64,000 nt of DNA from an uncultured archaeon (GCA_964486045.1 CAZALK010000013.1:108879-172878), one strand, 5' to 3'. Positions 1 to 64,000 are shown, counted from the stretch's first letter. Notes: generated from the letters alone by a model not told the origin. Made by a program: numbers and translations.

Positions 1-425
1 AGGGGAATAAGTACTGCTTGATAGGGAATGAATATGCCAATGATAATTAAGAGAAATATAGTATTGGCTCCCCTGAACTTGACTTTGGTCAATGCATAAC
101 CCGTCATGGAACCTAAAATACAGGATAGAAGCGTGGCAGGTATTGTAAACATAAGACTATTTAAGATAGGTCCTCTCAATTCATTAAAGGCCGTTCCAAA
201 CGCGTCTAAGGTCGGTTTTACAGGTAGTTCTACTGGATTTGAATAAATTAAAGCCTCCTGTGTTTTTAAAGCAGTCATTATGGCACTCCAAAGAGGAAGG
301 AGAGTCATAAATACAAAAAATATAAGCAAAAAATAAAGGAATACTCGTTTAGGATTTGGTAATCTCTTTTTTTTTGAACCAATTTTATTGGGCTTACTTA
401 GATACTTTATCTCTTTCGTTTTCAT
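1..425 (-). CDS. Carbohydrate ABC transporter permease 2 (MalG-type), partial; runs off the window start
   Basis: Manual translation from ATG at 425-423, which overlaps the upstream TAA (TAATG): MKTKEIK...FMTLLPLWSAIMTALKT...ILNSLMFTIPATLLSCILGSMTGYALTKVKFRGAN...FIPYQAVLIP. Not in the ORF track. Confidence 0.88.
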   Translation of the reverse strand, partial: MKTKEIKYLSKPNKIGSKKKRLPNPKRVFLYFLLIFFVFMTLLPLWSAIMTALKTQEALIYSNPVELPVKPTLDAFGTAFNELRGPILNSLMFTIPATLLSCILGSMTGYALTKVKFRGANTIFLLIIIGIFIPYQAVLIP

Positions 426-1324
426 TATTTTTCCCTCCTATAAGTCGTGTATAAATATGGTATAACTACTACCATTATTAACAAGAATAGTATAGTGGCG
501 ATAGCGGACCCATAGGAAAAATGTTTCTTGCGAAAAACTTCCTTGTACATTGTTAGGGGTAAAATCTCTGTGGCGTATCCAGGACCTCCATTAGTTAAAA
601 TAAATATTAAATCAAATGCTTTAAGAGCAAATACAATGAGTAAAACAAATCCGGTAAAAATAGGAGCTTTTAATTGAGGGATTATAATACGATAATACAT
701 CTGAAATCCTGACGCACCATCCACTGCTGCAGCCATAGTGTGAGATTCGGGGATGGACCTTATCCCGGCTAGAAAAATTAACATCATATACCCTGAATAT
801 TGCCAAATGAGGACCACACAAACCCAAAACATAGCCCAATCTGGATCTTGGATCCAGATATTTCTAAAAAATCCAAGCCCTATTGACTCCAACAGGGTGT
901 TTAAAACTCCTCTGCTAACATTATACATCCACTTCCATAAAAATCCGGTAACCACGAAAGAAAGTGTAAAAGGTAGCAGGTAAATAAGTTTAAAAACATT
1001 TTCCTTCCTTACTTTTTGATCGAGCAGTATAGCTAAAAAAAGACCCATAATAAGGCTACCGGGCACAAAAATTAATATTAATACTACATTATTCCATAGG
1101 GAGGTTAAAAATATCTCGTTAGTAAATAAATCTTTATATTGGCCAAACCCTTTAAAATCATAGCTTGGCTTCAAGCCATCCCAATCAGAAAGAGATACAA
1201 CCACATTCCAGATAATGGCTATATAGACAAAAATTACTACAAGCACTATAGGTATTATAAGAAATAATATTGTAGATATCTTGTCCCTCGTTATGATCTT
1301 TTTGATAGACTTCATTTTTTTCAA
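425..1324 (-). CDS. Carbohydrate ABC transporter permease 1 (MalF-type)
   Basis: Multi-TM protein; EAA-like loop (AAAVDGAS); FDLIFILTNGGPG; YGSAIATILF; lies between the binding protein and the second permease. Confidence 0.92.
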   Translation of the reverse strand: MKKMKSIKKIITRDKISTILFLIIPIVLVVIFVYIAIIWNVVVSLSDWDGLKPSYDFKGFGQYKDLFTNEIFLTSLWNNVVLILIFVPGSLIMGLFLAILLDQKVRKENVFKLIYLLPFTLSFVVTGFLWKWMYNVSRGVLNTLLESIGLGFFRNIWIQDPDWAMFWVCVVLIWQYSGYMMLIFLAGIRSIPESHTMAAAVDGASGFQMYYRIIIPQLKAPIFTGFVLLIVFALKAFDLIFILTNGGPGYATEILPLTMYKEVFRKKHFSYGSAIATILFLLIMVVVIPYLYTTYRREK

Positions 1325-1528
1325 TGCTTCTAATTTTTTGGCATATTTTTTTTATACGATTGGCTAATTAAAAAACTACCTTTTTTTTATCCATTTGGAA
1401 GCCTAAATGGGAGATATATCTACAAACTGAGCAGATCTCGGTAGCCCAAATGAACTTTATTGATATTTAAAGATACTAAAAAAAAAAAAAATTTAAATTT
1501 TATTAATTTTTTTAACTGAGGTTTACAT

Positions 1529-2848
1529 TCACATTAGCGCCCAAACTGTAGTATAATCAGCTGCGTTATCGGATGCAAGGTTAGCTATTGCAGTTGCAGT
1601 TGCAGATTTAGTTGCAGGATCAGTACAGAATCCATTTATTACAGAATTTAATTCTGATGAGAAAGATTGAGGTGCGCCACTTCCATGAACTACGCTTGGG
1701 AACATATATGTTACAGAAGTGAAGTCAGCACCAGTCCAAGCATGATACGGTCCATATAAAGCAAGGTTGGAATCATTACGCGCAGATATCGAACCTTTTA
1801 AGGGATTAAAGGCGTCTTGACCTGCTTTAGAAGCAACAACCTCTAACCATCTATCTGAATTTCTTGGATGAGCAACACTTGCTGGATGTTGAAACGCATC
1901 AACAACAAGACCATACATGTCATTGGTTCCAGGCACTGCAATTGTTCCATAATCGACGTCATACGTTGAGTTAGCAACTAAGAACTCTCCGTTGGCCCAA
2001 TCACCCATAATATTAAATATGCTATCTCCCTGGATTAATAAATCGGTTGCTTGATCCCACCCTAAGGTATTAAAATCTGGGTTGGTAAAATTCATGAAAG
2101 TCTCCAAAGTATCTAAAGCGGCTAAAAGATCGGCGTTAGTTGCAGATATAATATCTCCATTTATCCAAGCCTCATAAACATCGATTCCTTGGCCTGCCAG
2201 GATTTGCTCGAAAAGATGTGCTTGTGTCCAAGCTTCTCCTAATGCTATAGCATCTTTACCAGGATTTGCTAGTTCGAAGGCAACACATGCTGCAAAAAAC
2301 TCTGCCCAAGTATCGATAAGTTTGGGATCAACAGCAATAGCTGTAAGTTCCGGTAAATTATACCATACTACATTAGACCTATGGATATTCACAGGCACCA
2401 TGTAATAGTCCCCACCGAACTGACTCATGCTTTGCACTACATCAGGGATGACAGCTTCAAGGTTATTATCGGCCCATATATCATTTATATTTTCTAAAAG
2501 ATCGGCCTCATAATACGCGATACCCTCGTATCCAGCGTGCATCTGGAAAGCATCTGGGGCTTCCCCTGCAAGTACTAAAGCTGTAATAATTGGAATCATT
2601 GTTGTCCCAGATCCACCTGCTACTGCCGATTGTATAACTACAGTATCAGGATATAAAGCTTCAAAAACATCTACTAACGCCCCAATTGCAGCGGCTTCTC
2701 CACCTGATGTCCACCAGTGGTATATTTCAAGTGCATCTGCTTCTTTTTCTGAGGGAGCCATAACAACAAAAGAAATGCCTGCTACTATTGCTGCAGTAGC
2801 TATTACAGCAATGATTACAAAAACAGCTGTTTGTTTTTTTGGATCCAT
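1529..2848 (-). CDS. Sugar ABC transporter substrate-binding protein (glucose/GtsA-like)
   Basis: N-terminal TM anchor; HWWTSGGEAAA, VPVNIHRSN, MGDWANGEF and FNPLKGSI motifs typical of glucose-binding SBPs. Confidence 0.9.
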   Translation of the reverse strand: MDPKKQTAVFVIIAVIATAAIVAGISFVVMAPSEKEADALEIYHWWTSGGEAAAIGALVDVFEALYPDTVVIQSAVAGGSGTTMIPIITALVLAGEAPDAFQMHAGYEGIAYYEADLLENINDIWADNNLEAVIPDVVQSMSQFGGDYYMVPVNIHRSNVVWYNLPELTAIAVDPKLIDTWAEFFAACVAFELANPGKDAIALGEAWTQAHLFEQILAGQGIDVYEAWINGDIISATNADLLAALDTLETFMNFTNPDFNTLGWDQATDLLIQGDSIFNIMGDWANGEFLVANSTYDVDYGTIAVPGTNDMYGLVVDAFQHPASVAHPRNSDRWLEVVASKAGQDAFNPLKGSISARNDSNLALYGPYHAWTGADFTSVTYMFPSVVHGSGAPQSFSSELNSVINGFCTDPATKSATATAIANLASDNAADYTTVWALM

Positions 2849-2896
2849 TTTATTTACCTATTTTTTATATTTAATTTGTTTTTCTATTAGATTTTT

Positions 2897-2957
2897 CCAA
2901 AATTATTAAGGATTTATACCCTAAATTATTAAGGACTAAAATCCTAAATTATTATTG
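2897..2957. promoter_or_regulatory. Three 23-bp-phased imperfect palindromes (consensus TCCTAAATTATTAAGGA), putative operator array of the sugar ABC operon
   Basis: Copies start at 2897, 2920 and 2943. They lie between a minus-strand TATA-like TTAAATA (~2968-2974) and the SBP ATG at 2848. Confidence 0.6.
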
Positions 2958-3049
2958 TTTTCCAAACTATTTAAGACTTTTTACACAAAAGCACAACAAA
3001 AAAATTAGTTAACATCAATAGAAGACTTGTAATTTCAAATTTAATTGGG

Positions 3050-3741
3050 ATGTTAATAATAACGATTATCATAATGAAAAATGTAAAAATTCTCTACATT
3101 TTGCCTTACACTATTTATAAAATCTCAGTAAGAGACCACAAGGGAAATCCTCTATATGATCATGACTGGTCAGAGTCAAGTATAAGTGAGACTGTTTTTT
3201 CTGGATTTCTTAATGCAATTGAGATGATGAGTGAAGAAATAATGCATATGGGGGGATCCTTGAAATAAATCTAAATAAAGGAATTCTTTTTGTGAATAGA
3301 TCTAAGCATATTACAATAGGATTAGTTGCATCTAAAGCATTTATAGTATTAAGAGATTGAGTGATTAATTTTGCAAATGATTTTGAAAATAAATTTGAAA
3401 GACTTCTTAAAAAATCCTGTATTGATATGAATGATTATAAGCCTGCTTATGAGTTAATAAATAAATACTTCTCAAATATTCCTTATCGTATTATTAAGAG
3501 TAAAAACCAGGTTCTAACATTATCATATAAATATAATAACATCCCAAAACAAATTAAAAACAAATTTAAAGACATTTTTGATAAAGTGGATGAATATGAA
3601 AATGTATTAAATGAATTAATCATACCTCCTTATTCAGATCCTTCTGAATTTTTTGATCTATTTGAAGAATTAAAACTTGAAATTGATGAACTAGATTTAA
3701 AAGACTCAAAACAACAAGATAAAAAAATTTACTTAGAATAA
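3050..3741 (+). pseudogene. Disrupted longin-like domain protein (C-terminal part of a membrane-longin gene)
   Basis: 3050..3268 and 3361..3741 join if one G is added to the G-run at 3250-3255 (MGG-ILEINLNKGILFVNRSKHITIGLVASK). An in-frame TGA remains at 3358-3360. Longin-like motifs VFSGFLNAI and NFANDFENKF. Confidence 0.65.
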
Positions 3742-3984
3742 TCCAAAAAAATCACCATTTATTAAAAAGATAGTTTCACACAGTTGTATCCTTTAATCCT
3801 TCCAGTAATTATTATATGGATAATTCTATCTTAGGTGTGTTTTATTCCATTAAATTTCCTTATATTGGGAGCGTTAAAAAAACGAAAGATAAGTAAATAT
3901 TGATTATTTTTAAATTCTGTCATACAAATTATTAAATTCTTTTATTTCACTTTTTAATTATTAAGATTGTTTTTAGAGATAATA

Positions 3985-4374
3985 ATGAAGATTGAACATA
4001 TTGCCATTTGGACAAGAAATATAGAAGAACTTAAGTTATTTTATGAAAAATATTTTAAAGCAAAATCTACCCAAAAGTATATCAATAAAAACAAGCAATT
4101 TGAATCTTATTTTTTAAAATTTGATTCTGGGGCAAGACTTGAGTTGATGAGTATGACCTCAATTCCAGAATCCAAAAATGACGTGTTTGTCCAGTTTACT
4201 GGTTTAATTCATATTGCCATCTCAACAAGCACGAAAGAAAGAGTTGATGCATTGACACGGCAATTAAAAAATGATGGTTTTCAAATTTTGGATGCTCCCC
4301 GAAAAACTGGAGATGGTTATTATGAAAGTATCGTGTTAGATCCAGATGGAAATAGAATTGAAATTACTATTTAA
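3985..4374 (+). CDS. VOC family glyoxalase / lactoylglutathione lyase-like protein
   Basis: MKIEHIAIW, RLELM, HIAIS, PRKTGDGYYES and DPDGNRIEIT motifs. Confidence 0.9.
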   Translation: MKIEHIAIWTRNIEELKLFYEKYFKAKSTQKYINKNKQFESYFLKFDSGARLELMSMTSIPESKNDVFVQFTGLIHIAISTSTKERVDALTRQLKNDGFQILDAPRKTGDGYYESIVLDPDGNRIEITI

Positions 4375-4536
4375 AATTCTCCCTTCAATAATCTCATTTT
4401 AACCTTTATCAAATTGTAGTATGATACACATAAAAAAATAATATTAATAATAATCATTATTATATTAAACTTATAATAATAAGAATTTTCAAAATTATAT
4501 GAAATATTTCAAGTTTAGGATTACTTAAAAATAAAT

Positions 4537-4915
4537 TTGAGAAAAATATCAACCTCAATTACTCCATTAATTAATGAGACAACAAATCCACCGATTCATA
4601 CTTGGGACGAGATTGAATCGATTATATCTAACTGGTTTGAAAAAAACAACATTCATTTTGAGATTAAGTACCAATTAAAAATTTTAGATGCACACAAATT
4701 TTACGATACATTGCCTCTATGGAATGATTTTAAAAAAAATGCTAAATATTCCTAATTTAAAAATAAAATGTATTACGTTTAATCATGAGCAATCTTGGGA
4801 ATTTTCACATTCAATCCTTAATACCTATGTTAAAGAGATAATTAAGAAGATACAAAAATTTAATCCTAGTGTTAGGATGGAGTGGAATCAATATATAATA
4901 ATTTTATTGACATAA
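4537..4915 (+). pseudogene. Gene remnant split by a frameshift near the A-run at ~4732-4739; product unknown
   Basis: Two overlapping short ORFs (4537..4755, 4688..4915) switch frame at a homopolymer; no convincing start. Confidence 0.35.
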
Positions 4916-5063
4916 GTATTAGGTTTTAAAATTTTACTTAATTTCTAATTCTTATTAATTAACATCTATTCTCTTCTTATTTTTTATAAAAAATTAGTGA
5001 TTAAACTCATTAAAAAAACTTCGAATAGCAAGAAATATTTCATTTTTACTATATTCTTTAAAA

Positions 5064-5954
5064 TCATAAACCCTCTAATAATTTTGAGAAATCTGGTTCT
5101 TTAAATATTTCGTTGTATTTTTTTATCAGCTCGATATTGACTAAGTGAATTTTTCCTGATTCTCTTTTTATTAATTTAACTAAATTAAGGTCTTTCATCT
5201 TTTTAATGTGATATTGAAGGGTTCCCGCATATATATCAAGGTTTTCTCCGATTTTTGAGATGGAAATGGATTCATCCTTAAAAATTTCTTCAATTATTTT
5301 CGGGATAAGCGAATTTATAAGAATTACTTTGACTTTATCTAAATCTTCTGGAACATCTCTGAGAAAGTAATGTAGTGTCTTGCCTATTTTTTTTGATCTT
5401 ATGAGCTTAAACCGTTCTAATGTCATTATATGTTTTAAAAAAGGTGTTCGGGTTATCTTTAATACCCTTTCAATTTTTTCGTCTCTCGCATGGATTCCCG
5501 GATTATTTTTAATAAAATCTAGGATAGAAACAAGCTTTTCATTAGTAAGTATTTCTAACTTCGTTCTTCTTTCTTGAGTCACTATATAAGATTTAGTCTC
5601 TAGACTTCGAATAGCGAGAAAAATTTCTTCTTTACTATATCCTTTTTTATAAGATAATTTTGCGATACATTTAGCATATAACTTCTCTATTATGGGGTAT
5701 TTTTGAATTTGACCCTCAGATTCAATTTCAAATTCAGCATCATAACGCTTTAATTTTAGAATATTTTTAGCAATATCTAGAACATCTTTTTCTATTTCAG
5801 TTAGTTCCTCGATAATTTCCTCTTTTTTTAATTTTGTCCTTTCTAATTCCGTTGTTTCCTGCAAAGGACTAAAATCTAAACGTCTAAATGAACTTTCCTC
5901 TAACTTCTCCTTTTTATTTGGCTTCTTGACTTCTCTTCTTCTTTCGAGCGACAT
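5064..5954 (-). CDS. Winged-helix DNA-binding protein with tandem wHTH domains
   Basis: ILDFIKNNPGIH...KHIMTLERFKLIRSKKIG and ISKIGENL...LQYHIKKMKDLNLV. Confidence 0.75.
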   Translation of the reverse strand: MSLERRREVKKPNKKEKLEESSFRRLDFSPLQETTELERTKLKKEEIIEELTEIEKDVLDIAKNILKLKRYDAEFEIESEGQIQKYPIIEKLYAKCIAKLSYKKGYSKEEIFLAIRSLETKSYIVTQERRTKLEILTNEKLVSILDFIKNNPGIHARDEKIERVLKITRTPFLKHIMTLERFKLIRSKKIGKTLHYFLRDVPEDLDKVKVILINSLIPKIIEEIFKDESISISKIGENLDIYAGTLQYHIKKMKDLNLVKLIKRESGKIHLVNIELIKKYNEIFKEPDFSKLLEGL

Positions 5955-5955
5955 T

Positions 5956-7551
5956 CTAAGCGTTTTCCTCTAAGAATTGAACAAATTTTAATTGTTCTTC
6001 AACATCCATTTGCCTTAATTGCTCTACAATTTTATCTATATGTTTGGTGCTAACGTTTGAAAGTTTTTTTATTCTCTCTATTAACTTTTTAGGTATTTCT
6101 TTATATAAATCGACTAATACTTCAATGTACTTTATTTGTTCTTCTTTTGTTAGGAATGCTAGCTCTTCTAATAACTCTCTCTTTTCTTTTTTGGAGATTT
6201 TTAAATTTTTAATTTGTTCTCTTAAATCTTTTGATAAGACTGCAAAGATTTTTGAAAAATATTCTTTAACTAACTTCTTATCTTTTTCATCTTTTACAGG
6301 TAAAAGTGATTCATGGAGTCTTAAATCAATCTTCTCTCCATTCTTCTCCTCCTCTCGTTTTTCTAATATCTCTTCTAAAGATTCAATTTTTTCCAGCTTT
6401 TCTCCAAGTCTTTTCTCTTCTATAGGTGTTAAATCTTTTTCTTTAGGTGTGGTAACAGTAGGTGGGGGTCTCATGGGTGACTCATCTATTAATTTTTCTT
6501 TTTCCTCGCCTCCACTCTTTAATGTTTGTTCTATTAATTTATAAGTTTGAGGAGTATATTCGGTTTTTTGTTCTGATGGTATAAATTGGGGTTTTTCTGA
6601 GGATTTGCCAAGAAAAAGGAAAAATAATAGAACTCCTTTTAACAATATAAATATCCCTGCGGCATAGAAAAGTGAACCTATTACACCAATGATTACCACT
6701 CTTATTGAATCGCTAAGATCGAACTTTTGTTTGATCTCAATAAGCGATTTTGATCGTTTATCTATACTTAAGGCTACTAAAGAAATGATTAATAATATCG
6801 CATAAACTAGCAAAACTATAGGTAATTCGAAGTAACCGGGGAATGTAATTGGAATGGGAATGGATCCTGCTGCTGGAAGATAAACCCCCTCATCATATGC
6901 TCTAAAAATACCCATAAGGATGATTACAAACCCTGCTTTGCTAGAAAAATAACTAATCGAATTTTTTGCTAATAGACCATAATCATAAGCTTTAAGATTT
7001 TTATCCTTTTGATTCTCATGATTAACTAATATATATATTATAATAAAAACACCTTTAATCAATACAAGAACTCCAAGTCCATACAAAACACACCCCAAAA
7101 TCCCCCAACATAAAGAATCTAAAAAGATTTCGTTATATTTTTTTTCCTTTATCTTTGGGGCAATATATGCTCCATCATAGATTAAAAGAGAAAGTCCAAT
7201 CAAACCTTGTAACAACCGGTTAAAAAGAATGAATCCCCAACTATCTAAATTAAATGCTATTTCAGCAATTAACCCAAATGAAATAACTGTGAAGAAAAAT
7301 AAAGGGAGATATGAAATTTTATTTAAAAATTGAATCAGTTTATCTAGATTCGAAGAATCTTTTACAGATAAACCTAGGGTTCTATTAAATTTTCTCGTAA
7401 TAGGAGTTGGTGCAGGCTTGAATTTTACACCCTCCAAATTAAATGGAGAACCACATCTTTCACAAAATACTTGAACATTATTATCTATTAAACCTGAAAG
7501 TTCCCTAGGGAACTCATACTTACACTCTCTACAAACATAAGTCTTTGGCAT
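5956..7551 (-). CDS. Zn-ribbon, multi-pass membrane protein with helical C-terminal repeats
   Basis: N-terminal CxxC...CxxC; two internally similar TM blocks; low-complexity linker; repeated EEQ(I/L)K(Y/F) helices. Confidence 0.75.
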   Translation of the reverse strand: MPKTYVCRECKYEFPRELSGLIDNNVQVFCERCGSPFNLEGVKFKPAPTPITRKFNRTLGLSVKDSSNLDKLIQFLNKISYLPLFFFTVISFGLIAEIAFNLDSWGFILFNRLLQGLIGLSLLIYDGAYIAPKIKEKKYNEIFLDSLCWGILGCVLYGLGVLVLIKGVFIIIYILVNHENQKDKNLKAYDYGLLAKNSISYFSSKAGFVIILMGIFRAYDEGVYLPAAGSIPIPITFPGYFELPIVLLVYAILLIISLVALSIDKRSKSLIEIKQKFDLSDSIRVVIIGVIGSLFYAAGIFILLKGVLLFFLFLGKSSEKPQFIPSEQKTEYTPQTYKLIEQTLKSGGEEKEKLIDESPMRPPPTVTTPKEKDLTPIEEKRLGEKLEKIESLEEILEKREEEKNGEKIDLRLHESLLPVKDEKDKKLVKEYFSKIFAVLSKDLREQIKNLKISKKEKRELLEELAFLTKEEQIKYIEVLVDLYKEIPKKLIERIKKLSNVSTKHIDKIVEQLRQMDVEEQLKFVQFLEENA

Positions 7552-7644
7552 GCTTCTAAATTACACCTTAGTATTTATATTTTAATTTGATTCCTTTAAT
7601 TTTTTTTTAAAATTTTTACTATTGGAAAAATGTTAAGAAAAATG

Positions 7645-8121
7645 TTAATGGTTTGAAACCAAAGGTGTTTGATATTCAACTACCTTTAAAGCTTTTCCAC
7701 AGTAAACACAATAAACAATGCTATCTGAAAACATTTTATTTATCATCTTTTCTGATAATCTTTTACCACATTCACCACAATATAAAACTGTATTATTTAC
7801 TTCGATATTTGTCTTAGGAATATTATTTTGTGGTTGATCTTTTGTCCATTTACCTCCTGAGACTAAATTATATAGTCCTTCGCTTAATTTGAAAAACAAA
7901 AGACCGATTCCCTTGAGGAGATAATAAATACCCTTAAGTACATAATAAGTCAAGTACGCTATACCTTTTATAATATAAAATGCAATTGTTATTAATAAAG
8001 TTAGAAGCACAATAACTCCCACAATAATTAATACCTGCCCATAGATTGGTTGTACTAAATACCAATCAAGGAACTCATTATACCATGTATCCAAATTATC
8101 TACAATATCTCTCCAATTCAT
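7645..8121 (-). CDS. Membrane protein with C-terminal Zn ribbon
   Basis: TM helix, amphipathic KGI repeats, CGECG...CVYCG. Confidence 0.7.
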   Translation of the reverse strand: MNWRDIVDNLDTWYNEFLDWYLVQPIYGQVLIIVGVIVLLTLLITIAFYIIKGIAYLTYYVLKGIYYLLKGIGLLFFKLSEGLYNLVSGGKWTKDQPQNNIPKTNIEVNNTVLYCGECGKRLSEKMINKMFSDSIVYCVYCGKALKVVEYQTPLVSNH

Positions 8122-8224
8122 TTTTATAACCTTCTTTTATTTATTTTTAATTCTAAATTGTAAATATTTAAGGTTGATTTTAAAAAATTTGGAGTCCAAT
8201 GTTTATGAATTTTGAGTCGAAATT

Positions 8225-8743
8225 CTACAATTTTTGAGGATTTAATATGAGTTCTTGCCAATTTATTGATTTAACAGTACTTTTTAGTCTATGATCGTCA
8301 TCAACTATTCTGTACTTTAAGTCATTAAAAAATATCTTTGCCCTTTCTCGAGCCATTTTATATCGAACAACTTTATCATTTTTTCCATGGTAAACTATAA
8401 CTGGAATATCAATAGGTTTATACAGATGTGGTTTAAGTTTACGAGATACCAAAAAAGGTGCTAAAAGAACTAATTGGCATACTCTATTAGGATTTTGCAA
8501 TGCATACAATACGCTCATAAGCCCTCCAAAGCTAGATCCAATAATTACCCAATTTTTTTTTTTATTATTCAAAATAGAGTTCAATTCCGCCATCCTATAT
8601 TCTAACAATTTATACATAGGAATATCTTCATTGGATTTCTTAAAATCAGGAGTGAGAATATTTGGGAAAACACTTTTTAGGAATTTACCTTTAAACCCAT
8701 GACCTGAACTTTCAAATCCGTGAACAAAAATAATATTATGCAT
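8225..8743 (-). CDS. Alpha/beta hydrolase (YqiA/UPF0227-like esterase)
   Basis: HGFES, GSSFGG nucleophile elbow, HGKNDKVV, DDDH. Confidence 0.85.
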   Translation of the reverse strand: MHNIIFVHGFESSGHGFKGKFLKSVFPNILTPDFKKSNEDIPMYKLLEYRMAELNSILNNKKKNWVIIGSSFGGLMSVLYALQNPNRVCQLVLLAPFLVSRKLKPHLYKPIDIPVIVYHGKNDKVVRYKMARERAKIFFNDLKYRIVDDDHRLKSTVKSINWQELILNPQKL

Positions 8744-8785
8744 GAAATATGACTCTTAGGGAATCTTTTTTGATTCAATTTTCAA

Positions 8786-9853
8786 TTATTCAACTTCATC
8801 CTTCAAATGATAACTATAATCTTCCTCCCTGTACAATTTCAGTGCTTTCTTCTGACCAAAATAAACCAAGCCAAAAAACACTCCAAAGTATATAACAAGG
8901 ATTAACATTGTGTAAAAATAATATTTATAAGTAAAACCCATAATGAAGAGAGCTGAACCAAGAACAAAACCAGTTAACAATCTGGTCGCAGTGGTGCTTT
9001 TTCTGAATAAGAGTCTTTGTGTACCCCAATCAATAATCCCAGGTATGGGTAGAATTATTATCAAAATAATTGCGACTTCTGGGCTAATCTCAGTCTTAAA
9101 GATTACCTCTATTAGATTAAAAACAAACATTGAGAATAAACCCCCAAGTACTACGCCTGAACATCTTGAACAAAAATATATCTTTGTTCTCCCAAATTTT
9201 AAGTAAAATGTGTGATCAGAATCGGAAGCTGGATGATGTGTCAAAAATATGTAATATAAATGCTTTTCACTGGCAGCAAAAGCTTTATCATATAACACTA
9301 ACAGTAGTGGAATTATAAAGACAATTGATAAAAGAGCTTGGGAAAAAAATTTAAATCCATAATTGATGACCAATATATCTAAAGCAAATTGACCCGGATA
9401 AAATAATGCTTGAAGACTGATTATAACACCTGTTATTATAAATGAACTAATAATTAAAACGACAAATGTATAATATACTTTAATACTCTCAGAATATTTT
9501 GATGGCTTATACTTGTATAAGCCTGTTAAAAGTCCTATCAGTGCAACTATTAGGCACCATTCAATGTAAATTTGGTTATAAAAGGCTAACTGATAGAGAA
9601 ATTCGGCAATGAAACCATTTATCAAACCATGAATTGGACCCGCCAAAACTGAGAAGAATGTAAAAATCAATAAGGTGACACCAAAGACAAGGGTAAATTC
9701 TTGACCGTTAATCACGAAAATTGAAGAAACCGAACCAAAGGTCTCAGCTGTATAGATATAGGAGATAATGATAAACATGCTAATTAGTAGATTCAAAAAA
9801 ATTAAGCGTAAATAATTTTTTCTCTCTACATCTTGATTTGAAACTTCATTCAA
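8786..9853 (-). CDS. Membrane protein: ECF S-component-like N-half fused to DUF2085-like C-half
   Basis: LAGPIHGLINGFIAEFL (S-component-like); THHP...FCSRCSG...IDWGTQ...RLLTG (DUF2085-like). Confidence 0.6.
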   Translation of the reverse strand: MNEVSNQDVERKNYLRLIFLNLLISMFIIISYIYTAETFGSVSSIFVINGQEFTLVFGVTLLIFTFFSVLAGPIHGLINGFIAEFLYQLAFYNQIYIEWCLIVALIGLLTGLYKYKPSKYSESIKVYYTFVVLIISSFIITGVIISLQALFYPGQFALDILVINYGFKFFSQALLSIVFIIPLLLVLYDKAFAASEKHLYYIFLTHHPASDSDHTFYLKFGRTKIYFCSRCSGVVLGGLFSMFVFNLIEVIFKTEISPEVAIILIIILPIPGIIDWGTQRLLFRKSTTATRLLTGFVLGSALFIMGFTYKYYFYTMLILVIYFGVFFGLVYFGQKKALKLYREEDYSYHLKDEVE

Positions 9854-9902
9854 TGTAATTGATTACACTCTTTATATTTTAAGCTTTCAACTTAAAGTCT
9901 TA

Positions 9903-10562
9903 TTAGTTAAAGGTATTATCAAGTTCTTCTATTAACTGTTTTTTAGTTAACTCAAAAGCTTTTCTGAGGACAGTTAAAATAATCTTTTTGGCAAATTTTG
10001 GCACTTTTAAAATAGTATCATCATTTTCCACCATTGAAATTCCCTCTTCATTATAATCCAATTGACGCTTCAAAGCTTGATATGCCTTTTCTCTTGTTTT
10101 AAACGCTGCTCTTGATAATTCCGGATAATTTTTAATATCTTCATTAACTTTCAAAAATAATACACTTTCTTCCACTTGTGTTATAAAACTTTGTTTTGTA
10201 ACTTCCTTCAAAGCTTTATAATTATGATGATCCTTTTTACATTGACGATCGGTCTGATCATTTATCAAATATGTTGGAAAGTTTCTGTTAATAATATTAT
10301 CGAATTGGTCTTTTGAGATCTCTCCATTTGTAATTAATTCTCTGGCAGAATTGAGAGTCACTCGTATTTGTTCTAGTGTTCCTACACGGGCATCTTTATC
10401 AGACCAATATTTATAAAAAGATTTAACAATCGGCTTGACAACAAAATTTAAAGGTCCATCTAGTTCTGAATCAAGTATATCCCTTCCAAAATTAAGGGAA
10501 ATATCCATTTGCTCAATCATTCTTCCTTCTAAGATCTTATAATTTCTCTCGATGCCTTCCAT
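9903..10562 (-). CDS. Hypothetical all-helical protein, paralog of 10627..11292
   Basis: ATG at 10562 with GGAG SD; aligns by eye with its neighbour over the full length. Confidence 0.75.
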   Translation of the reverse strand: MEGIERNYKILEGRMIEQMDISLNFGRDILDSELDGPLNFVVKPIVKSFYKYWSDKDARVGTLEQIRVTLNSARELITNGEISKDQFDNIINRNFPTYLINDQTDRQCKKDHHNYKALKEVTKQSFITQVEESVLFLKVNEDIKNYPELSRAAFKTREKAYQALKRQLDYNEEGISMVENDDTILKVPKFAKKIILTVLRKAFELTKKQLIEELDNTFN

Positions 10563-10626
10563 GTTAGTTTCTCCAAAAAACAATTTGAGATTAAATAAAT
10601 GAGTTCTTCATGAGTTTAATTTTTTA

Positions 10627-11292
10627 TTATTTTTGATTGTATGTTTCATTAAGTGCATTAATGAATTCTGTTTTAGTTTGTTCGAAGCCTTTTCTTAGAG
10701 CTTTTACAATTATCTTCTTCCCAATTGGGGGGCGTCTAAGAATGGAAATATCTTTTTCGACAATTTTAATACCCCTATCCGTAAAATTTAACTGATTCAT
10801 TAAATTTTGGAATGCTTCTTCTTTTGATTTGAAAGCTATTCTGCTTAAGTCGCCGTAATTGTCAACATCTTCCTTTACTCCTAAAAGTTTAACAACTTCT
10901 TCAAGATAGTTTATAAAGGTTTCTTTTGCTATTTGTTTTAACTCCTCATAATTTTTATGATGTTTATTACATTGTCGACATGTTTGATCTGCTTCAAGGA
11001 ATTTAGGAAAATTTTCTTGAACTAATTTATCGAAAAATTCAGCTGAATCACCATCATGTAATAATTTTTTTCCTGATTCTAATGAAATATTGATTTGTAT
11101 TAGGGTACCCTCCCTAGCATCATTTTGAGACCAGTGATCATAGAATATTTTGATGATCGGTTTAATAATTAAGGATAAGAGACCCAAATCTAATTCTTCG
11201 TCAATAAGATTTCTCCCCATTTTGATTGAATTTTCCATCTGTTGAATCATTCTGCCTTTTACTAGATGGTAATTTCTCTCGATGTAATCCAA
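10627..11292 (-). CDS. Hypothetical all-helical protein, paralog of 9903..10562
   Basis: Shared IERNY..GRMI.QM, KPI.K.FY..WS..DAR.GTL.QI and DQT.RQC motifs. Confidence 0.75.
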   Translation of the reverse strand: MDYIERNYHLVKGRMIQQMENSIKMGRNLIDEELDLGLLSLIIKPIIKIFYDHWSQNDAREGTLIQINISLESGKKLLHDGDSAEFFDKLVQENFPKFLEADQTCRQCNKHHKNYEELKQIAKETFINYLEEVVKLLGVKEDVDNYGDLSRIAFKSKEEAFQNLMNQLNFTDRGIKIVEKDISILRRPPIGKKIIVKALRKGFEQTKTEFINALNETYNQK

Positions 11293-11478
11293 CGTGAAAT
11301 CCCCAACTGAGTCAAAACAAAAATATAAATTCTTAAACTCAATTAATTATTATTAAAAGATTTCTATTCTTTTAAAATAATTTCATAAGTGTTATACTAT
11401 TAATTTTATGTGTTTAAAATTAAAAATGAGAAAAAACTAATAACAACAAAAGAAACTGAAAAAAGATTTTAAAAAAAT

Positions 11479-14400
11479 ATGCATTATCACTTAAAAGTGT
11501 TGATCCTAGGTGATCCTGACACTATTCATTTCTATGCTTCCAGAGCTTTTGGGGAACCTGGAGAAGATAACGACACTTATTTTGAATGGTATAGAGAATT
11601 AAAAGTTTTAGAAGATACTTGTTCTTTAGAAATAGATGCAATTACAAGTATATCCGCAGATTTAGATGGGATACTGGAGATAGTTGATGGTATCGTCTAT
11701 TTTTTAAATCCTTTAAATAGAGATGAATCTGAATTATTTGAGATGGTTCTTCCTGATATTTTTGCTGTAAAACGGGAGATTCCCACTGTTGTTAATTTTT
11801 ATGATCAAAATGGAATTCTCCCCATCTCAATAAACGAGTTATTAACAAATGTTTGGGTCAGTTTTCCAAGTCTCGAGGCTTTTGTGAATCTTAAACCTAA
11901 AGAATTCCATCAAGCGCTCCAATCTCTCTGTTTAGCAATTATTAATGGTGATACACCTCTCAATATTGAAAATGCATGGATGAGATTTCCAATCTTTATT
12001 CAAATGGCTAATGTGTATTTTGATAATAATAATTACTATTATGCCGCCCAAGCTGTAAAAAAGGCTGCGTTAATTGCTGAAATTTACAATAAAAAAGAAT
12101 ATTATATTCTTTTAGACCAAGCAGCTTATCTATTTTCAAAAATTAATTTATATCAAGAAGCTAGTAACATTTTAGAAAAATTCGATAAAAAAAAATCGAG
12201 AAATTTTAAGACCTTGTACGCTGATGCCATGATTAGGGAGGGTAATATATTTTTCAATAAACATGAATTTGAAATCGCGGCTAGTAAATATGAAAGAGCT
12301 GGGCAATGGTCAAGTATCGAGATGCTAGATCATGATTTGGTTGGGGAAGCATTTAGATTAGCTATTAACTCTTGGATTTCTGCCTGTCAAGTTGAAAAAG
12401 CATTTAGAATTCTTGAAAATTTACCTCATCAAGAAGGTCTAAACATATTGAAAAGCCTTTCAGAAAAGATTGGTGAAGCAGCCGAATTTCTTGTAAATGC
12501 CAATAAGTTTGAGTTGGCAAGAGAACAATTATACATAGCAATAAAAAAATATCAAAAAAAATCTCTTTCCGATGATTTAAAATACCTTACATATAAATTA
12601 ACTGGAATTTTAATCCATATTTTTAAGATCCAAGCCTATGCTGGTGAAATATATGCTGCAAAATATACTTATGATGAAATTGAGAATATGTGGGATTCTT
12701 ATACTGTAGAAAAAAAGGATTTAGACTCCATTTTAAAACTACTGATAAATTCTTTTTTAGAAAAAAATAACTTTGGAATTGCGGCCACATTAATAAATAA
12801 GTTATCATCTTTGATGATGAGACAAGATTTAAGTAGGGTAAGTGCAGAATTAGAAGAAGAATACAAGACTTTAGTAAAAAAAGGAATCGAAGAATACATA
12901 AAGAGAGGTGAGGCAATTCTCAGTGAGTTTGTTAAAGCTGAATTAGATATAATTATTGAAATGAATAATAATGAAATACAAAAGGCTAAAGAGTTTATTA
13001 AGAGTGGAAAGTTCCTTAAAGCAGGATTTCATCTATTTGATCACGCAAATCACCTCAAAAAAATTGGAAAAGAGGAAATAAGTGATCAAATCCTCACAAA
13101 ATCTTTAGACTTTTTTTTAAAAGGTGAGATTTTTTCAGAATTTTTTATCACTTTTAATAATTTGTCAAAAGAAATGAAAAAAAAATATTTATTCCGGATT
13201 TTTCCAAATTTTCTTGATAAGCTAAAGGGCGTTGATAAGCTTGATGATTATGAAAAAATCGAAAAAATTTTAGAAGAATCATTGAGGATTTATCGCACCC
13301 ATTTATTATTTGATGAATCAAAAGAAATCACATTAATTTTCATAGATAATATCAAAAAAGAAGCTTTACAAATTCTCATTGATGAAAAAAACACTTTAGG
13401 GATTAGCAAGGCTAATAAGATCGTAAAAAAAGCAGCTCACATGTCATCAGCTTATTTAGATAAGCAAGAGCGTATTAAAATAAACTTTGATAATATATAT
13501 AAAAAAATTTCAGAAATTTATATTGAATTAGACGATTTACCATCTGCGAATACATATATTGATAGAATTGAGAATAAAGCCTATAATTCAGAAATTCATA
13601 AGATAATCGCTGAACTTGAGGCTGAAAAAAGTGCGAAGAGGACAAAGAAAGCAGATGAGTCCAGAGAAGAAGAGGTTCTGAAAGAACAACTTTCAATGAT
13701 TGAAAATTTAGCAAGAGAAGCTAATTTAGACAGAGATAACGGATTAAGAGAAAGAAAAGGTTATAAAAGAGCTTACTTCCAAGGAGCATTAGATCACCTT
13801 ACAAACCAAGAATTTGAAGAATCAATAATTTTGTACCAAAAGAGTATAACCCAATTAAATGATATAAAGAAATATAATCTAGCTGGTGTTTCGTTAGCAT
13901 TTGTAAGTTTGTTGCTGATAAAAGAAAATAGATTTAAAGAAATTAAAAAAATATTAGAAAAGATAAAAGAGGAATTATCTGGTGGATTAGGAGAGTCCTT
14001 TTCCAAAATTTTTCCAGTTACTCTAACAGAATACATAATTCAGTTGAGAAAATTTCATGATGAGAATAAGGTTAGAGGTGCATTAACATTTCTAGAAAAA
14101 CTCCCATTATTTGAAGAAGAATTGAAATTATTAAAAGATTTTTTAGGAGAAACGGTTGCAGAAGAAGAAACAGAAGAAAAGCTTTCAAGAAAAGAAAAAG
14201 GGGAACTAAAAAAAATTGAAGTTGATTTAGATCAAAGACTTGACAAAATTCAATCTATGATGCGAGATGTAAAACATGAGAATGACAATTTTTTCAATAA
14301 GCGAAAAGCTATGAGAAGACGATATTACATTGAGATATTAGACATGTTTAAAACACCCAAATTTAAAGAAATTGCTTCTAAGTACTACGATTTAGCAATC

Positions 14401-14691
14401 ATGCTAATAAAAAGAAAAGATCTAAGGACTGCTTCTCTTCTTATACTTTTGCAGGGACTATGTTTATTGAAAGAAGGAAAATCATATATACTTAACAAAA
14501 AAAATATCGATGAATTCTTAAATAGTTTAGGTATCAATAAGAAGTTAGTAAAAGATACCTTTTATATTATGCTTATCCTGCTTATTATGGATGTTAAAAT
14601 ATACTCTTTGGATAAATATATGCCAAAAATTAAAGGGATGTTAGAAATATTACCGTTATTTGAGGAAGAAAAACACCTCATTGACATTTAA
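11479..14691 (+). CDS. 1070-aa protein: degenerate small-GTPase-like N-domain plus TPR/alpha-solenoid
   Basis: KVLILGD without GxGKT, VDGIVYFLNP and IPTVV strands; then TPR-like helices; duplicated C-terminal unit ending LPLFEEE. Confidence 0.65.
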   Translation: MHYHLKVLILGDPDTIHFYASRAFGEPGEDNDTYFEWYRELKVLEDTCSLEIDAITSISADLDGILEIVDGIVYFLNPLNRDESELFEMVLPDIFAVKREIPTVVNFYDQNGILPISINELLTNVWVSFPSLEAFVNLKPKEFHQALQSLCLAIINGDTPLNIENAWMRFPIFIQMANVYFDNNNYYYAAQAVKKAALIAEIYNKKEYYILLDQAAYLFSKINLYQEASNILEKFDKKKSRNFKTLYADAMIREGNIFFNKHEFEIAASKYERAGQWSSIEMLDHDLVGEAFRLAINSWISACQVEKAFRILENLPHQEGLNILKSLSEKIGEAAEFLVNANKFELAREQLYIAIKKYQKKSLSDDLKYLTYKLTGILIHIFKIQAYAGEIYAAKYTYDEIENMWDSYTVEKKDLDSILKLLINSFLEKNNFGIAATLINKLSSLMMRQDLSRVSAELEEEYKTLVKKGIEEYIKRGEAILSEFVKAELDIIIEMNNNEIQKAKEFIKSGKFLKAGFHLFDHANHLKKIGKEEISDQILTKSLDFFLKGEIFSEFFITFNNLSKEMKKKYLFRIFPNFLDKLKGVDKLDDYEKIEKILEESLRIYRTHLLFDESKEITLIFIDNIKKEALQILIDEKNTLGISKANKIVKKAAHMSSAYLDKQERIKINFDNIYKKISEIYIELDDLPSANTYIDRIENKAYNSEIHKIIAELEAEKSAKRTKKADESREEEVLKEQLSMIENLAREANLDRDNGLRERKGYKRAYFQGALDHLTNQEFEESIILYQKSITQLNDIKKYNLAGVSLAFVSLLLIKENRFKEIKKILEKIKEELSGGLGESFSKIFPVTLTEYIIQLRKFHDENKVRGALTFLEKLPLFEEELKLLKDFLGETVAEEETEEKLSRKEKGELKKIEVDLDQRLDKIQSMMRDVKHENDNFFNKRKAMRRRYYIEILDMFKTPKFKEIASKYYDLAIMLIKRKDLRTASLLILLQGLCLLKEGKSYILNKKNIDEFLNSLGINKKLVKDTFYIMLILLIMDVKIYSLDKYMPKIKGMLEILPLFEEEKHLIDI

Positions 14692-14725
14692 TAAAACAGG
14701 AATTTTAAACAGTTCTTTTTAATAA

Positions 14726-15649
14726 CTAATCAACAATATTTGCGTACTTTTGTAGATCTTTTACCCTCATTCGTAGAGTTACCTCAGTTACGCGTGCCAG
14801 CTTTGAGATCTCCTTTTGAGTTCGGTTCTCATTGCTTATTTTTGACCCTATGTAGATGGCAGCTGCGGCGATTCCTTTCGGGTCCTTACCTGCGCTGTTG
14901 AAGCCACTTTCTTTAGCGTTACCAATCAGTTTTACTGCTATGTTCCTACACTGCATTGAAAGTTTTAGTTCCTCATTGAATTTATCAACATAGCGATCTG
15001 CTGAGAAGTGTTGCACTTTCATCCCCAATTTAGGAAGGATCTCCATAAGTATTAGGCGATAGCTTTTTATAACTTTCTTTTTAGGAATTTGCGCAACTTT
15101 GGATATTTCTTCAGCTGTTCTAGGGATTCCATGAACTCTTAAAGACGCAAATATAGATGCTGACAATAGCGTGTCAATGCTTCTTCCCATTGTTAATTTC
15201 TTTTTTACTGTTTGGGTATAAATTCTAAGAGCATCCTCTGCAACAGCATCTGGAATCCCTAATCTTTTTTGTAAACGCTGTAAATTTGGTAATGCAATCC
15301 ACAAATTTCTTTCATAGCTAGTTGTTAATGATCTATGGATTTTAGCTAACCGGTTAAATTTAGATTTGTATTTAGGACTTAAAAGAGTACCTCTAGCGTC
15401 TCTAGACCCTCTGATAATTGTTCGAGGGCCAATTGGGCTATAAACTCTTTCACTGCTCTTTCTTTTCTGAATTTCTTCTTGGGTAAAAGCTCTTCGAGGA
15501 CTATCATCAAGAATTCTAGAAAATACAGAACCGCAGTTTAAACAGACGGAAAACCCATCTTCTTCACTAATTTTTGCGCTATCACAACAGGATGGTCCTT
15601 CTTCTCCCGTATCTTTAAAGAAGTCATCATCTTCAGAGTGAGACGGCAT
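14726..15649 (-). CDS. tfb: Transcription initiation factor IIB (TFB) family protein
   Basis: Zn ribbon (CC...CLNCG); ERNL; GRSID; GKDPKGIAAAAIY; RTQKEIS..ARVTEVTLR. Confidence 0.93.
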   Translation of the reverse strand: MPSHSEDDDFFKDTGEEGPSCCDSAKISEEDGFSVCLNCGSVFSRILDDSPRRAFTQEEIQKRKSSERVYSPIGPRTIIRGSRDARGTLLSPKYKSKFNRLAKIHRSLTTSYERNLWIALPNLQRLQKRLGIPDAVAEDALRIYTQTVKKKLTMGRSIDTLLSASIFASLRVHGIPRTAEEISKVAQIPKKKVIKSYRLILMEILPKLGMKVQHFSADRYVDKFNEELKLSMQCRNIAVKLIGNAKESGFNSAGKDPKGIAAAAIYIGSKISNENRTQKEISKLARVTEVTLRMRVKDLQKYANIVD

Positions 15650-15853
15650 AATTACTAGTTTTGATAAAGGATGAATATGGAATTTTCTATTTTTAGTATT
15701 AAATACATGATCAATTAAATATATATGTTTGATCTCTAAAAAAAATAAAGTTGTGAAAATTTAAATCAAAACCTATTTAACTAGTATCATTAAAGTATAA
15801 AAAAAAATCAAAATTAACATAATCTAATAATCCGCGAAAAGTCATTATTTACT

Positions 15854-17101
15854 ATGTCTACTGAAAATTCTGATTTTATAAAGGTATTTTCAAAGTTTAT
15901 AGATCCAAAATCCGCGAAATTAAATAAATTACATTCTCTTGATGATATCTTAAAATTGTCTATTCAATCCTACAAGTTTGTAGATAAAGAAGAAGCAACA
16001 ATGATGAAGCAACTTCTAGAAATCTCAAGTATTGCTGATGCCTCTAAGCTGAACAAGGAAAACCCGTTTGAAAGCCTGATGAAAATAGAAAAATCAGAAG
16101 AATCTATAGAACTGACTGAAAACTTAAAGAAAAAAATAGAAGAACTAAAAATTAAATACCCGACTTTAGAAAGAACACTAAAAAAAACAGTTACGATTAG
16201 TTCACTTATAGCAAGTGTTACTAAAGAAGAAGGAATAGAAGTAAAGGGGGTGACTTCTTCACAAAAAGTACTTGTTGCAGGACTCGATGATGCTGGGAAA
16301 ACTGCTACACTTTCAAAATTCGGTGGTCGCCTAGGTATTAGTGATACTATTGCGACACATCCTACTAGAGGTGTCGTTCGGATGAAATTTGGGAGTTCCA
16401 ACTTGAATTTATTTATTTGGGATTTGGGGGGTCAGGAAGAGTATCGTCAAAGGTATTTAAGCAATCCAGAGCAATATTTTATTCAATTAGATTTACTTCT
16501 CTATGTTATTGATGTGCAAAACCCAGAGAGATTCGATGAGTCCCTTGAATATTTAGACAAAATTCTTAATTCGATAACAATGTTGGAAGAAAAACCTTAT
16601 GTTTTAATTTTTATCCATAAGTTTGATCCGGATATAAAAAGTGATCCAAAGATTCAACTTAATGTTGAACTTTTAAAGGATAATTTAAATGAACTAATTA
16701 AAAATAAGGAATATGATTTTGATACTGAGATATATTTAACGTCTATATATTCGATGATTTCCCGTGAACCACAATTTGCAAAATATATTAAGAACCTCAT
16801 GAGCTCACATTATTCACTTACAGATCCAACTGTTAAGAAAGTAGAAGGGCTTGGGAAGACATTAGAAGAAACACTGAATGCTGTTATTCGGTTATCAGAA
16901 AGTATTTCGACACAACTAAATGATTTCGATAGTCGAATTAGTGCCTTAGAGGCAGGAGCATTTCAAGCTGCTCAAAGTGGCGTACCCCTAGAAATATCCA
17001 ATCCCTCCCAAAACACTGCTAGACAAGGGGAAAATGCAAGATTAAATGTTCTCAATGAGTTAAAAGATTTATTTAGTAAAAGAAAAAGATTAAATTTATA
17101 G
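15854..17101 (+). CDS. Arf-like small GTPase with long N- and C-terminal extensions
   Basis: GLDDAGKT (G1), PTRG (G2), WDLGGQ (G3), HKFD (G4), TSIY; C-terminal coiled coil. Confidence 0.85.
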   Translation: MSTENSDFIKVFSKFIDPKSAKLNKLHSLDDILKLSIQSYKFVDKEEATMMKQLLEISSIADASKLNKENPFESLMKIEKSEESIELTENLKKKIEELKIKYPTLERTLKKTVTISSLIASVTKEEGIEVKGVTSSQKVLVAGLDDAGKTATLSKFGGRLGISDTIATHPTRGVVRMKFGSSNLNLFIWDLGGQEEYRQRYLSNPEQYFIQLDLLLYVIDVQNPERFDESLEYLDKILNSITMLEEKPYVLIFIHKFDPDIKSDPKIQLNVELLKDNLNELIKNKEYDFDTEIYLTSIYSMISREPQFAKYIKNLMSSHYSLTDPTVKKVEGLGKTLEETLNAVIRLSESISTQLNDFDSRISALEAGAFQAAQSGVPLEISNPSQNTARQGENARLNVLNELKDLFSKRKRLNL

Positions 17102-17103
17102 AT

Positions 17104-17829
17104 TTAACTCTTATGCCTTTTAAAATGGTCTATAATTCTTTTGTAAGTAGCAGATAAAAAGATCATTAAATAAATAATTATACAAAAAATAATATACCAA
17201 ACCTGCTCACTTAACATTGAATTTATTCTTTGATAATCAATCTCATATATGATAAATTGCTCGACATAACTTAAGATTATTTGTAGTAGAGGGATGATAA
17301 AATAAATTGACAAAAGAAATCCTATTATTCCAAAAAGGCTACCGATAATTACATCGGAAGGATAATGAACTCCCAATTGAATCCTTGAGAACGATACTAA
17401 AACCGCTAACAAAAACATTAACAATGTCAATAACGGTGATTTTAAAAAATAACTTCCTAATAATAATCCATACGCCATAATATTATAGGAGTGCCAAGAG
17501 GGGAAACTGCGCGAACTTGGTTTTCTTTCAAGAATTATAATCTTACCTTCCTCGAACCTTTCAAATGGTCTTAATCTATTGAAAATTCTTTTTGTTCCTG
17601 CAATTAATAACAAACCAGTTAAAAATATAGCAGATATGCCTGTAATTAAGAATGGATCATACCAAATAAGCAAGAAAAATGCGATTAAGGAAAGCCAAAG
17701 TGTTTCTCTCCCAAAGAAAGATATAAACTTTAAAATTGTAGTGACTGGTTTCCCTCCCAAACCGTTATACTTAATTATTATTTTTTGGTCCCATTCGTCA
17801 ACTTTATTAATAGAATCCGTAAATTTCAT
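17104..17829 (-). CDS. PAP2 family membrane phosphatase
   Basis: KxxxxxxRP, SFPSWH, SRIQLGVHYPSDV. Confidence 0.9.
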   Translation of the reverse strand: MKFTDSINKVDEWDQKIIIKYNGLGGKPVTTILKFISFFGRETLWLSLIAFFLLIWYDPFLITGISAIFLTGLLLIAGTKRIFNRLRPFERFEEGKIIILERKPSSRSFPSWHSYNIMAYGLLLGSYFLKSPLLTLLMFLLAVLVSFSRIQLGVHYPSDVIIGSLFGIIGFLLSIYFIIPLLQIILSYVEQFIIYEIDYQRINSMLSEQVWYIIFCIIIYLMIFLSATYKRIIDHFKRHKS

Positions 17830-17834
17830 ATCAA

Positions 17835-18647
17835 TTAGCTTAATCGCTGAAATTTAATTGAATTTAAATACATATATGCATCTTTTACTTTTGTAATCTG
17901 GTTCTCAAAATAGTCCAATGAATGTGAATCAGAACCTACAAAAAAATTACCCCCTTCTTTTACTAATTGAGAAATTACTGATTTTGAAGGAAATGGTCGA
18001 CCAATAGGAAATCTTTCACCAGAAATATTGTATTCTATCTTAATTTTATTAGCTATGCACATCCGGCCTAATTTCAACACGCGTTCCTCTGATGTATTAC
18101 AATCTTTGGTAGGTTTTATATCATTTTCATTAATATAACGGAAAATCGTATCGATATGACAAAAATTTTTAAATATTTTTGAATTCACCATCATCTCACA
18201 AATCTCAAAATATTCATCAATAACGGTTTTTATCTTCTTTTTCTCCAACAATTTTACTAGCTTCTTCCTTGTTGTGACAGGATAACCATGAATCCATTCA
18301 TGGATTGTACCACCAATGAAATCTAATTCTCTGTTATAGTCATCCATGAACTCTAAGAGTTCGATTTCTCTATCTCTGTAGTATTCAACTTCAAGCCCAC
18401 TATAAATGAAATCATAAGTTTCTTTCAGTTCATCAATTTCTTCAAGGTAATTATCGATATTTCCTTCATAGAATGGATTTGTCTTATCTTTTTCAATCGA
18501 ATAAAGCTCAAAATGGTTAAGAAAACAGACGTTTATCTCATGAATTTCTGCTATTTTTATATAGTCTTCGAATTCGGGTCCGTCTTTAGGAACATCCATA
18601 CTCCATTTTGCAGTATGTACATGGTAGTCAGTGAATTTAAACTTCAT
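17835..18647 (-). CDS. PHP-family phosphatase (HisJ-like)
   Basis: DYHVHT, GLEVEY, GTIH, CHID, GSDSH. Confidence 0.85.
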   Translation of the reverse strand: MKFKFTDYHVHTAKWSMDVPKDGPEFEDYIKIAEIHEINVCFLNHFELYSIEKDKTNPFYEGNIDNYLEEIDELKETYDFIYSGLEVEYYRDREIELLEFMDDYNRELDFIGGTIHEWIHGYPVTTRKKLVKLLEKKKIKTVIDEYFEICEMMVNSKIFKNFCHIDTIFRYINENDIKPTKDCNTSEERVLKLGRMCIANKIKIEYNISGERFPIGRPFPSKSVISQLVKEGGNFFVGSDSHSLDYFENQITKVKDAYMYLNSIKFQRLS

Positions 18648-18696
18648 GGTCTATCAAGGTTAATAATTAAGAAAGAAAAATAAAAATAATGATTAA

Positions 18697-20604
18697 CTAA
18701 TCATTGGAATCCTCTTGGTCAAAAAATACTTCATAAAAAAGATCCTTTTCTCCTTGTTCCGGAGGGGTTATTTTAGTATTTCCTCCCTGCTGTATAATAT
18801 GAACAGTGCTTTTATTCTGAATATGTATCGTCCCATAGAACCCTTTAATTCCTTTTTCCTTTGCAATGATAATTAAATGTTGGTAAAGAAAGGTTCCGAT
18901 TCCATCTCCTCTCCATTTTTCAGATACGATAAAACTATATTCAGCCATGTTTAAAGAAGGATTTAAACTATAAGTTGCGTTTCCAATCATTTTTTCTCTC
19001 CCAACTTCCCCTATAAAAGCCCCTATAGAGAAAATTTTATCATAATCAATATTTACCTCACCTTGGGTTTTAGAATGTGTAAATTCTTTCCTTACTTCAA
19101 AGAATCGCAAATATCTGTCTGTCTCATTCAAAGTATAATATAAGTCTTTAAGTAATGCTTCATCTGTAGTTTTAACAGGTCTTATTCTAATTTTTTTATC
19201 ATTTCTGGCAGTGTAGATTGTCTCATATTCAGAAGGATATAAACATATGCGTCCATGTTCATCACAAGAAAGTAATTGGTCTGAATAAACATAATTTTGC
19301 TTCTTTGCTTCATCCAATAATGATTGTCTGAAGTCTGGATGAGCTATACATATCAATTCAAGCACTCTTTCTCTTATCGTTTTACCGTGAAGGTATGCTA
19401 CCCCCCACTCAGTCACAACATAATGTACATCCCCTCGAGACAGCATTATTCCTGCACCCTCATCTAAATGTGGAACTATACGTGATTTCTTGCCATCTCT
19501 AGAGGTTGAAGGTATAATTATAATAGGTTTACCTCCCTTCGAAAATGCTGCTCCTCTCATGAAATCAATTGTTTCTCCTAATCCTGAATAAAATTGATAA
19601 CCTTCTGTTGCGGCATTCACCTGACCTGTTAGGTCAATTTGCCGAGCAGAATTAATTGAAACCATCTTTTTATTCTTACCAATGTTTCTTGGGTTACATA
19701 CATAATCAGATGGATGAAATTCGATGAAAGGATTATTGTTTACAAAATCATATAATTTTTTAGTTCCTAAAGCAAAGCTAGTTATTACCTTTTCTGGATG
19801 GAAATTTTTTTTTCTACACGTTAAAATACCATTTTCTACGAGTGGAATTATGTTATCTGTTATGTAATGTGAATGCATTCCTAAATTTTTTTTCTCAGTT
19901 AAATATTTTAAAGCAGCATTCGGTAGATCTCCAAATCCCACATGAATTGTGGATTTATTTTCCACTAAATTTGCTAAATTTCTTCCAATTCTCTCAGCAA
20001 TTTCATCAGGTTCATCAAAATGAAATTCTAATAGAGGAGTGTTATTATAAACAAAATAGTCAATTTCTTTCATATGAATAAAACTGTTTCCTAAGGTACG
20101 GGGCATTTGAGGATTGATTTCAGCTATCGTTATATATGCTGATTGAGCTAAAGGTTTGGCGATATCTACATTGATCCCCAAAGAACAAAAACCATAAGGA
20201 TCTGGAACAGTTACTTGGATAAAAGCAACATCTATATGTTTCCGACCAGTTAAAAATAAGGAAGGTATTTCACTAGCAAATATAGGGGTATAATCTGCTT
20301 GTCCTTTATTAATCTCCTCACGAAGAGTCCTCCCGATGAAAAAGGCATTGTGTCGGAATAAATCTTCTGCTTTATTGATAAAATATTTTTCAGAACCAAT
20401 CGTTAAAAAATGAAGAATTTCAGTATCAATTAGCTTTTCTGACTGCTTTATCAATTCTGAAATTAATAATTTTGGTTCAGAGCAACCAGAGCCAATAAAA
20501 ACTCTATTACCTGTAATTATCTTGTTTATTGCATCTTCTGCCTTAAGCTCTTTATCCTTCCATTTTGATCTCCATGTCTCATCTAACAAATTAGGGTTTT
20601 TCAT
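18697..20604 (-). CDS. Acetyl-CoA hydrolase/CoA-transferase-like domain fused to a C-terminal Pat-type GNAT acetyltransferase
   Basis: AEINPQMPRTLG, QIDLTGQV, DFMRGA, DVHYVVTEWGVAYLHGK; GNAT motifs RYLRFF and AEYSFIVSEKWRGDGIG. Confidence 0.88.
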   Translation of the reverse strand: MKNPNLLDETWRSKWKDKELKAEDAINKIITGNRVFIGSGCSEPKLLISELIKQSEKLIDTEILHFLTIGSEKYFINKAEDLFRHNAFFIGRTLREEINKGQADYTPIFASEIPSLFLTGRKHIDVAFIQVTVPDPYGFCSLGINVDIAKPLAQSAYITIAEINPQMPRTLGNSFIHMKEIDYFVYNNTPLLEFHFDEPDEIAERIGRNLANLVENKSTIHVGFGDLPNAALKYLTEKKNLGMHSHYITDNIIPLVENGILTCRKKNFHPEKVITSFALGTKKLYDFVNNNPFIEFHPSDYVCNPRNIGKNKKMVSINSARQIDLTGQVNAATEGYQFYSGLGETIDFMRGAAFSKGGKPIIIIPSTSRDGKKSRIVPHLDEGAGIMLSRGDVHYVVTEWGVAYLHGKTIRERVLELICIAHPDFRQSLLDEAKKQNYVYSDQLLSCDEHGRICLYPSEYETIYTARNDKKIRIRPVKTTDEALLKDLYYTLNETDRYLRFFEVRKEFTHSKTQGEVNIDYDKIFSIGAFIGEVGREKMIGNATYSLNPSLNMAEYSFIVSEKWRGDGIGTFLYQHLIIIAKEKGIKGFYGTIHIQNKSTVHIIQQGGNTKITPPEQGEKDLFYEVFFDQEDSND

Positions 20605-20815
20605 TAAGGTTTTTTAAGTTTTATTTTCCATTTTTTAATATATAAAAATTAACTCCAGTTTTTTTATTAATTGTATTCTCATCAATATAATGTTTTTGAA
20701 ATTATAAATAAAATGTTTAAATCCATTCAGTTCTTAATTGATTTAGAAATATCCTTATAATATAAAAAAAATAATATATTGAATTATAATCTAGGATTCA
20801 AAAGTGCTAAAAATA

Positions 20816-22795
20816 ATGGCTAAAGAAGAAAGAATGAAGAGTATTCTTACTGAAAATCGAATTTTTAATCCAATTGATCTTAATCCTGAATATGCTAAAA
20901 CTGGAATGTCAATGGAAGAATATAAAAAACTTTACAATTATTCTATCGAAGATATGGAAGGATTTTGGGGTGAACAAGCAAATTCTCTTGATTGGTACAA
21001 ACCCTATGATAAAGTTTGGGAAAAAACAGATTTGTTCCCAGGAAAATGGTTTGTTGGAGGAAAACTCAATGTTGCCTATAACTGCCTAGATAGACATGTG
21101 AAAGCCGGGAAGGGTGATCATATTGCTATTATTTGGGAGGCGGACGAACCTGGTCAAGTTAGAAAATATACATATGATGAATTGTTAAAGGAAGTATCTA
21201 AAGTTGCTAATGGAATGAAAAAGCTCGGATTGCAAAAAGGAGACAGAGTTACTATTTGGTTACCGATGATCCCTGAGCTCGCAATAATCATGTTAGCGTG
21301 CGCTAGAATAGGTGTTATACATTCAATTGTGTTCGGTGGGTTTTCAAAAGAAGCTGTGAAAGATAGAATTGAAGATTCAGATTCTCGTCTTTTGTTTACA
21401 AGCGATGAAACTGTCAGAGCTGGTAAATTTTATCCTAAATTAGCTGATGTGGTTAAAATTATAGATAAGGTTCCAACTATAGAACATGTTATTGTTGTAA
21501 AACGTTCTGGAAGAGAAGTCACTCATACTAATAAAGATATCTGGTATCGCGAGTTTATTGAAGGTATGAGTGAAGAAAGTGAACCTGAAGAAATGGACTC
21601 TGAAGATACTTTATTCATTTTATATACAAGTGGAACAACTGGGAAACCAAAAGGAGTAAAACACACTACTGCAGGATACATTTTATACACTTCATATAGT
21701 CACAGAACCGTTTTTAATATCCATGAAGGCGATATATGGTATTGTACTGCGGATATTGGATGGATTACTGGGCATTCCTATATAGTCTATGGACCTCTCG
21801 CAAATGGTGCTACAAGCCTAATGTTTGAAGGGGTTCCTACTTATCCTGATGTTGATCGTTTTTGGGATATAGTAGAACATCATAAAGTTACCCATTTTTA
21901 CACAGCTCCTACGGCAATTAGAGCATTAATGAGATATGGGGATGAACCAGTAAAGAAACACGATATAAGTTCGTTGAAGCTTTTAGGAACTGTTGGAGAA
22001 CCTATAAATCCCGAAGCATGGACATGGTATCATAGAATAGTTGGAAAAAGTAAATGTCCTATAGTTGACACATACTGGCAAACTGAAACTGGGGGAATTA
22101 TAATGACACCTATAGCAACTGCGACACCGACAAAACCAGGATCTTGCTGTATGCCTTTTATGGGTATAAAACCAATAATTTTTGACCTTGAAGGAGAGGA
22201 AGTTACCGAACCAGATGAAGGAGGATATTTCGCGATGGGACAACCTTGGCCAGGTATGTTGAGGGATGTATGGAGAAATACTGAAAGATTTAAATCTACC
22301 TATCTTGAAAAATACCCGGGATATTATTACACAGATGATGGCGCCCGGCGAGATGAGGATGGATATTATTGGATATTGGGCCGTTTAGACGATGTTATTA
22401 AAGTATCTGGTCATAGAATTGGAACTATGGAAGTTGAATCTGCTATTGTAAGTCATCCAAGCGTTGCAGAAGCTGCTGTTGCTCCCTTTCCCCATAAAAT
22501 TAAAGGACAAGCAATTTATGCTTATGTAACTTTAATGCAAGGTGTTGAGAAATCAGCGAAGTTATCCAAAGAAATTAGAATGCATGTTAGACAAGAAATT
22601 GGTCCAGTATTTCAACCAGATGTCATACAATTTGCCGATGCTCTTCCAAAGACGAGAAGTGGTAAGATCATGCGAAGAATATTAAGAGCTATTGCCGCTG
22701 GCACTGATATCGGAAATGTAACAACACTAGCAGATCCATCAGTAGTAGATACCTTACTTGAAGAACGAAAGAAAATGGATATTGAAATAGGTTAA
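20816..22795 (+). CDS. acs: AMP-forming acetyl-CoA synthetase
   Basis: [58 protein letters not shown]. Confidence 0.96.
   Translation: MAKEERMKSILTENRIFNPIDLNPEYAKTGMSMEEYKKLYNYSIEDMEGFWGEQANSLDWYKPYDKVWEKTDLFPGKWFVGGKLNVAYNCLDRHVKAGKGDHIAIIWEADEPGQVRKYTYDELLKEVSKVANGMKKLGLQKGDRVTIWLPMIPELAIIMLACARIGVIHSIVFGGFSKEAVKDRIEDSDSRLLFTSDETVRAGKFYPKLADVVKIIDKVPTIEHVIVVKRSGREVTHTNKDIWYREFIEGMSEESEPEEMDSEDTLFILYTSGTTGKPKGVKHTTAGYILYTSYSHRTVFNIHEGDIWYCTADIGWITGHSYIVYGPLANGATSLMFEGVPTYPDVDRFWDIVEHHKVTHFYTAPTAIRALMRYGDEPVKKHDISSLKLLGTVGEPINPEAWTWYHRIVGKSKCPIVDTYWQTETGGIIMTPIATATPTKPGSCCMPFMGIKPIIFDLEGEEVTEPDEGGYFAMGQPWPGMLRDVWRNTERFKSTYLEKYPGYYYTDDGARRDEDGYYWILGRLDDVIKVSGHRIGTMEVESAIVSHPSVAEAAVAPFPHKIKGQAIYAYVTLMQGVEKSAKLSKEIRMHVRQEIGPVFQPDVIQFADALPKTRSGKIMRRILRAIAAGTDIGNVTTLADPSVVDTLLEERKKMDIEIG
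22603..22795 (+). repeat. Direct repeat copy 1 (acs 3' end, 193 bp)
   Basis: Matches 24089..24281 with 6 mismatches. Confidence 0.95.
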
Positions 22796-22911
22796 ATTAT
22801 CGTTCATTTTTTACTCTTTTTCCTTATTTTTGTATTTTTTAGAATTTGTTATAACATTCATTCAAATCTGATATGTCACAATCAATATAATTAATAAATG
22901 ATTTTTGTTGA

Positions 22912-23640
22912 TTATCTTAACAATGACTGACAGACAGAGCAGGTTTCGTGAGTTCCATCATTAAGTTCCCCACACATAGGGCAAATTATCCTAATCCCTT
23001 TTTTCATTTTCATTTCAGCTTTTCTTTGAGTCTGAAATTTAGCTAGTTTTTCTACTGTGATTTTTTCCTCCTTTTCCTTAGCTTCTCTCTCTGCTCTCTC
23101 TTTTGCTTCTTGTCGCGCTCTTAGTTTTGCTTCCCTTTCAGCTCTCTCTTTAATTTCTCTATCAGCTCTTTCCCTTGCTTCTCTTTCTCTCGCTTCTCTT
23201 TCTGCTTTTGCTTTTGCTTCTTGGTTTGCTTCTTCTATTGCTTCTTGTCTCGCTCTTTCTCTTGCTTCCCTCTCTTTTACTTCTCTTTCGGCTTTAGCTT
23301 TTGCCTCTTGTTTTGCTTTTTCTATTGCTTCTTGTTCCGCTCTTTGTCTTGCTTCACTTTCAGCCTTCTCTTTCAATTCTAGTTTTACTTTTTCTCGGGT
23401 TTCTTTTTCGATTTTTTCTATAGTTTTTCTTTCTTTTCTATCATCTAGTTTAGACTTTATATTATCTTTAGTGGACCCTAACTTTAGTTTTATAGTATCT
23501 TTACTATCTCCTAGTTTTTCTTTAAAACCACCTAATTTACCCTTTATCTTCTTTGATAAATCGCTAATTTTGCTCTTTGTTGAATCATCAATTTCATCAT
23601 CAATATAATCTTTATAGTTTTCCTCTTCACGATCATTCAT
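22912..23640 (-). CDS. Charged helical (ER/K) protein with C-terminal RanBP2-like Zn finger
   Basis: GGAGG SD; EAKAKAERE repeats; CPMCGELN...CSVCQ. Confidence 0.75.
   Translation of the reverse strand: MNDREEENYKDYIDDEIDDSTKSKISDLSKKIKGKLGGFKEKLGDSKDTIKLKLGSTKDNIKSKLDDRKERKTIEKIEKETREKVKLELKEKAESEARQRAEQEAIEKAKQEAKAKAEREVKEREARERARQEAIEEANQEAKAKAEREAREREARERADREIKERAEREAKLRARQEAKERAEREAKEKEEKITVEKLAKFQTQRKAEMKMKKGIRIICPMCGELNDGTHETCSVCQSLLR
23167..23340 (-). repeat. Intragenic tandem repeat, 2 x 87 bp (29 aa)
   Basis: AEQEAIEKAKQEAKAKAEREVKEREARER followed by ARQEAIEEANQEAKAKAEREAREREARER. Confidence 0.85.
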
Positions 23641-23789
23641 TTATAAAACCTCCTAAGTCATTATGGAATCATTGTCTTTCGTAATTATTAGTTATAATAT
23701 AATTAATATTAATTAATTTACATTTTTAAAATCATTTCATATTGCTTTGTATAGGACTTAAATTGAAAGTATTTAGAACTATTATTTTA

Positions 23790-24088
23790 GAAGAGCATCC
23801 CCCCTCGAAGAACTACTCACTGAAAGTTTTATTTCTCCTCATCTTCTTGAATCATACGAGTAGAAAATCTTTTGTAATACGATTCAAATACGAATGACTT
23901 TTTATAGATAAAAAAGAGAATTGATATGTAATACAATTGAAAGCAAGAGATAAATGAAAAACAAAGATTTGTAGAGCAATCTGGATATATTCTTCTTTAT
24001 TAATATAATAGCTTATAAGGAGATGCGAAGATGAAGCTATACGGGACATTAATCTCGCAAAACTCTCTTTATCATCCACCTTGGAATA
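23790..24088 (-). pseudogene. Decayed internal fragment of a paralog of the TPR-nitrilase gene at 24314..28147
   Basis: [34 protein letters not shown] versus YSKEGVNESFARLLGRKASASHILMSYNINQEEY in the intact gene. Confidence 0.8.
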
Positions 24089-24281
24089 TCCAGTTTTTCA
24101 ACCAGATGTTATACGATTTGCCGATGCTCTACCAAAGACGAGAAGTGGTAAGATCATGCGAAGAATATTAAGAGCTATTGCCGCTGGCACTGATATCGGA
24201 AATGTAACAACACTAGCAGATCCATCAGTAGTAGATACCTTACTTGAAGAACGAAAGAAAATGGATGTAGAAATAGGTTAA
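24089..24281 (+). repeat. Direct repeat copy 2: orphan acs 3' fragment with stop codon and T-tract
   Basis: Encodes [25 protein letters not shown]...MDVEIG*; ~97% identical to 22603..22795. Confidence 0.95.
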
Positions 24282-24313
24282 TTTTTTTTTATTTTTATAC
24301 TTTTAATTTAAAT

Positions 24314-27300
24314 CTATCTTGTACTTTGTATAAATAGTGTCTCTTTCTCTTGTTCCTTTTCCCATTTTTTACGCTCTGAACGTAATTTGAAGAGATCTAT
24401 ATCTTTATATATCAAACCTTCCTCTTTTGCAGGTATCATTCGCTTAGACCTGTCTTTTTCTGGAGTATAAATAAGAGATTCTCCATATTCTCCAATATTC
24501 GCAAAAAATGAATAAGCATAAATGGATCTACGGGCATCAAAATGGGCAGCTTTAAAATCAGCTGTAACAGGTGTAAATGCGGGATTCAGAATTATATCAA
24601 TAGGAGGCTCAAAATTTTTCAGTTCTACTCTGAGATCCATATCAAGGAAGTCCCGACAAATAACGATTACGATTCTACCATATTCTGTATTGCAAATGAT
24701 AGTTCTCCGAGGTAATCTGCTAACTTCTATTCCTTCTTTAATACGGTTTCCTTCTCCAGTACTAATTACTGCGGGGATATGCTTCTCTTGTTCCCAGAGA
24801 ATTCCTTCCGGTCCAAAAACCATACTAATATTTCGTTTTGTTTTTTGGTCATGAAAAGATCCAGGAACGATATACATGTTATATAATTTAGCCAAGTCTG
24901 ATATTTCTTCAAAGAATACATTATAATTAAGGTCAATAGACATTTCAGGAAAGAGTAAAATATTGATTTCCTCACTATTCGCTTTCTCAATCATGATTTT
25001 AACATTAGTTCTCAATTCCTTAACAATATTTTCTTTTAAACTAAGAAGACCTGATGAATCCATCTTGAATAACTCTTTCATGATGTTTCCAGTCTCAGAT
25101 ATACCTATTTGAGCAATACCAACTCTGCATTCTTTTTTTTGAACTTTAGGATATGCTTTTAGCAAATCCGTATAGACCAATTCATACTTCTTCCTATCTA
25201 TTTTCTCTATCGAAATCCGCCTTTCTTCAACATTAAACTGACGGGCTTCACTTAATCGTGGAGATTGGCTGCTTTCAATAGGACAAGAAGGAGCAACTAT
25301 ACCCATTGTACTACGGAAAATAGAAGGTTCTTTTATAGTACTTAAAGCTGAAAAAAGAATTGACTCTTCTTTCTCTACCCTAATTAATCGATCTTGAACT
25401 TCCTTCTTCTTATTTTCATAACCTGCTTTGCCAAACAGTTCTAAAGCAGATTTTAAATATTGTCCTCCTATTCCTAAAAGTTTTCCTTTTTCCTGAAGAT
25501 CTGATTCTTCATCGGCTTTGATTAAGTGCCATGCTGCATCAAAATAAATAGAAGTTGCTTGAGCCCAATCAGCCCCACTTTCAAAACCTCCCTTTTCATA
25601 CGAAGTAGCTGCTTTACTAAGCGTTACTTTAACTTTTGGGTATAAATCTGTTTTATCTTTCATTTCAATAGATTCATCAAATTTACAGCCATATTCAAGG
25701 GCTTGGCAAAAAGTTGAATTTCCAGTAGCTAATAACTTTAAATTTGTATCAGTGAAAAGATCACTGGCTTTTGCAAACAACACTGCTGCTTCAGAAAACC
25801 TATAAGGGTCTTCATATTTTTCAGCAAGTTCCATATTTTCCCAAGCTCTACACAGATAATAAACTGCTTCTAATTCCTCTCGTTCCCGTTTAATTTTAAA
25901 TAAAATACATATATCTCTGAATTGAGAAGATGCAAGAGCGAATTTTTCTGCAGCTGCAATGTGCTCACCCTGTTTTCCTAAAATCCTTGCTTCTTCAAGG
26001 TTTACTCTAGCGATACAATGATTCACCCTTACTTGGGCTATTTTTTCAAATTTATTCATTCTCTCTTTCTCAAATTTTTCTCTTGAATGCGCATGTGATT
26101 TTTTCAATGCTTCAATTGCTTTTTCAAAGATTTTTGCTGTCTTTTTAAAACTTTCTATGGCTTCTTCGTGCTTTTCTTGTTTACTTAGTTGCTCTGCTTC
26201 TTCCAATGATATCCAACCAGAATAATAAGATGCTTCATAACGGTAACTTCGCAATTCTATTAAAATATCATAAGCTTTTTTATAAAATTCCTTAGCTTGA
26301 ATATGATTTTCTCGTATATGAAACGATTTAGCTTCTTCAATAAAATTCCAAGCCTTTACATATTTAAATTTCTCATTGATTCTATTTTTTAAAAGTTTAT
26401 ATTTTATCATTTGCTGTGACTTATTATAGGCTTCCTGAGCTTTCTTGTAATTTTCAGCAGAAAGCATAAAATTACCCAAGCGATCTTCTATACGAGCTAT
26501 ATATTGATAACTAGCAGCCTCATAAGAAAAATATCTTCTATCAACACTCTCTTTTATTGTGTGGAGAAATATTTCCCGCGCTTGATTTAAATCAGTAGTT
26601 TCTCTCGTTATAATTCCTAATTCCTCATATAATAACCCAAGTCTCATTTGTTCTGAAAGAGCGCCAGTACGAGATAATATAGCATAATTGATTGATTTTT
26701 TTTGGGCGTTTATTGCCTTTTTGAGGTTGGTAATTCTGTCTTCTTTCTTTTTTGTGATTTCTGCAAGAGTTTTATGAGCCTTATAAAGACTTGTATAACC
26801 ACCAGCCTGAGGAAATCCTCCTTCATACTTTAAACCGAATTCTTCTGCCTGTTTTGCGTGTTGAAGCATAATCTGGGCATATTCTCCTTGTTCTGTTTTT
26901 GATTCCTCGAGAATAGTAAGTTGAGAATAAGCTAATATTAAACCTTGGTATAACCATGCTATAATACTAGGGAAATTAGGTGCACTCATCGCTTCCTTTG
27001 CATATTGGATCCCTTTTTCAGCGTAGGTTTTGCGTTGTTCCGCAGTAAAAAAACCCCTTTGTGAAGAGTTTGTATAATAAAGTGCAGGTATTACTTTTGC
27101 CAGGGAAAAAAACATATTATAAGAATGTGCATAGATCTTCCCTAATTCCAAACAGTCTTTGATGTCATTAAGAATTCTCTTCTGGAGATAACCGACTCTA
27201 CCACTAAAAAGTGCAAAATAGTCTATGAAAAACATACACCATAGTATATTATTTTTACTCTTCGTTTTACGGGCAAAATTTAAAGCTTTCTCTAGTAATT

Positions 27301-28147
27301 CTATTCCCTTATCAAGATATTCCTCTTGTTCTCTTTCATCTTCGATGAATTGATACCCAAACATGCAATAACAAACCCCTGTTGCTGAGTAAACTAGATT
27401 AAGAGCATATGGATCATTTAAGTTTTCAATAACCGGAATACTATTATTACATTCTATCAAGAGCTTCTTGGTCCCTTCCTCCATATTTTCATCATTTTTA
27501 AAGTCTTGGACTGTTAATCCATTGAAACTAATCAAAAGTTGCATATTCAACGACTCAGACAAAATCTGAATATTTCTAATCTCTTTTGAAATCTCCCAAG
27601 CTTTTTTAGCAGATTCAATTCCATGTAGAACAACCCGGTTATATTCTTCTTGATTAATATTATAAGACATGAGGATATGTGAAGCTGACGCTTTACGGCC
27701 CAATAATCTCGCAAAACTCTCATTAACGCCCTCCTTGGAATAAATTTCACTTGATTCACTAAAAAGTTTAATAGCCTGATAATATGCCTTCTGACCTTCT
27801 GCATCAGAAGTTGTGAGAAGTCCACTCGTAAAAAACATTTCTGCTTCGCACTCAAGCTCCATAGATCTATTTCCAAGCTGTTGAAAGAGAATCATTGCCT
27901 CTTTATAGGCCTCAACAGCACATTTGATTTGGTTAATATATTCTTCAACTGTATCAACAGTATCAGCAGCTCTACTGTGAGCATACCCAAGATTTTTATA
28001 ATTTTCAGCAGCTCTCTCAACTAATTTTTTATCCAAATAAAGGCTGATAACTCGTTTATATAAATTAGCTGCTTCTATCCAATTATAAATTCTTTCTTCT
28101 TCCTGTGCCTTCTCTAATAATCTCTCTTCACTTTCTTCTAAAGTCAT
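24314..28147 (-). CDS. TPR-solenoid protein with C-terminal carbon-nitrogen hydrolase (nitrilase) domain
   Basis: About 1000 aa of TPR-like helices; then RVGIAQ, FPEM (Glu), QEKHIP (Lys), ICRD (Cys), FANIGEYGES. Confidence 0.85.
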   Translation of the reverse strand: MTLEESEERLLEKAQEEERIYNWIEAANLYKRVISLYLDKKLVERAAENYKNLGYAHSRAADTVDTVEEYINQIKCAVEAYKEAMILFQQLGNRSMELECEAEMFFTSGLLTTSDAEGQKAYYQAIKLFSESSEIYSKEGVNESFARLLGRKASASHILMSYNINQEEYNRVVLHGIESAKKAWEISKEIRNIQILSESLNMQLLISFNGLTVQDFKNDENMEEGTKKLLIECNNSIPVIENLNDPYALNLVYSATGVCYCMFGYQFIEDEREQEEYLDKGIELLEKALNFARKTKSKNNILWCMFFIDYFALFSGRVGYLQKRILNDIKDCLELGKIYAHSYNMFFSLAKVIPALYYTNSSQRGFFTAEQRKTYAEKGIQYAKEAMSAPNFPSIIAWLYQGLILAYSQLTILEESKTEQGEYAQIMLQHAKQAEEFGLKYEGGFPQAGGYTSLYKAHKTLAEITKKKEDRITNLKKAINAQKKSINYAILSRTGALSEQMRLGLLYEELGIITRETTDLNQAREIFLHTIKESVDRRYFSYEAASYQYIARIEDRLGNFMLSAENYKKAQEAYNKSQQMIKYKLLKNRINEKFKYVKAWNFIEEAKSFHIRENHIQAKEFYKKAYDILIELRSYRYEASYYSGWISLEEAEQLSKQEKHEEAIESFKKTAKIFEKAIEALKKSHAHSREKFEKERMNKFEKIAQVRVNHCIARVNLEEARILGKQGEHIAAAEKFALASSQFRDICILFKIKREREELEAVYYLCRAWENMELAEKYEDPYRFSEAAVLFAKASDLFTDTNLKLLATGNSTFCQALEYGCKFDESIEMKDKTDLYPKVKVTLSKAATSYEKGGFESGADWAQATSIYFDAAWHLIKADEESDLQEKGKLLGIGGQYLKSALELFGKAGYENKKKEVQDRLIRVEKEESILFSALSTIKEPSIFRSTMGIVAPSCPIESSQSPRLSEARQFNVEERRISIEKIDRKKYELVYTDLLKAYPKVQKKECRVGIAQIGISETGNIMKELFKMDSSGLLSLKENIVKELRTNVKIMIEKANSEEINILLFPEMSIDLNYNVFFEEISDLAKLYNMYIVPGSFHDQKTKRNISMVFGPEGILWEQEKHIPAVISTGEGNRIKEGIEVSRLPRRTIICNTEYGRIVIVICRDFLDMDLRVELKNFEPPIDIILNPAFTPVTADFKAAHFDARRSIYAYSFFANIGEYGESLIYTPEKDRSKRMIPAKEEGLIYKDIDLFKLRSERKKWEKEQEKETLFIQSTR

Positions 28148-28353
28148 TCAGAATCAATTATTGAGTAGATTTTGTTTAATTTCGACCTTAACTGTCTAAT
28201 ATTTATTACTTTGAATTATTAATAAACATTCAGTTCAATTTAAAATGTTTTACTTTTTACTGGAAAAAATAATTGGTAATTTAATAATGAATCTTGAATA
28301 TTATTAAACAATATTATAAAGAGAATTGTTTGTTAAGAGAAGGTGATGATAAA

Positions 28354-28704
28354 ATCTCAGAAGTATTTCCTAAACCAATAACAAGTCTTCCTGAAGCCGA
28401 TATTCCATTAGAGGGTGTAAAAGCATATTTATCTCAAAGCGACAACCATCAGATTATATTTATGGAGTTCGAAAAGGATGTTTCAGTTCCAGAACATTCT
28501 CATGAAGCTCAGTGGGGAATTATTCTTGAAGGGAAAATTGATTTAATTGTAGAGGGTAAACTTAACACTTATTCCAAAGGTGATAGATACTTTATTTCTA
28601 AAGGAGTAAAACATTCGGCTGTGATATATGCTGGTTATCGCGATCTCACATTTTTCAATCAAAAGGATAGATATATGCCTAAATCTCTAGAAAGTATTAA
28701 ATAA
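28354..28704 (+). CDS. Cupin domain protein (probable ATC start; ORF track uses TTG at 28294)
   Basis: PEHSHEAQWG and GVKHSA motifs; AGGTGA SD 7 nt before the in-frame ATC. Confidence 0.8.
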   Translation: MSEVFPKPITSLPEADIPLEGVKAYLSQSDNHQIIFMEFEKDVSVPEHSHEAQWGIILEGKIDLIVEGKLNTYSKGDRYFISKGVKHSAVIYAGYRDLTFFNQKDRYMPKSLESIK

Positions 28705-28789
28705 TTAAAAGCAATACTTTTGCCAAAATATTCAATTTTATCCAAGTTTTGATGAAAAATCATTTAATAAACTACAAGTAGTAAAGGAT

Positions 28790-29284
28790 ATGAAAGATTT
28801 TAAATTTTAAATTTCATTATTTTCAGGAGTTTTGGGGATTATTTCAATTTTTACTCCAGCAACTTTTCATGTTAATCCAAATTATGTTTACCATTTTTGG
28901 TTATGGGGATTAGCAGTATTTTTTGGTTTAAATTCAAGTGAAATAGGCTCTTATTATGTAACAGAAGCAGGAATTTTAATTCCAGGGTGGATTTCTATAA
29001 TTTTAATCCTAATAGGGTCTGTTTTAATCCTGTATGTTACTTTAAAAGGTAAAAAAACGGAACAATTAAAATTAAAATTTTGTGTCATTGGAGGTATTAT
29101 GATGATTACATCTCCTCTCTTTTTCATTATATCCAATCAAATTATCTCCATTTTTGTAATAGCTCATCCAACATTTGGGAGTGGAGACTCCTTTTGGCCA
29201 AATATTACGATTTTTTTCCAATTTATTGCAGGAACAATTGTTTTAATTTCCACTATTTTATCAAGTAAAACAAGAAAGATTTAA
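28790..29284 (+). pseudogene. Small multi-pass membrane protein with in-frame TAA at codon 7
   Basis: ATG at 28790 gives MKDFKF*ISLFSGVLGIISIFTPA; the stop at 28808-28810 cuts off the first TM helix. Confidence 0.6.
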
Positions 29285-29431
29285 GTTCATTGAACTTATG
29301 AGATACCTTTTTTTTAATTAAGTTATGTTTTACAAAGTGTAGAAAAACTTTGAATTATTATAACACTAAACTAATGCTTTGTTAAGAAAAGATTCGGAAT
29401 TATCAAGGCTAACGCATTTTCATTTATTATT

Positions 29432-31216
29432 ATGAGTAGGAATAAGGAAAAGAGTAAAGGATATCGGAAGTGGCTTTTTAAACATTTATATAAACAATTG
29501 TATTTAGTAGTACTAGTACTTCTAGGAATTTTTTTTGTTAGTCTGACCCTTACTTTAATTCCTATTATAATCGGTGACATAATTGACAATGTTCTTCTTG
29601 TCCGTGATTTAGCAAATTTATTGTTTATGCTAGCAATTGGGCTTATTGTGTCTCTTCTTTACGCAGTATCAGATTATGGTGTTATGATGTTGGGACACTT
29701 TCTTGGTTTAAAGGTTGAGAAAAATATGAGGCAAGAATTTTTCGATACCATTCAATTAAAGTCGTTAAGTTATCATGATAATGTAAGAACAGGTGATTTG
29801 CTAGCTTTAGCAACTAATGATGTTCGAGTAATTAACACAATGCTAGCTCATGGGAGTTTTTTTATTTATCCCTTTATGCAAATTTTCATAACAATATATC
29901 TGTTGATTGAGTTCTTAGATTATCGCTTAGCTTTAATTTGCATTCCATTTATATTTTCTTACATTCACTTTGTATTTGATTATCGCAAAAGACTTTCTCC
30001 TTATGTGACTAACCAAATGACTCAGTATTCAAATCTAGCGGTTGTTTTGCAAGACAGTATTAGTGGTGCTAGTGTTGTTAGAGCATTTAACGCTGAGAAG
30101 TTAGAACGAAAAAAGTTTACCCTCGCCGTACGTTCTTTTAAGAATATTTTTGTCGGAAAATATAGAGTTCAAGCCAAATATTATCCTCTCCTAGCTATTA
30201 ACCTTGTAATCGGGAGTACTTTTTTTATTGGATCTATCTTTGCTTTTCAAGGAACTCTAGAAGTAGGAGATTTAGTTGCTACAAATTTACTATTAATAGC
30301 ACTTTTAGAGCCTACCAGAATGATCCATTGGTCAACCAACGACATGATGAGTGGATTTGCTGCTTGTTCCCGTTTGTATAGTTCTCTAATTGAAGGAGAA
30401 AATGAAGATAGACAAAATGAATATGAGGAATGGCCAAAGGAATTCAAAGGAAAAATTGAATTTAATAATGTTACTTTTATTCATCAAAATGAAAATAAAA
30501 ATCTACGCCCTACTCTCAACAATTTGAACTTTGTTATTGAACCATTTCAGAGAGTTGCACTTGTAGGTCCTACAGGGTGTGGAAAATCCACCCTTGCAAA
30601 GTTAATCTTATCCCTTTATAGCCCACAAAAAGGTTCAATTCTATTGGATGGAATAGACATTCAGAATTATCCTCTCCAAACTTTAAGAAAAAATATTGGT
30701 TACATTGAGCAAGAAATTTATCTTTATCCTAGGTCAATAAAAGAAAACATAACTTTTGGCAAACCAGAAGCATCAGAGGAAGAAATGCTGGATGCCGCTA
30801 AGTTAGCTCAAGTACATGAGTTTGTGAGAAATTTTCCTAAAGGGTATGAAACTATTGTTGGAGAAAGAGGAACAAGGCTTTCTGGGGGAGAAAAACAGCG
30901 AGTAGCAATCGCTCGAGCCTTTTTAACCGATCCTGCGATTCTCATACTTGATGATTCTGTATCCGCTGTTGATAGTGAAACAGAAGAGAGAATAGGACGT
31001 GCTATGGAAAATATTTTAAAAAATAGGACAACAATAATCATAACACACAGACTGCATACAATAAGAACCTCTGATAAAATAATCGTACTCAAACATGGAG
31101 AAATAGTAGCGGAGGGTAATCATAAGGAATTACTACAAAGTTCGGAGGATTATCGACGAATTTTCGGTAAAAAATTAACTTTAACAGAATCTAAAATTAA
31201 GGTGAAAAGAGGATAA
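29432..31216 (+). CDS. ABC exporter subunit (TMD+NBD), TM287-like
   Basis: GPTGCGKS, LSGGEKQR, degenerate Walker B ILDDS. Confidence 0.93.
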   Translation: MSRNKEKSKGYRKWLFKHLYKQLYLVVLVLLGIFFVSLTLTLIPIIIGDIIDNVLLVRDLANLLFMLAIGLIVSLLYAVSDYGVMMLGHFLGLKVEKNMRQEFFDTIQLKSLSYHDNVRTGDLLALATNDVRVINTMLAHGSFFIYPFMQIFITIYLLIEFLDYRLALICIPFIFSYIHFVFDYRKRLSPYVTNQMTQYSNLAVVLQDSISGASVVRAFNAEKLERKKFTLAVRSFKNIFVGKYRVQAKYYPLLAINLVIGSTFFIGSIFAFQGTLEVGDLVATNLLLIALLEPTRMIHWSTNDMMSGFAACSRLYSSLIEGENEDRQNEYEEWPKEFKGKIEFNNVTFIHQNENKNLRPTLNNLNFVIEPFQRVALVGPTGCGKSTLAKLILSLYSPQKGSILLDGIDIQNYPLQTLRKNIGYIEQEIYLYPRSIKENITFGKPEASEEEMLDAAKLAQVHEFVRNFPKGYETIVGERGTRLSGGEKQRVAIARAFLTDPAILILDDSVSAVDSETEERIGRAMENILKNRTTIIITHRLHTIRTSDKIIVLKHGEIVAEGNHKELLQSSEDYRRIFGKKLTLTESKIKVKRG

Positions 31217-31222
31217 ATTAAA

Positions 31223-33016
31223 TTGGGACTCTATGCAGGATTATTGGCAGAAGAACATAAAAGAAGATATTCAGATCGTGAACTATTTATTAGATATATT
31301 AAAAGAATTGCTCCCTTTAAAAAAAGTGTTATTCGTATTGCACTCTTTATTGTAATTTCAGCACTAGCGGATATTTTTAGCCCTCTATTATTGGGATTTG
31401 GTGTTGATGAATTAGCAAAAACAAATCCGAATATTTTCTTAGTGATTAGTGCTACCATTGTATATATTTTGTTATATGTTATTATATGGGTCATGTTCTT
31501 CATGCAATACAGGGAAATGGCGAAATTTGTTCCCTCATTTTCACAAAAGCTCCGCGAAGATATTTTTGATAAATTGCAAGAACAAGATATGAGTTTTTTT
31601 GACAAAGAACAGACTGGTGGATTAAATACAAGAGTTACTAATGACGTCGGGGATTTTGGGAATATAACTTTCTTAATAGTAGAGACTATTGGCAATCTTA
31701 TTCTTAGTGGTTTAACATTTGCAATATTGTTGTTGCTAAACTTATCTCTTGCACTAATTGCCTTAGCTAGCGTACCCTTAATTTTAGTGATTATGTTCTC
31801 TCTTAGAAAGCTAGCTAGAGTTGTAAGCAGAGCATATAGAGAATCTCTTGATAATGTCAATATTGCAATGGTTGAATTAGTAGAGGGAATACATGTTTGT
31901 AAAAGCTATAGTCAGGAGGTTATAGTTTCTGAACGCTTTAACGAAATTAATAAAAAGTATTTTAAAAATGGATTTAAATTAACCGCTGTAACCCATTTGT
32001 GGAGGAGGCTTCTTGGAATTTTATCAACAATTACGTTTTTAATCATTATGTATGTGGGTGGACAACTTGTTTTCAGTTATACAATAACTCCTGGAAGAGT
32101 TTTTATCTTTTACCTCTACTTACCAAGATTTTTCCGCCCAATAATGGTGTTAGCTACGTTTTTTCCTCAATTTAGTACAGGTATGGCTGCATACGAGCGA
32201 ATTCTTGGTGTTCTTGATTCAAAACCATTTGTTACTCAATATCCTACTGCCTTTGAGGTTGGTGAATTAGAAGGAGAGATTGAATTCGAAAATGTAGATT
32301 TTAGCTACAATAATGATGAATGGGTTTTTAAGGGGTTGAATCTTAAAATTGTAAAGGGAGAGAAACTTGCCATAGTTGGGCATACTGGTTCAGGAAAAAC
32401 ATCCTTAATTTCACTTCTTGCACGATATTATGAATTTCAAGGGGGTTCAATTAAGATTGATGGAATAGATATTAGAAATATGAAATTGGAATCATACAGA
32501 AAAAATATTGGCATAGTTCAGCAAGATGTTTTTCTTTTTTCAGGAACAATAGAAGAAAACATCCGGTATGGAAGACGAGATGCTTCCGAAGAAGACTTAT
32601 GGAAAGCAGTCAGGACAGTCCATGCGGAAGAACTGATTGAATATTTACCGGAAGGATTTCAAACTCAGGTAGGGGAAAGAGGAAAAGGAGTTTCAGTTGG
32701 CCAAAGACAACTTATCAGTTTTGCTCGAGCATTACTTACTAATCCGAAAATTCTCATTCTTGATGAAGCTACTTCAAGCGTAGATGCTTATACTGAAGCA
32801 ATCATTCAGGAGGCTCTTGAAGTACTTTTATCAGATCGAACTTCAATTATCATCGCACATAGGCTCTCTACTATTGTCAATGCTGACCGAATCATTGTAA
32901 TGGATCATGGTAAAATTGTAGAACAAGGAACTCATGAATCCTTACTTTCGCAGGGAGGTAATTATGCTCAATTATATAAGAAATACTTTGAACATCAAAA
33001 ATTAGATTTAACTTAA
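31223..33016 (+). CDS. ABC exporter subunit (TMD+NBD), TM288-like
   Basis: GHTGSGKT, degenerate signature VSVGQRQ, ILDEATSS, AHRLST. Confidence 0.93.
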   Translation: MGLYAGLLAEEHKRRYSDRELFIRYIKRIAPFKKSVIRIALFIVISALADIFSPLLLGFGVDELAKTNPNIFLVISATIVYILLYVIIWVMFFMQYREMAKFVPSFSQKLREDIFDKLQEQDMSFFDKEQTGGLNTRVTNDVGDFGNITFLIVETIGNLILSGLTFAILLLLNLSLALIALASVPLILVIMFSLRKLARVVSRAYRESLDNVNIAMVELVEGIHVCKSYSQEVIVSERFNEINKKYFKNGFKLTAVTHLWRRLLGILSTITFLIIMYVGGQLVFSYTITPGRVFIFYLYLPRFFRPIMVLATFFPQFSTGMAAYERILGVLDSKPFVTQYPTAFEVGELEGEIEFENVDFSYNNDEWVFKGLNLKIVKGEKLAIVGHTGSGKTSLISLLARYYEFQGGSIKIDGIDIRNMKLESYRKNIGIVQQDVFLFSGTIEENIRYGRRDASEEDLWKAVRTVHAEELIEYLPEGFQTQVGERGKGVSVGQRQLISFARALLTNPKILILDEATSSVDAYTEAIIQEALEVLLSDRTSIIIAHRLSTIVNADRIIVMDHGKIVEQGTHESLLSQGGNYAQLYKKYFEHQKLDLT

Positions 33017-33148
33017 TCCTTTTCTAAGTTTAAATCAGATCTTGTGATTATTAAATAAATAAAAATAAATAAATCTAATTCTATGAATATTTCAAGGATT
33101 TTATTTTCTAAATGATAATTAATTATCACTAACTAAAGGTAATTCAAC

Positions 33149-34819
33149 TTGAGCAGTAATGAAAAGCAATTGTTCGAAAAAATAGATACAATGGATCAAG
33201 AAAAAGCGGTAGAATCTCTTCTCTCTATCTTAACAACCTCCAAGAATTTAGAGAATAAAGTAAAATCGGTTGAAATTTTAGCAAACTTTGAAGATAGTAA
33301 GAATTCACGATTGCAGGACATAAAAGATACATTTTTAAATGACAGGCATCCTCAATTACGTATAAAATTAATTGATCTGTTCGGCACGATTTATGGGAAT
33401 GAGGGTATTAAATTTTTAAAAGAACAGTATAAAAACTGTAATGATGGTACCGTAAGGAAAACCCTTATTAACGAGATTGGAAATTTAGATCTTAATGGTT
33501 CAATACCTTTCTTCATCGAATTTTTAGGTGATCCAAATATTGAGGTAAGAGAGTTATCAATTACCCTTTTGGGAAAATCTGGTAGCAAAGAAGCTTTGGT
33601 ACCGTTAATTGAGCGACTGCACTTTAGAAGTGCTGAAATATATGATCCACTAATTAAATCAATTGTTAAAATCGGAAAAAAAGGAAACCAACAGGTAATA
33701 TATGATTATATAGACACAGATGATGTAAATATTAAAAGGGAAATTCCTGTTATCTTAGGAAAAATGGGAAATAAGGAGAGTGAAACCGTTCTAATTAATT
33801 TTCTCAGAGACGAAAACCCACTTATTAGAAAAAATTCTCTAAAAGCCTTAGAAAATATAATTGAACTTAAAAATATAAAAAATATTTTAGTAACACTTAA
33901 TGATCAAGACATAGATGTGAGAAAGGAATCTATTCGAGTTCTAGGAACTATTGGAAGTAAAAGGGCAATCGGGCCCCTATCAAAAATTCTAAAAGATAAG
34001 GATTTAAAAATGAGAAATCTTGCTAAAAACTCATTATTCAAGATCTTTAAGAAAATCGAATCAAACGATGTTCTTTATGATATTTTAAAAGGAAAGAACA
34101 TCAATGCAAGAAGGGAAGCAATAAAATTACTAGGAATGTTGAAGGATGAAAAGGCTATTGAACCCTTGATAAAAACTTTTGATAGCACAGTTGCGAGGAT
34201 AAGAAGAGCATCCTTTAGAGCAATACTTCAAATTTTGCAGAATAAAGCTAATGAAAGAATTATTAATTCGCTAACAGAAAAATCTTGGCGTATAAGAATG
34301 TATTGTACTAAAATATTAGGTGAAATAGGAGACCTTAGCACTATAGAAAATGTTTTTAAATTAATCGAAGATGAAAACGGGAGCGTTAGAAAAGCTGCTG
34401 TTGACGCTTTAATTAATTTCAACTCAGATAAAGTTATTGTAATGGCAAAATCTTCATTAAAAAACTCAAATTGGAAAATTAGAAGGACTGGAGTTAAATT
34501 ATTAATACGAGTTGGGAGCAAGGATTCTATTAACTCTCTCATTTCATGTTTAGATGACGAGGACGTATATATTAAAAGCTGGGCAGCCATGGCTCTAGGA
34601 AAAATTAAAGATTTAGATTCAATTGAGCCGTTCATTCAATTATTAAAAGAAACCGATGATAAGATACGTTTATCTGCAGTAAAAGCATTAGGTGATATAG
34701 GGAACAAAGATGCAATAAATCCTCTCATTGAATTATTAGGAGATGACAATTGGGATATAAAAAAGGAGGTAGAAAACTCATTGAGTCGTATTAATCCCGA
34801 TTGGATGGAAGATTTGTAA
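33149..34819 (+). CDS. HEAT-repeat (PBS lyase-like) protein
   Basis: Many LxDxxxxVRxxAxxALGxIG repeats. Confidence 0.88.
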   Translation: MSSNEKQLFEKIDTMDQEKAVESLLSILTTSKNLENKVKSVEILANFEDSKNSRLQDIKDTFLNDRHPQLRIKLIDLFGTIYGNEGIKFLKEQYKNCNDGTVRKTLINEIGNLDLNGSIPFFIEFLGDPNIEVRELSITLLGKSGSKEALVPLIERLHFRSAEIYDPLIKSIVKIGKKGNQQVIYDYIDTDDVNIKREIPVILGKMGNKESETVLINFLRDENPLIRKNSLKALENIIELKNIKNILVTLNDQDIDVRKESIRVLGTIGSKRAIGPLSKILKDKDLKMRNLAKNSLFKIFKKIESNDVLYDILKGKNINARREAIKLLGMLKDEKAIEPLIKTFDSTVARIRRASFRAILQILQNKANERIINSLTEKSWRIRMYCTKILGEIGDLSTIENVFKLIEDENGSVRKAAVDALINFNSDKVIVMAKSSLKNSNWKIRRTGVKLLIRVGSKDSINSLISCLDDEDVYIKSWAAMALGKIKDLDSIEPFIQLLKETDDKIRLSAVKALGDIGNKDAINPLIELLGDDNWDIKKEVENSLSRINPDWMEDL

Positions 34820-34835
34820 TATTCGGTTGAACTTT

Positions 34836-35225
34836 CTATATTAAAACGCTTATTTTTTGGATATAATCTTCCAACTGCTCAAATATGAAATTAGAATTAG
34901 ATTGATTATTAATAATACAACTCAAAAAAACCTTCTTCTCTTTAATTTCAACTATTAGTATTGTAGCTTTCTCTAATTCAGCTATAATTCTAATAATTTT
35001 TTGACTCCCCATTGTTTCACCTAGACCAACAGCACTTTCAAAAACAGAAGCACACATGGATGCTAATTTTTTACTGTCGATATTCTTTCCAATATTATTA
35101 CCAATAATCTCTCCGTTTCGGTTAGCTAATAGAATTCCTTTAAAATTACTTTTTACTCTTAAATCATCTAATAAAAGAGTTAAATCATTAAAATCATGGA
35201 TTTTATTATTTTTTATTTCTTTCAT
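34836..35225 (-). CDS. Roadblock/LC7 domain protein
   Basis: GILLANRNGEII...KLASMCASVFESA. Confidence 0.8.
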   Translation of the reverse strand: MKEIKNNKIHDFNDLTLLLDDLRVKSNFKGILLANRNGEIIGNNIGKNIDSKKLASMCASVFESAVGLGETMGSQKIIRIIAELEKATILIVEIKEKKVFLSCIINNQSNSNFIFEQLEDYIQKISVLI

Positions 35226-35291
35226 AACCTTCTATACTCTATAAATTGATAATTAAATTAATTAATTACTTAATTTAACTATTGAATATAT

Positions 35292-36710
35292 ATGAAATCA
35301 ATTGATAACATTGAAAACTCCATAAAAATAGGAAATAAAAAATTCATTGAATCAGAACTTCAACATTTTTTAAGAATTCCTAGTGAAACCTGTAATAAAA
35401 AAGGGATTTCAAAAGCTAAGAATTTTCTTATCACCTACCTTTCAGATTTTTGTGAGGAGATTAAAGAGTACGAAGGTAAAATAAACCCTTTAATATTAGC
35501 AAAAGTTGTCGGCAAAACCCAGAAATCTCTATTAATTTATATGATGTATGATACTCAACCAATAAATAATAAAAATGAATGGATTAGCCACCCATTTGGA
35601 GCTGAAATCCGTACTCTTCCTCCTCCTTTGGATATTATCGGAAAATGTATTATAGCAAGGGGTGCTTACAATTCCAAAACACCTCTTCTATGTTTTATAA
35701 ACGTAGTAAAAGAGTTGAAAAAACATAAAGAGTTACCCATATCACTTTCCCTATTATTTGACGGTGAGGAGGAAATAGGATCCCCAGGTTTGCTGAAAAT
35801 GCTTGATAATAACAGCAATATATTTAAAGATTGTATAGATGCATATTTCCCATCAACAAAACAAAATTTTAGTGGAGAATCAGTTTTAAAACTTGGATAT
35901 AAAGGTATATTATCATTAACAATAAAAATATTGTCACGGAATAAAGAACCTCATTCAGCATTCAGATCTATGATTTCGAATCCTGCGGTTGATTTAATTT
36001 CCTTGCTTAATACTTTATATTCTAATAATGAATTTTTGATTGAACCCTTAAAGAAACCTTATAAAATTTCTGAGGATGAACTCCAGCTTACTGATAAATT
36101 GATGAAAACACTTGATATTGATAAAATTAAGGTAAAGGCAGGAATTGTAAACATTAATGAAGGTGATCCAAAGAAAGTTTTTATAGATTACCTGTTTAAT
36201 CCAACATTCAATATTTCCACATTAAAATCGGGCTTTCTGGGGCAGGGTACAAAAAATTATGTACCTAATGAAGCATTTTGTAATATTGACATCAGGTTTG
36301 CTCATAAAATTCCTATAGATGTCATTTTTAAAGAAATTAAAGAATTAGTTAAAGAATTTTCCCACACCATAGAATCTAAAGTAATACTAATTAAAAATAT
36401 TGGTTATGAAAGTTCTAGAGTTACCAAAGATTCAGTGTTGGTAAAAAGTCTTGTTGAGACCGCAAATATTTTAGGAGTTTTCACAGAGATTTGGCCAATT
36501 AGTGCCGCAGCAGCCCCTTTAAGTATAATTCAAAAGGTTTTAGGATTAAACTTTATATCAGGTGGATTAGGAATTGGTGGATCAGCGCATTCTGTAAATG
36601 AATTTATTCAATATAAATCAATCATTAACACAAGACTATCGAATTATCACTTTCTTAAAATTTATTCTCAATTAAATGACAACAAAAATAAGGGTAATTT
36701 AATCAAATAA
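35292..36710 (+). CDS. M20/M25/M40 metallo-hydrolase with atypical metal ligands
   Basis: YMMYDTQP, ARGAYNSK, DGEEEIGS, LGYKG, AHSVNE. Confidence 0.82.
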   Translation: MKSIDNIENSIKIGNKKFIESELQHFLRIPSETCNKKGISKAKNFLITYLSDFCEEIKEYEGKINPLILAKVVGKTQKSLLIYMMYDTQPINNKNEWISHPFGAEIRTLPPPLDIIGKCIIARGAYNSKTPLLCFINVVKELKKHKELPISLSLLFDGEEEIGSPGLLKMLDNNSNIFKDCIDAYFPSTKQNFSGESVLKLGYKGILSLTIKILSRNKEPHSAFRSMISNPAVDLISLLNTLYSNNEFLIEPLKKPYKISEDELQLTDKLMKTLDIDKIKVKAGIVNINEGDPKKVFIDYLFNPTFNISTLKSGFLGQGTKNYVPNEAFCNIDIRFAHKIPIDVIFKEIKELVKEFSHTIESKVILIKNIGYESSRVTKDSVLVKSLVETANILGVFTEIWPISAAAAPLSIIQKVLGLNFISGGLGIGGSAHSVNEFIQYKSIINTRLSNYHFLKIYSQLNDNKNKGNLIK

Positions 36711-37853
36711 TCCTGCCAAACCCCTGGTTTTTGCTTTGATTGCATTTTCGCTGCATAACTCGGCACGACAGAGACATGAAATGCATTTTTTCCTTAAAAA
36801 TATAGGAAAGTCGTCTACTTCAAAATTTATCGCCTCAGCTGGACAATTTTGAGCACATTCACCACATTTTATACATCTTTGTTTTATAAGTTCAGAAATT
36901 TTCTTAATTATCTTGTATCCTATATGTCCTGACATATATGCTATAAAACTTGTAAATGTGTTTCCTGGTACTTTAAATTTTGGCGTCTGCTCTTTAGCTT
37001 CTTCAAATGACAAACCTAATATCTCGATATTATCAAGACTTCCGACTCCTAAATTCCGTTCTATTCCACTTTTAAGATGAGGTATTTTCTGTGGATTAAT
37101 CTTTCCAATTTCCATAGCAACTATATCTAAAGCTAATTTATCTGTCCCAGCGAGAATTAAATCCCATTTTTTCATCTTTCTCCCCGCAGGTCCCATCGAA
37201 CCTTCCATTATCTCTTGCAAATCATAAACTGTTAACCTATTTGGTTTATTCCTTACTACCCATGAAAAATTATCTGCGAGGACTTCCCCAAATTTTTCAG
37301 CTGTTTTTCCGAATAAATGATAGTTAGCTTTTAAACCTCCAGGTATGATTCCCCAATAATTTTTTATTGCTCCTGTCATAGTTGCTTCCAAATGAGATTT
37401 TAAACGAGGAAGATTTATTAGTATATCACATTCCTTAACTATTCTAGCAACACGTATTTCTTTTAAACTTAAAGCACCATCAATCTTTTCCTTTAACGGG
37501 ATGTCAACCTCAAAGTCTACAAAATTAATTCAAAAAGCTTCACATATACCATAAATTCCAATTTCTTTTGCAACGTCAGATCCAACTTTTTCAGATTGAC
37601 CTGGTAAATCTCCTAAATACACATTAGCCATGGGGATACTATTCTCTTTAAGATATGAAACTACACCTTCAACAAAAGCAGGTTGAGTACAAGCATCCTT
37701 TTTTGATGTTAATAAATTTGGTTTTAGAAGGATTTTTTCTGATTCAGTAATATCAAAAGGTAAAGTATTTTCAATTAATTTAATCGCACTAATTACGGCT
37801 TCGGGAATACTTGCATATTCTTTAACATTCACTATCCTAATTTTTGTAGACAT
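36699..37853 (-). pseudogene. DUF362 Fe-S protein with C-terminal ferredoxin domain, interrupted by one in-frame TGA
   Basis: 37530..37853 and 36699..37391 are one frame: CEAF*INFVDFE...INLPRLKSH...TGAIKN; LLKPN motif. Second 4Fe-4S motif is damaged (CLCRAELCS). Confidence 0.82.
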
Positions 37854-38101
37854 AAGACATCAGATTTGAAAATTAAGTAAAAAATTAAAATGTAATCCTC
37901 GCATTCAATTTTTTCAAAGAAATAAATAGCAAATATTAACATCTGTGTTCCTAATTATCGGAAAACAATTATTTTTAAGAATTGAATTTATACTAATTTT
38001 GAAGAGCAACTATAATTTTCATTCAATTGTAATACTAAACATAGATTGGAGATTTATTACAAATAAAAAGGTGAGAGGAAAGCATTCCGTTTAGTGATCT
38101 G

Positions 38102-38623
38102 ATGTATAAGGTCTGCATTTTTGGAGATGGTGGTGTCGGAAAGACGACATTAATAGGACGGTATCTAACAGGTGTATTTAGAAGCAATAATGAGATTACT
38201 ATCGGAGTAGACTTTAATATTAAAAAGTTGACTATTCTGGACAAACGAGTGACCTTACAAATCTGGGATTTTGCTGGAGAAGAAAGATTCAGATTCTTAT
38301 TACCTAGCTATGTTTTGGGTGCTTCAGGAGGAATTTTCATGTTTGATATCACTCGATATAGTTCACTTAAGAATTTTCAGGATTGGATGGATATCTTTAA
38401 ACGAGGATATAGAGGACCCATCAAAAAAGTCCCCCTCCTAATGGTCGGAAGTAAATTGGATCTTGAGTATAAAAGAGCGGTTTCTAGGGAGGATGCATAC
38501 GAATTGGCGAAAGAAAATGACTTATTTGGATATATTGAATGTTCATCTAAAGATGGTCAAAATGTAGAAGAAATCTTCGTTGAAATTGGTCGATTGATGA
38601 TACAAAATTCTAATTTAACCTAA
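38102..38623 (+). CDS. Rab-like small GTPase (possible upstream ATT start at 38084)
   Basis: GDGGVGKT, TIGVDF, WDFAGEERF, SKLDL, ECSSK. Confidence 0.92.
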   Translation: MYKVCIFGDGGVGKTTLIGRYLTGVFRSNNEITIGVDFNIKKLTILDKRVTLQIWDFAGEERFRFLLPSYVLGASGGIFMFDITRYSSLKNFQDWMDIFKRGYRGPIKKVPLLMVGSKLDLEYKRAVSREDAYELAKENDLFGYIECSSKDGQNVEEIFVEIGRLMIQNSNLT

Positions 38624-38663
38624 TCCTTTATTAAAAACAAAAATCTAGCCGATAGGGCCAATT

Positions 38664-39494
38664 TTATTGAAAAATTTCGCTTAAATTATTAATAACTAAA
38701 TCTGGGATCAAATCCTTATCAAAATCCTCTTTAATTTTCAACCTTTCAATCATTTCTCTTGTTGTTACACCTGTCAAAACTGCTACTGATGTAATCCCCG
38801 CCCGGTTTCCTGCTAAAATATCTGTATTCAATCTATCTCCAAAAATACATGCTTGGTCAGGAGGAATTTTCGTATCATTTAATATTGTTTCTATCCCGTA
38901 GGGCTCAGGTTTTCCGAAAATTCGAACAGGCCCCTTGTCTATGCACGTTGTTAAAGCTCTTACCATTACACCAGCTCCAGGTTTAAATCCCCTAGCAACT
39001 GGCAAAGTTGCGTCCGCATTTGTTGCATAAAATTGAGCTTTTCCCTCTAAAATACATCTTTGGGCAATAGATAACTGATCATAATTGAATTTTCTGTCGA
39101 GTCCCACTATTACAAAATCAATATCATTAATATGTGTAGGTGTGCTTTCTATTTTATGACCTAAGGATTTTAATTCTTCTTTTAACCCGGTTTCCCCAAT
39201 CACAAAAATATTAGCATTTTCTTTAATTTTTGTAATTTCAGTTGATGCGATCGAAGCGCTTGTATAAAAATCTGTAATTTTACTAGATATATTGAAATTT
39301 CTTAATCGTTCAACATAAGTTTGCCTCGTAACGGTTGAATTATTAGAATTATATAACACCAAAATAGAGAGATCTTTCAGTTTGTTAATGACTTTATCAG
39401 AATTGGTAATTAAAGTATCCCCACGATAAACAACACCGTCAAGATCAAATATTGCTAGTTTAATATGTTTAAGTTTGTCGATTATTTCAAGCAT
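38664..39494 (-). CDS. HAD-IIA (NagD-like) phosphatase
   Basis: FDLDGVVY, ATNAD, GKP, GDRLNTDI, VLTGV. Confidence 0.9.
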   Translation of the reverse strand: MLEIIDKLKHIKLAIFDLDGVVYRGDTLITNSDKVINKLKDLSILVLYNSNNSTVTRQTYVERLRNFNISSKITDFYTSASIASTEITKIKENANIFVIGETGLKEELKSLGHKIESTPTHINDIDFVIVGLDRKFNYDQLSIAQRCILEGKAQFYATNADATLPVARGFKPGAGVMVRALTTCIDKGPVRIFGKPEPYGIETILNDTKIPPDQACIFGDRLNTDILAGNRAGITSVAVLTGVTTREMIERLKIKEDFDKDLIPDLVINNLSEIFQ

Positions 39495-39528
39495 AGTTTT
39501 AGATTAGTTCAAATTTTTTAAATTGGTC

Positions 39529-40689
39529 TTACCAACCAACAGGTAAGCCTAATATTATTATAAATAGTTGAATTCCAATAGGAATAAAGATTGGGTTTAA
39601 AAGGTTATCAGCTGTAAATTTAGGAAAGTAATCCGTTATAAAAAATATAACAGCTCCAATTATAGCATATACTGGCCCAACTAGGATTAAACCTATTACG
39701 TATGCTACTACTGTACCCGCAAGAAAACCTTCGACAGATTTAATATCCTTACTCCTTACCTTAACTTTATGTTTTCCATATCTTCGTCCAATTATTGCCG
39801 CAGCAGCATCCGAGAAGCATGCAATGAGAATTCCTGAAAATACAGCTAAAATATCAACCAAATTTACCATAAAAAGCATATACGAAAAAATAAATCCCGT
39901 AATTATATAGATTTGCGGTCCAGCAGCATTTTTCTCTTTATTTCTTAGCATAGATCTCGTTAAAAAATTAAAAACTGAATACTCTGGACCCCAAATAATC
40001 CGAATTAAATCTGAGATTATCCCAAACATCAATGCTCCAATTAGAGCCATCATTGTAAGGTAGATAACTGCTGATTGATTGGAGATTGGATCTCCAATCG
40101 TAAAGGGAAATAAGGATAAATCACCCCAAAAAATGGTGTATGTTGGTCCTAGATTATTGATTAATTCAATCACACCGTCACTTATTATCCGAGTAACGGG
40201 ATATAGAAAAGGTAATCCAAAATAAGCTAGTACAAGCAAGAACCCTGTTAAATGAAAACTCTTTCGTATTAGTTCCATTCTAATTGTTATTTTTTCACTG
40301 TAAGGGTTCATTTTAGTCATTCTTTCTACGTATCTTCTTATTAATGATTTATTTTCATTTCCAATAAGCGAATTCTCGCTTTTCATCTCGGTTTTTTTTA
40401 TTTCTTTTTTAATCATCCGGAAAAATAAGTAATTGATAAGTAAAGTAATTCCAATCCACCATACCATAAACCCATTATAAGGATAAACGAAAAATTTTAC
40501 AACAGAATTAAAATATCCAAAAATTATAAAGCACACACCACATAAAAAAGTAGAAATCCCTCCATATCGATTCTTTAATTTATATCCCTTTCTCCCGATT
40601 GAAAATGCAAAAAAAGCTAATACGAAAAATGAGAGCGATAAAGTAACATTATAAACTTCACCAACTGCAGTCCAATAATCCATATTCAA
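39529..40689 (-). CDS. CTP-dependent polyprenol/diacylglycerol kinase family membrane protein (dolichol kinase/Dgk1-like)
   Basis: RKSFHL, SDAAAAIIGRRYG, KSVEG, DNL motifs. Confidence 0.82.
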   Translation of the reverse strand: MNMDYWTAVGEVYNVTLSLSFFVLAFFAFSIGRKGYKLKNRYGGISTFLCGVCFIIFGYFNSVVKFFVYPYNGFMVWWIGITLLINYLFFRMIKKEIKKTEMKSENSLIGNENKSLIRRYVERMTKMNPYSEKITIRMELIRKSFHLTGFLLVLAYFGLPFLYPVTRIISDGVIELINNLGPTYTIFWGDLSLFPFTIGDPISNQSAVIYLTMMALIGALMFGIISDLIRIIWGPEYSVFNFLTRSMLRNKEKNAAGPQIYIITGFIFSYMLFMVNLVDILAVFSGILIACFSDAAAAIIGRRYGKHKVKVRSKDIKSVEGFLAGTVVAYVIGLILVGPVYAIIGAVIFFITDYFPKFTADNLLNPIFIPIGIQLFIIILGLPVGW

Positions 40690-40991
40690 CCAGTTAAAGA
40701 ATTTTATTAACAGTTTTAATAATTTTTAATCTAATAATTAATCTTTGATTTAACCATAAAACTACAATAGAGACGATAAAAAACTTTAAATTATTACATT
40801 TGAGACGTCTTCTAAATCATGGCATTCCAAAAATGTCAAAACTAAATTAATAAAGAAATAATAATATATTTTATTAGAGTAGAAGTAATACAAAAAAATA
40901 AATAAAGTTAAAATAAGTTAATTATATCTATATCATTAAATAGTAAGTACGTTTTTTAATATAAAATTTTCAATCTAAAATAATAGGGAAA

Positions 40992-41372
40992 ATGACCTCT
41001 ATGAGTGAACCGACTACGGATTCCTTGGAAGGAATCTTAAAAAAATTGCTCTCTGCTATCCCTGAGGTAAAAGCAGCTGCGATAGTTTCTGCGGAAGGGC
41101 TACCGATTGCGTCGGCATTACCACAAGGGGTTGATGAGACTAGGATAGCTGCAATGACGGCGGCATTACTTTCGTTAGCCGAAAGGGCAGTCATCGAGAT
41201 GGATAAGGGAGAATTTGCGGAGCTCTATGTGAAAGGAACTGAAGGTTATCTGCTGGTCATGGAGGCTGGCCCCAATGCGGTATTAACTGTCTCTACAACG
41301 AAAGAAGTAAGATTAGGATTAATATTTTTAGATTGCAAGCGAACTTGCGCAAAAATTGCGGCATTGATTTAA
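40992..41372 (+). CDS. Roadblock/LC7 (MglB-like) protein
   Basis: AAAIVSAEGLPIASALP, IAAMTAALLSL, LGLIFLD. Confidence 0.92.
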   Translation: MTSMSEPTTDSLEGILKKLLSAIPEVKAAAIVSAEGLPIASALPQGVDETRIAAMTAALLSLAERAVIEMDKGEFAELYVKGTEGYLLVMEAGPNAVLTVSTTKEVRLGLIFLDCKRTCAKIAALI

Positions 41373-41379
41373 TCTACCT

Positions 41380-41913
41380 CTATTTTAGTTTCAAATGTTT
41401 AAATCGGTTAACTGAATAATCAACAATTTCTTTTGCATGTTTCACAGCTTTCCATTCTTTAAATTTTACCCATTTATGTGGTTCTAATCTTTTGTATGTC
41501 TCGTAGAACTCCTGTATTTCTTTCAGCTTATGTTTATGAACATCTTGAATATCAATATATCCGTCAAATCGAGCATCATTAACTAAAACAGAGAGAATTT
41601 TAGGGTCATCCCCATGCTCATCCTCAATGATTAAGGCCCCAATAACTCGAACTTTCACGATACACCCTACTTCGAGAGGTTCATAACTTAAGACCATAAT
41701 ATCTAGAGGATCATTATCATCAGACCAAGTCTGGGGAATAAATCCATATTCAATAGGAAATATGACCGATGAAGGAATCACTCGATCTAGTACGAAAGCT
41801 TCCCATTCAGGGTTGTATTCATATTTGTCTCTTGAACCGCTAATAACTTCAATAACCGCATTTAAAATAACAGGAGGGTTATCTCCGGGCGGAATTTCTT
41901 TCCACAGATTCAT
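41380..41913 (-). CDS. ppa: Family I inorganic pyrophosphatase
   Basis: KYEY, YGFIPQT, DNDPLD, YKRLE. Confidence 0.95.
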   Translation of the reverse strand: MNLWKEIPPGDNPPVILNAVIEVISGSRDKYEYNPEWEAFVLDRVIPSSVIFPIEYGFIPQTWSDDNDPLDIMVLSYEPLEVGCIVKVRVIGALIIEDEHGDDPKILSVLVNDARFDGYIDIQDVHKHKLKEIQEFYETYKRLEPHKWVKFKEWKAVKHAKEIVDYSVNRFKHLKLK

Positions 41914-42095
41914 AATTACGTAATCTATCTCATTTTTATTATTAATTCTTGATTAACTATTTTTGTTTATGCATTTCGTGTAATGAAGATTTAGATTTTA
42001 GCTTATTTACTTTGATACTGAAATCTAAAAAGCAAGCTTTATCTTATGTCAAATTTTCACAATATCAAAAAGCTAAGATAGACATTTGTTGAAAG

Positions 42096-42479
42096 GTGAA
42101 GGAAATCCAATTAAAGAAAAGCTCTTATTTTCTAAGCATTAATGAAGCTCCAAAATTCATGCAAATGGAGGGATTAGAAACCACAATACTTACCGGTTTA
42201 AACAGTGAAAAGATGATGATGACGTTTAATACCACATTACCTGGTTATACTGTTCCTGAGCATTCTCATGAACATGAGCAAATAGGCATGGTGTATAGTG
42301 GTGAAGCAAAGTTAACAATTGGTGATGAAGAACGCAACGTAAAGAAAGGAGATTTTTACTGTATTCCCTCTAATACTCCCCATAGTGATGTGTGTATAGG
42401 GGATAAGCCGTTTGTAATGCTCGATATTTTTTATCCTTTAAGAAATGATTTTTTAAACAAGATTAAGAATAATCTGTAA
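42096..42479 (+). CDS. Cupin domain protein
   Basis: PEHSHEHEQIG, IPSNTPH, DIFYPLR. Confidence 0.85.
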   Translation: MKEIQLKKSSYFLSINEAPKFMQMEGLETTILTGLNSEKMMMTFNTTLPGYTVPEHSHEHEQIGMVYSGEAKLTIGDEERNVKKGDFYCIPSNTPHSDVCIGDKPFVMLDIFYPLRNDFLNKIKNNL

Positions 42480-42567
42480 ATGCCAAAATCACAAGGTTTC
42501 TATTGGATTTGAATATTATTAGCTGTATAAAGTAATAGAAAAATAAAGAATGAATTATGTATTGTCT

Positions 42568-43557
42568 TTATTCGACTAGCTTTTTAACATAGTGTTGAAT
42601 TAATTTTGCATTTGGAAGGATAGTTTTTTCTAAATTTGGGGCGTAAGGAATGGGTACATCTGGTGTATTTAATCTTATAATTCCCTTCCTTAAATACTGA
42701 AAACCTTCTTCTGCGACCATTGCTGCAATTTCAGCACTTACTGAGCATGTTTTACATCCTTCATCTACAATAAGTAGTTTTCCTGTTTTTTCAACAGAAT
42801 TTAGGATGGTTTGTTTATCTAATGGAACTAAAGTCCTTGGATCAATAACTTCACAATGAATATTTTCTTTTTCTAATTTCATAGTAGCGTTTATACTTTG
42901 ATTCACCATAGCTCCAGTAGCAACTATTGTCACATCATCACCCTCAGTGAATTTTCTGGCACGTCCAAATGGAATAGTGAAATTTTTATCCAATGGAACA
43001 TCTCCAATTTGGAAATATGATTGTTTGTTTTCGAAGAAAATGACTGGATCATCATCTCGTATAGCCGTTTTCAATAAACCCTTAAAATCACGAGGATCCG
43101 ATGGTACTACAACCTTCAAACCTGGGACATGCATGAACCATGACTCAAATGATTGTGAATGTTGTGCTGCTGCCGAAAAACCAGCCCCAAAAGGGGTTCT
43201 AATTGTGACCGGAACAGAAATTTGACCTCCATACATATATCTAGCTTTCGCAGCTTGATTTACTATCATTTCCATACATACAGTTAAAAAATCCGCAAAC
43301 ATTATTTCTGCTATTGGACGCATTCCGACCATAGCGGCCCCGATAGCACAACCTAAAATTGCATTTTCGCTTATTGGAGTCTCACGAACTCTTTCAGCGC
43401 CAAATCTTTCATATAATCCTGCTGTTACCCCGAAAGCACCTCCTAAAATTCCTATATCCTCCCCCATTATAAATATTGATTCATCAAGTTCCATCTCTTC
43501 AACAATGGCTAAATTTATAGCATCCAATGCCCTCATTGATTTAGTATCTTCAGCCAT
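42568..43557 (-). CDS. pdhB: Pyruvate/acetoin dehydrogenase E1 beta subunit
   Basis: GEDIG, ETPISE, EIMFADF, AAQHSQS, DPRTLVPLD; GGTGA SD before ATG at 43557. Confidence 0.9.
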   Translation of the reverse strand: MAEDTKSMRALDAINLAIVEEMELDESIFIMGEDIGILGGAFGVTAGLYERFGAERVRETPISENAILGCAIGAAMVGMRPIAEIMFADFLTVCMEMIVNQAAKARYMYGGQISVPVTIRTPFGAGFSAAAQHSQSFESWFMHVPGLKVVVPSDPRDFKGLLKTAIRDDDPVIFFENKQSYFQIGDVPLDKNFTIPFGRARKFTEGDDVTIVATGAMVNQSINATMKLEKENIHCEVIDPRTLVPLDKQTILNSVEKTGKLLIVDEGCKTCSVSAEIAAMVAEEGFQYLRKGIIRLNTPDVPIPYAPNLEKTILPNAKLIQHYVKKLVE

Positions 43558-43558
43558 T

Positions 43559-44560
43559 TTAATCACCATCAAATTTAATTGGATTTTTAAAGATCCCATC
43601 CAAAACAGAGGAGGGGTCTGGTTTTGGGCTTTTCTTAGTAAATTTTGAACTTAGCTCAATATTTTTCATGGTTTCTTCCTCAATTTCTTGAATTATTGCT
43701 TTATCCATGATTTCTCCCCTGATAAGGGTGGTTTTGAAAGTCTCAATTGGGCATTTCTTTCTCCATTCTTCCTTTTCTTCCTCAGAGCGATATTTATCAG
43801 GATCCATTACAGTTTGACCTTGCCACCGATAAGTTTTACATTCTATTAAAGTGGGACCTCCACCCTCCCTAGCAAGTTTAACAGCTTCTTTGGTTGTCTT
43901 ATACACTTCCAAAACATTGTTACCATCAATTGAAAATCCCTTCATACCATACCCTTGGGCTCGAAGTGAAAAATCCTTAATCGCAGTGGCATTATGTACA
44001 GGAGTGCTCCACCCATACAAATTGTTTTCTAGTATAAAAACTACTGGAAGCTTCCAAGCTCCTGCAAGATTCATTGATTCATGAAGCATCCCTTGGTTTG
44101 CTGCTCCATCTCCAAAAAAACTTAGAACTACTTTCCCCTCTTTTCGCATTTTTGAAGCTAAAGCGACTCCAAGGGCTAAGGGAGGTCCTGCGCCTACTAT
44201 TCCATTTGCACCTAGAATATTTTTTGAAAAATCAGCGACATGCATTGATCCACCCCGACCTTTACATATTCCATCCATTTTTCCAAAAATTTCAGCCATC
44301 AATGAATTAATATCCCCCCCTTTGGCAATAAAATGTCCATGACCTCTATGTGTAGATGTAATATAATCACTTTCATTAATTGCTGCACAAGCTCCTACAG
44401 CAATCGCTTCTTCGCCTGTATAAGTGTGAACAAAAGGTGATCTGATTTTTCCAAAATCCTTTGTAATTCGCATTTCAAATTTACGAATTGTTAACATTTT
44501 CTTATAAAGATCTATTAATTCATCATGACTCAAATCCTTAGGAAATTCATTACTATTCAT
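43559..44560 (-). CDS. pdhA: Pyruvate/acetoin dehydrogenase E1 alpha subunit
   Basis: STHRGHGH, GRGGSMH, TPP motif GDGAANQG...ENN. Confidence 0.9.
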   Translation of the reverse strand: MNSNEFPKDLSHDELIDLYKKMLTIRKFEMRITKDFGKIRSPFVHTYTGEEAIAVGACAAINESDYITSTHRGHGHFIAKGGDINSLMAEIFGKMDGICKGRGGSMHVADFSKNILGANGIVGAGPPLALGVALASKMRKEGKVVLSFFGDGAANQGMLHESMNLAGAWKLPVVFILENNLYGWSTPVHNATAIKDFSLRAQGYGMKGFSIDGNNVLEVYKTTKEAVKLAREGGGPTLIECKTYRWQGQTVMDPDKYRSEEEKEEWRKKCPIETFKTTLIRGEIMDKAIIQEIEEETMKNIELSSKFTKKSPKPDPSSVLDGIFKNPIKFDGD

Positions 44561-44795
44561 TTTTAACCTCTTTCTTTATTAACCAAAATATTTGATCATA
44601 ATTCTTAAAATTCATTAATTTCTTCTAGTAAAAAATTTGTTTGAGATTATTTAACTCTTTCTTTTCACTTATAAAGTTGTTTTCCACGAACTTCTGAAAT
44701 CAGTCTAAACAATTTTATAGTATAATATGTTTACTAACAAATCCAAACACTAAAGGAAAGAATTTTTAAAAATTACAGCATAAACAAAATTTGTT

Positions 44796-45104
44796 ATGAA
44801 ACAAAAACATCATTATTATGCAGTGATTAAGCCGTATCGTCAAGATTTCCTAATCAATCCAAAAGAAAATGAAGATAAAATCATGTCCGATCACTTTAAA
44901 TACTTAAAAAGCCTACTAAAGCAAAAAAAATTATTCTTTGCTGGTCCAACTTTGATTCAAGAAGATCCTTCTGGCATTATAATATTTGAAACAGAAAGTG
45001 AAAATGAAGCTATAAAGCTTCTTGAAAATGATCCGTCAATCAAGGCAGGTATTCAAAAAATCGCAGATTTAAGACCTATTCGCATCTCACTGCAAAAAAA
45101 ATAG
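44796..45104 (+). CDS. YciI family protein
   Basis: HFKYL, AGP, NDPSIKAG. Confidence 0.8.
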   Translation: MKQKHHYYAVIKPYRQDFLINPKENEDKIMSDHFKYLKSLLKQKKLFFAGPTLIQEDPSGIIIFETESENEAIKLLENDPSIKAGIQKIADLRPIRISLQKK

Positions 45105-45151
45105 GACGGATTTTTTAGAATTTAATAATAGTTTTAATCATATTGTTTGCA

Positions 45152-45753
45152 TTACGCCGTAGCCATACTATCCAGAATCACTACAGAAGTTTTAGCATAT
45201 AATCCAAATGTTATAGCATCTTCAAAACTACCAATGTTCCCTGTATAACCGTTATACCCATAATGCATTGGGATAGCATATTTTAAATTTGAGGATACTT
45301 TCAGATAATCTACCGCGGTACCAGCTTCTTTGGCAGTCATCCATGCGAATCCCGAAACGGGTAATAAAGCGATATCTGTAACTATATCCTTCATTTCAGG
45401 AATTGTATCCGTATCACCAGCATGATATATTCTTGCTACTCCAAAATCAACTATAACACCCACACCACTTCCCATAGGATGATAAAGCACTCCAGAAGGT
45501 CGGAATTTATTAATATTATACATATAAACGAACTCAAATGATATCTTGTTAAACTGAAGAGTATCACCAGGGAATGGGGTGTAGTCACGTCCGATATTAT
45601 AGGGAAAAGAGATTAAAGTCGTGTGTGATCGTGTGTTATAATTATAAAATCAGCTACTTCTGACTGATCTGGTATACTATTTGGATCTATATATACTACA
45701 ATATTATTATATTTAAATTTAAATGATTCACATAAAAACCATTGAATATTAAA
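45152..45753 (-). pseudogene. MBL-fold metallo-hydrolase with internal deletion/frameshift
   Basis: Upstream frame reads IQWFLCESFKFK..VVYIDP...ADFIIITHDH and breaks before DH; a second frame continues to YHAGDTD, ALLPV, AIPMHYG. Confidence 0.75.
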
Positions 45754-46099
45754 TAAGCAAAGTGTCCGATATAAATCTTTCGTAATATGTTTCTACAGAC
45801 TAAAAATAGGCAATCGAACTCAACTCTTATACTCGTGTTGTGGTTAATCGTAAAAAAGAATCAATTACAATGAAACAGTATAATTTAGGATCTTTGATTT
45901 TATAAACCATCATTGTATTCATAGGTCTAATAATAATACAACAAACAAAGGCTTTAGACCGAATCCTTTTAATTTCATATTATTTCAAAATCTTTTTTGA
46001 TAATTCCTTAGAGACAAAACCACAAACTATTAATTTTTTAGTTCATTCTATAAAATACAAGACTTTGTTAATCTTCATATACTTAACGGGTATATTAAT

Positions 46100-46702
46100 A
46101 TGTTTAAACTTTTTACTATTGAAGGAAAGATCGAAATCCCTCCCTTTCTTTTTGATCAAGAAAAGAATGTAAGTGCTAGAATAATCCTGAGTGAAGATTA
46201 TGAGGGCATTATAACACGAGATTATGGATTTATCATCGCTGTCGTTGATGTACTTGATGTTGGGAAAGGAATAATTATTCCTGGGAATGCAAATACATTT
46301 CATGAAGTGGAATTTACGATTCTTGCCTTTAAACCAACCGTTTCAGAAGTAGTTGAGGGGACTGTTGTTGAAATTGTTGATTTTGGTTCATTCATTCGTC
46401 TGGGGCCGTTAGATGGGTTAGTTCATGTATCTCAAATTTGCGATGATTATATCTCTTACGAACAAGTCGGAAATCGATTTATTGGTAAGGAAACTGGAAA
46501 GATCCTTGAAGTTAATGATCAAGTGCGCGCAAAAATCATTGCGGTCTCTATGGGTACAGGAAGAAGCGGAAAACTTGGGTTGACAATGCGACAAAAGTAT
46601 TTGGGAAAGGAAGAGTGGATTCAGGGTGATATTGAGGATGATCATGCCGAAAAAAATACAGACCAAGCAGACATTGAGGAAGAAGAAAGTACGGTTGAAT
46701 AA
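46100..46702 (+). CDS. rpoE1: RNA polymerase subunit E' (Rpo7)
   Basis: EVVEG.V..IVDFGSFIRLGPLDGLVHVSQI, KLGLTMRQ; conserved operon position. Confidence 0.96.
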   Translation: MFKLFTIEGKIEIPPFLFDQEKNVSARIILSEDYEGIITRDYGFIIAVVDVLDVGKGIIIPGNANTFHEVEFTILAFKPTVSEVVEGTVVEIVDFGSFIRLGPLDGLVHVSQICDDYISYEQVGNRFIGKETGKILEVNDQVRAKIIAVSMGTGRSGKLGLTMRQKYLGKEEWIQGDIEDDHAEKNTDQADIEEEESTVE

Positions 46703-46738
46703 AAAATTAAAAAATTGCAAAAGGTTACAGGTGATTAG

Positions 46739-46927
46739 ATGAAAGAAAAAGCGTGCAAAAATTGCCATTTAATAACTAAAAACGAGACTGTTTGCCCTAA
46801 ATGCAAAACTCACACATTAAGTGATGATTACACTGGGGAAGTGGTAATAATAAATCCTAAGGAATCGAAATTTGCGGAATATTTAAAAATCCATTTTCCA
46901 GGAAAATACGCTTTAAGAGTACGCTAA
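46739..46927 (+). CDS. spt4: Transcription elongation factor Spt4 (RpoE'')
   Basis: KACKNC...CPKC...PGKYALRVR. Confidence 0.95.
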   Translation: MKEKACKNCHLITKNETVCPKCKTHTLSDDYTGEVVIINPKESKFAEYLKIHFPGKYALRVR

Positions 46928-46994
46928 TCTCCAAGAAGATCTCCGATATATAGACAACAGATTTAATTATTTTAAAACCTCCTTAGACAAAATC

Positions 46995-47588
46995 TTGATT
47001 TTTATGGAAAAAAATCTTAAAGTTCCCAAAAATAGAAGAAAGTCTTTCGCAGCACCACTCGATATTTTGATTGGTGGTACTCGAGAAGACACAATTCCCC
47101 AAGTTGAAAATATGTTCAGAGATTTTCTAAAATCTGGACAGACATTAAATTTTTATATTGTAGGGGATATTGTTGCACAAGATTTCTTATCTAATCCTTT
47201 TTTGAAATCATTCATTAAAATCTGTGTTATTGATGAAAAAACTCAGAGGAATCCAATTAACATTGATTTTGAAGATTTTTTTGAAGAGGAAATCGAATTA
47301 AAAAACCCAGCAGGTACAATTAATAAAGAGTGCTCAGAAATTTTCCGCAGATCTATTAATTCAAACAAAAAAACATTAATTAGAATAACAGAGGGAGAAG
47401 AGGATTTACTTATTCTGCCTCTGATACTTGAGATCCCTATTGAGGATCAAGGACATTTTGCTTTTTATGGGCAACCTCCAATTACTGATTCTAGATTTGT
47501 TATCCCTGAAGGGATTGTAATTGTCAATGTTGATGAGAATATCCAAGAAAAAGTTAAGAGAGCTATAGCAGTCATGGGAGAGCTTTGA
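46995..47588 (+). CDS. DUF359 / GTP-dependent dephospho-CoA kinase
   Basis: VGDIV, DEKTQR, NPAGTI, GEEDL, YGQP; conserved position after spt4. Confidence 0.88.
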   Translation: MIFMEKNLKVPKNRRKSFAAPLDILIGGTREDTIPQVENMFRDFLKSGQTLNFYIVGDIVAQDFLSNPFLKSFIKICVIDEKTQRNPINIDFEDFFEEEIELKNPAGTINKECSEIFRRSINSNKKTLIRITEGEEDLLILPLILEIPIEDQGHFAFYGQPPITDSRFVIPEGIVIVNVDENIQEKVKRAIAVMGEL

Positions 47589-47740
47589 TAATTTTATCGA
47601 GTTTCGTCCTCTAATGTATAAAGTCTAATATTATTAAAAAGCAAAATTTTATTTTTTATACCTTCTTTTGATTTTCATAGTTATTATAAAACTATATTAT
47701 TACTTATCGATTTTATTAAAATAAAAACAATTGATTTAAA

Positions 47741-48094
47741 ATGCCGTTAAATGTTGAGATTACAGAAGAAAAGAAAAATCCCCTAATAGATAGATTAGAG
47801 TTAACATTTAGGATCGATCATTTCGGGATGGGCACCCCCAATCGATTAGAAGTGAAGAAGAAAATTGCTGCAATACAAGGATCTGATGAAAAATTAACAA
47901 TCATAAAAAACCTTGATGGTCATTTTGGTAATTCTTATACTCAAGGAGGGGCATATATATATGAAAATTCTCAAGATCTACAATTTTATGAACCATATCA
48001 TATTCAAGTTCGTAATCTTGAGAAGGACAAGCGAGCAGAAATAAATCAATTAAAGAAGAGAAAAGAACCATTTAAACATATTTTTGAATATTAA
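47741..48094 (+). CDS. rps24e: 30S ribosomal protein S24e
   Basis: KNPLIDRLE, TPNR, HFG, EP..RN. Confidence 0.93.
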   Translation: MPLNVEITEEKKNPLIDRLELTFRIDHFGMGTPNRLEVKKKIAAIQGSDEKLTIIKNLDGHFGNSYTQGGAYIYENSQDLQFYEPYHIQVRNLEKDKRAEINQLKKRKEPFKHIFEY

Positions 48095-48110
48095 CGGTTA
48101 TAAAAGCTAA

Positions 48111-48329
48111 ATGATAAAAATGGATGCATCAAAATACTATAAAATGGAAGGAAGCAAGCTTGTTCGTACTCACAGATCATGTCCTAAGTGTGGACCAAGT
48201 TATTTTCTCGCAAATCACTATGATCGATGGAGTTGCGGGAAATGTGGCTATACAATATTTAAGAGGAAAGGGGCTGCTAAAGGAAAAACTCCTAGAAGAA
48301 CTCCTCGAAAACGTGTTAAAACCATGTAG
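48111..48329 (+). CDS. rps27ae: 30S ribosomal protein S27ae
   Basis: CPKCG..FLANHYDRWSCGKCGYT; no ubiquitin fusion. Confidence 0.95.
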   Translation: MIKMDASKYYKMEGSKLVRTHRSCPKCGPSYFLANHYDRWSCGKCGYTIFKRKGAAKGKTPRRTPRKRVKTM

Positions 48330-48448
48330 AGTTTGTTTTGATCTCACGATTCAAGAGAATATTAACCTTGATAATAATTTCTTTTTGCATAAATCCTTTT
48401 TCATTTTAAAAAATTTTAGGTTTCAATTAGAAAATATCGGTGAAATTA

Positions 48449-49465
48449 ATGGTAAAATATTGTTTAGGCATCGAAAGCACAGCACATACTTTTGGTGTAG
48501 GGATAGTTGATTTTGAGGGGAGAGTAAGTAGCCTTATAAACGATATATTTATCCCTGAAAAGGGAGGACTCCATCCTGCATTAGTTCGAGAACATCACTT
48601 AAACGGCTTTAAACAAGTAATCACAAAAACTCTTCTAGCAGCAAAATTATCAATTAAAGATATAGATTTAATTGCCTTTAGCCAAAGCCCTGGTTTAGGG
48701 CCTGTTCTAAAAATTGGGGCATTAATTGCTCGACTATTAAGCCAAGCATTAAAGATCCCTCTTGTAGGTGTAAATCATTGCATTGCTCACGTAGAAATTG
48801 GACGTTTAATGTGTAGGATTGAAGATCCTCTAACATTATATGTTTCTGGAGGAAACACCATTGTTAGTGCATTTGAATCAAATAGATATCAAATTTTTGG
48901 GGAAACTCTTGATTTAGCAATTGGTAATATGATTGATTCATTTGCACGAGATGCTGGATTAAATCATCCAGGGGGTCCAAAGATCGAAAAATTAGCACTA
49001 AAATCCAAGAAATATCTTCAATTACCTTATACCGTTAAGGGTATGGATTTATCATTTTCTGGGTTGTATTCTGCTGCTCGACGATTATTAGAATCTAATA
49101 ATTTAAATAAGAAATATAATTTGAATGATATAGCCTTTTCATTGCAAGAAACCGCGTTTTCAATGCTTGTTGAGGTAACTGAACGAGCACTTGCCCACAC
49201 AGAAAAAAAAGAAGTCTTATTAACAGGAGGTGTTGCGGCAAATAAAAGGTTACAACAAATGATTCAATCAATAAGTGATGAACATGACGCGCGATTTGAG
49301 GTAGTCCCCCTAAAATTCGCTGGAGACAATGGAGCCATGATAGCCTGGGTTGGAATACTGAGATACAAAACTGAAGGAGGGTATGAAATATCTGATACAA
49401 AAATCAAACCAAAAGAAAGAATGGACTACATAACAATTCCATGGAGGGTTGATAGGGTACAGTGA
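48449..49465 (+). CDS. kae1: KEOPS t6A transferase Kae1
   Basis: LGIESTAHT, VNHCIAHVEIG, YVSGGNT, GGVAAN, DNGAMIA. Confidence 0.97.
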   Translation: MVKYCLGIESTAHTFGVGIVDFEGRVSSLINDIFIPEKGGLHPALVREHHLNGFKQVITKTLLAAKLSIKDIDLIAFSQSPGLGPVLKIGALIARLLSQALKIPLVGVNHCIAHVEIGRLMCRIEDPLTLYVSGGNTIVSAFESNRYQIFGETLDLAIGNMIDSFARDAGLNHPGGPKIEKLALKSKKYLQLPYTVKGMDLSFSGLYSAARRLLESNNLNKKYNLNDIAFSLQETAFSMLVEVTERALAHTEKKEVLLTGGVAANKRLQQMIQSISDEHDARFEVVPLKFAGDNGAMIAWVGILRYKTEGGYEISDTKIKPKERMDYITIPWRVDRVQ

Positions 49466-50136
49466 AATCTATCATATCTAAAGAAAAAATGATTTATAAA
49501 GGGGGGGAAGCAAGTTTGTTTTATGGCCATTGGTTTGGTAGGAAAGTGATTTTTAAGTGCCGAATACCTAAAGAATATAGGTTAGAAGAACTTGATAAAA
49601 AGATCCGCACTGAGCGAACATTGAACGAAGGAAAAGCATTAATAAAAGTAAAAAAATATGGTTTAAATGTCCCTCAAGTTTATGAAATAGATGCTCAGAA
49701 TTCAGTACTCATAATGAAATTTATCGAAGGAAAAAAATTAAAGAATGTCCTAAAAAGCCTAAGTGAAAATCAAAAAGATAAGTATTTTAAAAAAATAGGG
49801 AGGGATATCGCAATTTTGCATAAAAATGGACATATTCATGGTGATATTACCACAAGCAATTTAATCATTACTAATAATGAAGATATTTTCATTATCGATT
49901 TTGGGTTACATGAGTATTCGGATACGATAGAGGATAAAAGTGTTGATCTTCATCTTTTCAAGAGGGTATTGATTTCTTCTCATGGTAAGAACTTTGAATC
50001 CTGTTTTAATGCATTTCTTGATGGTTATGGATCTGAATATGAGAAAGATAATAAACAAGAATGTTATCAAATTATTAAAAACATAAATGCAATAGAATCT
50101 AGGGGTAGGTATATAAAAGCTGAGGATAGATTATAA
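49462..50136 (+). CDS. bud32: KEOPS kinase Bud32
   Basis: R.PK.YR...LD, HGDITTSN, IDFGL, RGRY. Confidence 0.95.
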   Translation: MKSIISKEKMIYKGGEASLFYGHWFGRKVIFKCRIPKEYRLEELDKKIRTERTLNEGKALIKVKKYGLNVPQVYEIDAQNSVLIMKFIEGKKLKNVLKSLSENQKDKYFKKIGRDIAILHKNGHIHGDITTSNLIITNNEDIFIIDFGLHEYSDTIEDKSVDLHLFKRVLISSHGKNFESCFNAFLDGYGSEYEKDNKQECYQIIKNINAIESRGRYIKAEDRL

Positions 50137-50503
50137 GAGAACATCTCTATTGAAGAAATTTTCATTTATAAGCATTAGGTTATTCTTAACCAAATTGTTA
50201 AAAAAAATCCAAATTAAGGATATATTAAAGAAAGGATGTTTTTTTAATAAGAATAAAAGTTTTTCAGACACTCATTTAATTATTAATATAAATTGTTCAT
50301 CTATGTAGTTAAACATTTAAAATAATTTATATCTGACATAGAGCACTTTAAATACTTTAGATAGAGATAAATAACTTTATAAATTTATTTTACTTATAAT
50401 ATATTAGTAGAAAAGAGTGAAGAACATTAAAGGTAAATAGCATATCTGCATTTCTTATTAACTAATTCATTTATAGGTAAAATTTATTTGAAACTTTCAT
50501 CAC

Positions 50504-50728
50504 TTGGAGCTATATCTAATGACAAACCTAGAGAAGAAGAAAAGAAAACCTAAGATGAAAAACATTACGATTAATATACCGGGAATCTATGATAAAAACA
50601 TTCAAAAACTTATTAAAAAAAAAGTTGTACCAAGTCGATCTGAAGCTATTAGAATAGCCCTTAGAGAATTTTTACACAATGAATATAAAAACTTAAAGTT
50701 ACTTGGTTTTTTTGAAGATGATGCTTAG
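50504..50728 (+). CDS. Ribbon-helix-helix (CopG-like) regulator
   Basis: MKNITINIP...SRSEAIRIALREFL. Confidence 0.85.
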   Translation: MELYLMTNLEKKKRKPKMKNITINIPGIYDKNIQKLIKKKVVPSRSEAIRIALREFLHNEYKNLKLLGFFEDDA

Positions 50729-50862
50729 GATTCTACTCTATTCACTTCAAATCCATTAACAATAAAGATCTATCCTCTCTTGGTTATTTGTATGAGTTAA
50801 AATTTAAAACTCAATTTTACTTAGTTTTAATATATTAATTTGAAACTGAAAAGAGAAACTCT

Positions 50863-51459
50863 ATGAAAATATTTAGTGTTTACGAAAACGGCGCCTTAAA
50901 GAATGTCAAAAGAGTTGATTTTAATGATAAGAAAGTTTATTTGATTGATGATTTTAAAGTTTTTTATTTATGGTTTGGTTCAAACTCATCTGAGAAAAAG
51001 AAAGCATTTGGAAAAAAAAAAGCAAATGATCTAAATAGTAAACGCAGCTCTCTTGCCAAAATTCAAATTATTAATCAAAATGAAGAGTTTGGTGCCTTTC
51101 TGGCCGTTATGGATATCTTAAAAGAAGGCTTACCTCTGAAGATCTCTAAAGAAAAAAGGGGTGAATTGATCTTTGAGTTAGAAGATACACTTGAACTTGT
51201 TGATGCGGGTCTAGAATTGGATTTAGAAGCTGAAATAACTCTAAAAGCCCACAAACTTTCACAATCGGGAATTTCTTATGAAGACTTATCTAAACGACTT
51301 GCAGAGTTACAATTAATTCTCTTAAAGGGAAAGAATAAGCCTTTAGCAAAAGATATTAAGGTTAAAACCGAAGAAATAATTGGATCATCATCCACTTATG
51401 AAGAGTTGTGTTGGATTGTGTCGGAAATTGAATTATTAATTGAGAAAAAACAAATATAA
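50863..51459 (+). CDS. Single gelsolin-like domain plus helical extension
   Basis: VYLIDD..FYLWFGSNSSEKKK...A..L....IQIINQNEE...F pattern. Confidence 0.78.
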   Translation: MKIFSVYENGALKNVKRVDFNDKKVYLIDDFKVFYLWFGSNSSEKKKAFGKKKANDLNSKRSSLAKIQIINQNEEFGAFLAVMDILKEGLPLKISKEKRGELIFELEDTLELVDAGLELDLEAEITLKAHKLSQSGISYEDLSKRLAELQLILLKGKNKPLAKDIKVKTEEIIGSSSTYEELCWIVSEIELLIEKKQI

Positions 51460-51489
51460 TAAATTTTAGCTTAATGATTAAAAAAAAAT

Positions 51490-61004: not shown

Positions 61005-61883
61005 TTAAAAGGTTAACTTCTCTTCAATATGTTTCGAGATTGATTTAAAAGAAGATATGAACTCGTCTAGTTCAAAAACATCTGTTATCTTATTAGCCCA
61101 TACGTTGCTATAAGCGAAGTTGTAGTTAATCTTTTCATCGAATTGTTTTAGAAGGAGATAAGCGACTAACTCAGCCAAAATCTCATTTTTTGCGTAGTCT
61201 TTTTTAATATCTCCCGCTATCTTTAAAACTGATATGGTGATATGATGCCCAGTTTCATGTAGAAGACTGTGAGAAGATTTCTCATAAAGGATTATGTCAT
61301 GTGAAAGCGGTTCGTATGCCCCTTTTAGCCTTTGGGACTTGAAATCCTCTTCTATTTTTATCTTAGGAAAATTGGTTGCAACAAAGTTGAAGGCTGTGTT
61401 ATAATCAATTTCGGTGTTCTGCATAATCTTTTCGTCAATTTGCTTTTGTTCTTCTATGTAATTTTCATACTCGGTTGTTTGCCACATATCAAAAACGTTG
61501 CCAACTTTAAAGAAATTTATCATCTTCTGCTTTTCCTCTTCCTCTGGTTCACTTCCCGTTTCTTTTAGAACTTTTCTAAACATCGGGATTAGAATTTGAT
61601 ATGCTTTAGAGTTTTTTAGGATTTGTATGTCTTGTTTTTTCCAGTTTTGAAATCCGTTAAGAATTCCAACAAATTTGTTGTCTCCTCTTCTTTCTGCTTG
61701 AGCCAACACTAAACAAGTATTTCTTAAGCTATATTGGTGCATTTGCTTGTAATTTGCGACAATTCCAATAAAATCTTTAATGGTTTTTTTCTCCATAAAT
61801 TGTTTATAGAGGTCTTCAAGGTCTTGTTTTTGGGCTTCTTTCTTGGTCTTGTATTGTTCTTTTTGTTCGGGTGTAAATGTTCT
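61005..61883 (-). pseudogene. ArdC-like ssDNA-binding domain plus zincin (HExxH) protein, 5'-truncated; mobile-element derived
   Basis: HQYSLRNTCLV.AQ, GFQNWKK...GNVFD..QT, LLHETGH, EILAE. Frame is open 29 codons upstream of ATG 61796 with no start codon. Confidence 0.72.
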
Positions 61884-61910
61884 TCAGTTAGCTGGTAATT
61901 AGTAACTAGC

Positions 61911-62343
61911 TTATTTATTTATATTTCTTAAACTATCGCTAAATTCTGAAAACATACTTCCACTCAAAATATCGATGAAGCCCTCGAAATTAATGCTTGG
62001 TAATTCTTGAATTAAACGATTTTGGAATTTAGTAGGCAAATATTTCACAATTTGTTCAAGTGCTCTCGAACTATCATGACTATCTGATCTACCAAAAATA
62101 CCTTTACTTCTATACAGATTTAGAATCGTTTCAATTAGTTCATCATCGATAATAGAATCTCTATTTTGCTCTTTAATATTTTCAAGAAATCCATTTCTTA
62201 AGAGAGAAATCTTTAATTTCCTCAACTGGAATATTTAATAAAAGGAATTTACACTGACGGAATAATTCTCCCTTTATGTAGATATTAGTCCTTCCATCTT
62301 CCAACTTTAAAGTTATATACTCGTTAACATTGAATTCCTTCAT
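61911..62343 (-). pseudogene. Internally deleted paralog of 54185..55441
   Basis: MKEFNVNEYITLKLEDGRTNIYIKGELFRQCKFLLLNIP, then an out-of-frame jump to LLRNGFLENI...; the FWGHCSN core is absent. Confidence 0.72.
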
Positions 62344-62347
62344 TGAT

Positions 62348-64000
62348 TTAATCCCTTTTTTTCTCATTAAAAATTCTTTTCAGAGCTGAACGAGCTGGTG
62401 GATTCATTCGGACTGTTCTGGTATCCGATTCTTTAATCAGTATTTTCTGTTCAATCAATTGAAAAACATGTTGATAACCACCACTGCTAGACTTATCTAG
62501 ATTTTCAACTATCAAGTCAATATTATTTGGATCTCTATCATAAATTACCTTAAGGATTTTAGATTTAACATTGTCTACTAAAAATTTCTCTCTTAGCAAT
62601 TTATCGAACTTTTCTTCTCTTATTTTATAAAAATCTACATTTTTATTTACCAGTTTGCAACAATATTCTACAAACTGAGAAGGATCATCTGCCTGTGCGT
62701 ATTTTTCTCCCAGCGGATTATATTCTTCCTTATATCCCCCTAATTTAATAATTAAATCTTTTGTAAAACTTGTTCCAATAACTAATTCTTCTAAATTCAT
62801 CAAGTTCTCGAGTCCCTTTAATTCTTTAATGTCATTATTATCTATTCCTAGTGTTTTCAATTTCGTGAGAGCAGCAAGACCTGTAATTTCAAAAATATTG
62901 TTACTACTTAAGATTAATGTCTTTAAATTTGTCAACTTATTTAATCCTTCAATCTCAGAGATATTATTGTTACTTAAGCCTAATCTTTCTAAATTTGTTA
63001 GTTTTTCAAGACCTTTAATTGCCGAAATTCTGTTCTCGGAAAATTCTAAATCCCGAAGATTTATTAGATTTTCAAGGCATTTAATTTCAGAGATTTGATT
63101 ATTAGTTAAATCTAAGATTCTTAAATTCTTGAGATTTTCAAGCCCTTTAATTTCCACTAATTTATTATTTGTGAACTTTAGGACTTTCAATTTGGGTAGA
63201 CCTTCCAAATCTGGAATCTCCGTAAATTTATTGTTTAAAAAGTTTAAAAATACCAAATTTTCGAGGTTCCTTAAGCTTTTTGTATCCAGTAAAAAATTTC
63301 CTTCACCACCTAAACTTAATGTTATCAAGGATTTTAACTTACTAATGGATTGAGGAAGCCTCTTAATATTATTTGAATCAAGGATTAAAACTCTAAGTAA
63401 CTGGAGATTTCCAATAGCTTCAGGAAGATTTTCTAAATGATTACCACTCAAATCCAAATGATATAGATTAGTTAAATTTCCAATCGATTTAGGAAGTATT
63501 GTTATACTCTGGCCTTTAACTTTTAATACCTCCAATTTTTTTAAATTTCCAACTGATTCTGGTAAAAAATCTCCTGAAGTAGCGTCTTTACTCCATATAT
63601 CTGAAGCTGTAATATAAAGTTCTCGTAGTTCAGTTAAATTTCCTATTGAGTATGGTACCTTCTTAATATCAGAACCTTTTAAACTTAATCCAGTGACTCG
63701 ATGATTTTCGGTTGAAAAGGCCATAGAAGTATTAATTATAATCTCATCAAAATTTTCTAGGTATTCTTTTGTTGAGAAATTGTCTTCCTCTAGATCATAA
63801 GTGATATAATCTCTATCGAAGTAGCTAATAAAGAAATTATGGGTTTTAAATTTTTCTTTATAAGTGAAACATTTAGTTGTTTGAAGCTCAATATCTTCAA
63901 GAGATTGCGCTTCTTTTCTTGTAATCTCGGCATTTCGGAACATAATAAGTTCCATGGAATTGAAGTCATTTTCTTCAACCTCTTGTTTTTTTTTTTTTTT
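62348..64000 (-). CDS. Leucine-rich repeat protein; may start beyond the window edge
   Basis: LPxSIGNLxxL and IxGLExLxNL repeats; frame is open from ATG 63955 to the window end. Confidence 0.88.
   Translation of the reverse strand, partial: KKKKKQEVEENDFNSMELIMFRNAEITRKEAQSLEDIELQTTKCFTYKEKFKTHNFFISYFDRDYITYDLEEDNFSTKEYLENFDEIIINTSMAFSTENHRVTGLSLKGSDIKKVPYSIGNLTELRELYITASDIWSKDATSGDFLPESVGNLKKLEVLKVKGQSITILPKSIGNLTNLYHLDLSGNHLENLPEAIGNLQLLRVLILDSNNIKRLPQSISKLKSLITLSLGGEGNFLLDTKSLRNLENLVFLNFLNNKFTEIPDLEGLPKLKVLKFTNNKLVEIKGLENLKNLRILDLTNNQISEIKCLENLINLRDLEFSENRISAIKGLEKLTNLERLGLSNNNISEIEGLNKLTNLKTLILSSNNIFEITGLAALTKLKTLGIDNNDIKELKGLENLMNLEELVIGTSFTKDLIIKLGGYKEEYNPLGEKYAQADDPSQFVEYCCKLVNKNVDFYKIREEKFDKLLREKFLVDNVKSKILKVIYDRDPNNIDLIVENLDKSSSGGYQHVFQLIEQKILIKESDTRTVRMNPPARSALKRIFNEKKRD

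Follow-up and report, generated by a model that had tools for sequence, protein, structure and literature searches.

A CoA-transferase-like domain with a remodelled catalytic centre fused to a Pat-type GNAT and encoded divergently from acs in an Asgard archaeon: a candidate regulator of acetate activation

Introduction

The reversible acetylation of the acetyl-CoA synthetase Acs by Pat is the textbook example of how bacteria control metabolism by acetylating lysines. The acetylated residue is the A10 lysine of Acs (PMC8556138, PMC4053389), and the enzymes responsible are built in diverse ways. In type I and type II Pat, a catalytically inactive CoA-ligase domain binds acetyl-CoA and is needed for activity (PMC8556138, PMC12184503). 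For instance, type I Pat/PatZ (YfiQ) of S. enterica and E. coli (9IT0, 9ISQ), whose partner is the sirtuin CobB, joins a C-terminal Pat GNAT to a large N-terminal domain of about 700 aa, which derives from an NDP-forming acyl-CoA synthetase and has lost its catalytic residue (PMC8556138, PMC12184503). Type III Pat, which includes the cAMP-GNAT of M. tuberculosis and M. smegmatis, the actinobacterial ACT-GNAT and the NADP-GNAT of M. xanthus, carries a dedicated small-molecule-binding module, and several of these enzymes have been shown to act on Acs (PMC8556138). The published classifications hold five GNAT types, none of them with a CoA-transferase domain (PMC8556138, PMC12184503), and our literature search found no paper describing a CoA-transferase-GNAT architecture.

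The other family of interest here is that of the class I CoA-transferases. In AarC (4EU3), the nucleophile Glu294 is oriented by Asn347, and its carboxylate is touched by the amide of Gly388, the external oxyanion-hole glycine of the GGQ motif, which is strictly conserved in the superfamily (PMC4876117).

Here, we describe a gene of an Asgard archaeon that couples a Pat-type catalytic module to this different CoA-handling fold and that lies head-to-head with acs. The window, that is, the whole stretch of DNA analysed, has 64,000 nucleotides, and the features of the locus are collected in Table 1.

Table 1. Features of the fusion gene, the shared spacer and acs (positions counted from the first nucleotide of the window)
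Feature	Position	Strand	Basis
Fusion gene (P0001), CoA-transferase-like + Pat-type GNAT	18697..20604	(-)	ORF and translation, 635 aa
Pat-type GNAT domain, residues about 454-620	18745..19245	(-)	Pat GNATs are best solved relatives
RGDGIG, residues 565-570	18895-18912	(-)	acetyl-CoA P-loop R/Q-x-x-G-x-G/A
Glu555 codon, general-base position	18940-18942	(-)	aligned with PatZ Glu809 (residue 809 of 9it0)
4-Hydroxybutyrate-CoA-transferase-like domain, residues about 10-440	19285..20577	(-)	remodelled catalytic centre; solved-structure matches
Glu344 codon ('GET'), at external oxyanion-hole Gly position (AarC Gly388)	19573..19575	(-)	alignments, PMC4876117
Cys303 codon, at internal oxyanion-hole Asn position (AarC Asn347, N-x-P register)	19696..19698	(-)	alignments
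His246 codon, at class I CoA-transferase nucleophile Glu position (AarC Glu294, RipA Glu249)	19867..19869	(-)	alignments
His221 codon, at active-site Gln position (AarC Gln267)	19942..19944	(-)	comparison with active relatives
Divergent intergenic region, 211 bp	20605..20815	.	spacer between fusion gene and acs
acs, AMP-forming acetate-CoA ligase	20816..22795	(+)	NF001208 977 bits (cut-off 657); TIGR02188 945 bits (cut-off 725)
A10 lysine codon in PKTRSGK (P-x-x-x-x-G-K) of acs	22664..22666	(+)	sequence

Architecture of the fusion protein

A preliminary description of the locus had proposed that one protein combines a CoA-transferase fold with a Pat-type GNAT. Pfam (PF02550, 1e-28; PF13336, 2e-61; PF00583, 2e-7, above its cut-off) and solved-structure matches bear this out, and every sequence feature that it had listed was recovered to the codon. 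The AlphaFold2 model of the 635-aa protein (mean pLDDT 90.5, pTM 0.87) confidently predicts the CoA-transferase fold, and both the Foldseek matches and the N- and C-terminal Pfam domains correspond to the two-domain alpha/beta fold of the acetyl-CoA hydrolase/transferase family. When the predicted domain was compared with 3gk7 and 2oas, target-normalised TM scores of 0.93-0.94 and rmsd values of 1.8-2.2 Å were obtained. The best solved match is 9vag (398 bits), followed by 3eh7, 2oas and 3gk7. The domain thus shares its fold, its family and both Pfam domains with AbfT (3GK7), 2OAS, 3EH7, 9VAG, RipA (3QLI) and AarC, with identities in the Foldseek alignments of 36-41% to AbfT, 3EH7 and 2OAS and of about 31% to RipA.

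The transferase-like domain retains 55 of the 63 positions that are conserved in active stand-alone relatives, and its departures cluster at the catalytic centre. The NCBIfam equivalog TIGR03948 scores the fusion protein far below its cut-off (245 versus 675 bits).

The analogy with Pat that the preliminary description drew holds, as Pat has an NDP-forming acyl-CoA synthetase without activity for its regulatory domain (PMC8556138). In both cases, a C-terminal Pat GNAT with the same catalytic Glu and P-loop follows a large N-terminal domain that comes from a CoA-handling enzyme and has lost a catalytic residue. By contrast, the N-terminal domain is here a class I CoA-transferase of about 440 aa, unrelated in fold and origin to that of Pat/PatZ, the host is an archaeon, and in this lineage the gene faces acs head-to-head. 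A Pfam search found no match to ATP-grasp, CoA_binding or Succ_CoA_lig in the fusion protein; with PF02550 and PF13336 in place of an NDP-forming acyl-CoA synthetase, membership of type I or type II Pat is ruled out. Unlike the dedicated small-molecule-binding modules of type III Pat, the proposed sensor would be a remodelled enzyme fold. The N-terminal module, putatively regulatory, is of a type absent from the published acetyltransferase classifications.

A remodelled catalytic centre

In HMMER alignments with solved 4-hydroxybutyrate CoA-transferases, His246 of LGMHSHYITD falls under the Glu of LGVHTEM, LGIHTEM or LGVHTEL, as the preliminary description had read it. Its second observation, that GGQ is degenerate (GETIDF), also stands: SGLGETIDF aligns under SGFGGQLDF, SGTGGQVDY and SGVGGQMDF. 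Mapping through E. coli ScpC places His246 on AarC Glu294 and Glu344 on AarC Gly388. The local alignment of AarC with the fusion protein has low identity, and the register of Cys303 was anchored on N-x-P and a downstream N...D..G.

These changes are general among close orthologues. In a set of 121 sequences (this protein and 120 Asgard orthologue clusters), position 246 is never Glu (His in 116, Tyr in 4, Leu in 1), position 344 is always acidic (Glu in 62, Asp in 59) and Thr345 is found in 120. At position 303, 97% of the stand-alone relatives that are active have Asn, whereas 121/121 of the orthologue set have Cys, and position 221, which is Gln in 97% of the active relatives, is likewise His in all 121. 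Unlike 4-hydroxybutyrate and butyryl-CoA:acetate CoA-transferases, the protein therefore has neither the nucleophile Glu nor the Asn that orients it, the GGQ motif and the active-site Gln are likewise missing, and a C-terminal GNAT is present. These replacements suggest that the canonical ping-pong through a Glu anhydride and thioester is disabled, although the backbone amide at position 344 may persist.

The preliminary description had called the transferase probably dead. The loss of the nucleophile and the degenerate GGQ agree with that, but the conserved new set of residues, with its invariant Asp/Glu344, indicates that the domain is not simply dead. The transferase-like domain is under strong constraint, with a mean identity of 80% over the 120 Asgard orthologue clusters versus 77% for the GNAT. 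To judge from the alignments, it is remodelled rather than decayed, four or five residues of the catalytic centre having been exchanged for a new conserved set.

This conservation bears on the simplest alternative, namely that the transferase-like domain is a relic which serves stability only, in a protein that acts as a plain GNAT. Catalytic residues have indeed been lost repeatedly in the fused family, as 35 of its 83 representatives have no Glu at position 246. Nevertheless, the domain exceeds the GNAT in conservation, its replacement residues are conserved in their own right, the fusion has been kept across Asgard archaea and bacteria, and the non-catalytic domain of PatZ is essential for activity (PMC12184503). 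We consider this explanation very improbable.

A more serious alternative is that the transferase-like domain has remained enzymatic by means of catalytic residues that have moved or arisen anew, in which case the protein would be bifunctional and acyl-CoAs would, for example, be consumed or interconverted alongside protein acetylation. Asp/Glu344 could be a migrated nucleophile, Cys303 could work with His and Asp/Glu as a thiol-based acyl-CoA hydrolase or through an acyl-enzyme, or the 344 acid, His246 and Cys303 could make up a novel site for catalysis or metal binding. As Asp/Glu344 is invariant and lies beside the old nucleophile position, at a residue whose amide meets the nucleophile carboxylate in AarC, catalysis by another acidic residue, which the preliminary description had named as contrary to its reading, is compatible with the sequence. 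Additionally, an acidic residue at 344 occurs in 7 of the 35 fused representatives without Glu246 and in none of the 48 that keep it (Fisher p = 0.0016, a value that ignores relatedness and reflects about 4 independent events), the change from Asn303 to Cys recurs across many fused lineages, and the domain is at least as well conserved as the GNAT. On the other hand, the roughly 1:1 exchange of Asp and Glu in close orthologues is hard to square with a nucleophile that must be positioned precisely, the four canonical residues of the catalytic centre have all changed together, and a carboxylate in place of the oxyanion-hole glycine would be expected to work against the oxyanion of a thioester. 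Furthermore, neither a triad nor a metal site is invariant in all its residues, as His246 is replaced by Tyr or Leu in 5 clusters, His221 by Gly in the divergent locus L030 and Cys303 by Ser in the divergent locus L039. Taken together, these data make a retained enzymatic activity rather unlikely.

The GNAT domain

The GNAT looks active and of the Pat type. Its best solved relatives are S. lividans PatA (4nxy, 1.7e-11; also 4u5y) and E. coli PatZ (9it0, 6.6e-11; also 9isq), and further ones are Sulfolobus Pat (3f8k) and, as a detectable link to type III Pat, M. tuberculosis Pat (4orf, E 1e-3). The NF058543 model, 'acetyltransferase Pat', matches with 4.7e-11, under its curated cut-off. An N-terminal 'YP...RP...D...Y.RFF' extension is common to this GNAT and PatZ, and the alignments begin at its 'YP'. 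RYLRFF, the AE general base and WRGDGIG, noted in the preliminary description, are all present, the Glu of AE being Glu555 and the P-loop motif being that defined in PMC8556138. The catalytic and acetyl-CoA motif residues, including Glu555, are at least 98% conserved in the orthologue set.

acs, the shared spacer and genomic linkage

As previously described, acs is transcribed divergently from the fusion gene across a spacer of ~210 bp and retains the PKTRSGK lysine. Although its called ORF opens at GTG 20804, the start conserved among orthologues is ATG 20816 (MAKEE), so the A10 lysine is residue 617 from the ATG and 621 from the GTG. An alignment of 18 orthologous spacers contains a conserved block of 67 bp (20681-20747), which is a candidate shared promoter or operator; an Rfam search of the spacer gave no match. 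The genome holds no other close Acs, and it encodes three SIR2 homologues, so that association with Acs (here by gene linkage) and the presence of Sir2 deacetylases are further likenesses to Pat/PatZ.

In 33 of the 35 loci with enough flanking sequence, acs adjoins the fusion gene (31 divergent, 2 convergent). Downstream neighbours (a PHP-like ORF, PAP2, a GTPase and TFB) are also conserved, in 26-32 of the same 40 loci, and common descent accounts for much of the synteny among the Asgard loci. Where the loci are most divergent, acs is the sole neighbour kept, and at L027 and L039 it is still adjacent despite rearrangement.

Of the 301 Asgard genomes sampled, 165 have a member of the fusion family, which also occurs in bacteria. 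Within the family, the type described here forms a derived clade whose sister is P0123; next comes the P0124 clade, the closest Glu-retaining paralogue, which has acs nearby in 0/19 loci. Fusions of other lineages, both bacterial ones and those of further Asgard families, adjoin acs, an ADP-forming acetyl-CoA synthetase (ACD) or acs-like together with ack/pta genes. Most of them share the architecture and a length of about 610-660 aa but, unlike this type, keep Gln, Glu, Asn and GGQ and may be active transferases. As linkage to acs or ACD is also found in many fusions with the complete Glu/Asn/GGQ set, it is the fusion family, and not the catalytic loss, that is connected with acetate activation, and the notion of a dead sensor would hold for this lineage only. 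Transferase catalysis may thus matter in the fusion family taken as a whole.

Proposed function

Because a Pat-type GNAT, a disabled transferase site under constraint, linkage to acs in independent lineages, SIR2 homologues and the precedent of Pat coincide, we consider it probable (roughly 60%) that the fusion is a Pat-like lysine acetyltransferase which inactivates Acs and whose other domain serves, in a non-canonical way, to bind acyl-CoA or as a scaffold. With acetyl-CoA as donor, the GNAT would acetylate the PKTRSGK lysine of the neighbouring Acs and thereby stop acetate activation, a modification that one of the three Sir2-type deacetylases would undo. The transferase-like domain would most likely bind CoA or acyl-CoA and probably mediate oligomerisation, thereby gating or shaping the activity of the GNAT. 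Whereas the architecture, the conserved replacements, the gene linkage and the presence of deacetylases are observed, we infer that Acs is most likely the target, that the transferase-like domain most likely binds a ligand and that it would be coupled allosterically to the GNAT.

The main substrate could instead be another acyl-CoA synthetase, ACD, a histone, some other protein or a small molecule, in which case acs would be adjacent because the two genes are regulated together around the supply of acetyl-CoA, and not because their products are enzyme and substrate. Besides the fusion, no second Pat-type GNAT was found in the genome, and the genome has about 15 further AMP-forming ligases, equally possible as targets. 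In addition, related fusions adjoin ACD instead of Acs, the P0124-type paralogue is not linked to acs and PatZ itself has many substrates (PMC12184503). Against this, 31 loci are head-to-head with the only close Acs and the adjacency outlasts rearrangements, while Acs is a shown substrate of type I, type II and ACT-type type III Pat (PMC8556138). Moreover, the GNAT groups with protein acetyltransferases, the matches to the small-molecule enzymes ArsN1 and phosphinothricin acetyltransferase being weak (3e-4 or worse). A main substrate other than Acs thus appears decidedly improbable.

If the Acs-directed reading is confirmed, the protein would bring the architectural types of protein acetyltransferase in prokaryotes to six and would offer a handle on how acetyl-CoA status is connected with protein acetylation in the closest archaeal relatives of eukaryotes. 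Since the transferase domains of the family range from apparently active to remodelled, they would also form a natural gradation in which to study the change from enzyme to regulator.

A further, speculative and in our view distinctly unlikely possibility is that the former active site was not silenced but rebuilt as a new functional centre that senses acyl-CoA status. Such a centre would consist of His246 paired with Asp/Glu344, together with Cys303 and His221, at the very place of the acyl-CoA thioester, and could report acyl-CoA or CoA status through covalent S-acylation of Cys303, a CoA disulfide on it or the binding of a metal. Where relatives retain the Glu, the signal would be the glutamyl-CoA that forms covalently during the ping-pong reaction, and the transferase would sense the ratio of acyl-CoA to carboxylate by switching between two states, and so gate a lysine acetyltransferase that acts on acetyl-CoA synthetases.

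Domain architecture and fold

The fusion protein joins the two Pfam domains of the acetyl-CoA hydrolase/transferase family, N-terminal PF02550 (1e-28) and C-terminal PF13336 (2e-61), to a GNAT at its C-terminus (PF00583, 2e-7). The nearest NCBIfam model to its first 440 residues is butyryl-CoA:acetate CoA-transferase, at 245 bits far below the equivalog cut-off of 675, and that to its C-terminus is the mycobacterial "acetyltransferase Pat". According to HMMER, the best solved relatives of the transferase-like domain are 4-hydroxybutyrate CoA-transferases (9vag, with 398 bits, 3eh7, 2oas and 3gk7), and an AlphaFold2 model built on an alignment of 104 sequences (mean pLDDT 90.5, pTM 0.87) matches 3gk7 and 2oas with a target-normalised TM of 0.93-0.94 and an rmsd of about 2 Å. 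In the window's own genome, which is 99% complete, the protein is the only CoA-transferase-family member and the only Pat-type GNAT found. The neighbours of the fusion/acs pair include a Gtr1/RagA/Arf-like GTPase and TFB, and named homologues belong to Promethearchaeota, Hodarchaeota and Thorarchaeota; both point to an Asgard archaeon as the source of the window.

Positions of the features discussed (window coordinates unless a homologous locus, L, is named)
Feature	Position	Strand	Basis or description
Fusion gene, 635 residues	18697-20604	-	ORF and Pfam domains
acs, AMP-forming acetate-CoA ligase	20804-22795 (ORF)	+	NF001208, 977 bits (cut-off 657)
PKTRSGK lysine codon of acs	22664-22666	+	
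Block in the acs/fusion spacer	20681-20747		67 bp, nearly invariant across orthologous loci
Second copy of the acs tail	24090-24278	+	final 63 codons (residues 601-663), PKTRSGK region included
270-aa ORF	17835-18647	-	49 nt downstream of the fusion gene
Insert in an acs orthologue of another Asgard genome	L020:2909-2940	-	32 nt, between codons 508 and 509
Gene with acetate-kinase-like part and phosphotransacetylase domain (bacterial)	L040:1108-3606		815-832-aa protein

Remodelling of the catalytic centre

In the HMMER alignments, LGMHSHYITD of the fusion protein lies under LGVHTEMISD or LGIHTEMFSD of the solved enzymes, and SGLGETIDF under SGFGGQLDF. Residues were mapped to AarC of Acetobacter aceti, a characterised class I CoA-transferase, through E. 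coli ScpC, which was aligned both to AarC and to the fusion protein. His246 thus corresponds to the nucleophile, Glu294, and Glu344 to Gly388, a residue described as strictly conserved across the superfamily, whose amide makes up the external oxyanion hole and touches the carboxylate of Glu294; Cys303, in the N-x-P register, corresponds to Asn347, which belongs to the internal oxyanion hole and orients Glu294, and His221 to Gln267, which lines the same pocket (PMC4876117). From this description of AarC we infer that the four residues would be close together in space. Additionally, of 63 positions conserved to 85% or more among 38 stand-alone relatives that have both Glu and GGQ, the fusion protein retains 55. 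As Q221H, E246H, N303C, G344E and Q345T account for five of the eight differences, the losses are concentrated on the catalytic centre: the fold has been kept and the centre replaced.

The replacements were followed in 121 sequences, the fusion protein and 120 orthologue clusters at 72-97% identity, with a mean identity of 80% in the transferase-like domain and 77% in the GNAT. Position 246 is His in 116 of them, Tyr in four and Leu in one, and never Glu; position 344 is acidic throughout (62 Glu, 59 Asp), Thr345 is present in 120, and His221 and Cys303 in all. More divergent proteins of the same His-type also retain His246 and the acidic 344. The preliminary description had called this transferase probably dead, which holds in that the canonical catalytic residues are replaced, but the domain is remodelled, not decayed, and the replacement set is conserved; that it is a functionless relic is very improbable.

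In the wider fused family, residue 344 is acidic in 7/35 representatives without Glu246 and in 0/48 with it (Fisher p 0.0016, uncorrected for relatedness), and the tree suggests about four independent events. The simplest reading of these sequences is a compensated pair, in which a His/carboxylate contact would take the place of the contact between the Glu carboxylate and the Gly amide, so that the pocket stays packed although the nucleophile is gone. An active site rebuilt for new chemistry or metal binding is unlikely: although Asp/Glu344 or Cys303 might, by their sequence, support some new chemistry, an invariant metal site or Cys-His-acid triad had to be downgraded in view of Gly221 in L030 and Ser303 in L039 (two divergent His-type loci) and of the Tyr or Leu at 246 in five orthologue clusters.

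The GNAT domain

When residues 440-635 were searched alone, they matched the GNAT of S. lividans PatA (4nxy, 1.7e-11) and E. coli PatZ (9it0, 6.6e-11), as well as the Pat proteins of Sulfolobus (3f8k) and M. tuberculosis (4orf). The alignment with PatZ starts at the "YP" extension ahead of the GNAT core and spans RP, D, Y.R(Y/F)F, EFTH and IDYD. Glu555 aligns with PatZ residue 809, the general base of Pat enzymes, and RGDGIG fits the definition of the acetyl-CoA P-loop in PMC8556138; these residues are at least 98% conserved in the orthologues. The domain therefore looks, by its residues, Pat-type and catalytically competent.

Linkage to acetate activation

Species-representative genomes were scanned, which yielded 40 loci (39 from Asgard archaea), and 35 of the 40 had enough flank. 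In 31 of these 35, acs lies divergently upstream of the fusion gene and in two (L027 and L039) convergently downstream, while the remaining two have no acs within 6 kb. As other neighbours recur in 26-32 of the same 40 loci, and are equally conserved in close relatives, acs synteny alone is weak evidence and was not accepted as strong proof; the argument was consequently weighted on divergent loci and independent lineages. In the most divergent loci (L023, L025, L027, L030, L035, L037 and L039), the other neighbours are almost all lost (a PHP-like ORF is still present in L023) and acs is still adjacent, even after a switch to the other side. The fusion type of Asgard family f9 adjoins a 55%-identical acs in 7/7 loci, that of f18 has a convergent acs in 2/2, and an f24 copy is followed by a gene for ADP-forming acetyl-CoA synthetase (ACD). 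In one bacterial phylum, seven loci have an ACD gene directly upstream on the same strand, and five have an Acs-like ligase and an ack/pta fusion upstream of the CoA-transferase-GNAT gene. The genes for these ack/pta proteins (L040, L076 and L078-L080) sit between the other two.

The acs-linked or ACD-linked clades are scattered on the tree of the transferase domain. Because divergent loci keep acs adjacent and independent lineages have the same kind of neighbour, the link is strengthened, and the association proposed from the window alone extends to its relatives (33/35 loci with enough flank). A main GNAT substrate other than Acs is quite improbable.

Distribution and origin of the fused family

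Among the 1.8 billion cluster representatives searched there were many fused proteins of 600-660 aa, with identities of 31-51% and with named members in Promethearchaeia, Heimdallarchaeota and Desulfobacterales. Glu246 is kept in 48 of 83 representatives; the other 35 have D (16), followed by Q, P, H, F, G, A, V, C, S, I and T. Within the window's phylum, the family occurs in 165/301 sampled genomes and is concentrated in 6/30 families. Most genomes of the window's own family carry two or three fusion paralogues, among them the acs-linked His-type, the only one in the window's genome, and an E-type (P0124-like) with Gln/Glu/Asn/GGQ intact, which was near acs in 0/19 loci. The neighbours of the latter (HhH-GPD, radical SAM, peptidases and similar) give no functional lead, and its in-frame stops, mostly in rows whose match extends as far as query residue 634, seem to come from reading through the natural stop codon where the alignment ends.

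On the tree, the closest branch to the His-type is its sister P0123 (Phe246, Asp344), and the E-type clade comes next, so the His-type arose by duplication and remodelling. The full catalytic set is intact in most of the relatives linked to acs or ACD; the tie to acetyl-CoA synthetases is therefore a property of the architecture and not of catalytic loss, and the "dead" state is lineage-specific.

Other variants were also seen. Five proteins (P0126 and P0129, about 960 aa; P0158, P0173 and P0192, 955-1013 aa) carry an additional domain of ~340 aa on one or the other side of the CoA-transferase-GNAT core, and all five lack the catalytic Glu. A stand-alone clade of about 425 aa (P0225, P0226, P0243, P0248, P0254, P0257, P0261, P0264 and others) has Gly for the nucleophile, mostly His at the Asn303-equivalent, and GGQ; it is a candidate for another non-canonical branch of the CoA-transferase family.

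Proposed regulation of Acs

The best-supported mechanism, to which we give a probability of about 0.6, is that the protein turns Acs off in the manner of Pat. In PatZ, an inactive domain of the NDP-forming ligase type binds acetyl-CoA, brings about cooperative changes in the GNAT and contributes to the pocket that receives Acs (PMC12184503, PMC8556138). Here the CoA-transferase-like domain would stand in for it, and the modification could be undone by one of the three SIR2 homologues that the window's genome encodes.

Published classifications distinguish five GNAT types, whose regulatory domains, where there are any, are of the NDP-forming ligase, cAMP, ACT or NADP kind (PMC8556138, PMC12184503), whereas a CoA-transferase-like module is not among the regulatory domains listed. 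Full-text literature searches and classification papers gave no description of a CoA-transferase-GNAT acetyltransferase, and a bioRxiv paper on Asgard chromatin (10.64898/2026.07.02.735847) deals with other GNATs. Judging from its sequence, the fusion protein is most likely a lysine acetyltransferase of the Pat type whose regulatory module is absent from these classifications, and Acs would be its target.

The divergent spacer and adjacent features

Orthologue alignment places the true acs start at ATG 20816 (MAKEE), and the divergent spacer is therefore 211 bp. Its nearly invariant block has TATA-like runs and is possibly a promoter or operator common to the two genes, while the remaining AT-rich spacer is variable; Rfam gave no match in this intergenic region.

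The 270-aa ORF, on the same strand as the fusion gene and possibly co-transcribed with it, is kept in 32/40 related loci. It opens with DYHVHT, matches no Pfam family and hits the PHP-family histidinol phosphatase 2yxo weakly (E 0.05). The second copy of the acs tail, 97% identical in protein, follows the intact gene after about 1.3 kb. Finally, the insert in the L020 acs (PGYY | YTGDGARRD), which has a short flanking repeat and falls within a predicted helix, is a candidate mini-intron, or else a frameshift.
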